DNA from: an uncultured Acidobacteriota bacterium
Lineage (GTDB): Bacteria > Acidobacteriota > UBA6911
Length of the DNA: 64,000 nucleotides
Assembly (NCBI GenBank): GCA_963843575.1
Contig: CAWJKZ010000025.1
Span: forward strand, 282,319-346,318
Reading direction: 5' to 3'
Within the stretch, counting starts at the first letter, position 1. Each line of letters starts with the position of its first letter. The translations under genes and the position numbers were made by a program. This document shows positions 1 through 64,000 of the stretch, one piece after another. The notes beneath the pieces are model-generated. The model ran no database searches and was not told the DNA's origin. It worked only from the letters and a program-made list of their open reading frames with translations.

Positions 1-388
1 CGAGACCGTGGAGTGGGAGGAAGGGCCGTTCGTCATCCGGCACCTCGGGGCCTTCTACCTGTTCTCCAGCATGGGGAACTGGCGGGACGGCACTTATCAC
101 GTGCGGGTGGCTCGTTCGAGAAGCGTCGCCGGGCCGTGGGAGCGGCTGACCGAGAAAGGGGCGACATACAAGGTCCTCCAGAGCATCGAGGGGCAGTGGG
201 GTCCCGGACACAACTCGGTGTTTCGGGGACCGGATGGCGCGTGGTGGATCTGTTACCACGCCTGGGACGCCGGGAAAACCGGACGCTATCCCTGGGCCGC
301 CCCCCTCGGCTGGGATTCCCGCGGCTACCCCGCCGCGCAACAAGCACCCGCGCCGGATCGGCGGGCAAGGACATCGCGCACGCCTTGA
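1..388 (+). CDS. Glycoside hydrolase family 43 protein, C-terminal part (5'-truncated by window edge)
   Basis: EGPFVIRH...YLFSS...Y.V.VARS.S..GPW and GPGHNSVF.GPDG.WWICYHAW are GH43 beta-propeller motifs. Confidence 0.85.
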   Translation, partial: ETVEWEEGPFVIRHLGAFYLFSSMGNWRDGTYHVRVARSRSVAGPWERLTEKGATYKVLQSIEGQWGPGHNSVFRGPDGAWWICYHAWDAGKTGRYPWAAPLGWDSRGYPAAQQAPAPDRRARTSRTP

Positions 389-420
389 CAGCGACAAATG
401 GCGGGTGCAGGAGGTCGGAG

Positions 421-981
421 ATGGAGCGAAGGACATTCGTGTCGAGTGGGGTGCTGGCCGCAGGCGCTCTATTGGGACCGCCGACCCCGACGTCGATGAA
501 ACTCGTGATCGGGAGCGACCACGCCGGTTTCCCCGCCAAGGGGCCGGTGATCGAGCTGCTGCGCTCGTGGGGACACACCGTGCACGACGTCGGGACCTTT
601 TCGACGGCGCCGGTCGATTTTCCCGACATCGCCCGCAAGGTGGCAGCGGAGATCCTGACCGGCCGCGCCGAACGCGGCATCATGGTTTGCGGCACCGGCG
701 TCGGCGCTGCAATTGCCGGCAACAAGATCAGGGGCATCCGCGCCGCGCTCTGCCACGACACCTTCTGCGCTCACCAGTGCGTCGAGCACGACGACGTGAA
801 CCTCCTGTGCATGGGCGGCTGGATCATCGGCATCAAACTCGCCGAGGAGATCCTGCGCGCTTTCCTGGGCGCCCGCTTCAGCACCGACGAAGAATTCCGC
901 CGACGGGTCCGCAAGCTGGAGGAACTCGAAAACTTCCGGGTGGACACGGTGGGCGCGGGCAGCCCGCCCCCGCCCCGATGA
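421..981 (+). CDS. rpiB: Ribose-5-phosphate isomerase B family protein
   Basis: IGSDHAGF, VDFPD, CGTGVG, NKIRGIRAA, HDDVN motifs; GGAGG upstream of ATG 421; alternative start at 496. Confidence 0.9.
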   Translation: MERRTFVSSGVLAAGALLGPPTPTSMKLVIGSDHAGFPAKGPVIELLRSWGHTVHDVGTFSTAPVDFPDIARKVAAEILTGRAERGIMVCGTGVGAAIAGNKIRGIRAALCHDTFCAHQCVEHDDVNLLCMGGWIIGIKLAEEILRAFLGARFSTDEEFRRRVRKLEELENFRVDTVGAGSPPPPR

Positions 982-1127
982 GGGCCGCGGCCCACTTCAT
1001 GTGCGGCGCACCAGCCCGGCGTTATCCCAGACCCCGTCCTTGAACCACGGGACGTCGGCACCCACGAACCATGCGTAATTCTGCGGGCCGCGCGGGCACC
1101 GGAGGCCGTGACGGGCCGCCACTTTGT

Positions 1128-2072
1128 TCATGCTTCGGGCGGCGCCTCCGAGCATATGCGGCGCACCAGCTCGGCGTTTTCGCGGACCTCGTCCTTGAAC
1201 CGCGGATACATCCCGACGATGACCGCGTCCCGCGGCTTGATGTTCGTGTAGGCAAAGCGGAACGCGCGCTCGAGCTGCTCGGGGGACGAGCCGTGCCTCC
1301 CGGCCGCGAGAATTTTGAATGCCAGGCACGGCCGGCGGGTCTGGCGGATGGCGCGGCACATGCGCGGCGGATCGCTTTCAAGGAAAACCTGGCTTCCCAG
1401 GGGCAGGTCGCCGAGCATCTTCCTCGTCTCCGCCTCCGGCCGGCCGATCTGGAACATGCACGCCATGTAGAAATCGATATCCCAGTTCCGCTCCTCGACC
1501 CACTCGATCACGCCCGGCAGGTGCGTCGACAGGCCCACTAGGACACCGCTGTCGCGGATGGCCTTGAGATAGTCCCGCACCTTGTCCATCTTGCCCGCCC
1601 GGAAATATTCGTCGGTGACCCCGCCGTGATGGACGATCGCAATCGGCTTGAGCTTGACGACCTCCCGGATCGGCCCCGGATCATCCCTCATGGCGCCGCC
1701 GGTCAGCAGAATCCACTGCAGCCGCCCGCCGGAGGACCGGTGCAGCTTCAAGCCGGCCATCGAGGTGGGATAGTAGCTGAATTGCCACGTGTTGATCCCG
1801 TTCTGTTCGCACCGGCTCAGCACCTCGGCAATACGTTCCGGAGTCGACCACTCGCGCATGTGCTGGTCGAGGGAAGGGATCCCGTAAGAAAAACCGTTAA
1901 ACGGATTCGAGCCCATGATGAGACGAGTCACCCTGTGCTCCCCCAGCTTTACTTCGGGCAACGCCGCAACCGCCGGCTCTCTCGCCTCCGTCGCGCCGAG
2001 GGTGACGGCCGCCGCGCCACCGGCTAAACCCATCTGGATGAAGGCGCGCCTCGAGGTCTCTTCCTTGCCCAT
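1128..2072 (-). CDS. Twin-arginine-leader hypothetical protein, aldo/keto-reductase-like TIM barrel
   Basis: SRRAFI leader; LPEVKLGEHRVTRLIMGSNPF and FKILAAGR resemble AKR-like families. Confidence 0.65.
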   Translation of the reverse strand: MGKEETSRRAFIQMGLAGGAAAVTLGATEAREPAVAALPEVKLGEHRVTRLIMGSNPFNGFSYGIPSLDQHMREWSTPERIAEVLSRCEQNGINTWQFSYYPTSMAGLKLHRSSGGRLQWILLTGGAMRDDPGPIREVVKLKPIAIVHHGGVTDEYFRAGKMDKVRDYLKAIRDSGVLVGLSTHLPGVIEWVEERNWDIDFYMACMFQIGRPEAETRKMLGDLPLGSQVFLESDPPRMCRAIRQTRRPCLAFKILAAGRHGSSPEQLERAFRFAYTNIKPRDAVIVGMYPRFKDEVRENAELVRRICSEAPPEA

Positions 2073-2293
2073 GCATGCCTCCCGCAACTGTTTGTCTGGA
2101 AATCCTGCGTTCATTTCTAGCGCGACCCGGTACGAGCGGGCAAGCGAATTCGGACGCCGGCCCCGCCGTCTTCAGGGTTCTTTGAGCCTTTAGAGCCTTC
2201 GAGGCAAAGCGGCAGAACTCACTTCGGCGGCTCGGAGGGCTCAACGAATCCTGAAATAAGCCCTATCTAATGCGAAATTACTGATTTATTAGG

Positions 2294-2331
2294 ATGAAAA
2301 TTTCATAATATGTCTGAAATATTTCTTGACA
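2294..2331. promoter_or_regulatory. Candidate LacI-type operators (ATGAAAATTTCAT 2294-2306, GAAATATTTC 2316-2325) next to a TTGACA -35 box (2326-2331)
   Basis: AT-rich palindromes in the divergent intergenic region immediately upstream of a LacI gene. Confidence 0.45.
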
Positions 2332-2360
2332 TAAGAAGCTTGCCGGTGGAATGTAGGCGC

Positions 2361-3488
2361 GTGCCAGCGAGGAAGAAGCCGTCGAAGCAGAAACCGGCGA
2401 CCTATCTGGAGGTGGCGCGCCTCGCGAAGGTGAGTGCCGCGACCGTGACACGCATCGCCTCGGGCAGCGCCGGGGTGAGCAAGGAGGTGCACGCCAGGGT
2501 GCGGCGCGCGGCCGCGCAGCTCGGCACGAGCCTGGACAAGAAGAACCGCACGCGGATCATCGCCTTCCTGCTTTCCAACCGTGACGTGCTTCACCCGTAC
2601 CAGGCGCACATCCTGCTGGGCGCCGAGGCCTATTGCGCCTCAAACGGCTGGGAGATGCTGTTCCTGTCGTTTCAATACCCCCTGTTTGGCAGCTACGGGG
2701 AGATCCAGCTCCCCCAGATACTGAGCCAGCGGGATCTGCTGCGCGGCATCATCCTGGGTGGCACCAACTCGTCCAGGCTGCTGGAAACGCTGCAAAAACG
2801 CGGCATCCCGTTTGCGGTGCTGGGCAACAACGTGATCGGGAACTGGCAGCCGGCCGACTGCGACGTGGTCTCGTCCGATGACGTCACCGGCGCATACGAC
2901 GTGACCTGCGACCTGATCTCACAGGGGCATCGCGCCATCTGGTTCATCGGGGACCTTAAGCTCCCCTGGTACGCCCACTGCGCCGAGGGCTACAGGCGCG
3001 CGATGGCCGGCGCGGGGCTCGAGCCTCTCATCAAGGAAATCCACACGGGCGACCGCGAGCTCGGTTACCTGGCTGCGAGGTCCATCCTCGCCCGGGCGGT
3101 CACGGCCGTCTTTGCCGGCAACGATCAGGTCGCCGTGGGCGTCTACCGGGCCTTTGGCGAGGCAGGGGTCCGGATCCCGACCGACATCAGCGTCGTCGGC
3201 TTTAACGACACCGAAGGCCAAAACCTTTACCCCCCCCTGACAACCACGCGCGAGTTTCCGGAGGAGATCGGGAAACATCTCGCGGAACTCGTGCTCGAAC
3301 GGATCTCCATGCCGGAAATTCCGGCGCGGCAGCTTCTGTTGCCTACCCAACTCATCCGGCGCGAGTCGTGTTCGGTACCTTCCCCCTCGCGCGCCGATCA
3401 CTCTGTAAGACCAGGAGACGACAGTCCGGTACCCGATACGGCAGTCGGGAACGCGGACGCTGGATATAAACGCTTTGGCTCGGATTAG
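2361..3488 (+). CDS. LacI family transcriptional regulator
   Basis: TYLEVARLAKVSAATVTR HTH; sugar-binding domain with IPTDISVVGFND, PPLTT, LIRRES; start uncertain (GTG 2361 or ATG 2310). Confidence 0.9.
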   Translation: MPARKKPSKQKPATYLEVARLAKVSAATVTRIASGSAGVSKEVHARVRRAAAQLGTSLDKKNRTRIIAFLLSNRDVLHPYQAHILLGAEAYCASNGWEMLFLSFQYPLFGSYGEIQLPQILSQRDLLRGIILGGTNSSRLLETLQKRGIPFAVLGNNVIGNWQPADCDVVSSDDVTGAYDVTCDLISQGHRAIWFIGDLKLPWYAHCAEGYRRAMAGAGLEPLIKEIHTGDRELGYLAARSILARAVTAVFAGNDQVAVGVYRAFGEAGVRIPTDISVVGFNDTEGQNLYPPLTTTREFPEEIGKHLAELVLERISMPEIPARQLLLPTQLIRRESCSVPSPSRADHSVRPGDDSPVPDTAVGNADAGYKRFGSD

Positions 3489-3523
3489 AAGGGATATTCC
3501 GACACTTCCGTAAGGGAAAACTT

Positions 3524-6500
3524 ATGAGATCGAGACACTACGCTCTTCTTTTCACCCTCGCGCTCTGCCTCGTGCCTGCGACGCTTCCGGCACAGGTGGA
3601 CACCGGTACCATAGTCGGCACCGTGAAGGACTCGACTGGGGGCGTACTCCCCGATGCCGTCGTCGTCGTGACCAACGTGGGCACGGGGACAAAAACGACC
3701 CTGAGGACGGGGCCCGACGGCACCTTTGTGGCCACCCCGCTCAAGATCGGGGGCTATGCTATCTCGGTGGAGGCCCAGGGCTTCAAAACGGAAACCCGCA
3801 AGAACATCGTGTTGCAGGTCCAGGATCGGCTCAGGGTGGATTTCGAGCTCCAGGTGGGGGATATCAAGGACCAGGTGGTCGTCGAAGATGCGCCGCCCCT
3901 TCTGCAGACCGAAACCTCGTCGCTCGGCGACGTCATCAGCAGCTCCCAGGTGACGTCTCTCCCGCTCAACGGCCGCGACTACACGCTGTTGGCCACCCTG
4001 ACCGCCGGGGTCTCCAGGACGGATCTCGGGGACAACGGCAACAACGGGGGAAGCTTCGCCTCGAACGGGGCGCGCGCCACGCTGAACAACTTCCTGCTCG
4101 ACGGGATCGACAACAACTCGAACGATAACGGGCGGAACGTCCTGCAGACCAGCGTCGACGCCATCGCCGAGTTCAAGGTCCAGACCAACTCCTACTCCGC
4201 CGAATTCGGGCGAAGCGGGGGAGCCGTCATCAACGCGACGATCAAGTCCGGCTCGAACGATTTTCACGGGTCGGTGTTCGAATTCCTCCGCAACTCCGCC
4301 CTGGACGCCCGCGACTATTTCGCCGATCCGAACTCGTCGAAGCCGTTGTTCCAGTTGAACCAGTTCGGCGGGACCATCGGGGGCCCCATCATCCGGAACA
4401 AGACGTTCTTCTTCGCGGACTACCAGGGCAGTATCTTGAATGACGGCCAGACCATAATCTCGACCGTGCCCATGCCAGCCGAGCGGAACGGCGATTTCTC
4501 CGGATCCGGCGTGAACATCTATGACCCGGCGACCACCGATGCGGCCAACGGCAACGCCAGGCAACAGTTCACGAACAACCAGATCCCGGCCAGCCGCTTC
4601 GATCCCGTCGCGAAGGCGTTCATGGACCTCTATCCGGACCCGAACGTGGCCGGCGCCGTGCGCAACAACTACATCACCACCGGGAAATTCACGGACAAGG
4701 TCCACTCGACCAACCTCCGGCTCGATCACAGCTTCTCCCAGAACAACCAGCTGTTTGGCCGCTTTGCCTATAACAAACAGCACACGGAGACCCCGGCGCC
4801 GCTTCCGGGGCTGGCGAACGGCGGCGGCTCCCGCACCGGCGACACCTTCATCAACGCCGAGGGCGTGTCCATCGGCGACACCCACACGCTGAATCCGTCG
4901 ACCATCAACGAACTGCGCATCGGCTTCACGCGTCTCAAGGAAGACCGCGGCCTCCCCTTCGACGGCCAGAACTTCCCCGCGGCTGCACTGCGGGTCCCCG
5001 GCGTACCGGACAACCCGACGACCAACGGGCTCGCGGCGCTGCAGCCCGGCGGATACCGCAGGGTGGGGGATCCGTCCTTTTCCCCGACCCTGATCACGAC
5101 CTACGAATCCCAGCTCTCGGACACCCTGAGCATGATCCGCGGGACCCACACGATCAAGTTCGGGGTTCAGCTCCGCCGCAGCCAGTTCAACATCTTCCAG
5201 GTAAACGCCCCGCGCGGCCGCCTTTCCTTCAACGGCCGGTTCACGCGCGATCCCGTCTCGGGCGATGGCGGGCAGGCCCTCGCAGACATGCTCCTTGGGC
5301 TCACCAACACGGCACGGCTCTCCTCGCTCAGCGACCTGGGGAACCGGCAGGCCTCTTACGGCACGTTCATCATGGACGACTGGAAGGCCACGCCTCACCT
5401 GACCCTGAACCTCGGCCTGCGCTACGACTACACCCAGCCCATCGTCGAGGTCCACGACGAACAGGCGAACCTCGATTTCGCCACGGGCGAGATCATCGTG
5501 CCGGATCTCAGCAAGATCACGGATCCCGGGAAATTCAAGTTCAAGCAGGGGAAGAACCGCGGGCTGGTCGACGGGGACAAGCTGAACTTCGCCCCCCGGG
5601 TCGGCTTCGCCTGGACGCCCTTTGCCGGGGGCAAGATGGTCATCCGCGGCGGCTACGGGATCTACTACAGCGCCCAGGAGTACCGCACCGCCGGCGGCAA
5701 CCAGCTCGCCTACAATCATACCCTTCTACGTCGAATCGGCCTTCAACAGCGCCGTCAACAGCAGCGCCGCGAAGATCAAGGTCAGCACCGGATTCCCGCC
5801 GCAGGACCTCTCGCAGGTCGTGGACGTCGCGGTCGTCTCCGCCGACTCCCGCCTCAAGTCGCCCTACTATCAGCACTGGAATCTCAACATCCAGCAGCAG
5901 ATCCCCTGGGCGGTGACCCTCGAAGTGGGATACGCCGGATCCAAAGGCACGCATCTGCAGGTAGGCACCGACCGGAATCAGGTCCCCAAGCCAGTCATTG
6001 GGAACGAAGAGCCCGACCGGCCCTACCCGCAGTACGGCCCATTCCTCAATTTCGAAAACCGCGGGAGCTCCAGCTACCACGCCCTCCAGATGAAGGCGAC
6101 CAAGCGCCTCTCCCGGGGACTCGACTTCCTGAGCGCCTTCACTTACGGGAAGGCCATCGACGACCAGGGACCGGTCTGCTGTTCCTTCCTCTTCCCGCAG
6201 GACAGCATGAACACCAACGCGGAACGGGGTCGTTCCGACTTCGACCAGCGGATCCGGTCCGTGACCAGCTTCAATTACGACCTCCCGTTCGGCACCGGGC
6301 ACGGCCATGCCTTCAGCAGCCCGGTCGCGGATGCCCTCCTGGGTGGCTGGTCGTTCGGCGGCATCATCACGTTCAGCTCGGGATTCCCGTTCACGCCCCT
6401 CTGGCCGGACGACTCGTCCCGCACCTATTCGGAGTTCAGCCGGCCCAACCGCACGGCTGACGGGAACCTTCCGAAAAGCCAGCGCACGGTCCAGCACTGG

Positions 6501-6782
6501 TTCGATACGGATGCCTTCGGGGAACCGCCGCTGTTTACCTTCGGCACGGCGGGCCGCAACATCATCGACGGTCCGGGCGTCACCAACCTCGACGTCTCGC
6601 TGCACAAGGAGTTCCGGTTCTCGGAGAACAAGCGGATGCAGTTCCGGGTGGAGTTCTTCAACTTCCTGAATCACCCCAACTTCGGGGCTCCGGGCCTCAC
6701 CATCGGAGAGGATGCCGGAGAGATTACCGACACTTCGACCCGGCAGCGCCAGGTCCAGTTCGCGCTCAAGTTCGCATTCTGA
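3524..6782 (+). CDS. Oar-like TonB-dependent receptor with N-terminal carboxypeptidase-regulatory-like domain; +1 frameshift near 5716
   Basis: Signal peptide, GTIVGTVKD.TG, LPLNGR, FLRNSALDAR, LNLGLRYD, NFAPRVGF, terminal RQVQFALKFAF; ORFs 3524..6460 and 5622..6782 join at ...NQLAYN/IPFY. Confidence 0.9.
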
Positions 6783-6903
6783 GACTCGGCCTCTGCGCGA
6801 TTGCGCTGCAGCAGCCGGGAGCGCGGCAGCATTTCTTCCGAGCCCGGGGGGGGGCGGCTTACGAAGCTCATCCCCCGGGCTCGAACTTCATGCGAGGGGG
6901 GCG

Positions 6904-8430
6904 ATGATGAGGCGAAGGGCATTCATAAAGGCGGCGGCTCTGGCGGCTTACGTTCCCAGCCACAACTGGGACAAGTACGATTTTGGCTCGGGACCGCCGG
7001 TGAGGGACCGCCTGAACCAGGGGCCGTTCCCGCAGTACCCCCCGGAGCAGCTGTTCCCTGGCGGCGACGTCCTGATGGCCACGACCCCTTCCGAGGAAGT
7101 CGTGCCCAACTTCGGCAGGGGGCTCATCACCTACATCGCGGCCGACATGGGGCTGGCCGAAATCGTGTCGGACAACAAGGCGGAGGCAATCGAAAAACTG
7201 GTCCGCCTGCCGCTGGGCCAGAAGCTCTACATCCGACCGACCTGGCGGGAGGTTCAGCAGCGCAGGGGACGCCTGGATTTCCCCGACTATTGGAAGCTCA
7301 CGTTCGAGCTTGCGAAGAAACACCAAAAGAGGGTCGGGTTTCGGATTCAGATGAGGGCCCCGGACTACGATCAGGAGGCCCTGCCCGACTTCGTGCTGGA
7401 CAAGGTCCCGATGGTGAGGCTCGCCGGGGAGTGGAAACGAGGTGCCGGCTCCGCGCGGGGGCAAAAGAAGTTTTTCGAGGAGCCCCGCTACGATCACCCG
7501 AATTTCCAGGAGGCGTTCAAGGAACTCAACCAGCTCCTGGCAGCGGAGTTGAACGGAAATCCCTCGGTCGAATTCATGGACACCTTCATGTACGGGTTCT
7601 GGGGCGAGGGGCACACGTGGCCGTTCACCAACACCCCGTTCCCGGACTACCAGACGGCCGAGCGCACCTGGATACAGATTTGGGAGACGCAGGCGGAGAA
7701 TTGGACCCGCACGCCGCTGGTGACCAATACACAGCCCGATTTCAGCCGCGTCGGGAATTCCGAGATCGTCGACCGCAGCGTGCGCAGCCACAACTGGCTC
7801 CGCACGGACACGATCTTCATCGAAAACATGCAGATCGAGTCCATCGGCAACCGTCCTCCGTGGACGGCGGCGATCCTCGAGGTGGCGATGTCAGACGGCT
7901 CCGCCGACTCGCTGCGGATCAGCGAAGGGGTCACGGCCACGGACAACGCCATCGCCCACGTCATGGACGTCGGCGCAAACTACTGGTCGTTGTGGAACTT
8001 CCACAAGATCAGCGCCGAAGGGATCCAGCACTACTACCAGCAGTATCCGGGCATGATCGACAGGATCAGTCGAAAGGTCGGGTACAACGTCCGGCCTTCT
8101 TTCGTCTGGTGTTACGAGACGGAGAATCACCCGGGACTGATCATAGGCTTCGCCAATGACGGCATCGCGGGCGTTCCCGGGGTTCTTCGGGTTTCGGTCG
8201 CCAGCGACGACGGGAAGATCAACGTCGGAGGCGGCCTCGATCCGGGATACCCGCTGCCCGGAAAAATCCGGCAGGCGCAGTTCACACTGCCGCAGGGGAC
8301 GCGTTGGGAGGGGCTCAAACTCCGTGCGGAACTCGAGGTGAAGGGTGTGCGGTACCCGGTGCGCTGGGCGTGCCGCCAGGAAACCAATCCAGACGGCTCA
8401 CTCACACTGCGTCGAAACCTGCGCCGGTAG
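6904..8430 (+). CDS. Twin-arginine-leader hypothetical protein, probable glycoside-hydrolase-like TIM barrel
   Basis: MMRRRAFIK leader; YIRPTWREVQ, PRYDHP.F, YGFWGEGH resemble GH42/DUF4832-like proteins. Confidence 0.6.
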   Translation: MMRRRAFIKAAALAAYVPSHNWDKYDFGSGPPVRDRLNQGPFPQYPPEQLFPGGDVLMATTPSEEVVPNFGRGLITYIAADMGLAEIVSDNKAEAIEKLVRLPLGQKLYIRPTWREVQQRRGRLDFPDYWKLTFELAKKHQKRVGFRIQMRAPDYDQEALPDFVLDKVPMVRLAGEWKRGAGSARGQKKFFEEPRYDHPNFQEAFKELNQLLAAELNGNPSVEFMDTFMYGFWGEGHTWPFTNTPFPDYQTAERTWIQIWETQAENWTRTPLVTNTQPDFSRVGNSEIVDRSVRSHNWLRTDTIFIENMQIESIGNRPPWTAAILEVAMSDGSADSLRISEGVTATDNAIAHVMDVGANYWSLWNFHKISAEGIQHYYQQYPGMIDRISRKVGYNVRPSFVWCYETENHPGLIIGFANDGIAGVPGVLRVSVASDDGKINVGGGLDPGYPLPGKIRQAQFTLPQGTRWEGLKLRAELEVKGVRYPVRWACRQETNPDGSLTLRRNLRR

Positions 8431-8448
8431 CGAAGTGGGGCTTCATTG

Positions 8449-8680
8449 TGGAGTGCGGCGGCTCGGCGCCGCCACAGGCCGAGGTCGCAGGGTCGCATCC
8501 ATCAATTCGGCATGGCGCCGAGGCGCCGAGCATTCCTGCCGCAGCACCTAAGTAAAAGCGGCGCCGAGGCGCCGCACTCCAGATTACTTCAGCTTCATTG
8601 TGGAGTGCGGCGGCTCGACGCCGCTTTGGTGGCGGCGCCTCGGCGCCGCCACAGGCCGAGGTCGCAGGGTCGCATCGCAA
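8449..8680. repeat. REP-like family B (TGGAGTGCGGCGGCTCGACGCCGCTTT ... GGCGCCGAGGCGCCGCACTCCA), two adjacent copies
   Basis: Palindromic element recurring at about 16510, 19117, 20053, 25690 and 46044. Confidence 0.85.
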
Positions 8681-8705
8681 GACGGGAACCCGGGGGACCA
8701 AAACC

Positions 8706-9404
8706 ATGTCCGTCTACAAGCTCTCGCTCCTTTGTGCGTTTGGTGCGGTCTGGGTCTGGGCTGCCATTCACCCGTTGTTCCCGCACGACTGGCTGCTCGA
8801 AAACTACCTCGTGTTTATCTTCCTGCCGGCCATCCTGATCTCGGGCCGGTACCTGAAGCTCTCAGACACGTCCTACACGCTGATCACGCTCTTCATGATC
8901 CTGCACGTGATCGGCTCGCACTATACCTACGCGGAGGTGCCGTTCGGCGAAACCCTGAAGCGGTGGCTCGGGGCGGAACGCAACATGTATGACCGGCTCG
9001 TTCACTTCACGTTCGGCTTGCTACTCGCCTATCCGATGCGGGAGGTGTTCATCCGACTGTCAAAGGTCAAGGGATTCTGGGGATTCTACCTGCCCTTCGA
9101 CCTCACCTTGTCGTTTTCGGCACTCTACGAGATCATCGAGTGGTTGATCGCCCGGAACGTGGCCCCGGCCGCGGGGATCGCGTTCCTCGGGGCGCAAGGG
9201 GACATCTGGGACGCCCAGAAGGACATGACGATGGCGGGAATCGGCGCGCTCCTGGCCATGATCATCATCGGGATCATCAACTGGAAGCTGAACCCGGATT
9301 TCGTCCGGGAATTCCGGTCGAGTTTCCACATCGAGAAAGGCGACAGGCCGCTGGGCGAGCAGAAGCTGCAGGAGTGGCTTGGACGAAGGCGCGCGCGCCG
9401 CTGA
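8706..9404 (+). CDS. DUF2238 (YjdF-like) inner membrane protein
   Basis: DWLLEN, HYTYAEVPFG, RNMYDRLVHF, YEIIEW, FLGAQGDIWDAQKDM. Confidence 0.9.
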   Translation: MSVYKLSLLCAFGAVWVWAAIHPLFPHDWLLENYLVFIFLPAILISGRYLKLSDTSYTLITLFMILHVIGSHYTYAEVPFGETLKRWLGAERNMYDRLVHFTFGLLLAYPMREVFIRLSKVKGFWGFYLPFDLTLSFSALYEIIEWLIARNVAPAAGIAFLGAQGDIWDAQKDMTMAGIGALLAMIIIGIINWKLNPDFVREFRSSFHIEKGDRPLGEQKLQEWLGRRRARR

Positions 9405-9419
9405 CTTCCGGAGACTGCC

Positions 9420-12400
9420 GTGGAACTTGCCTTCACTTCCGTCGACGCTCCGGCAGAGGGTCTTCTTCGCCAGATCTACGGCTTGAGCTTTGAACTCAGC
9501 CGCACGTACGACAATCCTTGCGACCCGGCCGAGATCGCCGCGGAGGCGGAGTTCGAGCTCCCCTCCGGCCGCAGGCTGGTCGTCCCGGCCTTCTGGTTCC
9601 AGGACTACGCGGTCGTTTCGGGCACAGAAAGCTACGAACAGTATCTTCCCGTCGGGACGGCTCACTGGCGGGCGCGGTTCCTCGCCTCCGAGCCGGGAGC
9701 ACATCAGGTTCGTTTGCGCGCCAGGGATCGCGGCGGCCCGGCGGCCGAGGCAGGCCCCTTCGCCTGCGCGATCGGCACGGAGTCCCGGGCGCGGGGACCC
9801 GTGGGGCGGCATCCCTCGGACCCGCTGGCCCTCGCCTTCGCCGACGGGTTTCCCTACCACCCGCGCGGCCACAACGTCGCCTTCGAGGACGGCAATCCCG
9901 AACTCGACGGGAGTTCCTATTACCGCGCGCTCCTGTCCAGCCTCGCCGCAGCCGGCGAAAACTGGACCCGGTTCTGGATGACCGATTTTGCGCGGACAGC
10001 ACTCGAGTGGGGTCGGAGCCACTTCTCCGGCTTTTATTCCGGGGCTGGGGTCTACTCCCAGCGCGCCGCCTGGCGCGTGGACCGTTTCATGGACCTCGCG
10101 CTGGCCGGAGACATCCAGGTTCAACTCGTCCTCAACGACCACGGCCAGTTCAGCTCCTACGTCAACCCCCGCTGGGACGAGGGGAACCCTTACGGATCGG
10201 CCGAGGGCGGGCCGGTGCCCCAGGGGAACCCCGAGCTCTTCTTCACGAACCCGTCCGCGCGCGAGCTGTTCCGGCGGCGGCTGCGTTACATCGTCGCGCG
10301 CTGGGGCGCCTACCCTAACCTGCTGTGCTGGGAACTGTGGAACGAGGTGCAGTTTGCCGGCTCGCAGGCGCGCAATTTCCGGAGCGACGCCGCGACCCGC
10401 TCCGCCGTCGTCGAGTGGCACCGCGAGATGGCGAGCCGCCTGAAGGAGCTCGACCCCTTCGGGCACATGGTCACCACCAGTTCCGACGATCCGGGGTATC
10501 CGGGCTGGTCCCCGATCTGGAACCTGCCGGCCGTCGACATGGTCCAGAGTCACCACTACGCCCAGCCCGCCGCGGCCCGCGACGCGCGGATCGTGGAATA
10601 CGTCGACGCGGCGGGTCAAGCCTATGGCAAGCCGGTGGTCGTGGCGGAGATGGGGGTCAAGGCAAGCGCCGAGCCCGAGAGCAACTACAATCCGGACACG
10701 TTCCGGGCAAATACCGCCGTCCCGGCGCGGGAGCGCACGGGCGCAAACCGCGGGCACCTCAGCGCAGGGACCACGCTCCGCAACGGAATCTGGGCCGCGG
10801 CGATGCGCCGGAGCGGCGCGATGAACTGGTGGTGGGGCTGTTATCTCCACCCCGACCCGCGCCAGGGCCGGGGCTCCCCTGATTTTCCCCTGAACGAACG
10901 GCTGTTTCCGCCCCTCGCCGAATTCTGGGGGGGCGAGCACCTGGCGCCGCCGCCGCAGAACGCCGCACTTGCCCTTACAGGGGAACTCGTCGGGTACGGC
11001 CTCCAGGGTGCCGACCGCGCCTACGTCTGGCTGAGAGACGCCCGCGAGGCCTATGACAGCGGCTTTGGACCGGCCTCGGCCGAGGACCGCCGCGTCGAGG
11101 GGGCCTCCCTGACCCTGACGGGACTCAACTCCGGGTCCTATGTCGTCTCCCCATTCGCCACCGAGGCCGGCGCCCTGGCCGCGCCGGAGTTCCTCGCGGT
11201 TGCCGCGAACGGGCGGCTCCAGGTGCCGCTCCCCCCCGTCACCGGCGATATAGCCCTGAAGATCACCGACGGAACGGAACGGGCCTGGGGCGTGGTGCCG
11301 CGCTCCGCTCGAGTCTGGGTTACCGCCGAAACGGCCGGAACGGCTGTGACGGGCCATGCGCGACTGCACCCCGCTCACGGCTCGCCCGCCCCGGCGGCCG
11401 GCGCCATCCTCACTCTCTTCCAGGGCGGGAACCCGGTCTCCGAACTGATGGTCCCGGCGGTGCCGGCCGCACGCAGTTGCTGGTCCGCCGCGGAGATCGG
11501 CGCCCCTGCGGAGGTGGGGTGGGCCGCGGCAAACCCGGGCGATGCTGGGGCCGTCGCGCGACTGGAACTCTTCGACGCTTCAGGGCAGCTCCTGCGGACG
11601 CGCACCCTCGAACTCCCGCCCGGGGGACACACCGCGCGCTTCCTGTTCGAACTGTTTCCGGGGGTGTCCGGCCCGTTCCGTGGGACCCTGCACGTGACCA
11701 GCGACCGGCCGCTGGCCGCGCTCACCCTCAGGGGCACGCAGAACGAGCGCGGGGAGTTCGTTCTCACCACGCTTCCGGCATCCAGGGGTTCCGAACCCGA
11801 AGCGCGCGGGGCCGTCGTGCTGCCGCAGGCCACCGACGGAGGCGGCTACCAAACCGAATGGTTGATGGTCAACCCCTACGACGTCGGGCTCGAGGGCACC
11901 CTGCGCTTTCACAGACCGGACGGGAGCCCCTGGGCACCGGCCGTGAACGGGACCGCGACGCCCGAGCGAGACTACTCGATAGCACCCCACGGGATCGTGC
12001 GGGAAATCTCGTCGGGGGCGGGCGCGACCGTCGAGCCGGGATACTGCACGCTGGATGCCGGCGACGGTCGCCTTCCCGTCGCGGCCGCCGTCATTCGTTT
12101 CTCCCGCCCCGGATTGCAGAGCGAAACTGGGGTCCCTTTCGTCCGGCCAGCCTTCTCGGCCGCTACCTTCTGGGAAGGGGGGAGCGAAACCGACACGGGC
12201 GTGGCGCTCGCCAACAGCTCCTCCGAGGCGAGGCGAGTCCGCCTCGAGCTGTTTGCGCGGGCCGGGATCGAGAAGAAACTTCAGACGGAAATCGACCTGC
12301 CTCCGGGACACCACACCGCGCGGCTCCTGACGGAACTGTTCCCGGAGCTGCCGCCCGGACACGGCCTGCTGCGCTGCGCTTCGGACGGCCCGGTCGGATT

Positions 12401-12623
12401 CATGGCCTTGCGGATGCGCACGACGCCTCGCGGCGACTTGCTGACGAGCAGTCTCCGGATGGGCGACGCCGGCGGCACCGCGGAACTCGTGTTCCCCCGG
12501 CTGGCCTTTGGCGGAGCCTACGAGGAGCGGTTCGTCCTTCTCAACCCAGGAGACACCACCGCCGAAGGGCGCCTGCTCTTCTTCGACTCCTCCGGCGCAC
12601 CGGTCCAGATGCTCTTCAAGTGA
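9420..12623 (+). CDS. DUF5060 plus GH5-like TIM-barrel glycoside hydrolase with repeated C-terminal beta-sandwich modules
   Basis: YDNP.DP...PAFW...WRARF (DUF5060-like); LRYIVARWG, WELWNE, KPVVVAE catalytic motifs; C-terminal NPG...LELF...ELFP repeats. Confidence 0.75.
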   Translation: MELAFTSVDAPAEGLLRQIYGLSFELSRTYDNPCDPAEIAAEAEFELPSGRRLVVPAFWFQDYAVVSGTESYEQYLPVGTAHWRARFLASEPGAHQVRLRARDRGGPAAEAGPFACAIGTESRARGPVGRHPSDPLALAFADGFPYHPRGHNVAFEDGNPELDGSSYYRALLSSLAAAGENWTRFWMTDFARTALEWGRSHFSGFYSGAGVYSQRAAWRVDRFMDLALAGDIQVQLVLNDHGQFSSYVNPRWDEGNPYGSAEGGPVPQGNPELFFTNPSARELFRRRLRYIVARWGAYPNLLCWELWNEVQFAGSQARNFRSDAATRSAVVEWHREMASRLKELDPFGHMVTTSSDDPGYPGWSPIWNLPAVDMVQSHHYAQPAAARDARIVEYVDAAGQAYGKPVVVAEMGVKASAEPESNYNPDTFRANTAVPARERTGANRGHLSAGTTLRNGIWAAAMRRSGAMNWWWGCYLHPDPRQGRGSPDFPLNERLFPPLAEFWGGEHLAPPPQNAALALTGELVGYGLQGADRAYVWLRDAREAYDSGFGPASAEDRRVEGASLTLTGLNSGSYVVSPFATEAGALAAPEFLAVAANGRLQVPLPPVTGDIALKITDGTERAWGVVPRSARVWVTAETAGTAVTGHARLHPAHGSPAPAAGAILTLFQGGNPVSELMVPAVPAARSCWSAAEIGAPAEVGWAAANPGDAGAVARLELFDASGQLLRTRTLELPPGGHTARFLFELFPGVSGPFRGTLHVTSDRPLAALTLRGTQNERGEFVLTTLPASRGSEPEARGAVVLPQATDGGGYQTEWLMVNPYDVGLEGTLRFHRPDGSPWAPAVNGTATPERDYSIAPHGIVREISSGAGATVEPGYCTLDAGDGRLPVAAAVIRFSRPGLQSETGVPFVRPAFSAATFWEGGSETDTGVALANSSSEARRVRLELFARAGIEKKLQTEIDLPPGHHTARLLTELFPELPPGHGLLRCASDGPVGFMALRMRTTPRGDLLTSSLRMGDAGGTAELVFPRLAFGGAYEERFVLLNPGDTTAEGRLLFFDSSGAPVQMLFK

Positions 12624-12653
12624 TCGCCATCCACTACCCGAACACAGACAAAA

Positions 12654-12763
12654 CAAGTGGGTCCGGGCTTGAGCCCGGACGCTGTGTGCGGCCGCTATAG
12701 CGTGCGCCCGTCGCCACATAGATCAGATCAAAAGACGTCCGGGCTGAAGCCCGGACCCACTTG
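12654..12763. repeat. REPIN family A, 110 bp (CAAGTGGGTCCGGGCTTCAGCCCGGAC ... GTCCGGGCTGAAGCCCGGACCCACTTG)
   Basis: Inverted GTGG-headed palindromes with conserved spacer; multiple copies in window. Confidence 0.9.
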
Positions 12764-12833
12764 CTTTACGCGGGGGGCACAGGAACTAATCAACGACCTC
12801 CGCCGCGGCTCTGACGGAGAGAAAGGCAGTCCG

Positions 12834-14114
12834 CTAGCCCGTGGCAGGCTCGAACACCGGACGGCGCGGATCAATGAAAGCCCACGAAAGAGCCCCGATA
12901 AGGAAAAGAACGCCCATGAGGTAAAGTGGCAGGGACCAGTCGCCATAGCGCTCGACGAGATAGACCACGATCAGGGGGCTGAAAATGCTCCCCACCTGGC
13001 CCGACGTGTTCATGGCCGCGCTGACGACCCCGGCGTGTTTGCCGCCGATATCGATGCAGGTGCTCCAGGCCGCGCCGAGCGTGAACATGCTCGCGGCGGT
13101 CGCGACGGCGATCAGCACCGCGGCCGCGACCGGGCCGGCCGCGGCGCCGGCCATGAGCATGGCTGTTCCCGCAGCCAGGTACGCCGCCCCGCCCACCCCC
13201 GCCCTGCCGGCGCGCAGGCCGAACCTGGCCGCGGCCCAATCCGTCGCCATGCCGCCGAACAGGTCGCCCAGGACGCTCAGGAGCAGCGGCATCCCGGCAA
13301 AGATCCCCAACAGGGCAGGAGAGAATTCGTGTTTCTCCTTTAGGTAGGTCGGCAGCCAGGTGATGCAGAAGTAGAACGCGTAACTGTTCGGGAAGTACAT
13401 GAGACACAGGAAGGGGATGTTGCGGTGCCCGAGGAGCCGCCGCCAGTAGGACCAGCTCGTCGCATGGGCGCCGCCGGCTTCGCGCCCCGCCAAAATGTGC
13501 TGCAGTTCCGCGGCGTTGACCTCGCGGTGCTCTTCGGGGTCGTCGCGAAACCAGCGGTGCCAGACCGTCGCCCAGACCAACCCGAGCAGCCCGAACAGGA
13601 GGAATACCGTCCGCCAGCCGACCAAGCGCCGCAACGCCATCACGACCACCGGCGTGATACCGCCGCCGAGGTGCGCACCCACAAAGAATATCCCCTGAAC
13701 CGTCCCGCGCTCCCCGCGCGGGATCCACCGGGAAAACGTGCGGGCCACGGAGGGCCAGGCCCCGGCCTCCCCCATGCCGAACAGAAAGCGCGTCACCAGC
13801 ATGGACCCATAGCTGAACGCGGCCCCCGTCGCCATCGTGAAGGCAGACCACCAGAGCACGATGCGGGTGAGGACGTTGCGTGTTCCCGTCCGGTCCGCCC
13901 ACCACGCCGTCGGGATCTCAAAAAGGGCATAGGCGAGCGCGAAAGCACTGAAGACGTACCCCATCTGGGTCTTGCTGAGCGACAGCCCCGCCCGAATGTC
14001 GTCCGAGAGGACGGCGATGCAGGCCCGGTCCAGGTACGTCAGCATCGCGAGCAGCACGGCTAACCCGACGACCCTGTAGCGGGCCCTGGTGGGCTGCTCA
14101 CCCGCAGTCTTCAT
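12834..14114 (-). CDS. MFS transporter (anion:cation symporter / glucarate-galactonate-like)
   Basis: [40 protein letters not shown], about 12 hydrophobic segments. Confidence 0.9.
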
Positions 14115-14149
14115 GTCGTTCTCCGTCAACTGCTCGAACACAGACAAAA

Positions 14150-14259
14150 CAAGTGGGTCCGGGCTTCAGCCCGGACGTCTTTTGATCTGAGCTATATGGC
14201 GACGGGCGCACAATATAGCGAGCCCAAACTGCGTCCGGGCTGAAGCCCGGACCCACTTG
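14150..14259. repeat. REPIN family A copy, core inverted relative to 12654
   Basis: Same terminal palindromes; spacer in the reverse orientation. Confidence 0.9.
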
Positions 14260-14350
14260 CTTGGCGGGGCTGTATTATACGCCTTTGAAATCCGTCGAGT
14301 CCTGCGACTCTTCGAGGTGGGTTCTGCGGCTCCCCACCCGGAATCGTGGG

Positions 14351-14379
14351 TTTACGATCGTCGCGCCGTCCCGTACAAT
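14351..14379 (+). promoter_or_regulatory. Sigma70-like promoter TTTACG-N17-TACAAT, 9 nt before ATG 14389
   Basis: Consensus match and spacing; no Shine-Dalgarno before the ATG. Confidence 0.55.
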
Positions 14380-14388
14380 CTGATTTCT

Positions 14389-15330
14389 ATGCAGTCGGTC
14401 CTGCGCTTTGTCCTGCTCCACGCCTACGCCGTACTCTTCGGTGTCGTCTTCGCCGAGCAAGTCGGCCTTCCCGTTCCCGCGGTACCTTATCTCGTGGCGA
14501 TCGGAGCGCTTTCCGCACAAAAACTGGTTTCCTTCAAACTGGCGCTGCTGCTGGGCATGGTCGCGTCGGTGGCGGCGGACCTCCTCTGGTACGAGCTTGG
14601 CCGCAGGAAGGGAACCTCGGTGCTGCGCCTGCTGTGCCGGATTTCCATCGAACCCGACTCGTGCGTCCGCAAGACCGAAGGTCTGTTCGCGAGGCACGGA
14701 GCCTGGTCCTTCCTCTACGCCAAGTTTATTCCCGGTCTGGGGACCGTCGCGCCCCCACTTGCCGGCGCGCTCCGTTTCCCGCTCTCGCGCTTCGTTGCGC
14801 TGGATTCACTGGGATCCCTGCTCTGGATGGGAGCCTATACCGGGCTGGGATTCCTGTTCTCCGAGCAGATGGAGGCGGCGGCGCACTTTGCGACGAGCCT
14901 GGGGGCGGGGCTGTCGGCGCTGCTGGTTGCGGCGTGCGCGCTGTGGCTGATCTTCAGGGTCCGACAACGGCGGCGCGTTATGCGTGACCTGCGCGTCGCG
15001 CGGGTCACGCCCGAAGAACTCAAGCACAAGCTTGATCGGGGCGAGGCGGTCGCCATCATCGACCTGCGTCACGCCCTCTCGGCGGAGGCCGAAGGGGTCA
15101 AGCTGCCGGGCGCGCTCAGAATCCCTGCCGAGGAACTCGGAAGGCGCAGCCACGAGATCCCCAGGGACCGCGAACTCGTCCTGTATTGCACGTGACCCAA
15201 CGAAGCCACGAGCGCTCGGGTAGCGCTCATGCTGCGCCGCCTCGGGGTCACGCGCGTCCGCCCGCTCGCCGGGGGGCTCGATGCCTGGCGCGAGCTCGGC
15301 CTTCCCCTCGACCCGGTGGAGCCGGGCTGA
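14389..15330 (+). CDS. DedA/VTT-rhodanese fusion protein, putative selenoprotein (TGA 15193-15195 = Sec; YCT-U-PNE)
   Basis: DedA motifs EQVGLPVPA, AKFIPG; rhodanese domain continues in frame after TGA as PNEATSARVALMLRRLGVTRVRPLAGGLDAW to TGA 15328-15330. Confidence 0.85.
15206..15232 (+). promoter_or_regulatory. Bacterial SECIS-like hairpin GAGCGCT-CGGGT-AGCGCTC
   Basis: Perfect 7-bp stem 15210-15216/15222-15228; G-containing apical loop 21 nt downstream of the UGA. Confidence 0.7.
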
Positions 15331-15336
15331 TCCCGT

Positions 15337-16362
15337 CTATCGTGCGGCGTGTCCCACTACGACCGTGTGCGGCGACATCGGCACGGGGTGCGCCGTCACG
15401 TTCTCGTAACCGGCCTCGACGTACATCTGCTCCAGTTCGCGGAACGTGTAGGCGTCTCCGGCGACCGTGGTGCCGAGCATCGTGAGCGCGAAGGAAGCAG
15501 CCATCGGCGGCGAAACGCGGTCTTCGTTTGGAACGAACTCCAGGGTCGCGGCGAGCCCGCCCGGCCGCACCGCCGCGCGGACCTTTGCCAGCAGTGCGAC
15601 GCAGGTGGGCGGGTCGAAGTGGTGCAGGAAATTGGTGATCAGCACCACGTCGTATGGACCCTCCAGCGGCACGTCGAACGCGCTGCCCGGCAACAACTCG
15701 TACCGGTCCGCAACCCCGGCCTTGCGTGCGTTCTCCCGGGCGACTTCCAGCACCGGCGCCCAGTCGAGCGCGACGACGCGGGCCGCCGGATTCTGCTTCG
15801 CCACCTCGATGCCGAACAGGCCGTGGCCCGCCGCCACATCGAGCACGCGCATGGCTCCCCTGCGCTCCTTGAGCACGATCGCCCCGAGCGGCCCGGCCAG
15901 CGGGGCCATCATCGGGGCCATGCTGTGGGCAAACTCAACCCAGACCGGGTTCTCCGGCTCCACCGTGCCCTGTCCCTGCAGCACCGTCCGACCGGAGCGG
16001 ACGATCTCGGTCAGCCGCCGGAACGGCTCCGTCAAATCCGGCATACTCAGAAACTGGGCCGTCGTGGCCAGACATGTCGGCGAACGCGGATCCAGGAACA
16101 TCGAGCTCGCGGGGGTGTGCCGGTACGAGGACCCCTCCTTGGCTATCAAACCGGTCACCGTCAGGTAGTCGCACAGTATGCGGATGCCGCGCTCCGAGGC
16201 GGCGCATTTCTTCGCCAGGGACGGTACGTCGCCCGGCCCCTCACCGATGGCGCGGAACAGATCCAGCTCGATGGCCGTGCGCAGCGCCATGGTGCGCTGG
16301 TAAGCGGTCAGGGTCTCAAAAACAATCGCCGGCGTTGCCGGCGCTACGGAAGCACTTTGCAT
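15337..16362 (-). CDS. SAM-dependent O-methyltransferase (Methyltransf_2 with dimerisation domain)
   Basis: ALRTAIELDLF, VLDVAAGHG, NFLHHFD, GDAYT. Confidence 0.9.
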   Translation of the reverse strand: MQSASVAPATPAIVFETLTAYQRTMALRTAIELDLFRAIGEGPGDVPSLAKKCAASERGIRILCDYLTVTGLIAKEGSSYRHTPASSMFLDPRSPTCLATTAQFLSMPDLTEPFRRLTEIVRSGRTVLQGQGTVEPENPVWVEFAHSMAPMMAPLAGPLGAIVLKERRGAMRVLDVAAGHGLFGIEVAKQNPAARVVALDWAPVLEVARENARKAGVADRYELLPGSAFDVPLEGPYDVVLITNFLHHFDPPTCVALLAKVRAAVRPGGLAATLEFVPNEDRVSPPMAASFALTMLGTTVAGDAYTFRELEQMYVEAGYENVTAHPVPMSPHTVVVGHAAR

Positions 16363-16509
16363 TCTGGCCCTCCTGTCCAGAGCAGCTGCGGGTTTTGTGT
16401 CTCTCCAGGGGGGCCATGGAGTCGGGTGCAACGATGTAACTCTAGCAGGGCCGAAGGGACCATCCAAACGATTGATCCCGGAGTGCGGGCTGCCTCCGGC
16501 TACAACCTT

Positions 16510-16580
16510 TGGAGTGCGGGGCCTCGGCGCCGCTTTTACTTACGCCCTAGGGCAGGGATCCCCGGCGCCTCGGCGCCGGG
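16510..16580. repeat. REP-like family B, degenerate copy
   Basis: TGGAGTGCGGGGCCTCGGCGCCGCTTT and CCGGCGCCTCGGCGCCGG. Confidence 0.65.
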
Positions 16581-16726
16581 CCGTATCGCGGGGAAAACCG
16601 GGCGGCTGCCTCTAGCCGTGCAGCAGCGGAATGCAGACTTCGTCCGAGCCCGGGGGAAGACAACAAGGACGCCCCGGCCGTGTCGTTTTCGCGGTACTAT
16701 CCATCCCTGACGACAGGAGGATTGCC

Positions 16727-17590
16727 ATGGGGAAGATCTCGAGAAGACGGTTCCTGCGCGACAGTGCCGTGGGTATTGCGGCCGCCGGCTGTGCGGCGGG
16801 CGCCGCTTCAAAACTGAAGGCCAACCCGCTCGGCATGCCGATCGGGTTCCAGAGCTGGTCGGTGCAGCAGCTGCTCCAGAAGGATTTCGACGGAACCCTG
16901 AAGCAAATGGCCGAAGCCGGCTTCGAATCGATGGAACTGTGTTCGCCCCCGAGTTACCGCCAGTATGGGTTCGGCGGGCTGGTGAACCTGAAAGGCTCGG
17001 AGCTGCGCGACAAAATCAACGGCGCCGGCCTGAAGTGCGAAAGCTGCCACTACCAGTGGGCCGAACTGAAGACGAGCCTCGACGAGCGTGTTGCCTACGC
17101 CAAAGACCTCGGCCTGAAGCAGATGATCCTTTCCACGTTCAGTCTCCCGGCCAGGGCGACCCTCGACGACTGGAAGAAGAACGCCGATCAACTGAACAAA
17201 ATGGGGGAGACGGCGCGCTCCGCCGGCATCCAGCTCGGGTTCCACAACCACGACTTCGAGTTCAAGGAGATCGGCGGCACCCTCATTTACGACGAACTCC
17301 TCAAAATCTTCGACCCGAAGCTCGTCAAGCTGCAGTTCCAGGTCGCGGTCATCAGCCTCGGCTACGAGGCCGACAAGTATTTCACGAATTATCCGGGGCG
17401 ATTCGTTTCGCTGCACCTGGTCGATTGGGCCCCGGCCGAGAAGAAGCAGGTGGCCGTGGGCCAGGGCGCCATCGACTTGAAGAAACTCTTCGCCGCCGCA
17501 AAAACGGGGGGCATCCAGAACTACTTCCTGGAAATGCCGCTCGACCTGATGAAGCCGAGCGTACCGTACCTGAAGGCCCTGGAACTTTGA
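16727..17590 (+). CDS. Sugar phosphate isomerase/epimerase (xylose-isomerase-like TIM barrel) with TAT leader
   Basis: AGGAGG RBS; SRRRFL leader; GFHNHDFEF, SLHLVD, VGQGAID. Confidence 0.85.
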   Translation: MGKISRRRFLRDSAVGIAAAGCAAGAASKLKANPLGMPIGFQSWSVQQLLQKDFDGTLKQMAEAGFESMELCSPPSYRQYGFGGLVNLKGSELRDKINGAGLKCESCHYQWAELKTSLDERVAYAKDLGLKQMILSTFSLPARATLDDWKKNADQLNKMGETARSAGIQLGFHNHDFEFKEIGGTLIYDELLKIFDPKLVKLQFQVAVISLGYEADKYFTNYPGRFVSLHLVDWAPAEKKQVAVGQGAIDLKKLFAAAKTGGIQNYFLEMPLDLMKPSVPYLKALEL

Positions 17591-17761
17591 TCTTCGAAAT
17601 CCTCGAGCTCTTTAGGCCCAGATTAACGCGGCTGGCGAATGGTGTTCTTCTGCGCCTGAACCGGTCAAGGAAGATAAGAGCAAAGGCAGAACGCGGGTAT
17701 CCGCGGATTTGACGGGTCCACACGGATCTGCCGGACGCGGCCGTGTCACCAATGCCTTTGT

Positions 17762-17866
17762 TTTGGCGTGGGTCACGATCAAATCGGCGGCTGGGTTTTT
17801 CTGCACGTCCACACACCCCGTCGGCATCGACAACAACAATAGCGCGGCTGCGCAAGACGGACGCAT
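17762..17866 (-). pseudogene. N-terminal relic of an amidohydrolase-3-like lipoprotein
   Basis: Signal/lipobox-like LLLLSMPTGC followed by PAADLIVTHAK, then breaks into repeat DNA. Confidence 0.4.
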
Positions 17867-17913
17867 CGGTCACCTCTAAGACGCGAAGGATCCATAGAGC
17901 CGCAAATGACAGG

Positions 17914-18208
17914 TCACGGCACTTCGAGGTCGGCGACCACCGGGTGGTGATCCGATGCCATGGGGGCGGGCGGCTCCGCGGCCACCCGGACCATGGAGAC
18001 CCGCACTGCGGGCGAAGCGAAAATGTAATCGATGCGCCGGTCCGGCGGCTTCCCGGGCGCCGCCGGCAGCGTGAGTCCGGCCCCGTAGCCCCGCGCCATG
18101 ATGGATGTTGTAGCTCATGACACGAAACCCGCGTCGTTCGGCGCCCGCGCCCGCCCCGCACGCCAGCGCCGCCGACAGCAGCAATGCTGCCCCGCCTGAC
18201 TTCCCCAT
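17914..18208 (-). pseudogene. Endonuclease/exonuclease/phosphatase (EEP) gene with large internal deletion
   Basis: Signal peptide plus RVMSYNIHHG fused out of frame at about 18090 to C-terminal RIDYIF...ASDHHPVVADL. Confidence 0.75.
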
Positions 18209-18344
18209 GGGACCTTTGTATTTTATGCCGCCGCCGCTGTCAAGCCGGGCGCCGGCGCCAACCCCGGATGAGGGTTGCCACGGGAACCGCAACTCCCTAC
18301 AATCCCGGAGACGCCGGCGCCAACTCGAGGCCGTGAGGTATCCA

Positions 18345-19106
18345 ATGAACTACGGAAAGACGAAGGTGGTTGTCTGCAGGGACGAGTTCGAACTCGGCCG
18401 CCGGGCGGCGTCGGATGTCGCCTCCAGGGTCAGGGAGTTGCTCGCCCTGAGGGATGAAGTCCGGATCGTCTTCGCCGCGGGGGAAAGTCAGGTGACCTTT
18501 CTCGCCGGCCTGGCCTCCGAAAAGGACATCGACTGGACCCGCGTCGTCTGCTTCAACATGGACGACTTCTACGACCGGACCCTGCCGGAAGAGTTCACCT
18601 GCGGCCACCAGACCCGGACCCAGCTCTACGACAAGGTCAAGCCCAGGGGCGCGCACCTCGTCCGCTACAACGCCCCCGACCCCGAGGCGGAAGCCCGACG
18701 GTTCGAACAGGTGCTGCGGCAGGCGGGCCCCATCCATGTCCTTTGCCAGGGGATCGGCACTTCCGGCCACCTGGCGCTCAATGAACCCTACGACACCGAT
18801 TTCCTGGACAGCAGATGGGTGCGGGTGGTCTCGCTCGCAGAGCAGTCCAAGATTCAGCTCAGCGAGGATCCGAACTTCAAGGCGCTGGGCTATATCCCCT
18901 CCACCGGCATAACCATCACCATCCCCGCCCTTTTAGCCGCGGAGAACACCTTCACCATGGTGCCGCTGCGTCTCAAGCGGCCCATCCTCGAGAGGCTTTT
19001 TGCCCTCCGCGAGCCCACCGAGGCGCTTCCAGCCTCCGTCCTGCTCGAGGTCGAAGGGACGCTCTACCTCGATCGGAACTCCTGTCCCGAGGAGCTGCAG
19101 GCTTGA
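18345..19106 (+). CDS. Glucosamine-6-phosphate deaminase / 6-phosphogluconolactonase family protein
   Basis: FAAGESQ, IDWTRV.CFNMDDF, GIGTSGHLALNEP, ITITIPALL. Confidence 0.85.
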   Translation: MNYGKTKVVVCRDEFELGRRAASDVASRVRELLALRDEVRIVFAAGESQVTFLAGLASEKDIDWTRVVCFNMDDFYDRTLPEEFTCGHQTRTQLYDKVKPRGAHLVRYNAPDPEAEARRFEQVLRQAGPIHVLCQGIGTSGHLALNEPYDTDFLDSRWVRVVSLAEQSKIQLSEDPNFKALGYIPSTGITITIPALLAAENTFTMVPLRLKRPILERLFALREPTEALPASVLLEVEGTLYLDRNSCPEELQA

Positions 19107-19116
19107 CCCTCACGAG

Positions 19117-19198
19117 GGGCGCCTCGGCGCCCCCGCCAGACCGAGGTTGCAGCGTCGCAAGCTCGCAATTCGGCGTGGCGCCGAGGCGCCGCACTCCA
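19117..19198. repeat. REP-like family B copy between convergent genes
   Basis: GGCGCCTCGGCGCC ... GGCGCCGAGGCGCCGCACTCCA. Confidence 0.8.
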
Positions 19199-19225
19199 GG
19201 ATCGATCATTAAACACCGTGATGCC

Positions 19226-19723
19226 CTAGTCCACCTCTGCCAGCTTCCCCGTTTGCACGTCGTAGATGAATCCCCGGATCGGGATCTCCTGCGGGATCCA
19301 GGGATGCGATCGAGCGCGCTCGACCTGAAGGCGAACATCCGCTTCCAGGTCGGAGAAGCTGTGGAACCGCGTCGGAGCCACCGCGGCGTGTCCGGTCTTG
19401 CGCCTCAGGTCCGCCTCCAGCTTGTCGTCGGTGAACGTCAGCATGCCGCAGTCGGTGTGGTGCACGAACATGAACTCGTTCGTCCCGAGCAGGTAATGGG
19501 AAATGAGCAGCGACCGAACCGCGTCTTCCGTGAGTATCCCGCCCGCGTTCCGGATGATGTGCGCTTCACCGGTCTTGAGCCCGAGGATCTGCTCAATAGT
19601 CAGACGGGCGTCCATGCAGGCGACTACGGCCAGCTTGCGGGCAGGGGGCATCTTGAGGTGCCCGAGTTTGAACTGGCTGGCGTAAATGCCGTTCGCACGG
19701 ACGGCTTCGTCGATGACAGTCAT
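19226..19723 (-). CDS. Beta-class carbonic anhydrase, clade D (Rv1284/CanA-like; possible COS hydrolase)
   Basis: VVACMDARL, AHIIRNAGG, HHTDCGML zinc ligands, RGFIYDV.TG.L; AAAGGAG RBS; 165 aa. Confidence 0.92.
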   Translation of the reverse strand: MTVIDEAVRANGIYASQFKLGHLKMPPARKLAVVACMDARLTIEQILGLKTGEAHIIRNAGGILTEDAVRSLLISHYLLGTNEFMFVHHTDCGMLTFTDDKLEADLRRKTGHAAVAPTRFHSFSDLEADVRLQVERARSHPWIPQEIPIRGFIYDVQTGKLAEVD

Positions 19724-19749
19724 GCTTTTCTCCTTTCGAAAACAACGGC

Positions 19750-19786
19750 AAAAAAAAACCCGCCGCCGGAAGGACCGGAGACGGGC
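19750..19786 (-). terminator. Intrinsic terminator in the 5' leader of the carbonic anhydrase (attenuator)
   Basis: Minus strand CCCGTC-T-CCGG-TCCTT-CCGG-C-GGCGGG followed by T9, 26 nt upstream of the start codon. Confidence 0.85.
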
Positions 19787-19815
19787 TGGATTCGAACCAA
19801 AATCGATCCTGAGCG

Positions 19816-19896
19816 TCACCCCCCGGGCAGGTAGAGTTCGCCACAGCTACAACAGATGCAGCTCAGCAAACCCGCCATGAAGGAGGAACAACCCAT
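19816..19896 (-). CDS. Cys-rich leader peptide MGCSSFMAGLLSCICCSCGELYLPGG (putative attenuator uORF)
   Basis: 26 aa, 5 Cys (4 within CICCSC), ends about 30 nt before the terminator stem. Confidence 0.75.
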   Translation of the reverse strand: MGCSSFMAGLLSCICCSCGELYLPGG

Positions 19897-19903
19897 GGCC
19901 CTT

Positions 19904-19931
19904 ATTCTAACGTAAGCGTGAGAGATTACAA
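19904..19931 (-). promoter_or_regulatory. Sigma70-like promoter TTGTAA-N16-TAGAAT, 7 nt before the leader-peptide ATG (leaderless)
   Basis: -35 at 19931-19926, -10 at 19909-19904, ATG at 19896. Confidence 0.65.
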
Positions 19932-20052
19932 GGCGGCGACGACAGATAATTGCGCCGGCATGCGCGGCTGCGGATGGGCCGGAGGCGCGCTCCATTGATC
20001 GGCTGCTGAGCGGCAAATTCGATCCCGAACAGCCTGGTGCGGCGGCCGTTTG

Positions 20053-20175
20053 TGGAGTGCGGCGGCTCGACTGGCTCGACTCCGCTTTGGTGGCGGCGCC
20101 TCGGCGCCCCCAAAGGCCGAGGTCGCAGGGTCGTATTTCGGAATTCGGCGCGGCGCCGAGGCGCCGGGCACTCCA
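20053..20175. repeat. REP-like family B copy with internal GGCTCGACT duplication
   Basis: Matches the 8449 and 25690 elements. Confidence 0.85.
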
Positions 20176-20308
20176 GATCACTTCAGGTCGTCCGGATTGA
20201 ACGTCAACCGTTGGACAGCCTCTGAAGCCGGACCGCACTGCCCGCGTCCAGCCCTCTCGGGTTCCAACCGCCGGCCGCGCCGGGACCTCCATCCGGTCTT
20301 TCCCGCGA

Positions 20309-20608
20309 TCAGTCGGATTCCGGATACTTGTGGCACAGGACGCAGCTGACGGCCGTTCCCTTGGGCAGGCTGATACGCTTGCCCTGCGACGTTTCGCGGC
20401 AGCCGGCGCTCTCGGAGCATTCCAGGAGGCGGTTCGCGGCGGTGCGGGCCAGCGGCGAACCCTGGAGTTGGGCTCCGTGGCAGGCTTGGCACGTCCCCGC
20501 GGGAGTGCGACCGTCCTTGAACACTTCCTTGTGGTTCTGGTTCCACATCCGGTCGTTGACCGGGTGCATTCCGTGGGGGCCGCGCAGAAGGCCGGCGCTG
20601 TCGAACAT
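20309..20608 (-). pseudogene. C-terminal relic of a multiheme c-type cytochrome
   Basis: GPHGMHPV, CQACHG, CVLCHK; no signal peptide or upstream hemes. Confidence 0.6.
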
Positions 20609-20953
20609 CCCTTTGATATTGGGGTGCGTAAGCCTTCGAACGATCCAGGGAGGGGGGGCCGACCCGACGTTCGCTCATCCCTGCGCGGACGCGGCGCTCC
20701 GGCACCGCCTTCCGCACTCAGACTGTCATGTGTTGTTCGGCTTATCCCGAATTTAGGAGAGCTTATTAAGACGGTGCGCGGCCGGTCAACCGTCAATGAT
20801 GCACTTTTGCCGCAAAATGCCACGGAATGTGACGCCCGTCACCAAAACCGGGGCGTGTCGTCGGGTAAACGGGCGACAGGGGGACGCGCTCGAGCGGCGG
20901 CGAGCCGAAGCGCCGGCCCGCCGCTCCGCCCGACTGTGCGCGCACGCAACCGA

Positions 20954-22147
20954 TCAGCCGCCAGCCTGGGCGAAGGCGGCCAGGGCCGTGTCGCGGTACA
21001 CCTTTTTCAGAAGCGGGTCGGGCAGCCCAAGGCCGTGCATCGGCCAGTGGTAGTCGAAATTGAAGTAGAGGTCCTGCTCGTAGAAGTGCTCGTCGAGCGA
21101 CTCGAGCACCCGGAACGTGGTGCTGAACATGCGCTCGCTGTAGGGCATGTCGGTCCCGTAGCACAACCGGTGCGCGTACTTCTGGTAAAACGCCGCGGCG
21201 AAGCGCGGGATCGGGGCGGTCTCGGCGAAGCGCGCGGAGATGTCGGCGTACAGGTTCGGGTTGCGGTCGAACATCCCGCCGAGGCGGGTCAGGTCGTAGT
21301 CGAGGTTGGCGAAGTGGCAGGCGATGAAAACGGTCTTCGGGTGCCTCCGCGCGGTGCGTTCCAGGGTTTGGATCAGCTCGTTGTGTCCCATGATGTCGGG
21401 CTTGTCGTCGAGGCGCCAGCTGAAGCCGTTCATCAGGCCGTCGTTGTGCCTGTCCTGCGGCAAGTAGGACCAGTAGGGATCGGACATGTGCAGGTTGACG
21501 GGCATGCCGAGCGCGGCGCACTTTTCCCACAGCGGGTCCATGCGCGCGTCGTCCGGGTGTGGCCCGGTCGCCGGGGCGCGGTTGCGCGAATCGCCGGGCC
21601 AGCCGACAGGACCCGTGGGGATCACGCCCCCGATGCCCCTCCCCTTGTCGCCGATTTCGCCGACGCCGCGGGCGCCAGCCTTGCGGCAGCGTTCGAGCTC
21701 CCTGACCGCCGCCGGCCCGAAGCCCGGTTCGTTCATCCCGGTCATGTCGAAGCCGCACCACACGTCGAAGCGCTGCGGGTATTTCGAGTAGAGCCGGTGC
21801 ATCTCGTCAAATCTCGCCCCGGTGCCGCCGCTGAACACGACGGTCCGCTCGACGCCGGCCGCGTCCATGAGCTTGACGAGCGCATCGACGTCCTCCGTGG
21901 ATTTCGCGCGCCCGTGATAGTGCACGTCGATGGCGGGGTATTTCGCCTTCCGGATGTCTGAAACCGGGATCTTGTATATGGATTTGGGCCGGTAGTCTTT
22001 CAGCAGGAGCTTGTCCGGGAGCACGGCCTCCGACGGGCCCCGGGCTGCGGCCTGGCGCGCCCTTGCGGCGCGCGGCATGGCGGCGAGTGCGCCGCCCGAT
22101 AAGAGGAACCACTCTCTGCGATCAAGGGCGTGTCCGGTACGTTTCAT
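20954..22147 (-). CDS. Amidohydrolase_2 family protein with TAT leader
   Basis: DRREWF leader; IDVHYH, LGMPVNLHMSDP, FIACH, ADISAR, YGTD. Confidence 0.88.
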   Translation of the reverse strand: MKRTGHALDRREWFLLSGGALAAMPRAARARQAAARGPSEAVLPDKLLLKDYRPKSIYKIPVSDIRKAKYPAIDVHYHGRAKSTEDVDALVKLMDAAGVERTVVFSGGTGARFDEMHRLYSKYPQRFDVWCGFDMTGMNEPGFGPAAVRELERCRKAGARGVGEIGDKGRGIGGVIPTGPVGWPGDSRNRAPATGPHPDDARMDPLWEKCAALGMPVNLHMSDPYWSYLPQDRHNDGLMNGFSWRLDDKPDIMGHNELIQTLERTARRHPKTVFIACHFANLDYDLTRLGGMFDRNPNLYADISARFAETAPIPRFAAAFYQKYAHRLCYGTDMPYSERMFSTTFRVLESLDEHFYEQDLYFNFDYHWPMHGLGLPDPLLKKVYRDTALAAFAQAGG

Positions 22148-23147
22148 CTTTGTTCTCCATTTCCCGTGCAGTTTGTGCGACGGCGAGGGCGGCCGATCGT
22201 ACCGCCTGCCTTAGCGGTTCGGGGCTCTCCACGCGCACGCCGGCCCCGAAGCTGAGGATCCAGCCGACCAGTTCGGGTGTGTCCGCTACCCGCAGACACA
22301 GGTGGAGGCAGCCGTCCTTGCCGGAGGTTGCCTTCTGGCTCGGATGCCAGATCCTGTCCTTCACCCAGGCCGAGGTTTTGCGGTCGAAGTGCAATTCGAC
22401 ATCCACCAGGTCGCCGCCGCGCATGACGACCAGCGCGTCGCGCACATAGGCGTCCACGTCGAAGCCCAGCGGCATCTGGCATGGTTTGTTGGTGATGGCA
22501 AGAGAGCGGATGCGGTCGACGGCAAACATGCGCACGTCCCTGCGCATGTGGCAGTAGCCGATCAGGTACAGCCCGCCCCCCGCATACCAGAGGTGGTACG
22601 GGTCGACTTTGCGCCGCGACGTGGCGTCGCGCGCGGCGGTGTAGTAGCGCATCTCGACGGTGCGGTGATGGGCGATGGCGCGCGCGAGTTGTTCGACCGC
22701 CTGGCGGTGCTCGCGATAGCGTTTGTGGGGACCGAGCCCGACGGAGAAGCCCCCCTGCAGGCGGTGGACGTACTCGTCCGCGCCCGACGGCAGCGCGCTG
22801 GAAGCCTTGGCGACCGCCAGGTCGAACGACTCCTTGATCGCCGTCCCTTCGAGCGGGCGCATCAGGTCGCGGCTGAAGACGAGCGCGATTAACTCCGTAG
22901 CCGAGAACTGCACGGCCGGCACGCGGTTGAATCCCTCCACGAGCTTCCAGCGAACCTGCCCGTCGACACGGTCGGTGTAGATGGGGAAACACGCCTCGAG
23001 CGCCTGGAGATCGCGGCGGATCGTGCGCGGGTGCCGGCTGAAATCCTCCGGGAGCGAGCCGGTCAATTCGTCTATGGTGGCGCCCCCCGGCCTTTCCAGT
23101 CGCCGGAGCAACAGCCACTGCCGCGTCACCTGTTCGTTGCGGGACAT
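22122..23147 (-). CDS. WYL-domain transcriptional regulator (wHTH-WYL-WCX)
   Basis: RTIRRDLQAL HTH; RKVDPYHL...LYLIGYCHMRRDVRMFAVDRI; WILSFGAGVRVESPEPLR. Confidence 0.92.
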   Translation of the reverse strand: MSRNEQVTRQWLLLRRLERPGGATIDELTGSLPEDFSRHPRTIRRDLQALEACFPIYTDRVDGQVRWKLVEGFNRVPAVQFSATELIALVFSRDLMRPLEGTAIKESFDLAVAKASSALPSGADEYVHRLQGGFSVGLGPHKRYREHRQAVEQLARAIAHHRTVEMRYYTAARDATSRRKVDPYHLWYAGGGLYLIGYCHMRRDVRMFAVDRIRSLAITNKPCQMPLGFDVDAYVRDALVVMRGGDLVDVELHFDRKTSAWVKDRIWHPSQKATSGKDGCLHLCLRVADTPELVGWILSFGAGVRVESPEPLRQAVRSAALAVAQTAREMENKDETYRTRP

Positions 23148-23190
23148 CGTGTGCCTACCCTAATCTAGCAGCCCCCCCAATGCAAGTGAT

Positions 23191-23268
23191 GTGGGCCGCG
23201 GCGGCCCGACGCGGCCCCAACCGGGTGCTTCCGTCTCATCCGGGCGGGGTCGGGCCGCCCCTGCCCAC
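23191..23268. repeat. GTGG-headed REPIN family C (GTGGGCCGCG..CGACGCGGCCC / GGGCGGGGTCGGGCCG..GCCCAC)
   Basis: Related copies at 29804-29873, 35943-35969 and, degenerate, 949-996. Confidence 0.7.
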
Positions 23269-23290
23269 TTTCCGTGTTACGATGCACCCT

Positions 23291-24877
23291 ATGTCGTGGA
23301 GACGTGCCCACTGGCTGGCGCTTGGAGCCGTGCTGGCGATCCTCGCCGCCGCACGGGTTCCCGCCTTGACCGGGCCGCCGAACCTGAGTCAGGATGCGAC
23401 CGAATACGTCGATATCGCCCGCAACGTGGCTGCCGGCGAAGGCCTCACCCTGAAGATCCGAGGCTACTTCTTCGGCGACGGCTTAAGCATCCCCTACCCG
23501 GCCGAATCGCTCCGCCGCCCCCTGTTTCCGGCCTTGATGGCCACAGCCTACGCCCTGACGCGTTCCGACGCGGTCTTCCGCTGGTTCAACTTCGGCATGT
23601 TCCTCGTCAACGCTGCCCTGCTCGGGCTCCTGTTGCGCCGGGCCTTGCCGCCTTGGGTGGCGCTCTACTCACTGCTGCTCGCGGGGTTGACGGAGCCGAT
23701 GTTTCTCACCTCGATCTTTCCCTGGGCGGAGCAGACGGCATTCATGGGACTCCTGGTCGCGCTGGTGTTCGCCGGCAGGGCGGCCGAGCAACCCCCCGGC
23801 GCGCCTGCCGGGTTCGGTGCCGGGGTCGTCTGCGCCTTGGCGGCCTTGAGCCGCCCGGAGTACCTGCTGGTCGGTCTGCTTTTCGCCGCCTGGCTCCTGG
23901 TGTTGCGCAGCCGGCGCGCGACGCTTCTCCTGTTTGCCTTCGGCTTCCTTGCGCCCCTGATTACCCTGTCGGCGGCCAACTACCGCTTCTACGGACGGAC
24001 TTTTCTGCCCGGCGACTACCTCTTTCACAGCCGCGCTTACAGTGCGTACTTCTCCTGGGATACCGCGGCGCCGGATGGCGCACTGGGTTTCCTGGCCGGC
24101 AACTGGCTGTGGATCGCCGGCCGGATCGGCCTGAATTTCGTCAACTACGCCGCCAAGCTCTTCGGCTGGAAAAACCTGTTCGTCCTCGGCGCCGTGTTGC
24201 CGCTCGCGCTGCGGGCGGTGGCCCGCGGAAGTTGCGGGTGGCGCGGTCGTCATCTCGCGTACACCGGCGCGGCCTTCCTCTGCGCGTACTCGCTGGTGTG
24301 GGCCGGGATGGACCGGGAGCGGTACCTCCTGGCGGTCACGAGCTTCTGGTTGCCGCTCTGTGTCTGGGAAGCCGCGCGGTTGACGCGGGAGGCATCCTCA
24401 CGATGGGCACGCCGCGCCTGGGTCACCGCCCTGGCGGCCGGGTTGCCTTTCCTGGCCGCGAACGCGATCCACGCAGGCCTCGCGATCCAGCGACGCGACA
24501 GGCCCGGCGAGCGGTTCTATGCCAGCCACAACCCCGCCTGGGACAACGCCAGCATGGCCGGCCTCGCCGCCTGGATCCGGGCCAACGTCGGCGACGACGA
24601 CGTTCTTTGTCTCGAAAACCCCTTCCTGGTAAATTACCTCACCGGCCGGGCCGCCCTGGTACTCCCCGAGCAGACCCACCCGGGTGAGTTCATCCGGTTC
24701 CTTTCGGAGTACAATGTGCGCTACTGGGTAAACAATACGGTCGACACCAAGCGGCCGGTTGCCCTTCTGGACGCGCTGCGGCAGGCGGCCTTCACCGCCG
24801 GCTTCACCGAGGTTGCCCACTGCGGAACCTACGAGGTGTGGCGCGTTCCGCGGACGGGCGCTCGAATAACGGAGTGA
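23291..24877 (+). CDS. Membrane glycosyltransferase, GT-C fold (ArnT/GT39-like)
   Basis: DATEYVDIARN, RRPLFP, LSRPE, RERYLL, many TM segments. Confidence 0.75.
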   Translation: MSWRRAHWLALGAVLAILAAARVPALTGPPNLSQDATEYVDIARNVAAGEGLTLKIRGYFFGDGLSIPYPAESLRRPLFPALMATAYALTRSDAVFRWFNFGMFLVNAALLGLLLRRALPPWVALYSLLLAGLTEPMFLTSIFPWAEQTAFMGLLVALVFAGRAAEQPPGAPAGFGAGVVCALAALSRPEYLLVGLLFAAWLLVLRSRRATLLLFAFGFLAPLITLSAANYRFYGRTFLPGDYLFHSRAYSAYFSWDTAAPDGALGFLAGNWLWIAGRIGLNFVNYAAKLFGWKNLFVLGAVLPLALRAVARGSCGWRGRHLAYTGAAFLCAYSLVWAGMDRERYLLAVTSFWLPLCVWEAARLTREASSRWARRAWVTALAAGLPFLAANAIHAGLAIQRRDRPGERFYASHNPAWDNASMAGLAAWIRANVGDDDVLCLENPFLVNYLTGRAALVLPEQTHPGEFIRFLSEYNVRYWVNNTVDTKRPVALLDALRQAAFTAGFTEVAHCGTYEVWRVPRTGARITE

Positions 24878-24895
24878 TTTCTCGGAGGTACGACG

Positions 24896-25555
24896 ATGGC
24901 CAGGAAAATCGCTTTTGCGACACTTCTTCTCGCGGTCTTCGGCTGTGTTGCGGCTCTGGGCCAGGGACACCCGAACACGACCGGCTGGAAGGACCTCTTC
25001 AAACCCGACCTTTCCAACGCCGTGATGGACCCGGGCTCGTGGGTCATGGAGGACGGGGTGCTCACCGCCAAAGATCACGGCACACTCTGGACCAAGGACT
25101 CTTACGGCAATTTCATACTGGATCTCGAGTTCAAGGTGACCAAAGGGGCCAATAGCGGCGTGTTCCTCCGGGCGGGCGATCCAAAAGACATCCTCTCCGC
25201 CCTCGAAATCCAGGTCCACGAAACCACCGACGGCGGCAGGTACGGCATGGTGGGCGCCATCTACGATGCCATGCCGCCGAGCAAGAGCATGGCCAAGCCG
25301 GCCGGCGAATGGAACCATTACACCATCACCTGCCGCGGCAGCAAGGTCGAGCTGGTGTTCAACGGCGAGCGGGTGATCGACGCCGACCTCGACAAGTGGA
25401 CCGAGGCGAGGAAGAATCCCGACGGCACCCCCAACAAGTTCAAGGTGGCGCTGAAGGATTTTTCGCGCAAGGGCCCGATCGGATTCCAGGGCATCCATGG
25501 GACTGCCGGCGCCCCCGTCTGGTTCCGCAACCTCAAGATCAAGACCCTGAACTAG
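24896..25555 (+). CDS. DUF1080 (3-keto-disaccharide hydrolase) domain protein
   Basis: Signal peptide; YGNFILDLEF, NSGVF, EIQV, GEWNHY, GPIGFQG.HG, FRNLKIK. Confidence 0.9.
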   Translation: MARKIAFATLLLAVFGCVAALGQGHPNTTGWKDLFKPDLSNAVMDPGSWVMEDGVLTAKDHGTLWTKDSYGNFILDLEFKVTKGANSGVFLRAGDPKDILSALEIQVHETTDGGRYGMVGAIYDAMPPSKSMAKPAGEWNHYTITCRGSKVELVFNGERVIDADLDKWTEARKNPDGTPNKFKVALKDFSRKGPIGFQGIHGTAGAPVWFRNLKIKTLN

Positions 25556-25572
25556 TGTTTGTCACGCTGAAC

Positions 25573-25846
25573 CAAGTGGGTCCGGGCTTCAGCCCGGACG
25601 TCTTTAGAACCGGTCCATAGAGTTCCAGCTGCCCTGCATAGCGACTGCAAACTGCCTCCGGGCTGAAGAGGTCGTCCAACGGTTGATTGTGAAGTGCGGC
25701 GGCTCGACGCCGCTTTGGTGGCGGCGCCTCGGCGCCACCAAAGGCCGAGGTCGCAGGGTCGCATCTCGCAATTCGGCGTGGCGCCGAGGCGCCGAGCATT
25801 CCTGCCGGTAGGACGAGTGAAAGCGGCGCCGAGGCGCCCCACTCCA
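25573..25846. repeat. Composite repeat block: partial family A (25573-25669), GTCCAACGGTTG motif, family B (25690-25846)
   Basis: Direct sequence similarity to other copies; lies between convergent genes. Confidence 0.8.
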
Positions 25847-25869
25847 GATTACCCACGTGGCGCGCCGCG

Positions 25870-27090
25870 CTAGGCGCTTCCGTCGAGCTCGAAGATCTGG
25901 TTGCCCCACTCGACGGCCTGCAGGTAGATATCCGCCATCGACTCCTCGCTGAGCTCGAGGAGGGCGCTCGAGCGGGAAATGGCGTCCCAATCGCCGTGTT
26001 CGGAGACGATGGCGGCCTGGAGAACCCTCTGCAGGAGGCTCTCCTCCCCGGTCAAGGCGGCCTGGAGCTCCGGGGAGAGCGAGAGCTGCTGCAACACGGA
26101 AATCATCGGCAGTTCCAGCAGAGCGTCGGCCAGGGAGAGCAGTCCCACGAGGAAGAAATCCATGAGGTCGCGCAACCCCAGCGCCGCGCCGATCATTTCG
26201 CACTGCTTGGCGCGGGTGACCGAGCAGACCACGAGCACCTTCGGCTTCTCGTCGCCGAGGCCGGCGAGTGCCACGAGCGAAGCCCAACGTCGGATCTCGT
26301 TGATCCCCATAAGCGACATGGCGTGGCGGATGGAGGTGATGTCGCGGACAAAACCGAACAGGGGCGAATTGAGATAGCGCAGCAGCCGGTAGCAGAGCGC
26401 CGGCTCGTGTTTGATCCCCTCCTCGATCAGCCCGAAGTCCGGTTCCGGGCTGTTGACGGCCCGGATGAGGCGCAGGTAGTTCAACCGGGAGGGGGGGATG
26501 CTGCGACCCACCATCACCTCGGCGCGCCGGTAGAAAAAGCCCTGTGCGCAGTGATACCCCATGTCGAGCGCTTCGTGGAACTCGTCCCAGCTCTCCACTT
26601 TCTCGGCCACCAGCACCCGGTGTCCGCCGGACAACGATTTTGCCAGCCGGGGGCGCTGCTCCGGCGGGGTCAGACGGAAATCCACCTTGACGAAATCCAC
26701 CAGGTCCACCAACTCGGTGCGCCTGTCGCCCGGAACGAAATCGTCCAATGCAAGGCGGTATCCGTGGCGGTGCAGCCTCGTACAGGCGGCCCGCACCTCG
26801 GCGTCCGGCTCGATTGTCTCGAGGATCTCGTACACCACCTGTTCCTTGAAGGGGACCAGGGCGTGGTCGCGCACCAGCAGGCTTCGGGTGAGGTTGACGA
26901 ACGCCGGCCGCCCGTAGGTCAGCGTGTGGATGCCGAAAGTCAGGAAACTGTCGGCAATCAGCTTGGAGGACGCCTGGTCGGGGTCGGCGGCCCGGAAGTA
27001 CTCCTCCATACCCGAGCGAAACAGCAGTTCGTAGGCGAATATCTTCTCATGGGCATCGAGGATGGGTTGTCTGGCGATGAAACTCTTCAT
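25870..27090 (-). CDS. EAL-HDOD domain signal protein (YuxH/PdeH-like)
   Basis: ARQPI, AYELLFR, LALDDF, VKVD, VAEKVE, QGFF; HDOD LLRYLNS..FG...ITSIRHA. Confidence 0.9.
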   Translation of the reverse strand: MKSFIARQPILDAHEKIFAYELLFRSGMEEYFRAADPDQASSKLIADSFLTFGIHTLTYGRPAFVNLTRSLLVRDHALVPFKEQVVYEILETIEPDAEVRAACTRLHRHGYRLALDDFVPGDRRTELVDLVDFVKVDFRLTPPEQRPRLAKSLSGGHRVLVAEKVESWDEFHEALDMGYHCAQGFFYRRAEVMVGRSIPPSRLNYLRLIRAVNSPEPDFGLIEEGIKHEPALCYRLLRYLNSPLFGFVRDITSIRHAMSLMGINEIRRWASLVALAGLGDEKPKVLVVCSVTRAKQCEMIGAALGLRDLMDFFLVGLLSLADALLELPMISVLQQLSLSPELQAALTGEESLLQRVLQAAIVSEHGDWDAISRSSALLELSEESMADIYLQAVEWGNQIFELDGSA

Positions 27091-27225
27091 CAGCGGCTCG
27101 CGCCCTTCTTATCGGCCGCCGCAGCTGGATACTATTGCGAAATAGGACCCTTGGAGATCCCTCGCGCCTTTGAGGCGAACCCCTGAATTCATCCCCCGGG
27201 GTCGGGGGCTCGAAGAATCTCGAGG

Positions 27226-28260
27226 TCAGATCGCCGCGTGGTGGGCGTCGTCGATGGCGGCGCGGATATTGTCCCAGGGGATGTCGCCGGGGAGGGTACA
27301 GTCGGCCCCGAGGATAAACGGCCCCGAGGCCTCGCTCAGCGCTTGCCGGACCGCGCGCCTGATCTCTTCCCTGCTCCCAGAGGCGATGATCCCGTGCCTG
27401 TCCATCCCCCCCATGCACGGCCTTTTGAACAGCGCAGCGATCTCGTTCCAATCCAGCTTTTTCGTCGTCAGCCGAGGGTTGCAGTTGACGACGTGGCCGG
27501 GGTAATCGGCGTATGGGGATAGGTCCGCGTACGGTCCGTTGTAGTCGCACACGTGCAGGATATTGAAAATGCATGCGCGGTTCGCCTCGTTCATGAGGGT
27601 GAGGTCGAAGGGCTTGATGTATTCCCGGAAGGTGCGCGGGTCGCTGAAGCGGTCCGCCTCACCCCCTTGTGTCGATGCATAAAACCCATCGACCCCCGCG
27701 CGGATGCACTCCCGGACGAACAGCATGAGACTGCCGGTGATCGTCTCGAGCCCCTTCCGTACCGCCTCCGGGTCCTCCTGGAGGTGCGCCGTCAGCAGCG
27801 GGAGACTGGTGGTGTGGCCAGCGCACATGAAGGGCGAGTAGAGCGTCACCAGGACCAGCGCCTGCTTCCTCGCGGCCTTCACGAGTCCTCTCACGGCTTG
27901 CAGCTGCGGCTCGTAGAAGTCGGCCCCGTAGGAGGGCATCCTCTTCCAGTCCTCGGGCCGCCGGATATCGGGTATGGGGGGAAACACCCGCTCGTACTGG
28001 ATTTTTACGAAATCCATGTTGGTGCGGCGAAAGAACTCCAGGTGTTTGTCGACGGCGGGCTGGCCAAAGTGGCAGGCCGGGTCGAAGTGGATGAAGAAGG
28101 CGGCGGGGACGTAGGATCTGCGCAGCTTCCCGTCCCGCAGCGCGAGCATCGTTTCTCGTTTGTCGTTCGCGGCGAGCATAGTCTCGCTTCCCGCGACCGC
28201 CGCGGTTGCGGCGATCACCGAGTTCAGAAAGCCACGGCGTGTGGTTTGCACTGTCCCCAT
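27226..28260 (-). CDS. Uroporphyrinogen decarboxylase / cobalamin-methyltransferase family protein with TAT leader
   Basis: TRRGFL leader; TLYSPF, AGVDGFY, NILHVC, MGGMD, FILGADC. Confidence 0.8.
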   Translation of the reverse strand: MGTVQTTRRGFLNSVIAATAAVAGSETMLAANDKRETMLALRDGKLRRSYVPAAFFIHFDPACHFGQPAVDKHLEFFRRTNMDFVKIQYERVFPPIPDIRRPEDWKRMPSYGADFYEPQLQAVRGLVKAARKQALVLVTLYSPFMCAGHTTSLPLLTAHLQEDPEAVRKGLETITGSLMLFVRECIRAGVDGFYASTQGGEADRFSDPRTFREYIKPFDLTLMNEANRACIFNILHVCDYNGPYADLSPYADYPGHVVNCNPRLTTKKLDWNEIAALFKRPCMGGMDRHGIIASGSREEIRRAVRQALSEASGPFILGADCTLPGDIPWDNIRAAIDDAHHAAI

Positions 28261-28529
28261 ATTATTTCGTCCCGCCTTCGTGTTTTCCCGGCACCCAAGT
28301 TCCCGATGTGGAGGTGCGACGCATCGGCGCTTACCCTGCATACATCTTGAACCACAGAGCGCAGCACATGCAAACAAACAAGTCGCGGATAGCTTCCGTG
28401 TCTTCCGTTTTTCTTCCGTGTTCTCCGTGACAGGTTTTTTTGAATCTCTCGACAGGGTAGATGGCGCCGAGACGCCACATCTCCAAACGAGCCTGAAGGA
28501 TGTATACTTCTGGGCTGTGGAGGCTCGAG

Positions 28530-28985
28530 ATGGGTTGGGATGATGAGCAGAGTACTGGGGAGCGGAACCGGGAATTCGTGCGGCGCTTCATCGAACAGGT
28601 GGTTTCGGACCGGAGGGAAAGCGCCATCGACGAATTCCTGTCGCCCGCCTTTGTCGACCACAACGCCCCTCCGGATCAGCCCCCGGGGAGGGAAGGCGTG
28701 AAACGCACGCTCAAAAAGGTGCAGCACGCGTTTGCCGATGTGCGCGTGCACCTGGACGATCTCCTGGCTGACGGCGACAAGGTGGTGATCCGGCACCGGG
28801 CGGAAGCTACCCACGTCGGCAGCTTCATGGGTTACCCCGGGACCGGCAACAGGCTTTCCTGGACGACGATAAGCATCTACCGGATCGAAGGGGGAAAGAT
28901 CGTCGAGCGCTGGGGACTGGTCGACCACGCCGCCTTGCTGCACCAACTCCGCGGCGACAATCCCGTGATCGCACACGGTGCCTGA
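28530..28985 (+). CDS. SnoaL-like ester cyclase
   Basis: AFAD, DGDKVV, TH.G.FMG.P.TG, YRIEGGKIVERW. Confidence 0.9.
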   Translation: MGWDDEQSTGERNREFVRRFIEQVVSDRRESAIDEFLSPAFVDHNAPPDQPPGREGVKRTLKKVQHAFADVRVHLDDLLADGDKVVIRHRAEATHVGSFMGYPGTGNRLSWTTISIYRIEGGKIVERWGLVDHAALLHQLRGDNPVIAHGA

Positions 28986-28993
28986 AAAAGCCG

Positions 28994-29788
28994 CTACTCG
29001 TCCACGGAGATCAGATCCATCAGGGAGGCGTGGAGCGCCGGGTTGGCCCCGACGACGGAGTAGCTGCGGGCCGTCACCTCGCCGTCGAGCAAGAAGACGA
29101 TCCCGTCCCCACGCGCGTCGGTAAGCAGACCGCCGGCTTCCGGAAACATCAGGCAGGAGGCCGCGATGTCCCAGATGCGGCTGGACCGGTTGACGCAGGC
29201 GCCGAGACGACCGTCGAGCGTATAACAGAAGTCCACGAGCGAGTTGGTCGAGCGCACGTTCCGGACCCCGCGCACGACCTTCTCGAGGGTGCGCACCTCG
29301 CGCGCCGTCCGGGCGGCGTCCTCGGACGGGTCGAGGCCGTAGGCACACAGGACCGTCGAGAGTTCCGTCGCGCCGGAGACTGACACCCGCACCCCGTCCC
29401 GAAACACCCCGCCCCCCTTTTCGCACGTGTACAGCGTATCCGATACCGGGAGATACATCGCCCCCACCACCGGCACGTTTCCTTCCAGGAGCGCCAGGAT
29501 CACGCCGAACCAGGGGATCCCGGCCGCGAAGTTCGAGGTGCCGTCCAGAGGATCGACGACCCAGGTGAAGCCGCCCGTGCCGGCCGCAAAACCGGATTCC
29601 TCCGCCACGATGCCGTGGTCGGGGTGGCGCGCCCGGATCTTCGACAGGATGATCCTCTCGGAGGCAAGGTCGGCGTCCGTGACGATGCTGGCTTGGTTTT
29701 CCTTCACCCTGACGCGGCCGCCCGAACCGAAATGCTGCAGCAACACCTCGCCGGCCGATTTCACACAGTCGACAGCCAGATCAATCAT
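28994..29788 (-). CDS. Inositol monophosphatase family protein
   Basis: VTDADL.SE, EES, WVVDPLDGTSNF, WDIAA, EAGG. Confidence 0.92.
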   Translation of the reverse strand: MIDLAVDCVKSAGEVLLQHFGSGGRVRVKENQASIVTDADLASERIILSKIRARHPDHGIVAEESGFAAGTGGFTWVVDPLDGTSNFAAGIPWFGVILALLEGNVPVVGAMYLPVSDTLYTCEKGGGVFRDGVRVSVSGATELSTVLCAYGLDPSEDAARTAREVRTLEKVVRGVRNVRSTNSLVDFCYTLDGRLGACVNRSSRIWDIAASCLMFPEAGGLLTDARGDGIVFLLDGEVTARSYSVVGANPALHASLMDLISVDE

Positions 29789-29803
29789 GATGCTTCCAGC
29801 CAA

Positions 29804-29873
29804 GTGGGCCGCGTCGGCTCGACGCGGCCCGGTGTCCGGCTCGTATGGGCGGGGTCGGGCCGACCCCGCCCAC
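29804..29873. repeat. REPIN family C copy
   Basis: GTGGGCCGCGTCGGCTCGACGCGGCCC ... GGGCGGGGTCGGGCCGACCCCGCCCAC. Confidence 0.75.
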
Positions 29874-29879
29874 TCAGCC

Positions 29880-31565
29880 CTACACTCGCCTCAGGGCCTT
29901 CCCCGGTCGGGCACCGGTGTGGCGCCCCTGGTCCACCACCGTGACGCCGTTGACGAGCACGTGCTCAATGCCGCGCGCGTAGCGGTGGGGATCGTCGAAC
30001 GTCGCCTCATCCCTGACGGTGCCGGCATCGAATGCGACGAGGTCGGCCTTCATGCCCGGGGCAATTCGCCCGCGGTCGGGCAATCCCACCTGGTCGGCCG
30101 GCATGGCGGTCATTTTCCGGACCGCCTCGGGGAGCGAAAACAGTTTGCGTTCCCTCGTGTAATACCCAAGCACGCGCGCAAATGCACCGTAGGAGCGCGG
30201 GTGCGGGCGCGCCTGCGCAGCGCGTCCGGTGGGGGCCATCGAAGAACCGTCCGACCCGATCATGACGAGCGGGTGTTTCAGCACGGTCTCGACGTTCTCC
30301 GGGCTCATGCCGTGCCCGACGATGGCCACGGCCCCTTCTTCCTCTTCGACGAGCCTCAGGACGGCGTCAACCGGTTGGACGCCCCACCCCCGGGCGACTT
30401 CAACGACGTTCTTGCCGAGGAGGCGCTGGTTCCCGGAGGTCTTCACGCGGGCGAGGACGATCAGGGCGTAGTCGCCGAGTTCGCTCGCCATTTTCCGCTC
30501 GATCTCCCCGCGGAGGCGGGCGCGCCACTGCGGGTCGCGCAGTCGCTGCATCATCGCGGACGTGCCCCCTTCGAGCGCCGCCGCCGGGAATAGGATGGTC
30601 AGGCCGGTGGAATAGGCCGTGTAGGGATAGGCGTCGGCCAGCACGGCGACCCCGTCGCGGCGGGCCGAGGAGATCAGGTCGAGGGCGCCCTGCTGCTTGC
30701 TCCAGTTCGGCCGTCCTGAAGCCTTCAGGTGCGCGATCTCGACGCGGGCGCCGCTCCGGCGGCCGACTGTGAGCGCCTCGTCGACGGCCTCGAGCAGGCC
30801 CGTCTCCTCGTCGCGGATGTGGGAGGCATAGAGGCCGCCGTGGCGGGCGGCGACCCGGGCGAGGGCGACGATCTCCTCGGGAGGCGTGTAGCGGCCCGGC
30901 GTGTATTCGAGCCCGCTGGACAGTCCGAAGGCCCCCTGCTCCATCCCCTCCTCCAGCGCCCGCTCAACCGCCCGCAGCTCGTCCGGGGTGAGGTGCCGGT
31001 CGACGAGCCCGACAGCGTTTTCGCGCAGCGTCCCCTGACCGATCAGCAGTGCCTGGTTGATGGAGATCCCGGCGCGGGCGAGGGTATTACAGTACGAATC
31101 GACGTCCGTCCAGGTCGCGTCTATGCCCTGCTCGAGCCACTCCTTGCGCGCCTCCGCAGCACGCCCGGGGTCGAGTGGCGCGGCCGAACCGCCGCAGTTA
31201 CCCGCCACCTCGGTCGTCACACCCTGGCGGACGCGGCTGTCGGCCGTAGGGTAGAGGAGGATGTCGCCATCCGAGTGCGTGTGGATGTCGATGAAGCCAG
31301 GTGAAACGTGCAGGCCCGTGGCGTCGATTGCGCGCCGGCCCGCGGATGGCGGGATGCGGCCGAGCTCCACGATGCGCTCGCCCGTGATCCCGAGGTCGGC
31401 CTGAAAGGGCTCGCCCCCCGTGCCGTCCAGGACGGTGCCGCCGTGTATCACGACGTCGAAGCTCTCGGCGGCCTGCACACGTCCGCAAGGGAGCGCAAGC
31501 CCGGCCACCGCCGTGCCGCCGGCCTTCAAGAAGCCGCGGCGCGTCCAAAGTCTCGATAAGGACAT
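29880..31565 (-). CDS. N-acyl-D-amino-acid deacylase with TAT leader
   Basis: TRRGFLK; PGFIDIHTHSD, QGVTT..GNCG, GLEYTPG, HPRSYG. Confidence 0.92.
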   Translation of the reverse strand: MSLSRLWTRRGFLKAGGTAVAGLALPCGRVQAAESFDVVIHGGTVLDGTGGEPFQADLGITGERIVELGRIPPSAGRRAIDATGLHVSPGFIDIHTHSDGDILLYPTADSRVRQGVTTEVAGNCGGSAAPLDPGRAAEARKEWLEQGIDATWTDVDSYCNTLARAGISINQALLIGQGTLRENAVGLVDRHLTPDELRAVERALEEGMEQGAFGLSSGLEYTPGRYTPPEEIVALARVAARHGGLYASHIRDEETGLLEAVDEALTVGRRSGARVEIAHLKASGRPNWSKQQGALDLISSARRDGVAVLADAYPYTAYSTGLTILFPAAALEGGTSAMMQRLRDPQWRARLRGEIERKMASELGDYALIVLARVKTSGNQRLLGKNVVEVARGWGVQPVDAVLRLVEEEEGAVAIVGHGMSPENVETVLKHPLVMIGSDGSSMAPTGRAAQARPHPRSYGAFARVLGYYTRERKLFSLPEAVRKMTAMPADQVGLPDRGRIAPGMKADLVAFDAGTVRDEATFDDPHRYARGIEHVLVNGVTVVDQGRHTGARPGKALRRV

Positions 31566-31582
31566 GAATCCCCCCGACAGCT

Positions 31583-31657
31583 AAAACTCACCTTCAAGGA
31601 CTCGAAGAATCTCGAAGGGTTGGGGCATTCGAGACCCTTTGAGGCCTTCGAGGTAAG
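31583..31657. repeat. TCGA-rich approx. 9-nt-period inverted array (family E)
   Basis: CTCGAAGAATCTCGAAGGG ... CCCTTTGAGGCCTTCGAG; similar arrays near 2170, 17592, 27147, 34205, 34610, 37570. Confidence 0.6.
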
Positions 31658-31659
31658 CC

Positions 31660-34194
31660 TCATGATCGGGCCCCGGCGGTGAAGCGTATCTCCTTGATTT
31701 CCACCTTCCCGGCCGCCGGCTCGAAAAACGGCTTCCCATCCCTGACCCCGACGGTGCCGTAGCCGGCAGCCGTCGAGAGGAATGCGCGGAAATCGCCCGT
31801 GATCCTGGGTTGCAGATAGAGGACATTCTCGACGGCGTCGTAGCGGGCGCCGCTCAGCGCCTGCAGCAGCGCGTACGAGGACATGGCCCGTGCATACCAG
31901 TGCCCGCACTCGTACTCGTCGAACGGGTTGCGCACCCTGCCGTCGTAGCGGCTCCGGCAGACGCGTACGATTTCCAGCCCTTCCTTGACCATCCCCACCA
32001 TGATCAGGTGGGCGGCGACCTGGTACTCGATGCCGGTCCAGACCTCGTCGGAGTAGACGAACGGGAGCGTCAACTTGCCCCCTTTCGGCCACGAGCAGAG
32101 CAGGAGCCCCCCTTCGGACCCGCACGCGTACGACGGGCGCTGGGGGTTGGCGTGGGTCGACAGGTCCTTCCGCAGGTTGTATCGGTGGACGGACCTGAGG
32201 TGGCTGGCTACCTTGGCGCGGTCGAGCACCTGGCCGACACCGCAGACGAGCGCAATCCACAACCCGAGGACGCCGTCGGAGAGGCAGCCTTCGCCGTACT
32301 GGTACTTCGGCCCCTCCCGCTCGAGGAGGGCGCGCGCCTCGGGCGAGTACTCGCCGACCATGCTCTTGGTCTCGAGCGGGCTGCGGGCGCGCAGGTTTTT
32401 CCACTCGATCTTCTGGATGAAGTACTCCCCGTTGTACAGGTCCTGCTCCGCCGCGCGCACTCCCTTGTCGAGCAGCGCCTGGTAGCCGGAGACCTCTTCC
32501 CCGAGCGCCTTCCCCATCACGACCGCCGCGGTCAGCGCGCCGAGATAGAAGCTGGTGCACATGCCGTCGGGTCCCCAGAATTCGATGTCGTAGGTGTTGT
32601 GGTGCGGCTCCTCGAGCCAGCCGCGGCCCGACGGGTCCCACGTTTCGATGCAGTAGTCGAGGCTCTTTCTGACCTTCGGCCACAGCTGCCGGAGCCACGC
32701 GGTGTCGCCTCCGATGCGCCATTCGCGGAACACCTTCATTATGCCGCCGAGCTGGCCATCGGCCGCGGCGTGGAAATCGTGCTCGAGCACCCGGATCGGC
32801 AGGGCGCTGCGAAACGCCTGGTGCCCGGCGTCGTCCTGCGACGGCCCGAACTCGGTCTCGCGCAGCGAGCGCTCGAGGGCCGGGAAAAGGTGGGGGATCG
32901 CCTGGGCGTAATTCCAGACGTGCGTGCACGAACCGTGACAGCAGCCCGAGCTGTCGCTGCAGCCCTCCCAGGACCACAGCCTGCCGTCCGCCTGGCGCAG
33001 CACGGTCGGCGACTTGAGGATCGCCAGGTTGGCGCCGACCGCCTCGATCGCCTCCTCCGGGAGGGTGGTGTCGTAGAAACAGGCGCTGAAGCGCGACGTC
33101 TTCTGCCGAAGCGGCTCGTACTGCGCGCCCCAGTAGGAGGTGAGTTCGTCGATTCCCGCGAACCGTTCCGCGTACCAGGGGCGGTAGAACGAGCTGGCGG
33201 CGATAACCTCCGGGGAAGCGCCCGCAGGGTCCTTGCCGAACCGCAGGTTCGTCTTGCCCGCGTACCAGGCGAGGCGCAGCACAACCGTTGCGGACTTGCC
33301 GGCCGCTACCCGGAACGGCACGAACAGGGTGGCGCCGGGTGACGCGGCGCCGTCGGCCACGGGGGGCCGTTCGAAACACGCCGCCTCGACGACGTCCTTC
33401 CAGGCCACGGTGAGGGCATCCCACCAACCGCCCCGGAACCAGGCGTGATTCACCTTGGCACCGGGGTCCGGCACGGTGAACGACATGGCGCACTCGTCCC
33501 ACGGCTTCTCCTCGGGCGCCCCGCCCCAGAGCACGAATCCCCCCGCCGTGGGGCGCACGGCCTGACGCGCGCGGTCGAGCACCAGAAAGTTCCTCGCGTT
33601 GAACGAAAACACACCCTCCACCGGGGCTGCAGAGGTGTTGGTGACTGCGTACTCCAGGCCGGCGACCGGGAGGCTGGCGTTGTCCGCATCGCCGGGTTCG
33701 AAAGGGCTCCAGCCGGTAATTTCGACGCCCACGGGGAGGCCCGGGTCCTCGAGCGTGACCATCCCGAACGGGAAACGGAAGCGGAAACCGGCGCGCGCGA
33801 AGCGCGGCAGCCCGTAGGTCGAACCTCCCGCCCCGTTGCCGGTGTCCGGCCTGCCGAAAAGCTTCCAGCCCGGGACCGGCCCTTCGAGCACGCGGGCAGC
33901 GGCCGGGCGCTTCTTGATCCCAATGGCGGCGAACACGCACGGCTCGTTGAAGACCTCGGGCCTGTTCCTCAGCGAGAAGTGGGAGAGCGCGCCTGTCCCC
34001 TCGAGACAGATCATCCCGCCACCCATCCCTCCCATGGGAAACGCGACGCGGCTGAGCCGGTCGCCGGAGTAAAGATCGTCGCGCCGCCGGGCCGTAGCGG
34101 ATTTCCTGGCCTTCTTAGGTGGTTGAATCGTGCCGGCGGCTACGCCCGTAGCCGAGAGCTCGAGGAATTTTCTCCGTGGCATCCGACTAGCCAT
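31660..34194 (-). CDS. GH116 (non-lysosomal glucosylceramidase-like) glycoside hydrolase with TAT leader
   Basis: PRRKFL; FPMGGMGGG, SCTHVWNY, AADGQ, HNTYD, EVWTG.EY, ECG.WY.R. Confidence 0.9.
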   Translation of the reverse strand: MASRMPRRKFLELSATGVAAGTIQPPKKARKSATARRRDDLYSGDRLSRVAFPMGGMGGGMICLEGTGALSHFSLRNRPEVFNEPCVFAAIGIKKRPAAARVLEGPVPGWKLFGRPDTGNGAGGSTYGLPRFARAGFRFRFPFGMVTLEDPGLPVGVEITGWSPFEPGDADNASLPVAGLEYAVTNTSAAPVEGVFSFNARNFLVLDRARQAVRPTAGGFVLWGGAPEEKPWDECAMSFTVPDPGAKVNHAWFRGGWWDALTVAWKDVVEAACFERPPVADGAASPGATLFVPFRVAAGKSATVVLRLAWYAGKTNLRFGKDPAGASPEVIAASSFYRPWYAERFAGIDELTSYWGAQYEPLRQKTSRFSACFYDTTLPEEAIEAVGANLAILKSPTVLRQADGRLWSWEGCSDSSGCCHGSCTHVWNYAQAIPHLFPALERSLRETEFGPSQDDAGHQAFRSALPIRVLEHDFHAAADGQLGGIMKVFREWRIGGDTAWLRQLWPKVRKSLDYCIETWDPSGRGWLEEPHHNTYDIEFWGPDGMCTSFYLGALTAAVVMGKALGEEVSGYQALLDKGVRAAEQDLYNGEYFIQKIEWKNLRARSPLETKSMVGEYSPEARALLEREGPKYQYGEGCLSDGVLGLWIALVCGVGQVLDRAKVASHLRSVHRYNLRKDLSTHANPQRPSYACGSEGGLLLCSWPKGGKLTLPFVYSDEVWTGIEYQVAAHLIMVGMVKEGLEIVRVCRSRYDGRVRNPFDEYECGHWYARAMSSYALLQALSGARYDAVENVLYLQPRITGDFRAFLSTAAGYGTVGVRDGKPFFEPAAGKVEIKEIRFTAGARS

Positions 34195-34469
34195 AACACC
34201 CCTCCTTCGAGAAGCCTGGAGGCCTGTGAGAAGCCTTCGAGGTGAAAAACTGGACCAACCTCGAAGTCTCGAAGGCCTCGAAGGATCTCAAAGAAATCAG
34301 ACCTCGCCCTGTTTTCCCGTGATTTTGCAGCCAAGTCTCGTCGGGGCGCAAGCTAAACCAGAGCCCTTAGAACGCAGATTCCGCGGATCCAACGGATTCA
34401 CGCGGATCAACCGCGCCTGTCGCCAAGTCGATCTGTGGCGATCCGCGCGCATCCGCGTCCTGAAAAATA

Positions 34470-34624
34470 CGTTGGCGTCCGACTGGGCCGCCTTGGTGGG
34501 CGAGTTCCGCGAGCACTCCGGGCTGCGCCTGCCCGCGCACGTCGAAGCCGCATGGCTCCTCCCCGAAGGCGAGTTCAGGTACTACAGGGCCGACGTGACC
34601 TCGGTGCGCCTCGAAATTCTTTGA
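34470..34624 (+). pseudogene. C-terminal relic, DUF6544-like
   Basis: W...VGEFREHSGLRLP..VEAAWLLPEGEF.YYR with no start; flanked by repeat arrays. Confidence 0.5.
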
Positions 34625-34718
34625 GCCCTTCAGGGTGAGAACAAGAGCCGACCCCGAAGGCTCGAAGGGCTAAAGAATCTCAAAAGGCAGCGGTGGCCGC
34701 CATTGTAGAATGTGGCGC

Positions 34719-35975
34719 ATGCGTCTTAAAGCTGCTGTCGTCGCCCTGTTGTGCGTTTTGGTCACACTCCCCGGCGCCTTTGCCGAGGACCCGCTCGTCG
34801 CGAAGGCCCTCGCGATACACAAGCGAGCGCTCACGATCGACTCGCACGTCGATATCGCGGGCGCCGAGTACGCCACCTCCGCACTCGACCCCGGCGCCCC
34901 GTCCACCGACATGCGCTGCGACCTCACCAAGATGGAGAAAGGGGAGCTCGACGGCGTGTTTCTGGCCGCGTTTGTGGCCCAGGGGCCGCTCGACGAGGCA
35001 GGCTACAGGAGTGCCTACGACGAGGCGATGGCGAAGTTCGAGGCGCTCCGCCGCCTTACCGGCGTGATGTACCCGGGCCGGTGCGCCTTCGCCACCACGC
35101 CCGCCGAGGTCGAACGGATCGCCGGGACCGGCAGGCGCGTCATCATGACCGGGGTGGAGAACGGTTACCCCATCGGCACCGACCTCGCCAACATCGCCAG
35201 GTTCTACGACCTCGGCGCGCGCTACATCACGATCGCCCACAGCGGCAACAATCAGCTGGCCGATTCCTCCAGCGCCCCCGAGCCGCTGCACAACGGGCTG
35301 TCGGCCCTGGGAAAGCAGGCGGTCGCGGAGATGAACCGGCTCGGTATGATGGTCGACGTGTCGCACATCTCCGAAAAATCCTTCTGGGACATCATTGCGA
35401 TCACAAAGGCGCCGGTCATCGCATCCCACTCCGGCTGCAAGGCGCTCACCGATTCCGACCGCAACCTCACCGACGCCCAGCTCCGGGCATTGGCCAAGAA
35501 TGGCGGCGTCATCCAGGTGGTCGCACTCAGCAGCTATCTCAAGACCGAGGATCCCGCCAGGCGGGCGGCCGTGACCCGGCTGCGCGAGGAGTTCGGATTC
35601 GGCCGCCGCACGAGGCGCGCTGACACGCAGGCGATGACGGAGGAGCAACGCGTCGAGTTTCAGAAGAAGATCGCGCAATACCGGCAAGGGATGAAGGGCA
35701 TCGACGCCAAGTTCCCATCCGCCACCCTGAAGGACTTCGTCGATCACCTCGACCACGCGGTGAAGATCGCCGGGATCGATCACGTGGGCATCGGGACGGA
35801 CTTCGACGGCGGGGGTGGCATCGCCGGGTTCAACGACGACACCGAGGCGCCGAACGTCACGATCGAATTGGTCCGGCGCGGCTACAGCGAAAAACAGATC
35901 CGGAAGATCTGGGGCGGGAACTTCCTGCGCGTCTGGCGCAAAGTGGGCCGCGTCGGCTCGACGCGCCCCTCATAA
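34719..35975 (+). CDS. Membrane dipeptidase (peptidase M19)
   Basis: IDSHVD, GVENG, VDVSH, IASHS, RNLTD, DHVGIGTDFDGGG, KIWGGN. Confidence 0.92.
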   Translation: MRLKAAVVALLCVLVTLPGAFAEDPLVAKALAIHKRALTIDSHVDIAGAEYATSALDPGAPSTDMRCDLTKMEKGELDGVFLAAFVAQGPLDEAGYRSAYDEAMAKFEALRRLTGVMYPGRCAFATTPAEVERIAGTGRRVIMTGVENGYPIGTDLANIARFYDLGARYITIAHSGNNQLADSSSAPEPLHNGLSALGKQAVAEMNRLGMMVDVSHISEKSFWDIIAITKAPVIASHSGCKALTDSDRNLTDAQLRALAKNGGVIQVVALSSYLKTEDPARRAAVTRLREEFGFGRRTRRADTQAMTEEQRVEFQKKIAQYRQGMKGIDAKFPSATLKDFVDHLDHAVKIAGIDHVGIGTDFDGGGGIAGFNDDTEAPNVTIELVRRGYSEKQIRKIWGGNFLRVWRKVGRVGSTRPS

Positions 35976-35991
35976 GCTAACCAACGCTCCA

Positions 35992-36260
35992 GGACGCGGA
36001 TTTGCGCGGATGCACGCGGATTTTGACTTGGTGACAGGCCGCGCCCGGCGTTCCTCCCCGCGGGCTGCCTTTGGCACGCATCAAAGCCCGGCTCCCGCAG
36101 GAAAACGCGGACCTTGAATTGAAGCGGTAACCTTCCAACCGCGCGCTTTCCTGCGGGAGCCGGGCTTTGGTGCATCGGCGCGAAGCGCCGGCCCGCGGGG
36201 AGGAATGCCGGGCGCGGCCGATCCGCGTAAATCCGTCAAATCCGCGGAAATCCGCGTTCT
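35992..36260. repeat. Approx. 270-bp nested inverted repeat (MITE-like) with ACGCGGAT/ATCCGCG arrays at the ends
   Basis: Arms 36037-36065/36191-36219 and 36082-36104/36147-36169. Confidence 0.8.
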
Positions 36261-36348
36261 GCTATGTTATTCGGAAACAGCTCCATCCCAAGAATACGTT
36301 GGCGCGTTTATGCGAGCACCTTGCCGCCGCGTCGCGACGCCGCGGGTT

Positions 36349-37524
36349 TCAGGCCGACTGCGCCGCTGCGTCGGTCGAACAGAGCCGGAGTATTTCCGAA
36401 ACCTCCCGGGGTCCGATGTCGGCGTGCTCGCCGAGCCTGGTTCCACGCTCGGCGAACCGCGCGGGTACGGCTTCCCAGCCGGATGCGATACCGTAATGCG
36501 ACAGGCGCGTCCCTACCCCGACCGAGCGGAAGAACCCTTCCGTGCGTGCGATCGCCGCGTCGATCTTCTGCTCGTCGCTCCCTTCGCGCACGCCCCAGAC
36601 ACGCTCGGCATACTGGATGAGCTTGCCGGCCTTGCGCGCCTTCTGGTGGCGCATGAGGGCGGGCAGTATGACCGCGAGCGTCTGCGCGTGATCGAGCCCG
36701 TAGAGCGCCGTCAGCTCGTGGCCAATCGCGTGGGTCGCCCAGTCCTGCGGCAGCCCGACCGCTATGAACCCGTTGAGCGCGGTGGTCGCCGCCCAGACCA
36801 TGGTGGCGCGGGTGTCGTAATCGCGCGGCGAGGCGAGGACCTTGGGAGCGATCTCGACCAGGGTCATCAGAATGCTCTCGGCGAACCTGTCCTGCAGAGG
36901 GGCGTGCACGTCGTAGGTCAGGTATTGCTCCATCACGTGCACGAAGGCGTCCACGATGCCGTTGCTGACTTGCCGCGTGGGGAGCGAGAACATCGTTTCC
37001 GGGTCGAGGATCGAAAAAACGGGGTAGACGAGCGGGTTGCCGAATGCGAGCTTTTCGCGCGTCGAGTCGCGTGAGATCACGGCGAAGAAGTTCATCTCCG
37101 AACCGGTCGCCGCCAGGGTCAGGACCGAGCCGAACGGTACCGCCCGCGCAAACGTGGCGCCCGCTGCCAGGATGTCCCAGGGATCGCCGGATTCGTAGGG
37201 CGCCGCCGCCGCAATGAACTTGACGCCGTCCACGACCGACCCGCCGCCGACGGCAAGTATGAAACCGACGCGCCGGGTTCGGACGATTTCCACCGCCTTC
37301 ATCAGCGTCTCGTACCGCGGATTGGGCTCGATGCCGCCGAACTCCAGCACCTCGCGGCCCACCAGGGCTCGCATGACCTGGTCGTAGACGCCGTTGGACT
37401 TGATCGAACCGCCGCCGTAGGCGAGCAGGATACGTTGTCCCGCCGGAACCAGCGACGCGAGCTGCGCAATAGAGCCCTTGCCAAAAACGATTTTTACCGG
37501 GTTGTGATAGGTGAAATTCTGCAT
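36349..37524 (-). CDS. yqhD: NADPH-dependent iron-containing alcohol dehydrogenase (YqhD-like)
   Basis: YGGGSIK, GIEPNP, GGGSV.DG, TGSEMN, DWATH.IGHELTA. Confidence 0.88.
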   Translation of the reverse strand: MQNFTYHNPVKIVFGKGSIAQLASLVPAGQRILLAYGGGSIKSNGVYDQVMRALVGREVLEFGGIEPNPRYETLMKAVEIVRTRRVGFILAVGGGSVVDGVKFIAAAAPYESGDPWDILAAGATFARAVPFGSVLTLAATGSEMNFFAVISRDSTREKLAFGNPLVYPVFSILDPETMFSLPTRQVSNGIVDAFVHVMEQYLTYDVHAPLQDRFAESILMTLVEIAPKVLASPRDYDTRATMVWAATTALNGFIAVGLPQDWATHAIGHELTALYGLDHAQTLAVILPALMRHQKARKAGKLIQYAERVWGVREGSDEQKIDAAIARTEGFFRSVGVGTRLSHYGIASGWEAVPARFAERGTRLGEHADIGPREVSEILRLCSTDAAAQSA

Positions 37525-37646
37525 AGGGGATTAATCCTATCACGTCGGATTGCGGAGGGAGCGGGACATCTTCGAGATTCCGGGAGACCTTCGTGACTTC
37601 GAGGCGAAATCAAAAAGCCCCGGCTCGAAGTCTCGAAGGATTGCTG

Positions 37647-37958
37647 TCAAAAGCGGTTCTGCCTGTCGTGCTTCTCCCGGTAGATGCGGCGGCTGGACCG
37701 GTTGAGATCACGGTTGATCCGCGCCCGTTCGCGCACCGTGAAGGCCCCGTCGGACCGGGCGCGCAACTCGTGCCGGCGGATGCGCGCCTGCTCCCGCTCC
37801 AGCACCCTTGTTTCCTGCCTGGTCAACTCGCCGCTCCTGACCCCCTGGGCGATGCGCCGCTGCTGGTTGTGCTGCCGCCGGTTGACGCCGGCTTCGACGC
37901 TCGACAGCGCGCCGGCGACGATCACGATACCCACTGCACCCACCACGGATTTCCACAT
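37647..37958 (-). CDS. Secreted Arg-rich helical-repeat hypothetical protein
   Basis: Signal peptide; RQHNQQRRI.QGV.SGELT..E ... DG..T..ER; GGGAGAGG RBS. Confidence 0.8.
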   Translation of the reverse strand: MWKSVVGAVGIVIVAGALSSVEAGVNRRQHNQQRRIAQGVRSGELTRQETRVLEREQARIRRHELRARSDGAFTVRERARINRDLNRSSRRIYREKHDRQNRF

Positions 37959-38143
37959 GGTCGTCCTCTCCCTTCGGTTGCCCTCGGAACATCTGCTGCT
38001 GCAGGTACAAACCCGCGCGGACGGGAAAAGTTGCGGGAGGTCATTCGACACCGGTGGTCGAAGCAGCCTCAATTTGGATTTTGAAGTTGTTTTCTGCTGC
38101 CGGGCGGGCTAAGAGTGGTCAAACTGCGGGCGTGGAGGCAGGC

Positions 38144-39601
38144 ATGGGCGACAGCGGGTGCATGGATCGGCGGAGTTTTTTGGGAGGGGTGGTTGCGGCT
38201 GCGGCCGGTGCGGCGGGCGGACCGCTGCGGGGGCTTGCGGCGGACGAGAGGCCCAACATCCTCTACTGTCTCGCCGACGACTGGGGGTGGCCTCACGCCG
38301 GGGCATACGGCGACAAGGCGGTGCGCACGCCCGCATTCGACCGGGTCGCACGCGAGGGCGCTCTGTTCACGGCCGCATTCTGCTCGGCGCCGTCCTGCAC
38401 GCCGTCGCGTGCGGCCATGCTCACCGGCCAGGCACCGCACCGCCTCGAGGAGGGGGGGACCCTCCACGGCTTCCTGCCGGCGAAATTCGCGGTATACCCC
38501 GACCTGCTGGAGCGCGCCGGGTATCGGGTCGGATTCACCCGCAAGGGCTGGGGCCCCGGGAAATATCAGGCGGGCGGCCGGACCCGCAACCCGGCGGGCC
38601 CGGAGTTCAAGGACTTCGAGGAGTTTCTGGCCGGCACCCCGCAGGGTCGGCCGTTCGCCTTCTGGTTCGGCAGCCAGGACCCGCATCGTCCCTATGAAGC
38701 CGGGGCAGGTCTCAAGTCCGGGATGAGGCTCGAAGACGTCTCCGTCCCGCCCTACCTGCCGGATGTCCCGCAGGTGCGCAGCGACATCCTCGACTACTAC
38801 TTCGAGGTCCAGCGCTTCGACTCCGAGGTAGCCCACCTCCTCGAGACGATCGAAAAGAAGGGGCTCGCCACGAACACCCTCGTTGTGATAACGGGCGACA
38901 ACGGCTGGCCGTTCCCGCGCTCGAAGGCCAACCTCTACGGCTCGGGGACACGGCAACCGCTTGCAGTACGCTGGCCGGCCAGGATAAAACCCGGTCAGAT
39001 CCACCACGATTTCGTCAGCCTGACCGACATCGCCCCCACCTTCCTGGAGGCGGCTGGCCTGAAGCCGCTGCCGGGAATGACCGGGCGCAGTCTTCTCGCG
39101 CTCGCCGAGGGGACGGAGAAGCCGGGCGGCCGCGACAGGGTCTTCGTCGAGCGCGAGCGGCACGCGAATGTCCGCAAGGGCAACCTCGGCTACCCCGCCC
39201 GGGCGATCCGGACACGCGAGTTCCTCTACATCCGCAACTTCCGCCCCGACCGCTGGCCGGCGGGAGATCCCGAGCTCGTGTTCGCGGTCGGCCGGTACGG
39301 CGATTGCGATGGCTCGCCCTCAAAGGACTATATCCTCGACCATCGCGAGCAGGCCGGCGCGAGACAACCGTTCTCTCTCGGTTTCGAGAAGCGCCCGGCG
39401 GAGGAGCTGTACGACCTCCGCAAAGACCCGTACGAGATGAACAACGTCGCCCTCGACCAGGAGTACTCCGCGGCGAAGTCCCGGCTGCGCGCCGAACTGG
39501 ACGCCTGGATGGCAGCGACCCTGGACCCGCGCGCTACCGCCGACGACGACCCCTGGGACCGCTACCCCTATTTCGGGGAACCCGCCCGGCCGCCGAAGTA
39601 A
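38144..39601 (+). CDS. Formylglycine-dependent sulfatase with TAT leader
   Basis: DRRSFL; PNIL...DD, CTPSRAAMLTG, GDNG, ELYDL..DP.E. Confidence 0.93.
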   Translation: MGDSGCMDRRSFLGGVVAAAAGAAGGPLRGLAADERPNILYCLADDWGWPHAGAYGDKAVRTPAFDRVAREGALFTAAFCSAPSCTPSRAAMLTGQAPHRLEEGGTLHGFLPAKFAVYPDLLERAGYRVGFTRKGWGPGKYQAGGRTRNPAGPEFKDFEEFLAGTPQGRPFAFWFGSQDPHRPYEAGAGLKSGMRLEDVSVPPYLPDVPQVRSDILDYYFEVQRFDSEVAHLLETIEKKGLATNTLVVITGDNGWPFPRSKANLYGSGTRQPLAVRWPARIKPGQIHHDFVSLTDIAPTFLEAAGLKPLPGMTGRSLLALAEGTEKPGGRDRVFVERERHANVRKGNLGYPARAIRTREFLYIRNFRPDRWPAGDPELVFAVGRYGDCDGSPSKDYILDHREQAGARQPFSLGFEKRPAEELYDLRKDPYEMNNVALDQEYSAAKSRLRAELDAWMAATLDPRATADDDPWDRYPYFGEPARPPK

Positions 39602-39675
39602 GCCGGAGTGCGGAGGCTCGATGGAATTGGACGCGGGTCTTCGCGGAAGTACGCGGATTAAACTCCGACTCGCCT

Positions 39676-40890
39676 CTATTCGGTACCCGTACTGACGGCG
39701 AGGACCGTGTCTCTGCGGGCGGACCGGACGATGTCGGTGACCGCTTCCGTCACGCGGTCCACGGCCGCATCGTCCAGGGACGGGTAGAGCGGGATCGAGA
39801 CCAGCCTGGGGTAGAGCGCCAGTGCCCGCGGGCATTGCGGCTCCACCAGGCTGGGGAGGCCGGCGAAGTATGGGTGCAGGGGGATGGGGATGAAGTGCAC
39901 GCTGGCGCCGATGCCCTTTTCCTTCAGAGCCTGGATGAACTCGGCGCGGTTGATGTCGAGCTTCTCGAGGTTCAGGCGCAGCGGATAGAGGTGCCACGAG
40001 TTGCGGCAATACTTCTTGTCGGGCGGCAGCTCCAGCTCGGGGACGTCGGAGAACACCTCGTTGTAGCGCTCGGCGACGCGCGTGCGCATGGTGATGAACT
40101 GCTCCTGTTTGCGGAGCTGGTGGATGCCGATGGCCGCCTGGATGTCGGTGAGGTTGTATTTGAAGCCGCAGGCCACGACCTGGTAGAACCAGTTGCCGTT
40201 TTCGGTGTAGCGGTTCCAGACGTCCTTGTTGATGCCGTGCAGGCAGAGGGTGCGCATTCTCTCTTCCAGACGCCTGTCCGCCGTGGTGATCATGCCCCCC
40301 TCTCCGGTCGTGAGGTTCTTGGTGGCGTAAAAGCTGAAGACGACCGAGTCGCTGTGCGGCACACCGTGCGACTCGGTGTCGCCGATCGGACGCCCGCGAT
40401 AGCGCGAACCGATGGCGTGGGCGGCATCTTCGACGACGCGCAGGCCGTGACGCCGGGCGATTTCCCAGATGGGGGTCATGTCGCAGGGGAGGCCGCCGAT
40501 GTGGACCGGGACAATGGCTCGGGTGCGATCGGTGACCCGCTCCGCGATCGACGCCGGGTCGATATTGCCGTCCGCCCCGATGTCCGCCAAGACCGGCGTG
40601 GCACCCACCTGCAGGATGGTGTTGACGGTGGAGCAGAACGTCATCGGGGTGGTGATGACTTCGTCTCCAGCCTTGATACCCAGGGCCGCAAGGGACAGGT
40701 GCAGGCCCGCGGTCGCCGAGTTGACGGCCAGCGAACAGGGAGCCTGGACGTAGTCGCGGATCTCCCGCTCGAACTGGGTGGTCCTGGGCCCCGTCGTCAA
40801 CCATCCCGACTTCAGGGTCTCAACGACCTCGTTGATCTCCTCCACGCCGATGCTCGGCAGATTGTATGGAATGAACGAACTCGTGGTCAT
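39676..40890 (-). CDS. DegT/DnrJ/EryC1/StrS sugar aminotransferase
   Basis: SGWLTTGP, NSATAGL, EDAAHA, FSFYATKNLTTGEGG. Confidence 0.93.
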   Translation of the reverse strand: MTTSSFIPYNLPSIGVEEINEVVETLKSGWLTTGPRTTQFEREIRDYVQAPCSLAVNSATAGLHLSLAALGIKAGDEVITTPMTFCSTVNTILQVGATPVLADIGADGNIDPASIAERVTDRTRAIVPVHIGGLPCDMTPIWEIARRHGLRVVEDAAHAIGSRYRGRPIGDTESHGVPHSDSVVFSFYATKNLTTGEGGMITTADRRLEERMRTLCLHGINKDVWNRYTENGNWFYQVVACGFKYNLTDIQAAIGIHQLRKQEQFITMRTRVAERYNEVFSDVPELELPPDKKYCRNSWHLYPLRLNLEKLDINRAEFIQALKEKGIGASVHFIPIPLHPYFAGLPSLVEPQCPRALALYPRLVSIPLYPSLDDAAVDRVTEAVTDIVRSARRDTVLAVSTGTE

Positions 40891-41630
40891 ACGTGCTCCT
40901 GTCCGCTGCGCCTGTGGTTCTTATCGGCCGCAGGACCGCCGGACTTTCTTTCAGGCTGCGCACGGGTGGAAACGGGATTCCCCTCCGGCGCGGGGTACTG
41001 AGCGGGCGCAAAGAAGACGCCCCAGACGGTCCGCAGTATGAGTTCGAGGTCCAACAGGAAGGAGGACCGCCGGACGTACTCCCGGCCAAGCTCGATCTTC
41101 TCCGGGAGGAGGGAGCGGATGTATTCCTCTTCGGGGTTCTCGAACCGGCCCAGATAGGCCTCTTCGTTGCGGTACTTGAGCGAGGCCAGATCGGTGATCC
41201 CGGGCCGGACCGTGAGGATCTCCTCGAAGCCCGGCCGGTACAGCTCCACGTACTTCGCCACCTCGGGGCGCGGGCCGACCAGGCTCATGTCCCCCTTGAA
41301 CACGTTGACGAGCTGGAGGACCTCGTCGATCTTGGTCCTGCGCAACAGGCGGCCCACGGGGGTGACGCGCCTGTCGCGTCCCGCGGTCACGGGTGCGCCG
41401 AGGCTGGGCGCATCCTGGACCATGCTTCGGAACTTGTAGATGTAAAACGGCCGGAATCCCCGTCCGACCCTCACCTGGCGAAACACGACCGGCCCCGGCG
41501 AGGAGAGCTTCACCAGGAGTGCCACGACGACGAGCAGCGGCGACAGGCACACCAGGCCCGCCAGGGATGCGATGACATCGAACGAACGCTTCGCGATGGA
41601 TTGTAAACTGCCGCGGCGCGGGCGGTTCAC
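40887..41630 (-). CDS. Bacterial sugar transferase (phosphoglycosyl transferase)
   Basis: KRSFD, YKFRSM, RRTKIDE, GDMSLVGPRPE, RPGIT; GTGA overlap with carB stop. Confidence 0.92.
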   Translation of the reverse strand: MNRPRRGSLQSIAKRSFDVIASLAGLVCLSPLLVVVALLVKLSSPGPVVFRQVRVGRGFRPFYIYKFRSMVQDAPSLGAPVTAGRDRRVTPVGRLLRRTKIDEVLQLVNVFKGDMSLVGPRPEVAKYVELYRPGFEEILTVRPGITDLASLKYRNEEAYLGRFENPEEEYIRSLLPEKIELGREYVRRSSFLLDLELILRTVWGVFFAPAQYPAPEGNPVSTRAQPERKSGGPAADKNHRRSGQEHV

Positions 41631-44600
41631 TTCATCTTCACCGCGGAGAGGGGCTGGCCCGAAGGCTTGCGCGGGCGGTTCGGGGCGCCACGCACTTCGT
41701 ACTCGCTCCAGCTCTTGATCTCGAGGTCGCTCATCTGCCTGCGGGCGATCGCCCTCACGAAACGCTCGGCCAGCTGTATATCGGTTATCAGCGACACGCC
41801 GAAATCCACCGAACGGCGGCGGATCAGATAGTCGTTGGTCAGCTCATCCCGCTGGTAGTTCTTCGGGACGTTGATGACGAGATCTATCCTCCCCTTGGCA
41901 AGATAATCCATGACGTTGGGCTCGACGTTGTCCAGGGGCCAGTGAAGGACGGTGGTTTCGACCCCGCTGGCGCGGAGGAATTCGGCGGTCCCCTCGGTCG
42001 CGTAGAGGTTCACCCCCATCCCGCGCAACACGCGCGAACTCTCCAGGAAGGCGGCCTTGGCTTCTATCGGGCCGGTGGAGAGGAGCACGCTGCGGATCGG
42101 GAGGCGGTAGCCGACCGACATCAGGGCCTTCAGGAACGCTTCCTCGAAGTCGTCGCCGAGGCAGGCGACCTCGCCGGTGGAGGTCATCTCCACGCCGAGC
42201 GTCGGGTCGGCGCCGTCCAGGCGCATGAAGGAAAACTGGGGCGCCTTCACGCCGACGTAGTCGAGATCGAGGATCGAGCCGTTGTAGCGCGGCACGGATT
42301 CCCCCATGATCACGCGGGTGGCGATGTCGATAAAATTCATCTTTACGATCTTGGACACGAAGGGGAAGCTGCGGGAAGCCCTGAGGTTGCACTCGATGAC
42401 CTTGACGTCGTTCCCCTTGGCGATGAACTGGATGTTGAAGGGGCCGTTGATGTCGAGCGACCGGGCGATCTTCTCGGTGATCTTCCGTATGCGCCGCATC
42501 GTCTCGAGGTAGGTCCGCTGGGGTGGCAGCACCAGGGTGGCGTCTCCGGAATGCACCCCGGCGTTTTCGACGTGCTCGGAGATGGCGCTCGCCATGATTT
42601 CGCCGGACGAGGCGACGGCGTCGATTTCGAGTTCCTTGGCCCTCTCGATAAACTTGGTGATGACGATCGGGTGTTCGCGGGAGACCTCGGTCGCCTTGCC
42701 CAGGAATTTCGTCAGCTCGGCGTCGTTGGAGGCCACGCCCATCGCGGCTCCGCTCAACACGTAGGACGGTCGCACGAGCACCGGGTAGCCGACGCGTCCG
42801 GCGAACGCAATCGCCTCGGGGATGGAAACCAGTTCTTCCCACTCGGGCTGCTCGATGTTCAGGCTGTCGAGCAGGCGGGAGAATTTGTGGCGGTCCTCGG
42901 CGGTGTCGATCTTCAGGGGAGAGGTCCCGAGCACGCGCACGCCCGCCTCGTGCAGCGGCATCGCGAGGTTGTTGGGGAGTTGCCCCCCCATCGACAGGAT
43001 CACGCCGGCGGGTTTCTCCCTGCGATAGAGTTCAAGCACGGTCTCGAAGGTCAGCTCCTCGAAGTAGAGCCTGTCGCACTCGTTGTAATCCGTGCTGACG
43101 GTTTCGGGGTTGCAGTTGATCAGAATCGACTTGTACCCCAGCTCCTTCAGGGCCTGCACGGTGTTGACGCAGCACCAGTCGAACTCGACGGAGCTGCCGA
43201 TCCGGTACGCCCCCGAGCCCAGGACGATGACGCTCCCCGTTTTTTCGGGCGCCACATCGTCTTCTTCGCCGCAGTAAGTGAGGTACAGATAGTTGGTCCG
43301 CGCCGGGTACTCCGCAGCCAGCGTGTCGATCTGCTTCACGCAGGGGCGTATCTCGTACCGCTCCCTCTGCTCACGCACTCCCTGTTCGCTCAGGCCGAGC
43401 AGGCGCGCGATCTGCACGTCTGAAAAGCCGGCCTGCTTTGCTTCCAGCAGCTGCTCTCGAGAGATCCCGTTTCCCGCCACGCGGGAAAGCACGCCTTCGA
43501 TCCCGACGATGTTTTTGATCTTCTGGAGGAACCACGGGTCGATAAGGGTCAGCTCGTGAACGCGCGCGATCGAATGTCCCTGCCTGAAGGCCTCCGCCAC
43601 GGCGAAGATGCGCCGGTGCGTCGGCGAGCGCAGCTCCTCCTCGAGGTCTTCGAAACGGAGGCTCTCGTTGCCCGAGAGCCCGTTCACCCCGATGTCGAGC
43701 ATCCGGAGGGCCTTCTGGAGCGCTTCCTCGAACTTGCGCCCTATGGCCATCACCTCGCCAACCGACTTCATGCCGGAGCCGATGCGCGTGGAGACGCGGC
43801 TGAACTTCTGCAGGTCCCAGCGCGGCATCTTGACGACGATGTAGTCCAGCGCCGGTTCGAAGCAGGCCGTGGTCACGCCGGTGATGGAGTTGCGCAGGCT
43901 GGCCAGACTGTACCCCAGACCGAGTTTCGCGGCGACCAGGGCAAGCGGATAGCCCGTCGCCTTCGAAGCGAGGGCCGAGCTGCGGGACAGGCGCGCGTTG
44001 ACCTCGATGACCCGGTAATCCTGGGAGCGTGGCTCCAGCGCATACTGGATGTTGCACTCGCCGACGACCCCGAGGTGCCGCACGACGCGGATGGCGATGT
44101 CGCGCAGCATGTGGTATTCGGCGTTCGTGAGCGTCTGGCTGGGGGCGACGACGATGCTCTCGCCGGTGTGGATCCCCATGGGATCCAGGTTCTCCATGTT
44201 GCACACCGTGATGCAGTTGTCGTACTGGTCCCGGACGACCTCGTACTCGACCTCTTTCCAGCCGGTCAGGTATTCCTCGACCAGGACCTGCGGGCTGTGG
44301 GCGAGCGCCCGGGTCGCGCGGTCCCGCACCTCGGACTCGTCGCTGCAGAGACCGGAACCCAACCCCCCCAGGGCATAGGCGACCCGCAGCATCACGGGGT
44401 AGCCGATCTCGCCCCCTATCCGGACGGCGTCTTCGACGGTGGTGGCCGCCGAGCTGCGCGGCACCTTTATGTCGATTTCCGCCAGCCGCCGCACGAAGAG
44501 GTCGCGGTCCTCCGTTTCCCGGATGGTCTGGGCCGAAGTCCCGAGAACGCGCACGCCATAGGCGTCCAGGACGCCGTTGTCCTCGAGTTTCAGGCCGCAG

Positions 44601-44887
44601 TTCAGCGCCGTCTGCCCCCCGAAGCCCAGCATGATCGCGTCGGGCCGCTCCTTGTCGATAACGCGGGTGACGAAGTAGGGGGTGATCGGCAGGAAATAGA
44701 CCTGGTCCGCCAGATAGTCGGAGGTTTGGATGGTGGCGATGTTCGGATTGACCAGGACGGTCGCGATCCCCTCTTCCTTGAGGGCCTTGATGGCCTGGCT
44801 CCCGGAATAGTCGAACTCGCCGGCCTCCCCGATCTTCAGGGCGCCGCTGCCGAGGACGAGCACCTTCCTGGGCTTGTTGTCGGTCAT
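41627..44887 (-). CDS. carB: Carbamoyl-phosphate synthase large subunit
   Basis: GEFDYSG.QA, two ATP-grasp halves (GGLGSG; RPSYVLSG), EHVENAGVHSGD, MGS domain. Confidence 0.97.
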   Translation of the reverse strand: MTDNKPRKVLVLGSGALKIGEAGEFDYSGSQAIKALKEEGIATVLVNPNIATIQTSDYLADQVYFLPITPYFVTRVIDKERPDAIMLGFGGQTALNCGLKLEDNGVLDAYGVRVLGTSAQTIRETEDRDLFVRRLAEIDIKVPRSSAATTVEDAVRIGGEIGYPVMLRVAYALGGLGSGLCSDESEVRDRATRALAHSPQVLVEEYLTGWKEVEYEVVRDQYDNCITVCNMENLDPMGIHTGESIVVAPSQTLTNAEYHMLRDIAIRVVRHLGVVGECNIQYALEPRSQDYRVIEVNARLSRSSALASKATGYPLALVAAKLGLGYSLASLRNSITGVTTACFEPALDYIVVKMPRWDLQKFSRVSTRIGSGMKSVGEVMAIGRKFEEALQKALRMLDIGVNGLSGNESLRFEDLEEELRSPTHRRIFAVAEAFRQGHSIARVHELTLIDPWFLQKIKNIVGIEGVLSRVAGNGISREQLLEAKQAGFSDVQIARLLGLSEQGVREQRERYEIRPCVKQIDTLAAEYPARTNYLYLTYCGEEDDVAPEKTGSVIVLGSGAYRIGSSVEFDWCCVNTVQALKELGYKSILINCNPETVSTDYNECDRLYFEELTFETVLELYRREKPAGVILSMGGQLPNNLAMPLHEAGVRVLGTSPLKIDTAEDRHKFSRLLDSLNIEQPEWEELVSIPEAIAFAGRVGYPVLVRPSYVLSGAAMGVASNDAELTKFLGKATEVSREHPIVITKFIERAKELEIDAVASSGEIMASAISEHVENAGVHSGDATLVLPPQRTYLETMRRIRKITEKIARSLDINGPFNIQFIAKGNDVKVIECNLRASRSFPFVSKIVKMNFIDIATRVIMGESVPRYNGSILDLDYVGVKAPQFSFMRLDGADPTLGVEMTSTGEVACLGDDFEEAFLKALMSVGYRLPIRSVLLSTGPIEAKAAFLESSRVLRGMGVNLYATEGTAEFLRASGVETTVLHWPLDNVEPNVMDYLAKGRIDLVINVPKNYQRDELTNDYLIRRRSVDFGVSLITDIQLAERFVRAIARRQMSDLEIKSWSEYEVRGAPNRPRKPSGQPLSAVKMK

Positions 44888-44891
44888 GCGC

Positions 44892-45971
44892 TCACGCCAG
44901 TCGGCTCGATGGGAGCCGCATCAGGAATTCATCAAAGAGAAACCCGGCGTCGACCGGGCCGGGGGCCGCCTCCGGGTGGAACTGCACGCTCATGAAGGGC
45001 AGGGTGCGGTGGCGGATGCCCTCGCCGGTGCCGTCGTTGGCGTTCACGAACCAGGGTTCCCAATCCGGCGGCAGATTCTGCCCATCGACGGCGTAGCCGT
45101 GGTTCTGGGAGGTGATGTAGCACCTCTGGGTGCCCACCTGGATGCAGGGCTGATTCTGGCCGCGATGGCCGAACTTCATCTTGTAGGTCTCGGCGCCGGC
45201 AGCCAGCGCCAGAATCTGGTTTCCGAGGCAGATCCCCAGGATCGGCGCCTCCGCGGCCATGGCGCGGCGCACGTGCTCGATGGTCTTGGCGCACATTCGC
45301 GGATCGCCCGGACCGTTGGAGATGACGACGCCGTCGAAGGACTCTCCGAGGAAGTCGTAGTCCCAAGGGACGCGCAGCACCCCGAGCCCGCGGGCGAGCA
45401 GTTGGCGCAGGATGCTGAGCTTGCAGCCGCAGTCGATCAGCACGACGCGCCGCCGGCTGTCGCCGTGCGACTCCGGCCGGGCAACGCTGACCTGCGCGAC
45501 GAGGTTGTCCTGGTTGGGGTCGTGGAAGTCGATATCCTGATCGCCGACCACGATCTTCCCCACCATGCTGCCGCGCTCGCGCAGGTGCTTGGTCAGGGCC
45601 CGAGTGTCGATTCCCGCGATGCCGGGGATTCGTTCGCCGCGAAGCCACTCGTCCAGGCTCCGGGCGGCATTCCAGTGGCTGAATTCGGCGGAAACCTCGG
45701 AAACGACCAGGGCGGTGATCTGGATCCTGTCCGATTCGAACGGGTGCGCCTGCAGTTCCGGTTGTGCCGCCGGCACCCCGTAATTGCCGATGAGCGGATA
45801 GGTCAGGGCCAGGATCTGGCCCTTATACGACGGATCGGTCAGTGCTTCCGGATAGCCCACCATCCCGGTGTTGAAAACGACTTCGCCCGTCACCGAAACC
45901 GGGAATCCAAACGCGTCCCCGGCATAGGACGAGCCGTCTTCAAGAATCAACCGAGCTTTTTCCCTCTCCAT
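44892..45971 (-). CDS. carA: Carbamoyl-phosphate synthase small subunit
   Basis: GEVVFNTGM.GY, SNGPGDP, GICLGNQ, SQNHGY, VQFHPE. Confidence 0.97.
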   Translation of the reverse strand: MEREKARLILEDGSSYAGDAFGFPVSVTGEVVFNTGMVGYPEALTDPSYKGQILALTYPLIGNYGVPAAQPELQAHPFESDRIQITALVVSEVSAEFSHWNAARSLDEWLRGERIPGIAGIDTRALTKHLRERGSMVGKIVVGDQDIDFHDPNQDNLVAQVSVARPESHGDSRRRVVLIDCGCKLSILRQLLARGLGVLRVPWDYDFLGESFDGVVISNGPGDPRMCAKTIEHVRRAMAAEAPILGICLGNQILALAAGAETYKMKFGHRGQNQPCIQVGTQRCYITSQNHGYAVDGQNLPPDWEPWFVNANDGTGEGIRHRTLPFMSVQFHPEAAPGPVDAGFLFDEFLMRLPSSRLA

Positions 45972-46159
45972 CACCTGTCCCGAAACACTCCCTTGATTGG
46001 CAAACCCGCATACTCTAACACGGACTGACAATCCTTGCAGCTTTGGAGTGCGGCGGCTCGACGCCGCTTTGGGGGCGGCGCCGGGCGCCGCCCGAAGCCG
46101 ACCCTTATCGCGCAAGCCACAAGGATGCGTTTTGCGATCCCTGCGACGCGCGTTCTACT

Positions 46160-49100
46160 CTACGGCGCGTCCTGGGGTGGAACGGCCGAGAGGGCTGTCA
46201 GGTCGCGCGTGCCGAACAGCGCAAAGCCAGCCAGATCCTTATCCGAAACCACCCGGATGTACCCGGAGCTTTGGCTTGCGCCGTTCAGATCAGGGAAATA
46301 CTCTGTGATTAGCCGCGAGACCCTTTGGCCTGCCGCGATCTGTTCGACCTTCGAAGCCAGCAGCTTGCCCAATTGATCGTAGATCTCGATGGAGGCATGG
46401 GCCGTCTCGGCACCGGGATTGAGCAGCGCGAGACCGGTGAAATAGGTGTCGTTCGAAGCGACCTGGCTGAAGATCATGGTCCGCTTCGGCGACGACGTCA
46501 GGGGCAGAGCGGACCCGAAGCGTTCCTGGCCGGGATCGCCGAACACGACGCTGCCGGTGAGGCGCACGGAGTCGCTCTTGATCTCGACGTACCCCTGGGT
46601 GAGCCGGCTGGCGGGGACACCGAAGAAGCCCTGGTCCGAAATGTGGATCTTCCCCTGTGCCGCGATCGGGACCGTGCGGGTCTCCCCAATCTGGGTGCCG
46701 CCGTCCCCGATGAGGCGAAGGGTTACAATCCCCGGCCGGGTGTCCAGGTTGACGATCGAAAGGGTCGACCTCCAATCGCCTCCTACCGCGTACTGCGGCG
46801 AGTAGAGGGTCGTGGAACCGCCCTCGCCGTTCTGTCCGTTCAGACCTTCCACGTACTGGCGGTCCTTGCCCAGGTAGGCAAACAGCACGACGCCCCGGGT
46901 GGACGCGACCCGGATGTAGTCGCTTGCCGCCGGCTGATACCCGGGGAACAGCTGGTCGAGGGTCTCGGCCAGGGATGAGCTCGGTCCGATCGTTCGGATT
47001 GCCGGCGCGAAAGACAGTCTGCCCCCCGGGCCGTACAGTTCGAGCGAAACGGTCGCATCCCCGATGTTCGGGTTGGCCGCGTGAATCTGTGTGAAGCCTC
47101 CTTCCTCGATCTCGGGAACGACGATCGACTGAAGGGTGGTCGACGACACGTCCGCGCCGTCCAGGAACGAGAGGCTCTGGTTGAACATGAGGAAGAACCC
47201 GGCGACGTCGCGCGCGGCGGTCTCCATCTTGAACCAACCGACGGGCCTCTGGACCGGCAGGGCCCTGCCGAAGACCTGGAAGTCGAGCATGGGGAGCTGC
47301 TCCCCGGGATCGATAAGCATCGAGTTCGGGTTGGTGATGCCGACCCCCGCAATCAGTTCGCCGTTCTGGCGGAAGGCCGTGAAGGTCTGCGACTCCGCGC
47401 TGGCGCTGAGGTTGGCGACCGCGATCCCGGTGTACTCGCTGCGGTCTGTGCCGAACGGATCACCGTAGTCGCTCGCCAGCCGCGGGAAGTAGAGTCGTCG
47501 CAGCAGGCTGTAGCTCAGCCCGTTCGACACGCCTCCCCCGGGGCCGGGGTTGACCACGCGGATGGCCGCGTCTCCGGCCTCGCTCACCGCGGTGACCGGC
47601 AATGCGACGTGAATCTCGGTGCTGTCCAGAAATTCGGGCTCGTACTCGGTTCCGTTCCAGAGGACGGTCGCCCCCGGGACAAAATCGCGGCCGACGATGG
47701 TCATTTCCAGGGACTCGTCCCCGGCGGTGTATTTCGCCGGACGGAGCTCGAACAGGAGAGGCGCACGATTGTCCGGCGTGATCAGGAACGGGACCGTGTT
47801 CGGAGTCCCGTCCGTTCCCGCCAGCGAGATGTTGACTGAGTTGGCCGAGGCTACCAGGGTGGCTGGGACCTGGGCTCTCAATTCCGTGCTGCTGACCAAC
47901 GTTGTGGCCAGCGGCTGGCCGTTCCAGAGAACCGCGAGGCCTGAGGAAGCCAGCGGCGTGGCACCGGGTTCGCCCACACTTGTGAAGTTCGAGCCAAACA
48001 TGGTGAGGGTGAATGCCTGGCTGCCTGCCCGCACGAAGCTCGGGCTGATGTCGGTGATGCATGCGCCGGAACAGATGGCGAACGGCCAGGGTTCGGATGT
48101 ACCGCCCCCCGGAGCCGGGTTGGAGACCCTCACCTCCGCCGGTGTGGCGTTGGCTAGGGCCGATGCCGGAATCACCGCGCTCAGCAGCGCAACACTATCG
48201 AAGCTCGTGATCTGCTCGGTCCCGTTCCAGAGAATCCTGCTGCCCGAGACGAAGCCCGTGCCCGCAACCGTCAGCTTAAAGGCGGGGCCGCCTTTGACCG
48301 ACGACGAGGGGCTGAGCCGGGTGAGAGAGGGCACCGGGTTCGTGGACGACGTGATCGGGAAGACGGCCGCGTTCGAGACGCCGCCTCCCGGGTTGACCAC
48401 CGTGATGTCGGCGCTGCCTGCGGCCCCGACATCCGTGGACGGTATGGACGCCCTCAGCTGGCTGACCCCCAGGAACGTCGTGCTCCTGTCTTTCCCGTTC
48501 CAGCGGATCCTCGACCCCGTGACAAACCCCGCGCCGTCGAGCGTCAACTCGAAATCTCCGCCACCGGCGGTTTGGGATGGGGGGTTCAGCAAGGAAATCG
48601 TGGGCGTCGCGTCTCCCTGCTGGTACACGGAGATGGTGTGTTGCCCGATGACGATGGTGCCGGTGCGCGGGTCGCGGCTCGGGTTGGCCGCGACGGAGTA
48701 GGAAAGAGTACCGTTGCCGGTTCCGGGGTTCCCCTCGACGATCTGGATCCAGTCCTGCTGCGTGGTCGCGGTCCAGATGCAGTCCGACGAGGCTTCCACC
48801 CGGATCCTGCCGTTTTCGGCCCCTGGGCCGTGTTTGCGCGTGTCGGACGAGATCCTGGTTTCGCAGGCCGGCCCGGTTTGAATGACCCTGAAGCTGAGCC
48901 CGTCGATGCGCACGACCCCCGAGCGCGAGGACTTGCTCGTGTTCGGCTCGACGGAGTATGAGACGGTACCGTTGCCGGTGCCGGTGTCTCCCGACGTGAC
49001 GGTGATCCAGTCGACCAGGCTCGTGGCCTTCCAGCTGCAGCCGCCCTGGACCGTAACCTTGACGGTGCCAGTCGACTGGAACGACTCGTGAGTGCGGCTC

Positions 49101-52100
49101 GTCGGACTGATGGAGAAGGCGCAGTCGACCGTCGTGGCATCCGACGCCGAATTGTCGCCGGCCGCGACTTCTCCCGCGGTGGCGACGCTGGCGGTGTTGG
49201 TGACCGACGGTGCCGCGGCCGACGCCACTCCGACCGTCAGGTTGATCGCGGGAGCGCTGCTCCCGGCTGCCAGCGAGGCAGCATGGGTGCACGTCACGGT
49301 CTGGCCGCTGTTGGAGCAGGACCAGCCCGTGCCGGTGCCCGAAACGAAGCTCAGGCCCGCCGGCAGGACGTCGGTCACGGTGATCGCGCCGGTCGTCGGA
49401 CCCGCGGCCGCGGAATTGGCCACCATGATGCCGTAGACGCCGTTCGCCCCTACCGTGAAGCTGCCCGAATGCACCTTGGTGATCGACAGATCGGGCACCC
49501 GGATCACCGTCGTGGGATCGGAGTCCGAGTTGTTGCCCGTCGCGGTTTCACCCGGGGTGGATACGGACGCCGTGTTGGTGACCGACGGAGCGGCGGCCGC
49601 GCCGACCCCGACCGTCAGGGTAATCGCGGGCGCACTGCCGCCCGCCGCCAGAGACGCCGCGTACGTGCACGTCACGGTCTGGCTGCTGATGCCACAAGAC
49701 CACCCGGTGCCTGCGCCCGAGACATAGGTGAGTCCGGCAGGCAGGGTGTCGGTCACGGTGATCGCGCCGGTCGTCGGACCCGCGGCGGCCGAGTTGGCTA
49801 CCGTTATCGTGTAGACGCCGTTCGCTCCCACCGTGAAGCTGCCCGAGTGCGCCTTGGTGATCGACAGGTCGGGCAGCCGGATCACCGTCGTGGGATCGGA
49901 GTCCGAGTTGTTGCCCGTCGCGGTTTCACCCGGGGTGGACACGGACGCCGTGTTGATGACCGAAGGAGCGGCGGCCGCGCCGACCCCGACTGTCAGGGTG
50001 ATCGCGGGCGCACTGCCGCCCGCCGCCAGCGACGCCGCCGTCGTGCACGTCGACGGTCTGGCTGCTGACGCCACAGGACCAGCCCGGTGCCGGCGCCCGA
50101 GACATAGGTGAGTCCGGCCGGCAGGGTGTCGGTCACGGTGATCGCACCGGTCGTCGGACCCGCGGCGGCCGAGTTGGCCACCGTTATCGTGTAGACGCCG
50201 TTCGTTCCCACCGTGAAGCTGCCTGAGTGCGCCTTGGTGATCGACAGGTCGGGCAGCCCGATCACGGTCGTGGGATCCGAGTCCGAATTGTTGCCCGTCG
50301 CGGTTTCACCCGGTGTAGATACGGACGCGGTATTGGTGACCGAAGGGGCGGCGGCCGCACCGACCCCGACTGTGAGGGTGATCGCGGGAGCGCTGCCGCC
50401 CGCTGCCAGCGCCGCTGCCCTGGTGCAGGTGACGGTCTGGCTGCTCACGCCGCAGGACCAGCCCGTGCCGGTAGCCGAGACGTAGGTGAGCCCCGCCGGC
50501 AGGGTGTCGGTCACGGTGATCGCACCGGTGGTCGGACCCGCGGAGGCGGAATTGGCCACCGTTATCGTGTAGACGCCGTTCGTTCCCACTGTGAAGTTGC
50601 CCGAGTGTGCCTTGGTGATCGACAGGTCAGGCAGACTACCCACGGTGGTGGGATCCGAGTCCGAATTGTTACCCGTCGCGGTTTCACCCGGGGTGGATAC
50701 GGACGCCGTGTTCGTGACCGAAGGGGCGGCGGCCGCGCCGGTCGCCACGGTCAGGGTGATCGCGGGCGTGGTGCTGGCGCCAGCCAGGGAGCTCGCACGC
50801 GTGCAGGTGACGGTCTGACCAACGGCGCCGCAGGACCAAGTCGTGCCGGCAGCCGAAACATAGGTGAGCCCGGTCGGCAACACGTCAGTGACGGTGATCG
50901 CGCCGGTGGTCGGGCCGGCACTGACCCCGTTGGACACCGTGATGGAGTAGGTGCCGTTCGTCCCCACCGTGAAGTTGCCCGTGTGGGTCTTGCTGATCGT
51001 CAGGTCGGGCAGGCCGATGACCGTTGTGGGATTGGAGGACGAGTTGTTGCCTGTCGCGGTTTCGCCCGGGGTGGACGCGCTCGCCGTGTTGGTGACGCTG
51101 GGAACGGCGGCGGCGCCGACCGCCGCCGTCAGGGTGATCGCCGGGGCGCTGGCGCCTCCGGCCAGGGAGGCTGCCCGCGTGCAGGTGACGGTCTGGCCAA
51201 CAGCACCGCAGGACCAGCCCGTGCCGGTGCCCGAGACATAGGTGAGTCCTGTCGGCAGCACGTCTGTCACGGTGATCGCGCCGGTGGTCGGTCCGGCACT
51301 GGCGCCGTTGGACACCGTGATGGAGTAGGAGCCGTTCGTCCCTACCGTGAAGTCGCCCGTGTGCGTTTTGCTGATCGTAAGGTCGGGCAGACCGATCACG
51401 GTCGTGGGATCCGAGGCAGAGTTGTTGCCCGTCGCGGTTTCGCCCGCAGTGGCGACGCTGGCGGTGTTGGTCACCGACGGAGCGGCAGCGGCGCCGACTC
51501 CGACCGTGAGGGTGATGGCGCCCGCGCTGCTGCCGCCTGCCAATGCCCCGGCGTGGGTGCAGGTGACGGTCTGGCCAACGGCACCGCAGGACCAGCCCGT
51601 GCCCGTGCCCGAGACGTAGCTCAGGCCGGCGGGCAGGACGTCGGTCATGGTGATTGCGCCGGTCGTCGAACCCGCGCTGGCCGCGTTGGACACGGTTATG
51701 GTATAGCTGCCGTTGGTCCCGACGCTGAAGTTTCCGGTGTGACTCTTGGTGAGCGAGAGATCCGGCGGGAAGACGCCGACGAGTAGCGCCGAAGACTTCG
51801 TACTCAGCGGATAGAAGAGCGGATAGTAGCCGCTGGCCGGGGGATTCCCCCAGATCCCTTCGATAAGGTCATACGTTCCCGAGGCGCTTGCTGGGACCGC
51901 GAACGTCCGGCTGTAGGTGGCGGTGCCCGGGGTGACTGTGACCGTGACCGCGTGGGCGGTGTCGTCGAATGCGATGGTCCCCGAGCCCGATACCGAGAAG
52001 TAGCCGGCGAGCAGGACGCTGACGTTTGCGGCTGTGCTGTTGGTGATGCGATACGTGACGGTAACGGTCGAGCTGGGGGCCGCCGGGTTCGGTGTGACGG

Positions 52101-53124
52101 TTGCCGAGGCGATGGCCAGCGAGATCTGCGAGGTCAGGGTGACGTTGCGGGTCAATGGGCTGGAAGCGACCGTGACGGCCTGGGAAGAGGTCTGGAAACC
52201 GCTTCGGCTCACCACCAGCGTGTAGTTCCCTGCCGGCACGTTTGCGAATGTGTACTGGCCGCTGGAATTCGTCGTCGTGGAGAGAGTGCTGGTCCCCTGA
52301 AGCTGCACCGTGGCACCGGGGACCTGGCCGGAGGCGCTGCTGGTTACGGTGCCGTTGACGGGAACCGCAGTTATCGAGAGGGCGTTGGGAAAGACTTCAA
52401 GGCCCCAGAAGAGCGGGTTCCAGGTGGGAACGGGGTTGGCCCAGATGCGCGCCCAGAAGTCGTAGTTGCCCGCCGCCAGGCTGGACGGCAGGATGAAGTT
52501 GCGCGAGTAGGACCCTGTGCCCGGCGGGACGCTAACGGTAATCTCGTTTGGGGTGTCCCAGAATTCGCCGGTCGTGGTGCCCGCGGGGTAAAAGACCGCG
52601 CCCAGTGTCACCGGAATGGTTGAGGCAGTCGGGTTGGTGATCTCGTAAGTGATGCTGACCGTGGCCCCCGGCGTTGCCGTCGCGGGTGACACGGTGACGC
52701 TGCCGAAGGAGATCAGCGACGTCAGCGTGACATTCTGGACATCAGGGGGGCCGGTAATCGCAACCGGTTGTGTGGAGGTCTCGAAGCCGAGCCGGCTGAC
52801 CACCAGGGTGTAAATGCCGTTCGGCACCGCGGGGAACGAATAGACCCCGCTGGCGTTGGTCCCGACGGTGAAGTTGGAGGCTCCCTGCAACTGCACCACG
52901 GCATCCGGAACGACTCGCCGTTCTTCGGGCGGGCCCGGGGCACTGCTCCTTACGGTCCCGGTCAACGAGCCCGCATAGGCTACGACCTGAAGCGAAACCA
53001 GCATGAGGACAGATAACAACGAGACGACCAGAGCCTTCTGCCTGCCTGAGCGGGACCTCGCATTCAGCCGGTCGCAGCGGCCCTTCGCAGACATCTGGGC
53101 ATACCTCGGGTTGCAGGGAACCAT
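46160..53124 (-). CDS. Giant surface protein (about 2320 aa if repaired): carboxypeptidase-regulatory-like domains, 7 DUF11 repeats, BACON-like and IPT/TIG domains, C-terminal beta-sandwich modules; two apparent 1-nt insertions near 50053 and 50087
   Basis: PDLSITK..VTD.LP.GL.YVS repeats with 378-bp period (one interval is 380 bp); ORFs 49993..53124 and 46160..50074. Confidence 0.85.
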
Positions 53125-53213
53125 CGGGGGTCTCCTAGAAAGATATTGAGTTGTTGCGGAAACAATAGAAAAAGACGAGATTCACCGCCAAAACGGAGCC
53201 TTACTCGATCACT

Positions 53214-53325
53214 CCGAGTGGGTCCGGGCTTCAGCCCGGACGCTGTTTGCGGTCGCTATAGCGAGCGCCCGTCGCCCCATAGATCAGATCAAAAGACGTC
53301 CGGGCTGAAGCCCGGACCCACTCGG
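53214..53325. repeat. REPIN family A copy with compensatory termini (CCGAGTGGG/CCCACTCGG)
   Basis: Same core as 12654. Confidence 0.9.
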
Positions 53326-53347
53326 GGTGTATATGTCTTTGATAAAA

Positions 53348-55291
53348 TCAGGAGCGCTTGCGGCCCGCGCTGAGCATGCGCTGCACCTTCGCCGGCCTCG
53401 CGGGCAGGGGGAGGCCGACGCCGCTGTCTCCGGTCGGCCGCGGGGTACGAGGCAGGGGCTTGTACTCGGGTACGATGGCTTTCATGTGCTCGATTGTCGC
53501 CTCGCGGTCCCGCCGGGCGAGTAGCAGCGGCAGCTGAATGAGCCAGTTTGATATCTCTTCGAAACTGATGCCGGCGCCCTGGAAGATCTTGATCTTCTCG
53601 TGATAGGTGGGCGTTATGTTCTCTCCCTCCGTCATCAGCTCTTCGTACAACTTCTCACCTGGCCGCAGTCCGACGATCCGGACCTCGATGTCTTCGTCGG
53701 GAACCAGCCCGGCCAGACGGATCATGTTGTGCGCCAGATCGAGGATCCGCATCGGATCACCCATGTCGAGCACGAAGATATCGGAGCCTTTGCCCATCGT
53801 CGACGCCTGAAGCACGAGCTGCACCGCCTCACGCACGCTCATGAAGTAGCGGCGCACCTCGGGATGCGTGACGGTGACGGGGCCCCCCGAGGCAATCTGG
53901 GCCTGGAAGGTGGGGACCACGCTGCCGTTGCTCCCGAGGACGTTGCCGAACCGCACGCAGACGAAATTCGTGTGATTCGACGCGTTCCTGCCCAACGCCC
54001 CCACGATCAGTTCGGCTATGCGCTTGGTTGCGCCCATGACGTTGGTGGGGTTTACGGCCTTGTCGGAAGAAATCATCAGGAAGTCGGTAACCCGCAGCTC
54101 GCTGGCGATACGGGCCAGGTTCCAGGTCCCCATCACGTTGTTCTTGACCGCCTCGAAAACGTGGCTCTCCATCAAGGGAACGTGCTTGTACGCGGCCGCG
54201 TGAAAAACGGATTGGACGTGGTAGGACCGGATAACCTCCTCGACCCGCCGGCTATCGCGTATGTCGCCTATTTCGGCGGTCACCTGAACCCCGGGAAACT
54301 TGCTGCGAATCTCGTTGTCGATCCTGAAGAGGTCGCTCTCCGCCTGATCGAATACGATGAGGTGGGCTGGCCCGAAGCGCAGCGTCTGTCGGCACAGTTC
54401 AGAACCGATCGATCCCGCGGCGCCGGTAATGAGAATAATCCGCCCGGCGATCTTCTGCTGGATGCGATCCTCTTCCAGGCGGACCTGTTCGCGTCCCAGC
54501 AGGTCGTCGACCGATATGTTCCGGATCTGGGACGTCAGGACCTTCCCCTGCAGCAATTCGCCCATGCTGGGGATCGTCTTGCATGGAACGCCCGCGGCGC
54601 GGCAGTTGGCCACGGCTTCCCGCATCTGCCGCCCCGAAGCGGACGGCATGGCGATGATGATCTCCTCGACCTTCGTGGAGTGTTGTTTGTAGCGGTCGAC
54701 GATGACGGCGGCGGTCCGTCCGCAGCCGAGCACCGGCGTGCCCATCAGCACGGCCGCCCGCAGCTTGGGATTGTCGTCCAGGAATCCCACGACCTCGTAA
54801 CCGAGGGAGCGATTGGACCGGATCTCGTGCAGGAGCGAGACACCTGCGGCCCCGGCGCCGTAAATCAGCACTCCCTTCTGGCCTGTCGTCGTGAGCTCGA
54901 CCTTCAGGGCCTCGTTGTACAGCCGTACGGCGAAACGGGCGCCCGCCGTCATCAGGAAGCAGAACATGAAATCGATGACGTGTATCGAACGCGGGAATTG
55001 GCTTCCCATCATCGCGGTGGCCGCGACTGCAAAACCCGCAGAGCCGAGGACGTTCGCAAAAAAGACCAGCCGGAGGTCGGACATGCCGACAAAGCGCCAC
55101 CAGCCCCGGTGTATCCCGAGGGCCAGAAACACCACGGTCTTCAACACGACCGCAATCCAGACGGCGATCCGGAAGTGGGCCGCCTCCGCGTTTGGAATGG
55201 AGAAGTCAAACCGGAGCCAGAAAGAGACTATCATCGACAGGGCGATGATCGCCGAGTTGCAGAATACGATCAGGAGCCAGCGGAGGCTCAT
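53348..55291 (-). CDS. CapD/WbpM/PglF-like UDP-GlcNAc 4,6-dehydratase
   Basis: N-terminal TMs; IYGAG, TGAAGSIGSEL, HAAAYKHVP, SSDKAVNP, RFGNVLGS; start uncertain (to 55330). Confidence 0.92.
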   Translation of the reverse strand: MSLRWLLIVFCNSAIIALSMIVSFWLRFDFSIPNAEAAHFRIAVWIAVVLKTVVFLALGIHRGWWRFVGMSDLRLVFFANVLGSAGFAVAATAMMGSQFPRSIHVIDFMFCFLMTAGARFAVRLYNEALKVELTTTGQKGVLIYGAGAAGVSLLHEIRSNRSLGYEVVGFLDDNPKLRAAVLMGTPVLGCGRTAAVIVDRYKQHSTKVEEIIIAMPSASGRQMREAVANCRAAGVPCKTIPSMGELLQGKVLTSQIRNISVDDLLGREQVRLEEDRIQQKIAGRIILITGAAGSIGSELCRQTLRFGPAHLIVFDQAESDLFRIDNEIRSKFPGVQVTAEIGDIRDSRRVEEVIRSYHVQSVFHAAAYKHVPLMESHVFEAVKNNVMGTWNLARIASELRVTDFLMISSDKAVNPTNVMGATKRIAELIVGALGRNASNHTNFVCVRFGNVLGSNGSVVPTFQAQIASGGPVTVTHPEVRRYFMSVREAVQLVLQASTMGKGSDIFVLDMGDPMRILDLAHNMIRLAGLVPDEDIEVRIVGLRPGEKLYEELMTEGENITPTYHEKIKIFQGAGISFEEISNWLIQLPLLLARRDREATIEHMKAIVPEYKPLPRTPRPTGDSGVGLPLPARPAKVQRMLSAGRKRS

Positions 55292-55353
55292 GAAGGATTT
55301 CAGGGTACTGCCACCTTGTGAGCGTCTCATTGTCGTTCGGTCGTTCGAGCTTC

Positions 55354-55506
55354 TCAGAACAGGGTATAGATAAAAGGTGCGATTGCGGATCCCGAGGTCA
55401 GTACGACCAGTCCGCCCAGCAGCACCAAACACAGGATGACGGGAAGCAGCCAGAACTTCTTCCGCTGCTTGAGGAATCCCCAAAGCTCAATCAGAAACTC
55501 ACCCAT
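55354..55506 (-). CDS. DUF5989 / SxtK-like small membrane protein (50 aa; absent from the ORF track)
   Basis: MGEFLIELWGFLKQRKKFWLLP...GSAIAPFIYTLF; AAGGAGAGG RBS. Confidence 0.88.
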   Translation of the reverse strand: MGEFLIELWGFLKQRKKFWLLPVILCLVLLGGLVVLTSGSAIAPFIYTLF

Positions 55507-55567
55507 TGCCGACCTCTCCTTTCGCTGCCTCACTTCACTTATCGGTCAGTCGTCGCTTTGATCCTTC

Positions 55568-55737
55568 CAAGTGGGTCCGGGCTTCAGCCCGGACGCAGTT
55601 TGCGGTCGCTGTAACGTGCGCCCGTCGCCACATAGATCAGATCAAAAGACGTCCGGGCTGAAGCCCGGACCCACTTGTTTTACGGGCAGGCCGGGTGGTT
55701 CAACCGTTGGACAGCCTCTTCAGCCCGGACCCACTTG
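55568..55737. repeat. REPIN family A copy (55568-55677) plus half copy
   Basis: Sequence identity to other copies. Confidence 0.9.
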
Positions 55738-55739
55738 GG

Positions 55740-56135
55740 CTAGTATTGGTAGTTCATATGGGTTGGAGGCCGAGGCGTCTTTAGTATCCGATAACTCCCC
55801 GCCTCCGGATCAAATTTTCTCGAAATGTCCCCCTTGCCCAACCAGCGCCGGACCAGCCCCATCGGCGTCAGCATCAGGTAGAAAATTGCCCCCAGGATGA
55901 TCCGGGTATTGATCCAGCCGAGGACGTGGCCGATGGCCATCCAGCCCTTGTAGGCCGGACCGAGGCTGCGCGGGTAGACGAGCGCCGGCAGCAGAAGCAG
56001 CGCCGCGCAGGCCAATGCCCAGAGCCGGGGTTCGGCCCGATGCACGGCGAGCGGCCACAACCCGATGACCGCAAAGACTCCCCCGACGGTGAAGCCGAAC
56101 GAGCGCAGCTGCTTTGGCAGAAGTTTCTTCTTCAT
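55740..56135 (-). CDS. SxtJ family membrane protein
   Basis: LRSFG, WM.IG..LGWINTRIILG..FY...TP.GL. Confidence 0.88.
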   Translation of the reverse strand: MKKKLLPKQLRSFGFTVGGVFAVIGLWPLAVHRAEPRLWALACAALLLLPALVYPRSLGPAYKGWMAIGHVLGWINTRIILGAIFYLMLTPMGLVRRWLGKGDISRKFDPEAGSYRILKTPRPPTHMNYQY

Positions 56136-56147
56136 GGACAATTCACT

Positions 56148-58131
56148 TCAATCGAGTTCGAATTCCTTTTTCCAGTCCGTGTCGCCGGTCAGCGGTTTCT
56201 GGTCCTCTTTGCGCAGGACGCAGTTCTCGAGCACGAGGAGGTCCATTTCCGTGCGCATGAAGCACCGGTAACTTTTTCCAGTCGGTGTCGCCGGCCAGCG
56301 GCTGTCTGATCTTCCTTGAGCAGGACGCAGTTCTCGAGGACGAGCAGGTCCATCTCGGTGCGCATAAAGCAGCGGTAGGCATCTTCCGGGGATGCACACG
56401 ATCGGCTCTCCCCGGACGTTGAACGACGTGTTGACGAGCACGGCGCAACCGGTCTTTGCCTCGAAGGTCTTGAGAAGCCGGTGATAGCGAGGGTTCGTGT
56501 CGTCGTGCACCGTCTGGACGCGGGCCGAGTAGTCGACGTGGGTCACGGCCGGGATGTCCGACTTGGGGACATTCAGCAGATCGATGCCCCAGAGCCTCTT
56601 CTGTTCCTCCGTCGTGGCCAGCCGCCGCCGCTCGACCACCGGGGCGACCAGGAGCATGTACGGGCTGTCCGCGTCCATGTCGAAGTAGTCGGCCAGGTGC
56701 TCGCGCAGGACCGATGGGGCGAAGGGGCGGAACGACTCGCGGAATTTGATCTTCAGGTTCATCACCGACTGCATTTTGGTGTTGCGCGGATCCCCGAGGA
56801 TGCTCCGGCCTCCCAGGGCGCGCGGGCCGAACTCCATGCGGCCCTGCAGCCAGCCGACGACCTTGCCGGCCGCGAGTTCGTCGGCCACCCGGTCGAACAG
56901 CAGGTCGTCGTCCAAGCCTGGTATATGGGGCGCCGATCCTCCGCAGGTAAGACTCGATTTCCTCGTTGCTGTAAGAGGGGCCGAGGAAGGCTCCCGCTCA
57001 TGGCATCCCGGGTCCCGTCGGCGGAGCGCGGGTTTGTCTCGTACTCATGCCAGGCCGAGAGGGCGGCTCCGACCGCTCCGCCGGCATCGCCGGCAGCCGG
57101 CTGAATCCAGAGTCCCTTTGAACGGTCCCTCGCGCAGGATTCGTCCGTTTCCGACGCAGTTGAGCGCGACTCCGCCGGCGAGACAGAGATCGTCGGCTCC
57201 GGTTTCCCGCTGCAGGGTGCGCGCCAGGCGGAGCATGATCTCCTCGGTCACTTCCTGGATCGAGCGGGCCAGGTCCATCTCGCGCTGGGTCAGGGGGGAT
57301 TCGGGTTTGCGCGGCGGGCCGCCGAACAGGCCGTCGAACCGCCCGTTGGTCATGGTCAGGCCGGTGCAGTAGTTGAAGTAGTCGATATTCATCCGGAAGG
57401 TGCCGTCGGGCTTGAGATCGATCAGGTTGTCGTAGATGGCCTTGCACGTACCTGGGCTCGCCGTAGGGCGCCAGGCCCATGACCTTGTACTCACCGGAGT
57501 TGACCTTGAAACCGGTGAAATAGGTGAATGCCGAGTAGAGCAGCCCGAGGGAGTGCGGGAATGAAATCTCCCACAGCGGGGTTAGCGGTTTCCCTTCCCC
57601 ACCCACGCGGAGGTGGTGGCCCATTCCCCGACCCCGTCCATGCAGAGGATCGCAGCCTCCTGAAGGGAGAAGGGAAGAAGGCGGAGGCGGCATGGGACTC
57701 GTGGTGCTCGGTGAACAGGATCGGGGGCAGCTCGACGGCGCCGCCGCCGCCGGCACATCGCCTGCAGCTCCTTTCGCAGGACAGCTCTTGAGCAGCATCT
57801 TCTCCTTGAGCCAGACGGGCATGGCGGCGAGGAACGACCGAATACCGCGGGGGGAGAATGCCAGGTAGGTTTCGAGCAGCCGCTCGAACTTGAGCAGCGG
57901 CTTGTCGTAGAAAACGATGTAGCGGAGGTCGGGGAGAGAAACGCCTCCGGCCCTCAGGCAATAGTGCACCGCATGCGAAGGAAAACCCGCATAGTGCTTC
58001 TTCCGGGTGAATCGCTCCTCCTGGGCGGCGGCAACGATTTCGCCGTCGCGGACCAGGCACGCCGCGCTGTCGTGGTAGTAGGCGGAAATGCCGAGGATAA
58101 ATGTCGAGTTGCCTGCCGGGCTGGGATTCAT
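56148..58131 (-). CDS. NodU/CmcH (SxtI/NovN-like) O-carbamoyltransferase; multiple frameshifts and a duplicated 3' end (pseudogene or consensus errors)
   Basis: GISAYYHDSAA, AQEERF.R.KH, EHHESHAASAF, SGEYKVMGLAPYG, LAGGVALN, EFGPRALG, FRESFRPFAP, NTSFNVRGEP spread over three frames. Confidence 0.85.
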
Positions 58132-58153
58132 CCGAAAACCTCTTTGCTTCACA

Positions 58154-58263
58154 CAAGTGGGTCCGGGCTTCAGCCCGGACGCTGTTTGCGGTCGCTAGAA
58201 CGTGCGCCCGTCGCCAAATAGATCAGATCAAAAGACGTCCGGGCTGAAGCCCGGACCCACTTG
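58154..58263. repeat. REPIN family A copy
   Basis: Sequence identity to other copies. Confidence 0.9.
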
Positions 58264-58270
58264 TTTCTAG

Positions 58271-58930
58271 CTATAGCGCGAGTTTCCTGCAGTAGAAACC
58301 CTCCGCATACCTCCATGGCGAGGCCGATTCCATCCCACGCAGACGCAGGATCGCCGTCAGCACATCTTCGGTAAACCAGTGCTTTTTCGACTGCGAAGCG
58401 TAGCTGCTCAAAACGTAATCGACCTTCCTTCGACAAATCGAATCATCCAGGTGCACGTACAGGTTCGGCGAACCGAGGTCAGCGTCGTACTTCGGAATCT
58501 CGTACTCCCAGATCTGGTGATCGCGGAACGTGTTCCAGGTCAGTTCCGAAATCAGCCGGTGGTCCTGGTGCAGATCGTGGCGGCAGTGGGTAAAGATCAG
58601 ATCCGGCGCGAACCCCTTCATCTGCTCAAACTCATCCTTGATGGCCGCCCCGACATAGGGGAAGTAGCCGTCTTTGAAGTCCCGGAATTCCGGAGTCCGC
58701 AGGGAATCCTGCCCGGCGTCCTTCAGGAACAGCCCGGCACACCGTTCGGCTTCACGGATCCTTTCCGGATTCGAGGCAAAGACCACCCAGCGGACTTCGA
58801 GTTTCCCGTACTCCTGCACCAGCCGCAGGATCGTCCCGCCGCAACCGATCTCGATATCGTCGCAGTGAGCGCCCAGGCAGAGCACCCTCGGCGGTCGGTC
58901 TTCTGGACTGTCGAGCCTGATCTTCAGCAA
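58271..58930 (-). CDS. PIG-L / LmbE family deacetylase
   Basis: GAHCDDIEIGCGGT, HQDH; TTG start after GGAGG. Confidence 0.9.
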   Translation of the reverse strand: MLKIRLDSPEDRPPRVLCLGAHCDDIEIGCGGTILRLVQEYGKLEVRWVVFASNPERIREAERCAGLFLKDAGQDSLRTPEFRDFKDGYFPYVGAAIKDEFEQMKGFAPDLIFTHCRHDLHQDHRLISELTWNTFRDHQIWEYEIPKYDADLGSPNLYVHLDDSICRRKVDYVLSSYASQSKKHWFTEDVLTAILRLRGMESASPWRYAEGFYCRKLAL

Positions 58931-58970
58931 TGCGCCTCCATCCACCGGGTGTGCCGGGCGGGCCGGGTAT

Positions 58971-59831
58971 TCACGGGCGCACAACGGTGAGATTGCGGCC
59001 GGACGGTGCGTCCAGGCCGGCACCGGCCGAACCCTGGCCTTTGCCGTTCTGGGCTTCGGATTTCCAGACTTCCCAGGGCGCCGCGCCGCCGGTGTACAGC
59101 TCGTCGAGTTGCTGCTTGTCCTTGAACGTGTCCATGGCCGCCCAAAAACCGTGGTACCGGAGGCTGACCAATTGCTCCTCGGCAATCAGGCGCTGGAACG
59201 GTTCCTGCACCAACTCCTCGCGGTCGTGGATATAGCGGAATATGTCCTTCTTGAAGACAAAGTATCCGGCGTTGATCCAGATGCCGGACTGCGACAGGTG
59301 GTTGATGCCGCCGACGGTCCCGTTGTGTTTGAAGGAAACGACGTGAAAGCTGTAGTTGGGCTTCGCCGAAACAAAGGTGGCTACCTTGTCGTGCAGGTAG
59401 AAGTGCTCGACCAGTTGGGGCAGGGGAAGACTCGTCAAACCGTCGCTGTAGTTGGCCATGAAAACGTCTTCGCCCGCCAGATGAGGCTCGACGAGCTTGA
59501 GCCGCTGGCCGATGTTGGAGTTCAGCCCCGTATCCACGAAGGTTATGTTCCAGTCGTGGATGTCGCTGCTGAGCAGCCGCAGGTTCTTGCCCCCGTTTGA
59601 CAGGACGAAATCGTTCGACACGGCCTCGTTGTAGTTCAGGAAATAGTTCTTGATGATGTCGGCCTTGTACCCGAGGCAGAGGATGAAGTCCTTGTGGCCG
59701 TAGTGGGCATAATACTTCATGATGTGCCACAGGATGGGCCGGTACCCGATGGTAACCATGGGTTTGGGGATGCTCTCCGAATGCTCCCGCAACCGCGTTC
59801 CAAGTCCGCCGCAAAAAAGTACGACTTTCAT
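58971..59831 (-). CDS. rfbF: Glucose-1-phosphate cytidylyltransferase family protein
   Basis: CGGLGTRL, PKPMV, WHIMK.Y, INAGYF, GFW..MDT. Confidence 0.85.
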   Translation of the reverse strand: MKVVLFCGGLGTRLREHSESIPKPMVTIGYRPILWHIMKYYAHYGHKDFILCLGYKADIIKNYFLNYNEAVSNDFVLSNGGKNLRLLSSDIHDWNITFVDTGLNSNIGQRLKLVEPHLAGEDVFMANYSDGLTSLPLPQLVEHFYLHDKVATFVSAKPNYSFHVVSFKHNGTVGGINHLSQSGIWINAGYFVFKKDIFRYIHDREELVQEPFQRLIAEEQLVSLRYHGFWAAMDTFKDKQQLDELYTGGAAPWEVWKSEAQNGKGQGSAGAGLDAPSGRNLTVVRP

Positions 59832-59995
59832 CGCGTAGTTCCTTCCTGGTGCCCTTGCTCGAGGAAACCACCGCGCCGTTCACGCCGCTCCGGCCGGCCT
59901 CCGACTGCGTCCGCTCGTCTTCGTGAAATTAACTTATCGGCAACGGGCGCGCCCCTGATATCCAGCAAAAGTCCCGCTTGCTGATGCCGTGGATG

Positions 59996-60526
59996 TTAAC
60001 CCTGAAAGTCCGGGTACTCCTGGTCACGGGCGATGATGATGCGGTCCCCCGGCGGCCACGGGATGTCGAAGGCGGGATCGTTCCAGCGCACTCCGCGGGC
60101 ATACTCGGCGGCATACGCCTGCGACATCTGATAAAAGACTTCCGTATCGTCGGCCAGCGTCTGAAAACCGTGGGCACAACCTTCGGGGATGTAAATCATC
60201 CTGCGGTTTTCCGAACTCAGGACCACAGCCACGCTTTGCCGAAAACTTGGAGATGCCGGCCGCAAGTCTACTGCCACGTCGAAGATCGACCCCATGGTGC
60301 AGCGGACCAGTTTTGCCTCCCCGTGAGGGGCGGCCTGGTAGTGCATGCCGCGCAGGGTGCCTTTCCTCCTGTTAAAAGAGACGCTACACTGGACCAGTCT
60401 GGGATTCAACCCGTGATCCGCAAACTCCTGCTCGCACCACGTACGGGCAAAAAAGCCCCGCACGTCCTCGCGGCGCTCCGGGTCGACGATGAATACACCC
60501 TTCACCTTTGTCTCGGTGAAAGTCAT
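59996..60526 (-). CDS. rfbC: dTDP-4-dehydrorhamnose 3,5-epimerase family protein
   Basis: D.RGFF, GTLRGMHYQ, DVAVDLR, AHGFQTL, WNDP. Confidence 0.9.
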   Translation of the reverse strand: MTFTETKVKGVFIVDPERREDVRGFFARTWCEQEFADHGLNPRLVQCSVSFNRRKGTLRGMHYQAAPHGEAKLVRCTMGSIFDVAVDLRPASPSFRQSVAVVLSSENRRMIYIPEGCAHGFQTLADDTEVFYQMSQAYAAEYARGVRWNDPAFDIPWPPGDRIIIARDQEYPDFQG

Positions 60527-61761
60527 GGGAGGATTCTGACCTCCGGGATGGGGACGATAAAGCGTCCGCCCCATGCGCGGATGAACGCAAGCTGGTGCAT
60601 GATCTCGTCGCGGATGTTCCAGGGGAGGATCAGAACGTAGTCGGGCCGGGTCTCCGCGATCCGTTCGGGATGCAGAATGGGGATGTGCGTCCCGGGCAGG
60701 AATTTGCCCTGCTTGTATGTGCTTCGATCCACGGTGTAGTCGATAAAGTCGCAGCCGATGCCGCAGTAGTTGAGCAGCGTGTTCCCCTTGCCGGGTGCGC
60801 CGTAGCCGGCGATGGACTTACCGTCCCGCTTGATCCCGATGAGGAACTCCAGCAGCTTACGCTTGGTCTCCTTCACCCGGTCGGAGAACGTGAAGTACAT
60901 CCGCAGGTCGGTGACGCCCGCAGCACGTTCCCGCTCCCTCAGGGCGAGGACCCGGTCGCCGACCGGCCTGGCATCGGCGCCCGAGTGGCATCCGTAAATC
61001 CTCAGCGATCCGCCGTGGGTAGGCAGCTCCTCGACATCGAAGAGTATCAGGCCGTGGGCAGAAAAGATCTGTTCCGCCGCGTGGAGAGAGAAATAGGAGA
61101 AGTGCTCGTGATAGATCGTGTCGAACTGCACGTCCTCGATCAGGCGAAAAAGGTGGGGGAACTCTATGGTGATGACGCCGCGCGGCTTGAGGAGGATTTT
61201 CAGGCCTCCGACGAAGTCGTTCAGGTCGGGGACCTGTGCCAGGACGTTGTTGCCGATGATCAGATCGGCGTTCCGGCCCTCGGCGGCGAGTTGGCGCGCC
61301 GACTCGGTCGAGAAGAAGCAGACCCTGGTGGGGACATTCTTCTGTTCGGCTGCTTTGGCGACGTTCGCGGCCGGCTCCACCCCGAGCACGGGGATTCCCC
61401 GGGCCACGAAATGCTGCAGCAGGTAGCCGTCGTTGCTGGCCACCTCGACCACATAGCTGGAGGCCGTCAGGCCAAGTCGTTCCGTGATTGCCTCGGTGTA
61501 CCTGCGGGCGTGTTCAACCCAGCTGTCGGAGTAAGACGAAAAATACGCGTACTCTGTGAAGATGTGTTCGGGCGCGACATATTGGGGCAGCTGCACGAGG
61601 AAGCAGCTCCCGCACACATAGACGTGCAGCGGGTAAAACGGCTCCATCTGGTTGAGCTGCTCGCGCGCTACGTAGCTTTCGCACAGCGGAGACATGCCCA
61701 GATTGACGAATGTGTGGTCGAGCTCTGCCGAACAAAACAGGCAGCGGTTCTTGTGATCCAA
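60523..61761 (-). CDS. NDP-hexose C-methyltransferase (Zn-binding N-terminus, Methyltransf_14 C-terminus)
   Basis: CLFC...CGSC, EVASNDG, YHEHFSY, THGGS, YGAPGKG, LPWN; TTG start after AAAGGAG. Confidence 0.88.
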   Translation of the reverse strand: MDHKNRCLFCSAELDHTFVNLGMSPLCESYVAREQLNQMEPFYPLHVYVCGSCFLVQLPQYVAPEHIFTEYAYFSSYSDSWVEHARRYTEAITERLGLTASSYVVEVASNDGYLLQHFVARGIPVLGVEPAANVAKAAEQKNVPTRVCFFSTESARQLAAEGRNADLIIGNNVLAQVPDLNDFVGGLKILLKPRGVITIEFPHLFRLIEDVQFDTIYHEHFSYFSLHAAEQIFSAHGLILFDVEELPTHGGSLRIYGCHSGADARPVGDRVLALRERERAAGVTDLRMYFTFSDRVKETKRKLLEFLIGIKRDGKSIAGYGAPGKGNTLLNYCGIGCDFIDYTVDRSTYKQGKFLPGTHIPILHPERIAETRPDYVLILPWNIRDEIMHQLAFIRAWGGRFIVPIPEVRILP

Positions 61762-61885
61762 GGATATCGCTCCTTTGGGATTTGCGGATACCAGACAGCT
61801 CCGCCCTTCGCCCAGGTATCGGGTGACCGGCTTTTCCACCGGATTCCCCTCGAGTCATCCCCGGCCAGCAGCCGGAAGCCAAGAA

Positions 61886-62197
61886 TCAGACGGGTCTGTG
61901 TCTCGTGAACTCGACTCCGATGCCAAAACTGCCGTCGGGAAGGGGTTCTACGCGCTTCACAACCCCCCTGAGGGCAAACACCGGCGCCGGGACAGTCTTT
62001 TCCGGTGCGGGAGCAAGCCGCAACAAGGCAAAAAGCCTCGCTCCGCAATGGACAAACTGCCCGATGCGCACGAAGAGACCCTTCGCACTCAGATTGTCGA
62101 CGACAGTTTCGGTGCGGAATCTCTGGCCGCGTTCATCGAGGACGCGCACCGTCACAGGGAAAGCCTCGCATATTCGTGGGCTTAGGCGACGTTCCAC
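61886..62197 (-). CDS. Stand-alone PilZ domain protein
   Basis: RRLSPR (RxxxR) and NLSAKG (D/NxSxxG) c-di-GMP motifs; GVEF terminus. Confidence 0.8.
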   Translation of the reverse strand: MERRLSPRICEAFPVTVRVLDERGQRFRTETVVDNLSAKGLFVRIGQFVHCGARLFALLRLAPAPEKTVPAPVFALRGVVKRVEPLPDGSFGIGVEFTRHRPV

Positions 62198-62624
62198 CGC
62201 GCGGTTCCTTTATTCTGCCACCGAGAAACGAGACAAGGATCCGGAGTTACCCCCTCCTGCCGGGAGTGACGCGAAGGGCGAGACCTGGGATCTCTGGTCA
62301 TAGTGGCTTTATGGCAAGCTACCGCCGTTTAACTCCCATGTTCCATTTCGCACACCTGGACCGGGAGAATGACCTCTTTCTTCTGAAGCTCTCTGATTCC
62401 CAAGCCCCGCAGCACTGATCCCCTGCCGAACGCGGGATCCGGAGCGGCACCGGGGGGATGGTTGCGTGTTAGACAGGCAGGATCTTACTCCGTACCGGAG
62501 CGTAGCGCATCGGAAGGCAGAGCCATTTTATCAGGCCCTATTCAACAATTTTTGGCAGTACCCCTCTGGGAGTCTGCGTCGGGGCGAGATGGGAGGATTG
62601 TGCCACCCGGGTGGCTCACACCCC

Positions 62625-62834
62625 CAAGTGGGTCCGGGCTTCAGCCCGGATGCCTTTTGATCTGAGTTACATAGCGACGGGCGTTGTATGGCGATCGCAC
62701 AGAGCGTCCGGGCCGAACGCAAAACAAGTGGGTCCGGGCTTCAGCCCGGACGTCTTTTGATCTGCACTGTTTAGCAACAGTTTCACTCAATAGCGACTGC
62801 AAACTGCGTCCGGGCTGAAGCCCGGACCCACTTG
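62625..62834. repeat. Two tandem REPIN family A copies (first degenerate)
   Basis: 62625-62718 and 62725-62834. Confidence 0.85.
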
Positions 62835-62835
62835 T

Positions 62836-63900
62836 TCAGCCGAGGCGACGGAAGATCTCGTCCATGACTCTCGAGGTCCACAGGATTTCCCGGTACTCGA
62901 TCGGCGGCGGCCCACCCGCTGTGATGCTCTGATAGAAAAGGCCAATCAGGGTCTTCAGGCCGGCATTCCAGTGCAGCTCCGAGCGGAAGAACCGTGACAG
63001 GTTGGTGAAGCCGTTCGCCATGTACTGCCGCGAGGTCGAGAATGGCGGGAGCAGGCGGTTCAGATAGCTCTTCGGGGCGCTCCCGTTGAGCACGATGAGG
63101 GTCTGCCGCTCACAGTCGACCACGAGCGAGTTTTTCGGGCCGTAGACCCTCAATTCGTGCAGCTTGGGCCGTATCTGGGAGGAGAAGGTGAGGTACGCCG
63201 ACGTCGCGCCGCCCCAGATGATGACGCGCAACTCGTCGACAAGGTGGGAAAACCCCGCGTCGCTCACCTGTTTGCTGGGCCTGCCGATTACTTCGATCGC
63301 GGGAGTCTCGTCGTGCATGAATTCGGCTATCTTGCACAAAGCGTGACTGATCACGTTCTGCAGCAGCCCGCCGGGCAAGCTGTGCACCCAGTGGTTGCGG
63401 CTGGACAGCAGGGCTTTGCCGAACTCGCCTCCCAGGTCGTAGCCGTAGAGGCTCTCGACGTGCACGGGCGCGCCGCCGAGGGCGTTGGAAGCGATCAGCG
63501 TTCTCATCCTGACGGCTGCCGGATCGAACTGATAGTTGTGGCCCACCGTCACGCGCAGGGCACGCCCCTGCGCGGCGTCGATGACGATCCCGGCCTCGGC
63601 CGCTGTGACGGTAAAGGGTTTCTCCACATACACATGACACCCGCTCTCCAGACACTTCATGGCCAGCGGGAAGTGACTCTGGGGAGGCGTCGTGATGTGA
63701 ACGACATCGGGGTGGCAGCCGCTTATCAGCTCGTCGACGCCCCCGCAGGCAAACGGGATGTCATACCGTTCGCACAGCTGCGCCGCCATGAGGGACTGGC
63801 GGTCGCATGCCCCGACGATGCTGCAGCCCGGAAGCTGTTGAATGGACCAGACGTGTTCGTCGGCGATCTTGCCGCAACCGACAATCGCGATTCTAAGCAT
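62836..63900 (-). CDS. Gfo/Idh/MocA family oxidoreductase
   Basis: IVGCGKIA, HITTPP..H, HVYVEKP. Confidence 0.9.
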   Translation of the reverse strand: MLRIAIVGCGKIADEHVWSIQQLPGCSIVGACDRQSLMAAQLCERYDIPFACGGVDELISGCHPDVVHITTPPQSHFPLAMKCLESGCHVYVEKPFTVTAAEAGIVIDAAQGRALRVTVGHNYQFDPAAVRMRTLIASNALGGAPVHVESLYGYDLGGEFGKALLSSRNHWVHSLPGGLLQNVISHALCKIAEFMHDETPAIEVIGRPSKQVSDAGFSHLVDELRVIIWGGATSAYLTFSSQIRPKLHELRVYGPKNSLVVDCERQTLIVLNGSAPKSYLNRLLPPFSTSRQYMANGFTNLSRFFRSELHWNAGLKTLIGLFYQSITAGGPPPIEYREILWTSRVMDEIFRRLG

Positions 63901-64000
63901 GGGTGTTCGCTGCCTCGCGGAGAAATGCGAAGTGACGCTCCATTCCTGTCCGGGTCGGCACCCTCGGGGCCCATCCCAGGAGGTCCTTGAGCTTGCGGTT

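Follow-up and report, generated by a model that had tools for sequence, protein, structure and literature searches.

Why would a single carbonic anhydrase (CA) gene in an uncultured soil Acidobacteriota bacterium stand behind a short, cysteine-rich open reading frame and an apparent transcription terminator, and what could the enzyme be doing under such control? The locus lies in a 64,000-nucleotide stretch of the genome, hereafter called the window. The initial annotation had read from its minus strand a promoter, an ATG 7 nt further on, a leader ORF (uORF), a small hairpin, a terminator, a Shine-Dalgarno sequence and the CA gene. When the sequence was re-read, all of the leader and CA elements so described were recovered base for base, and this anatomy was borne out element by element (Table 1).

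Table 1. Features of the leader and carbonic anhydrase locus, in positions of the window
Feature	Position	Strand	Detail or basis
Sigma-70-type promoter	19904..19931	-	-35 TTGTAA at 19931-19926, 16-nt spacer, -10 TAGAAT at 19909-19904
Leader ORF (uORF), 26 codons, MGCSSFMAGLLSCICCSCGELYLPGG	19816..19896, stop included	-	ATG at 19896
Antiterminator candidate 1, GGCGGGTTT, uORF codons 7-10	19868..19876	-	Complementary to terminator 5' arm
Cys-codon run, codons 13-18, TGC ATC TGT TGT AGC TGT	19843..19860	-	Proposed stall site
Antiterminator candidate 2, uORF 3' end and stop, CCGGGGGGTGACG	19814..19826	-	Ribosome-masked folds
Small hairpin, GGATCGA-TTTTGGT-TCGAATCC	19788..19809	-	Fold
Intrinsic terminator, stem GCCCGTCTCCGG / CCGGCGGCGGG, loop TCCTT, then T9	19750..19786	-	Fold
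CA Shine-Dalgarno sequence, AAGGAG	19730..19735	-	Sequence
Clade-D (Cab-type) beta-carbonic anhydrase, 165 aa	CDS 19226..19723, ATG 19723	-	Pfam Pro_CA

The promoter is the sole promoter-like site between positions 19000 and 20400, an interval for which shuffled sequences predict 0.1 sites, and the same scan found none between the terminator and the CA gene. The CA ATG follows the T run at a distance of just 26 nt, too short to hold a promoter of its own. Both orthologous leaders (genomes G001 and G011) conserve the -10 region, TTACGTTAGAAT, and the gap between the -10 box and the uORF ATG, 7 nt here, is 6 nt in these two leaders and at locus L044. This promoter-to-ATG spacing suggests that the leader mRNA is probably leaderless, lacking a Shine-Dalgarno sequence of its own. 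As a regulon-wide promoter signal TTACGTTAGAAT was ruled out, its single occurrence in the genome being the CA locus itself. A 335-codon ORF, upstream of the uORF and in frame with it, was read as non-coding (GC3 of 0.62 vs 0.83 for the CA, and without an NCBIfam match), and a tRNA-like reading of GGTTCGAATCC was set aside, ARAGORN having detected neither a tRNA nor a tmRNA anywhere in the window. Rfam returned two matches, each far under its gathering score (sR40, 20.7 vs 50 bits; anti-hemB, 13 vs 49.5 bits).

Cysteine occupies 5 of the 26 uORF codons (residues 3, 13, 15, 16 and 18), four of them within codons 13-18, compared with 1.1% of codons genome-wide. The five codons are, in order, TGT, TGC, TGT, TGT and TGT; TGT thus accounts for four of five Cys codons in the uORF vs 17% of those in the genome, for which codon usage was taken from 1722 long, high-GC3 ORFs. 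Consecutive Cys codons are present as Cys15-Cys16, inside the peptide motif C-I-C-C-S-C, and Cys18 is read as Ser in one low-depth metagenome contig, a possible variant. Four DNA runs yielded nothing beyond short contigs of low depth, and a search of RNA runs listed none that contains the stretch.

Beyond the uORF, the terminator stem (19786-19759) is built of 11+11 nt with one 1x1 mismatch, runs directly into T9 at 19758-19750 and by itself folds at -19.9 kcal/mol. The leader fold overall reaches -75 kcal/mol (z = -3.18), with 1 of 200 shuffles equally stable. A consensus terminator scan of the region did not list the stem, an omission that may be due to the 1x1 mismatch. In a transcript that ends ahead of the 3' arm, the inner terminator arm and its loop offer the 5' strand of the small hairpin an alternative partner. 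In the minimum-energy fold, the uORF 3' end CCGGGGGGUGACG (19826-19814) pairs with the 5' part of the uORF.

Whether such a leader is unique in this genome was addressed by two whole-genome scans. The first listed 24 distinct small ORFs in which a Cys run is followed by a terminator-like hairpin, and the second 240 Cys-pattern ORFs outside high-GC3 frames. Four ORFs were common to both, namely the CA leader, two divergent leaders on contig C10 and one repeat-element ORF; none of the remaining 20 ORFs of the first scan appears in the list of the second. The two C10 leaders precede operons encoding NIR_SIR and PAPS_reduct (sulfite reductase/cysH; the sir leader) and siroheme synthase and TP_methylase (the cysG leader), and are, besides the CA leader, the only intergenic units of Cys run and terminator in the genome on which both scans agree. 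Among relatives, a Cys-run uORF with a terminator stands before 8 of 16 sulfite-reductase-like loci (7/8 in the window's own family). An ORF family ending ..SVAGCCSCI was rejected as leaders, since it forms part of a CACGGAA/TTCCGTG repeat element, as was an MSCCSC.. sequence ahead of a second beta-CA-like gene, which lies inside the preceding ORF, at its 3' end, and lacks a terminator. The CA probably belongs with sulfite reductase/cysH and siroheme synthesis in a set of sulfide-supply genes, to judge from the leader design that they share.

Six CA loci, the window's own included, were found at 52% identity or above. The CA clade of the window consists of its own genome (G000), G001 and G011 (branch support 99), and in all three members the conserved promoter is followed, 6-7 nt past its -10 box, by the start codon of a Cys-run ORF and then by a terminator. 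The leader peptides found in the same place in the two orthologues are MVGFLHDSGEWTVCCCRGRNPGEVGT and MSNVRCRRLGNHCCCCCGTNREDVR, and the Cys run is the sole feature common to the three clade peptides. The G008 orthologue, whose CA is 67% identical, is without a Cys uORF. The search for a Cys-rich uORF and terminator upstream of orthologous CAs, which the initial annotation had put forward as a check, therefore found both in three of three members of the window's own clade; together with the sir and cysG leaders, these lend support to its claim that a Cys-sensing attenuator governs a clade-D beta-CA.

How the switch might operate was explored in folds with the ribosome footprint masked, numbered from the mRNA 5' end. 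With the ribosome at Cys15/16, GGCGGGU (21-27) pairs with the terminator 5' arm (111-117), and at Cys18 the uORF 3' end (71-83) pairs with 8 of the 11 nt of that arm (112-122). Both antiterminator options proposed earlier therefore appear, one in each of these states, but a ribosome positioned on the stop codon leaves the 5' arm paired as well (109-116), in this case with the mRNA 5' end AUGGGUUG (1-8). As the arm is partnered in every ribosome state, over 5-8 of its 11 nt, the folds give no clean on/off contrast, and the antiterminator pairing predicted for the window leader is ambiguous. The earlier observation that codons 7-10 are identical to the terminator 3' arm also stood on re-reading, in that GGCGGGTTT has the same letters as the start of that arm together with the T run. 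In the CA leader of G001, the 5' arm is held over 12 of 13 nt at the Cys stall vs 0 of 13 at the stop, by a partner lying just ahead of the stop codon. The corresponding values are 10 of 11 vs 2 of 11 for the cysG leader and 10 of 12 vs 7 of 12 (a local helix) for the sir leader, the partner lying downstream of the Cys run in both, and the G011 leader is ambiguous as well (10/12 vs 9/12).

The reading that we prefer, with a probability of about 0.7, is that a ribosome-mediated transcription attenuator sensing Cys-tRNA gates a single-gene clade-D CA unit within a sulfide-supply regulon. Transcription would begin at or beside the leader ATG, going by the promoter geometry. Were Cys-tRNA plentiful, the ribosome would reach the stop codon, the GC stem and T9 would fold 58 nt further on, and transcription would halt 26 nt before the CA ATG. 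Under Cys-tRNA shortage, the ribosome would stall on TGC-ATC-TGT-TGT-AGC-TGT and so free leader segments that otherwise pair together (GGCGGGUUU, 19876-19868, or the 3' end of the uORF), which would then capture the terminator 5' arm. With this arm held, RNA polymerase would read through and the CA would be made, contributing to sulfide supply, on this proposal, by hydrolysing carbonyl sulfide (COS) to H2S and CO2.

Two other accounts of the leader dispense with regulated termination. It may act chiefly on translation, in the manner of the mycobacterial polycysteine leaderless ORFs, with the stem and T9 a minor or constitutive partial terminator. Such an account draws on the CA-upstream Cys uORFs of Dormibacteria and several Actinobacteria, which are without a terminator, and on the minimum-energy fold, where the CA Shine-Dalgarno sequence lies within a small local hairpin. 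The Cys tract, however, pairs inside the uORF in the folds and not with this Shine-Dalgarno sequence, and all three orthologous CA leaders, like those of sir and cysG, retain a strong hairpin with a T run; we regard chiefly translational control of this kind as improbable. Far-fetched, in our estimation, is the idea that the uORF is an independent small gene with a terminator of its own, encoding for example a metal-binding or modified Cys-rich peptide, and that the CA is expressed by constitutive leak-through with no cysteine sensing. Although non-Cys residues are conserved in some groups of CA-linked uORFs (Dormibacteria, ..AVDxAGCxxCLC.., ..FDGWCC..), the peptides of the window's own clade (n = 3) share the Cys run alone, the same design stands ahead of the sulfite reductase and siroheme genes, and the stretch from the terminator to the CA contains no promoter-like site.

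The gated enzyme matches Pfam Pro_CA (PF00484; E = 2.8e-13, 50.8 bits vs a cut-off of 25.7) and has the zinc site C36-x-D38-x-R40 and H89-x-x-C92, with CMDAR (position 36) and HHTDCG (position 88) aligning with Rv1284. Its nearest solved relatives are Rv1284 (1YLK, 1e-45), CafC of A. fumigatus (6JQC, 1.3e-42) and the COS hydrolase (COSase) of T. thioparus (3VQJ, 1.3e-42). On these best PDB sequence matches, the CA groups with Rv1284, CafC and COSase and not with plant-type enzymes, and its earlier assignment as a clade-D beta-CA holds; PMC12035519 places CafC in clade D and describes Rv1284 and the COSases as Cab-type. The CS2 hydrolase of Acidianus type (3TEN) gave a weaker match than Rv1284 or COSase, covering query residues 25-102 alone (E = 6.1e-27). 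In the T. thioparus COSase there is an additional loop that the CA lacks, residues 117-156 of the 3VQJ chain being unmatched in the alignment. This loop (Gly150-Pro158) is described as narrowing the substrate tunnel, and fungal COSases likewise do without it (PMC12035519). As that source presents the clade, no residue pattern distinguishes its COS hydrolases from its CAs, and according to the literature consulted substrate preference is not settled by the fold either.

A COS/CS2-scavenging role, which the initial annotation had offered as an inference, is therefore not readable from the sequence, yet it is plausible and fits both the regulon and the literature. COS hydrolysis is the likeliest job for the enzyme in our assessment, held tentatively and at rather less than even odds. 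Trichoderma is reported to assimilate COS through a clade-D COSase, and growth of E. coli given this enzyme was tested with COS as sole sulfur source (PMC10880591). The same cysteine-sensing attenuator could instead control an ordinary interconverter of CO2 and bicarbonate that is needed in sulfur limitation, for example to provide bicarbonate as counter-ion or co-substrate in alternative sulfur uptake or breakdown (thiocyanate, cyanate chemistry) or for pH control. Rv1284, the nearest solved relative, is described as a good CO2 hydratase with high CA activity (PMC12035519), and the lack of the T. thioparus COSase-specific loop points the same way; but the same source reports that fungal clade-D enzymes lacking the loop hydrolyse COS well and show little CA activity. 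In Gordonia alkanivorans 135, a carbonic anhydrase of unstated class (QGP89001.1) is strongly induced on dibenzothiophene vs sulfate (log2FC of 5.2 by proteome and 5.0 by RNA; PMC11852219), and strong induction in the same comparison is reported for Rhodococcus qingshengii IGTS8 (peg997 and peg5020, class likewise unstated; PMC13689224); in both reports the authors see the induced CA as related to pH or CO2. Counting against a CO2/bicarbonate role, a SulP-type anion exchanger was not found in the genome (88% completeness), both other attenuated units serve sulfide production, and shut-off in cysteine-replete cells is hard to reconcile with a general CO2 function. We consider the CO2/bicarbonate role unlikely, and a cysteine-attenuated CA with a part in sulfide supply would also offer a reading for the unexplained induction in Gordonia and Rhodococcus on poor sulfur sources.

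In one study of seven soil metatranscriptomes, expression of clade-D beta-CA follows the COS uptake rate (r = 0.83; PMC6330096). What COS degradation does for heterotrophic bacteria has been termed unknown (PMC10880591). A cysteine-type attenuator at the CA, and at the sulfite reductase and siroheme genes, suggests a testable answer, in which the enzyme would be part of the sulfide-supply response. It is conceivable, if doubtful at this breadth, that clade-D beta-CAs of heterotrophic soil bacteria are in general sulfur-acquisition enzymes (COS to H2S), independently wired to ribosome-based cysteine sensors in at least four phyla. If this were true, how much atmospheric COS soils take up would hinge on microbial cysteine status.

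Across clade-D CA loci, a small ORF carrying 3 or more Cys within a 6-residue stretch was found no more than 250 nt upstream of the CA at 10 of 154 loci in the sense direction vs 2 of 154 in antisense (mean of 1.15 in dinucleotide shuffles), by a strict criterion that was picked after the results of looser ones were known. Those looser criteria did not separate sense from antisense (19 vs 14 of 85; 16 vs 10 of 158; 5 vs 4 of 32), and approximately 90% of clade-D CA loci are without a Cys uORF. At least seven other lineages nevertheless have unrelated Cys-run uORFs ahead of a clade-D CA. A conserved ..LDHGCCGSAIC.. peptide was seen at three Dormibacteria loci and a conserved ..FDGWCC.. peptide at two Mycobacteriales loci. 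On the CA tree, the Cys-uORF trait has to change 7 times, and well-supported branches force 4 of these changes. A metagenome scan of 80 loci yielded L119 as the sole convincing poly-Cys uORF with a terminator; L188, L222 and a TTG ORF at L004 (198-266 nt upstream) were rejected as leaders, being without a Cys run or far upstream. A DNA similarity search of a Dormibacteria genome for paralogous leaders gave chance-level short matches alone.

Gene neighbourhood shows no consistent sulfur link. The 141 upstream neighbours of the CAs are heterogeneous (rhodanese, 5; ThiF, 4; thioredoxin, 3; TauE, 2), and none of 27 same-strand downstream neighbours in Mycobacteriales is a sulfate-activation gene (PAPS_reduct or GTPase family). 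Rv1284 presumably adjoins cysD; given the 0 of 27, such adjacency is not general at these loci. Neither a SulP transporter nor an alpha-CA was found in the window's genome at 88.34% completeness, an outcome that favours the COS reading.

The classical leader-peptide attenuators are trpL, hisL, leuL and thrL of enterobacterial amino-acid operons. With these the CA leader shares a short ORF rich in codons for the sensed amino acid, an intrinsic terminator and predicted alternative pairings of the terminator 5' arm, whereas the amino acid that it is proposed to sense is cysteine, it is probably leaderless without a Shine-Dalgarno sequence, and the gated gene encodes an enzyme of the carbonic anhydrase family that is not biosynthetic for that amino acid. 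Classical attenuation of this type is summarised by Canestrari et al. (bioRxiv 10.1101/834739), a paper which also describes the mycobacterial polycysteine leaderless sORFs (Ms5788A and others). Like the CA leader, the mycobacterial sORFs combine consecutive Cys codons with leaderless geometry (probable in our case) and with cysteine-responsive control over downstream genes (proposed in our case), and are so arranged that each locus of the regulon has its own Cys uORF, the same design as seen here; unlike it, they act on translation, through pairing of the Cys tract with the Shine-Dalgarno sequence and with no terminator, and belong to a different phylum. The main text of that paper contains no occurrence of carbonic anhydrase, and no description of a coupling between a Cys leader and a CA was found in the literature searched, in agreement with the initial annotation, which knew of none in an Acidobacteriota-like organism.

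A further system is uORFC-8-2 upstream of cysS in Rhodobacterales, in which a tandem-Cys uORF within a stem is followed by an intrinsic terminator and is read as a Cys-tRNA attenuator (PMC8632094); it differs in controlling cysteinyl-tRNA synthetase, in belonging to the Alphaproteobacteria and in being a conserved RNA motif. The cys/cbs leader peptides of Actinobacteria (Seliverstov et al. 2005, PMC1262725) similarly have Cys-codon runs near the stop of a short upstream ORF, but as reported there terminators were not found, the mechanism was left open and the targets are cysteine synthesis genes. No paper was found that describes a terminator-based, probably leaderless form in Acidobacteriota, to which the present leader would extend the Cys-sensing leader peptides. 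The enzyme itself resembles the known clade-D CAs (Rv1284, CafC, the COSases of Trichoderma and Gloeophyllum and that of T. thioparus) in its Pro_CA fold family, its Cys-Asp-Arg/His-Cys site and its length of approximately 165 aa. The COSase activity of Trichoderma is reported to be constitutive (PMC10880591), whereas here the gene stands behind a cysteine-type attenuator.

All of the minus-strand elements listed in the initial annotation, namely a promoter, an ATG, a Cys-rich upstream open reading frame (uORF), a small hairpin, a stem with nine T, a ribosome-binding site and a beta-carbonic anhydrase (CA) gene, were found as listed, and a Cys-leader unit precedes the CA (Table). In its own genome (G000) the window spans contig C25:282319-346318. 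The promoter-like site was the single one within 19000-20400, against a mean of 0.1 in shuffled versions of this region. Cysteine accounts for five of the 26 leader codons, four of them TGT; across 1722 long high-GC3 ORFs of G000, 1.1% of all codons are Cys codons, and 17% of these are TGT. The full leader folded at -75 kcal/mol (z -3.18). The terminator stem was not among the sites listed by a consensus terminator rule, and searches for tRNAs and Rfam families returned neither that accounts for the leader region. Upstream of the leader, and in the same frame, runs a long ORF whose GC3 (0.62) lies below that of the CA (0.83) and for which a family search gave no match; it was taken as probably non-coding. 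Given the short gap between T run and CA start and the lack of another promoter-like site, CA expression would have to be the product of read-through past the terminator.

Table. Positions of features at the CA locus (window numbering) and at compared loci
Feature	Position	Strand	Basis or remark
Promoter-like site TTGTAA-N16-TAGAAT	19931-19904	minus	
Leader ORF start ATG	19896	minus	7 nt past the -10 box
Leader ORF, 26 codons, peptide MGCSSFMAGLLSCICCSCGELYLPGG	19896-19816	minus	translation
Small hairpin	19809-19788	minus	fold
GC-rich terminator stem, 1x1 mismatch	19786-19759	minus	-19.9 kcal/mol folded alone
Nine T after stem	19758-19750	minus	sequence
165-aa Pro_CA protein	start 26 bases past T run	minus	family match; preceded by AAGGAG
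Metagenome variant A>T	19845	plus	leader codon 18, TGT (Cys) to AGT (Ser)
GC-rich, internally palindromic repeat, GGCGCCGAGGCGCC cores	19105-19203; 20053-20170		two copies, direct orientation, ~975 nt apart
99-codon ORF	20309-20608	minus	two CxxCH motifs (CQACH, CVLCH)
Second beta-CA-like gene (L193 1400-2400)	G000:C14:230120-231120		Pro_CA-like
Divergent Cys-leader spacer (L111 6850-7330)	G000:C10:426850-427330		530 nt
Sulfite reductase gene of same-genus genome (L195)	G001:C12:571619-573796		85% identical, one in-frame TGA
CACGGAA/TTCCGTG repeat copies (G000)	C13:254893-254937; C13:169707-169751; C15:131415-131462; C14:861020-861055; C10:97091-97117		
Region upstream of the L119 CA	~1245-1320		..GGTTCGAGTCCC..CCA, read by eye

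Three further observations concern the unit and its surroundings. A soil-metagenome contig (run X4, 151 nt, depth 3) differs from the window solely at 19845, which may reflect a strain variant or an error. The two GGCGCCGAGGCGCC-core repeats bracket the promoter-leader-CA cassette and look like a REP/MITE-type intergenic element. Between an amidohydrolase gene and the CA promoter, the 99-codon ORF gave no match in a Pfam search; it could encode a small dihaem cytochrome c or be what is left of a gene.

Among 60 relatives, a full-length CA at 52-73% identity was present in five genomes, the closest being G001 (71%, same genus) and G011 (73%), which form a clade with G000 (support 99). Both share the G000 arrangement: a conserved -10 region (TTACGTTAGAAT / TTACGTTATAGT) lies 6 nt ahead of the start codon of a small ORF (MVGFLHDSGEWTVCCCRGRNPGEVGT and MSNVRCRRLGNHCCCCCGTNREDVR), which is followed by a hairpin with a T run. 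The Cys run is the sole feature common to the three leader peptides, which fits the prediction of selection on codons rather than on peptide. The check proposed initially, for a Cys uORF plus terminator upstream of homologous CAs, was positive throughout the enzyme's own clade (3/3) and negative for the other three orthologues, in G008 (67%), G059 (59%) and G055 (52%), where no such Cys-run ORF lies upstream.

A scan of G000 required a -10-like box 4-9 nt before a start codon, three or more Cys with CC among them, and a T6 run no more than 160 nt away; three of 1960 candidate ORFs passed, with a stable hairpin solely at the CA leader. When the promoter rule was dropped, 24 distinct ORFs had a Cys run and, behind it, a hairpin (-12 kcal/mol or lower) with T5. 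Selecting independently for ORFs that are dense in Cys and lie outside high-GC3 frames gave 240. On manual reading, four ORFs are common to both lists: the CA leader, one ORF in a repeat element and, on contig C10, a divergently oriented pair. This pair forms two Cys-leader-plus-terminator units back to back in one spacer, from which sulfite reductase/cysH and siroheme synthase operons diverge, a layout also present in G001. The sir leader (..MTGFACCCICRVPGNRSLVHETIEP) has a terminator of -24.7 kcal/mol and is followed by genes for a NIR_SIR and then a PAPS_reduct protein; the cysG leader (..MICACCCTLRGFRVAEGAV) has one of -21.1 kcal/mol and is followed by genes for a siroheme-synthase N-domain protein and then a TP_methylase. 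The NIR_SIR protein falls below every NCBIfam cut-off and is named sulfite reductase because cysH adjoins it. Across relatives, a Cys-dense uORF plus terminator was found before 8 of 16 sulfite-reductase-like loci, comprising seven of eight in the window's family and one of eight outside; the single family locus without the unit is a 32%-identical paralogue. Family sir leader peptides (L194, L196, L197, L198) share a GNRS/NRS motif a few residues past the Cys run, which hints at a constraint beyond Cys codons, from peptide or RNA. Taken with the CA leader, these units suggest that the organism uses the Cys-leader device for sulfide-making genes and for the CA. Small ORFs ending ..SVAGCCSCI were rejected as Cys leaders, being pseudo-ORFs created by the dispersed CACGGAA/TTCCGTG repeat family.

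For folding, transcripts were truncated ahead of the terminator 3' arm and a 28-nt ribosome mask was set either on the stop codon or on the Cys codons of the run in turn, with a penalty on pairs closing tightly around the ribosome; these folds are thermodynamic, and kinetics lie beyond their reach. In the window leader, the terminator 5' arm was held by GGCGGGU (nt 21-27) with the ribosome at Cys15 or Cys16, and by the uORF 3' end (nt 71-83) with the ribosome at Cys18. Both antiterminator options envisaged initially form in Cys-stalled folds, but the stop-codon state also offers a partner, as the mRNA 5' end AUGGGUUG was then able to pair with the same arm. For the G001 CA leader, the last uORF codons held 12 of 13 nt of the 5' arm on stalling at Cys and 0 of 13 at the stop codon. 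A stretch downstream of the Cys run held 10 of 11 nt at Cys and 2 of 11 at stop in the cysG leader, and 10 of 12 and 7 of 12 (the latter in a local helix) in the sir leader; the partner in the G011 CA leader was not clean (10/12 nt at Cys, 9/12 at stop). Modelled in this way, the design fits attenuation with candidate antiterminator helices.

Recurrence before other CAs was assessed at 80 loci from species genomes and 80 from metagenomes. Loose rules did not separate the strands, whether requiring CC or at least four Cys (sense 19/85, antisense 14/85) or CC and at least three Cys (16/158 versus 10/158). A strict rule picked after these results were seen, of at least three Cys in six residues in an ORF no more than 250 nt upstream, gave 10 sense and 2 antisense hits among 154 loci (at least 45% identity, match start in the first six residues, at least 250 nt upstream; L153 left out for misread coordinates), compared with a mean of 1.15 in dinucleotide shuffles (range 0-3; n = 20). 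One of the ten sense loci (L188) looks spurious on inspection. Convincing groups comprised the own clade (three loci), L044 and L046 (Acidiferrales/Acidoferrum), L119 (metagenome contig; CCCC plus terminator), L105 (actinobacterium; ..FCCCCN), L076 and L162 (..AVDxAGCxxCLC), three Dormibacteria loci outside the strict rule (..LDHGCCGSAIC..) and two among 29 additional loci from the order that includes Williamsia (..FDGWCC..). The Cys4 leader of L119 starts ~90 nt past what looks like a tRNA gene 3' end. When the trait, scored on 12 rows, was mapped onto a FastTree phylogeny of all 154 CAs, seven changes were needed, four forced by well-supported branches (mean 11.7 with shuffled labels). The strict-rule counts and tree changes point to a rare (about one locus in ten) but recurrent association, with unrelated peptides. 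Orthologous leaders, the sir and cysG leaders and this recurrence all back the regulatory reading, and control of the CA by a Cys-sensing attenuator is well supported as a prediction from comparative evidence.

The best solved relatives of the CA were Rv1284 (1e-45), Aspergillus fumigatus CafC (1.3e-42) and the Thiobacillus thioparus carbonyl sulfide (COS) hydrolase (1.3e-42), the last matching in two pieces around an insertion absent from the query; CS2 hydrolase matched more weakly (6.1e-27). Zinc-site motifs are intact. According to the available text of PMC12035519, fungal COS hydrolases (COSases) also do without the T. thioparus loop and have tunnels like those of Rv1284 and CafC, and neither residue pattern nor hydrophobicity tells low-CA from high-CA enzymes, so substrate preference is not callable from sequence. 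One further Pro_CA-like stretch of G000 (L193) has at least two frame changes and a long C-terminal extension, so that either the gene is broken or the assembly is wrong here; neither an alpha-CA nor a SulP transporter was found in G000 (88% completeness). COS scavenging is the best functional guess for the CA, held tentatively and at somewhat below even odds.

Literature searches on Cys leader attenuators in Acidobacteria and on COS or carbonic anhydrase in bacterial sulfur starvation did not find the coupling described, in agreement with the initial annotation. In the portions of the sources available, Trichoderma assimilates COS via a clade-D COSase, the bacterial role being called unknown there (PMC10880591), and both Gordonia (PMC11852219) and Rhodococcus (PMC13689224) induce a carbonic anhydrase, its class not specified, on dibenzothiophene. 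Likewise, Cys leader peptides without terminators were predicted in Actinobacteria (Seliverstov et al. 2005, PMC1262725), and Rhodobacterales cysS is preceded by a Cys-codon uORF and terminator (PMC8632094). In mycobacteria, Canestrari et al. (bioRxiv 10.1101/834739) described leaderless polycysteine ORFs that respond to cysteine and act at the level of translation, and called uORF-mediated attenuation for cysteine previously undescribed; the main text available contains neither 'carbonic' nor 'anhydrase'. Attenuation itself is already known, and the new and useful part is its coupling to a clade-D beta-CA. Several of the other CA-linked Cys uORF units differ from the window's in carrying no terminator, and resemble the mycobacterial translational type.
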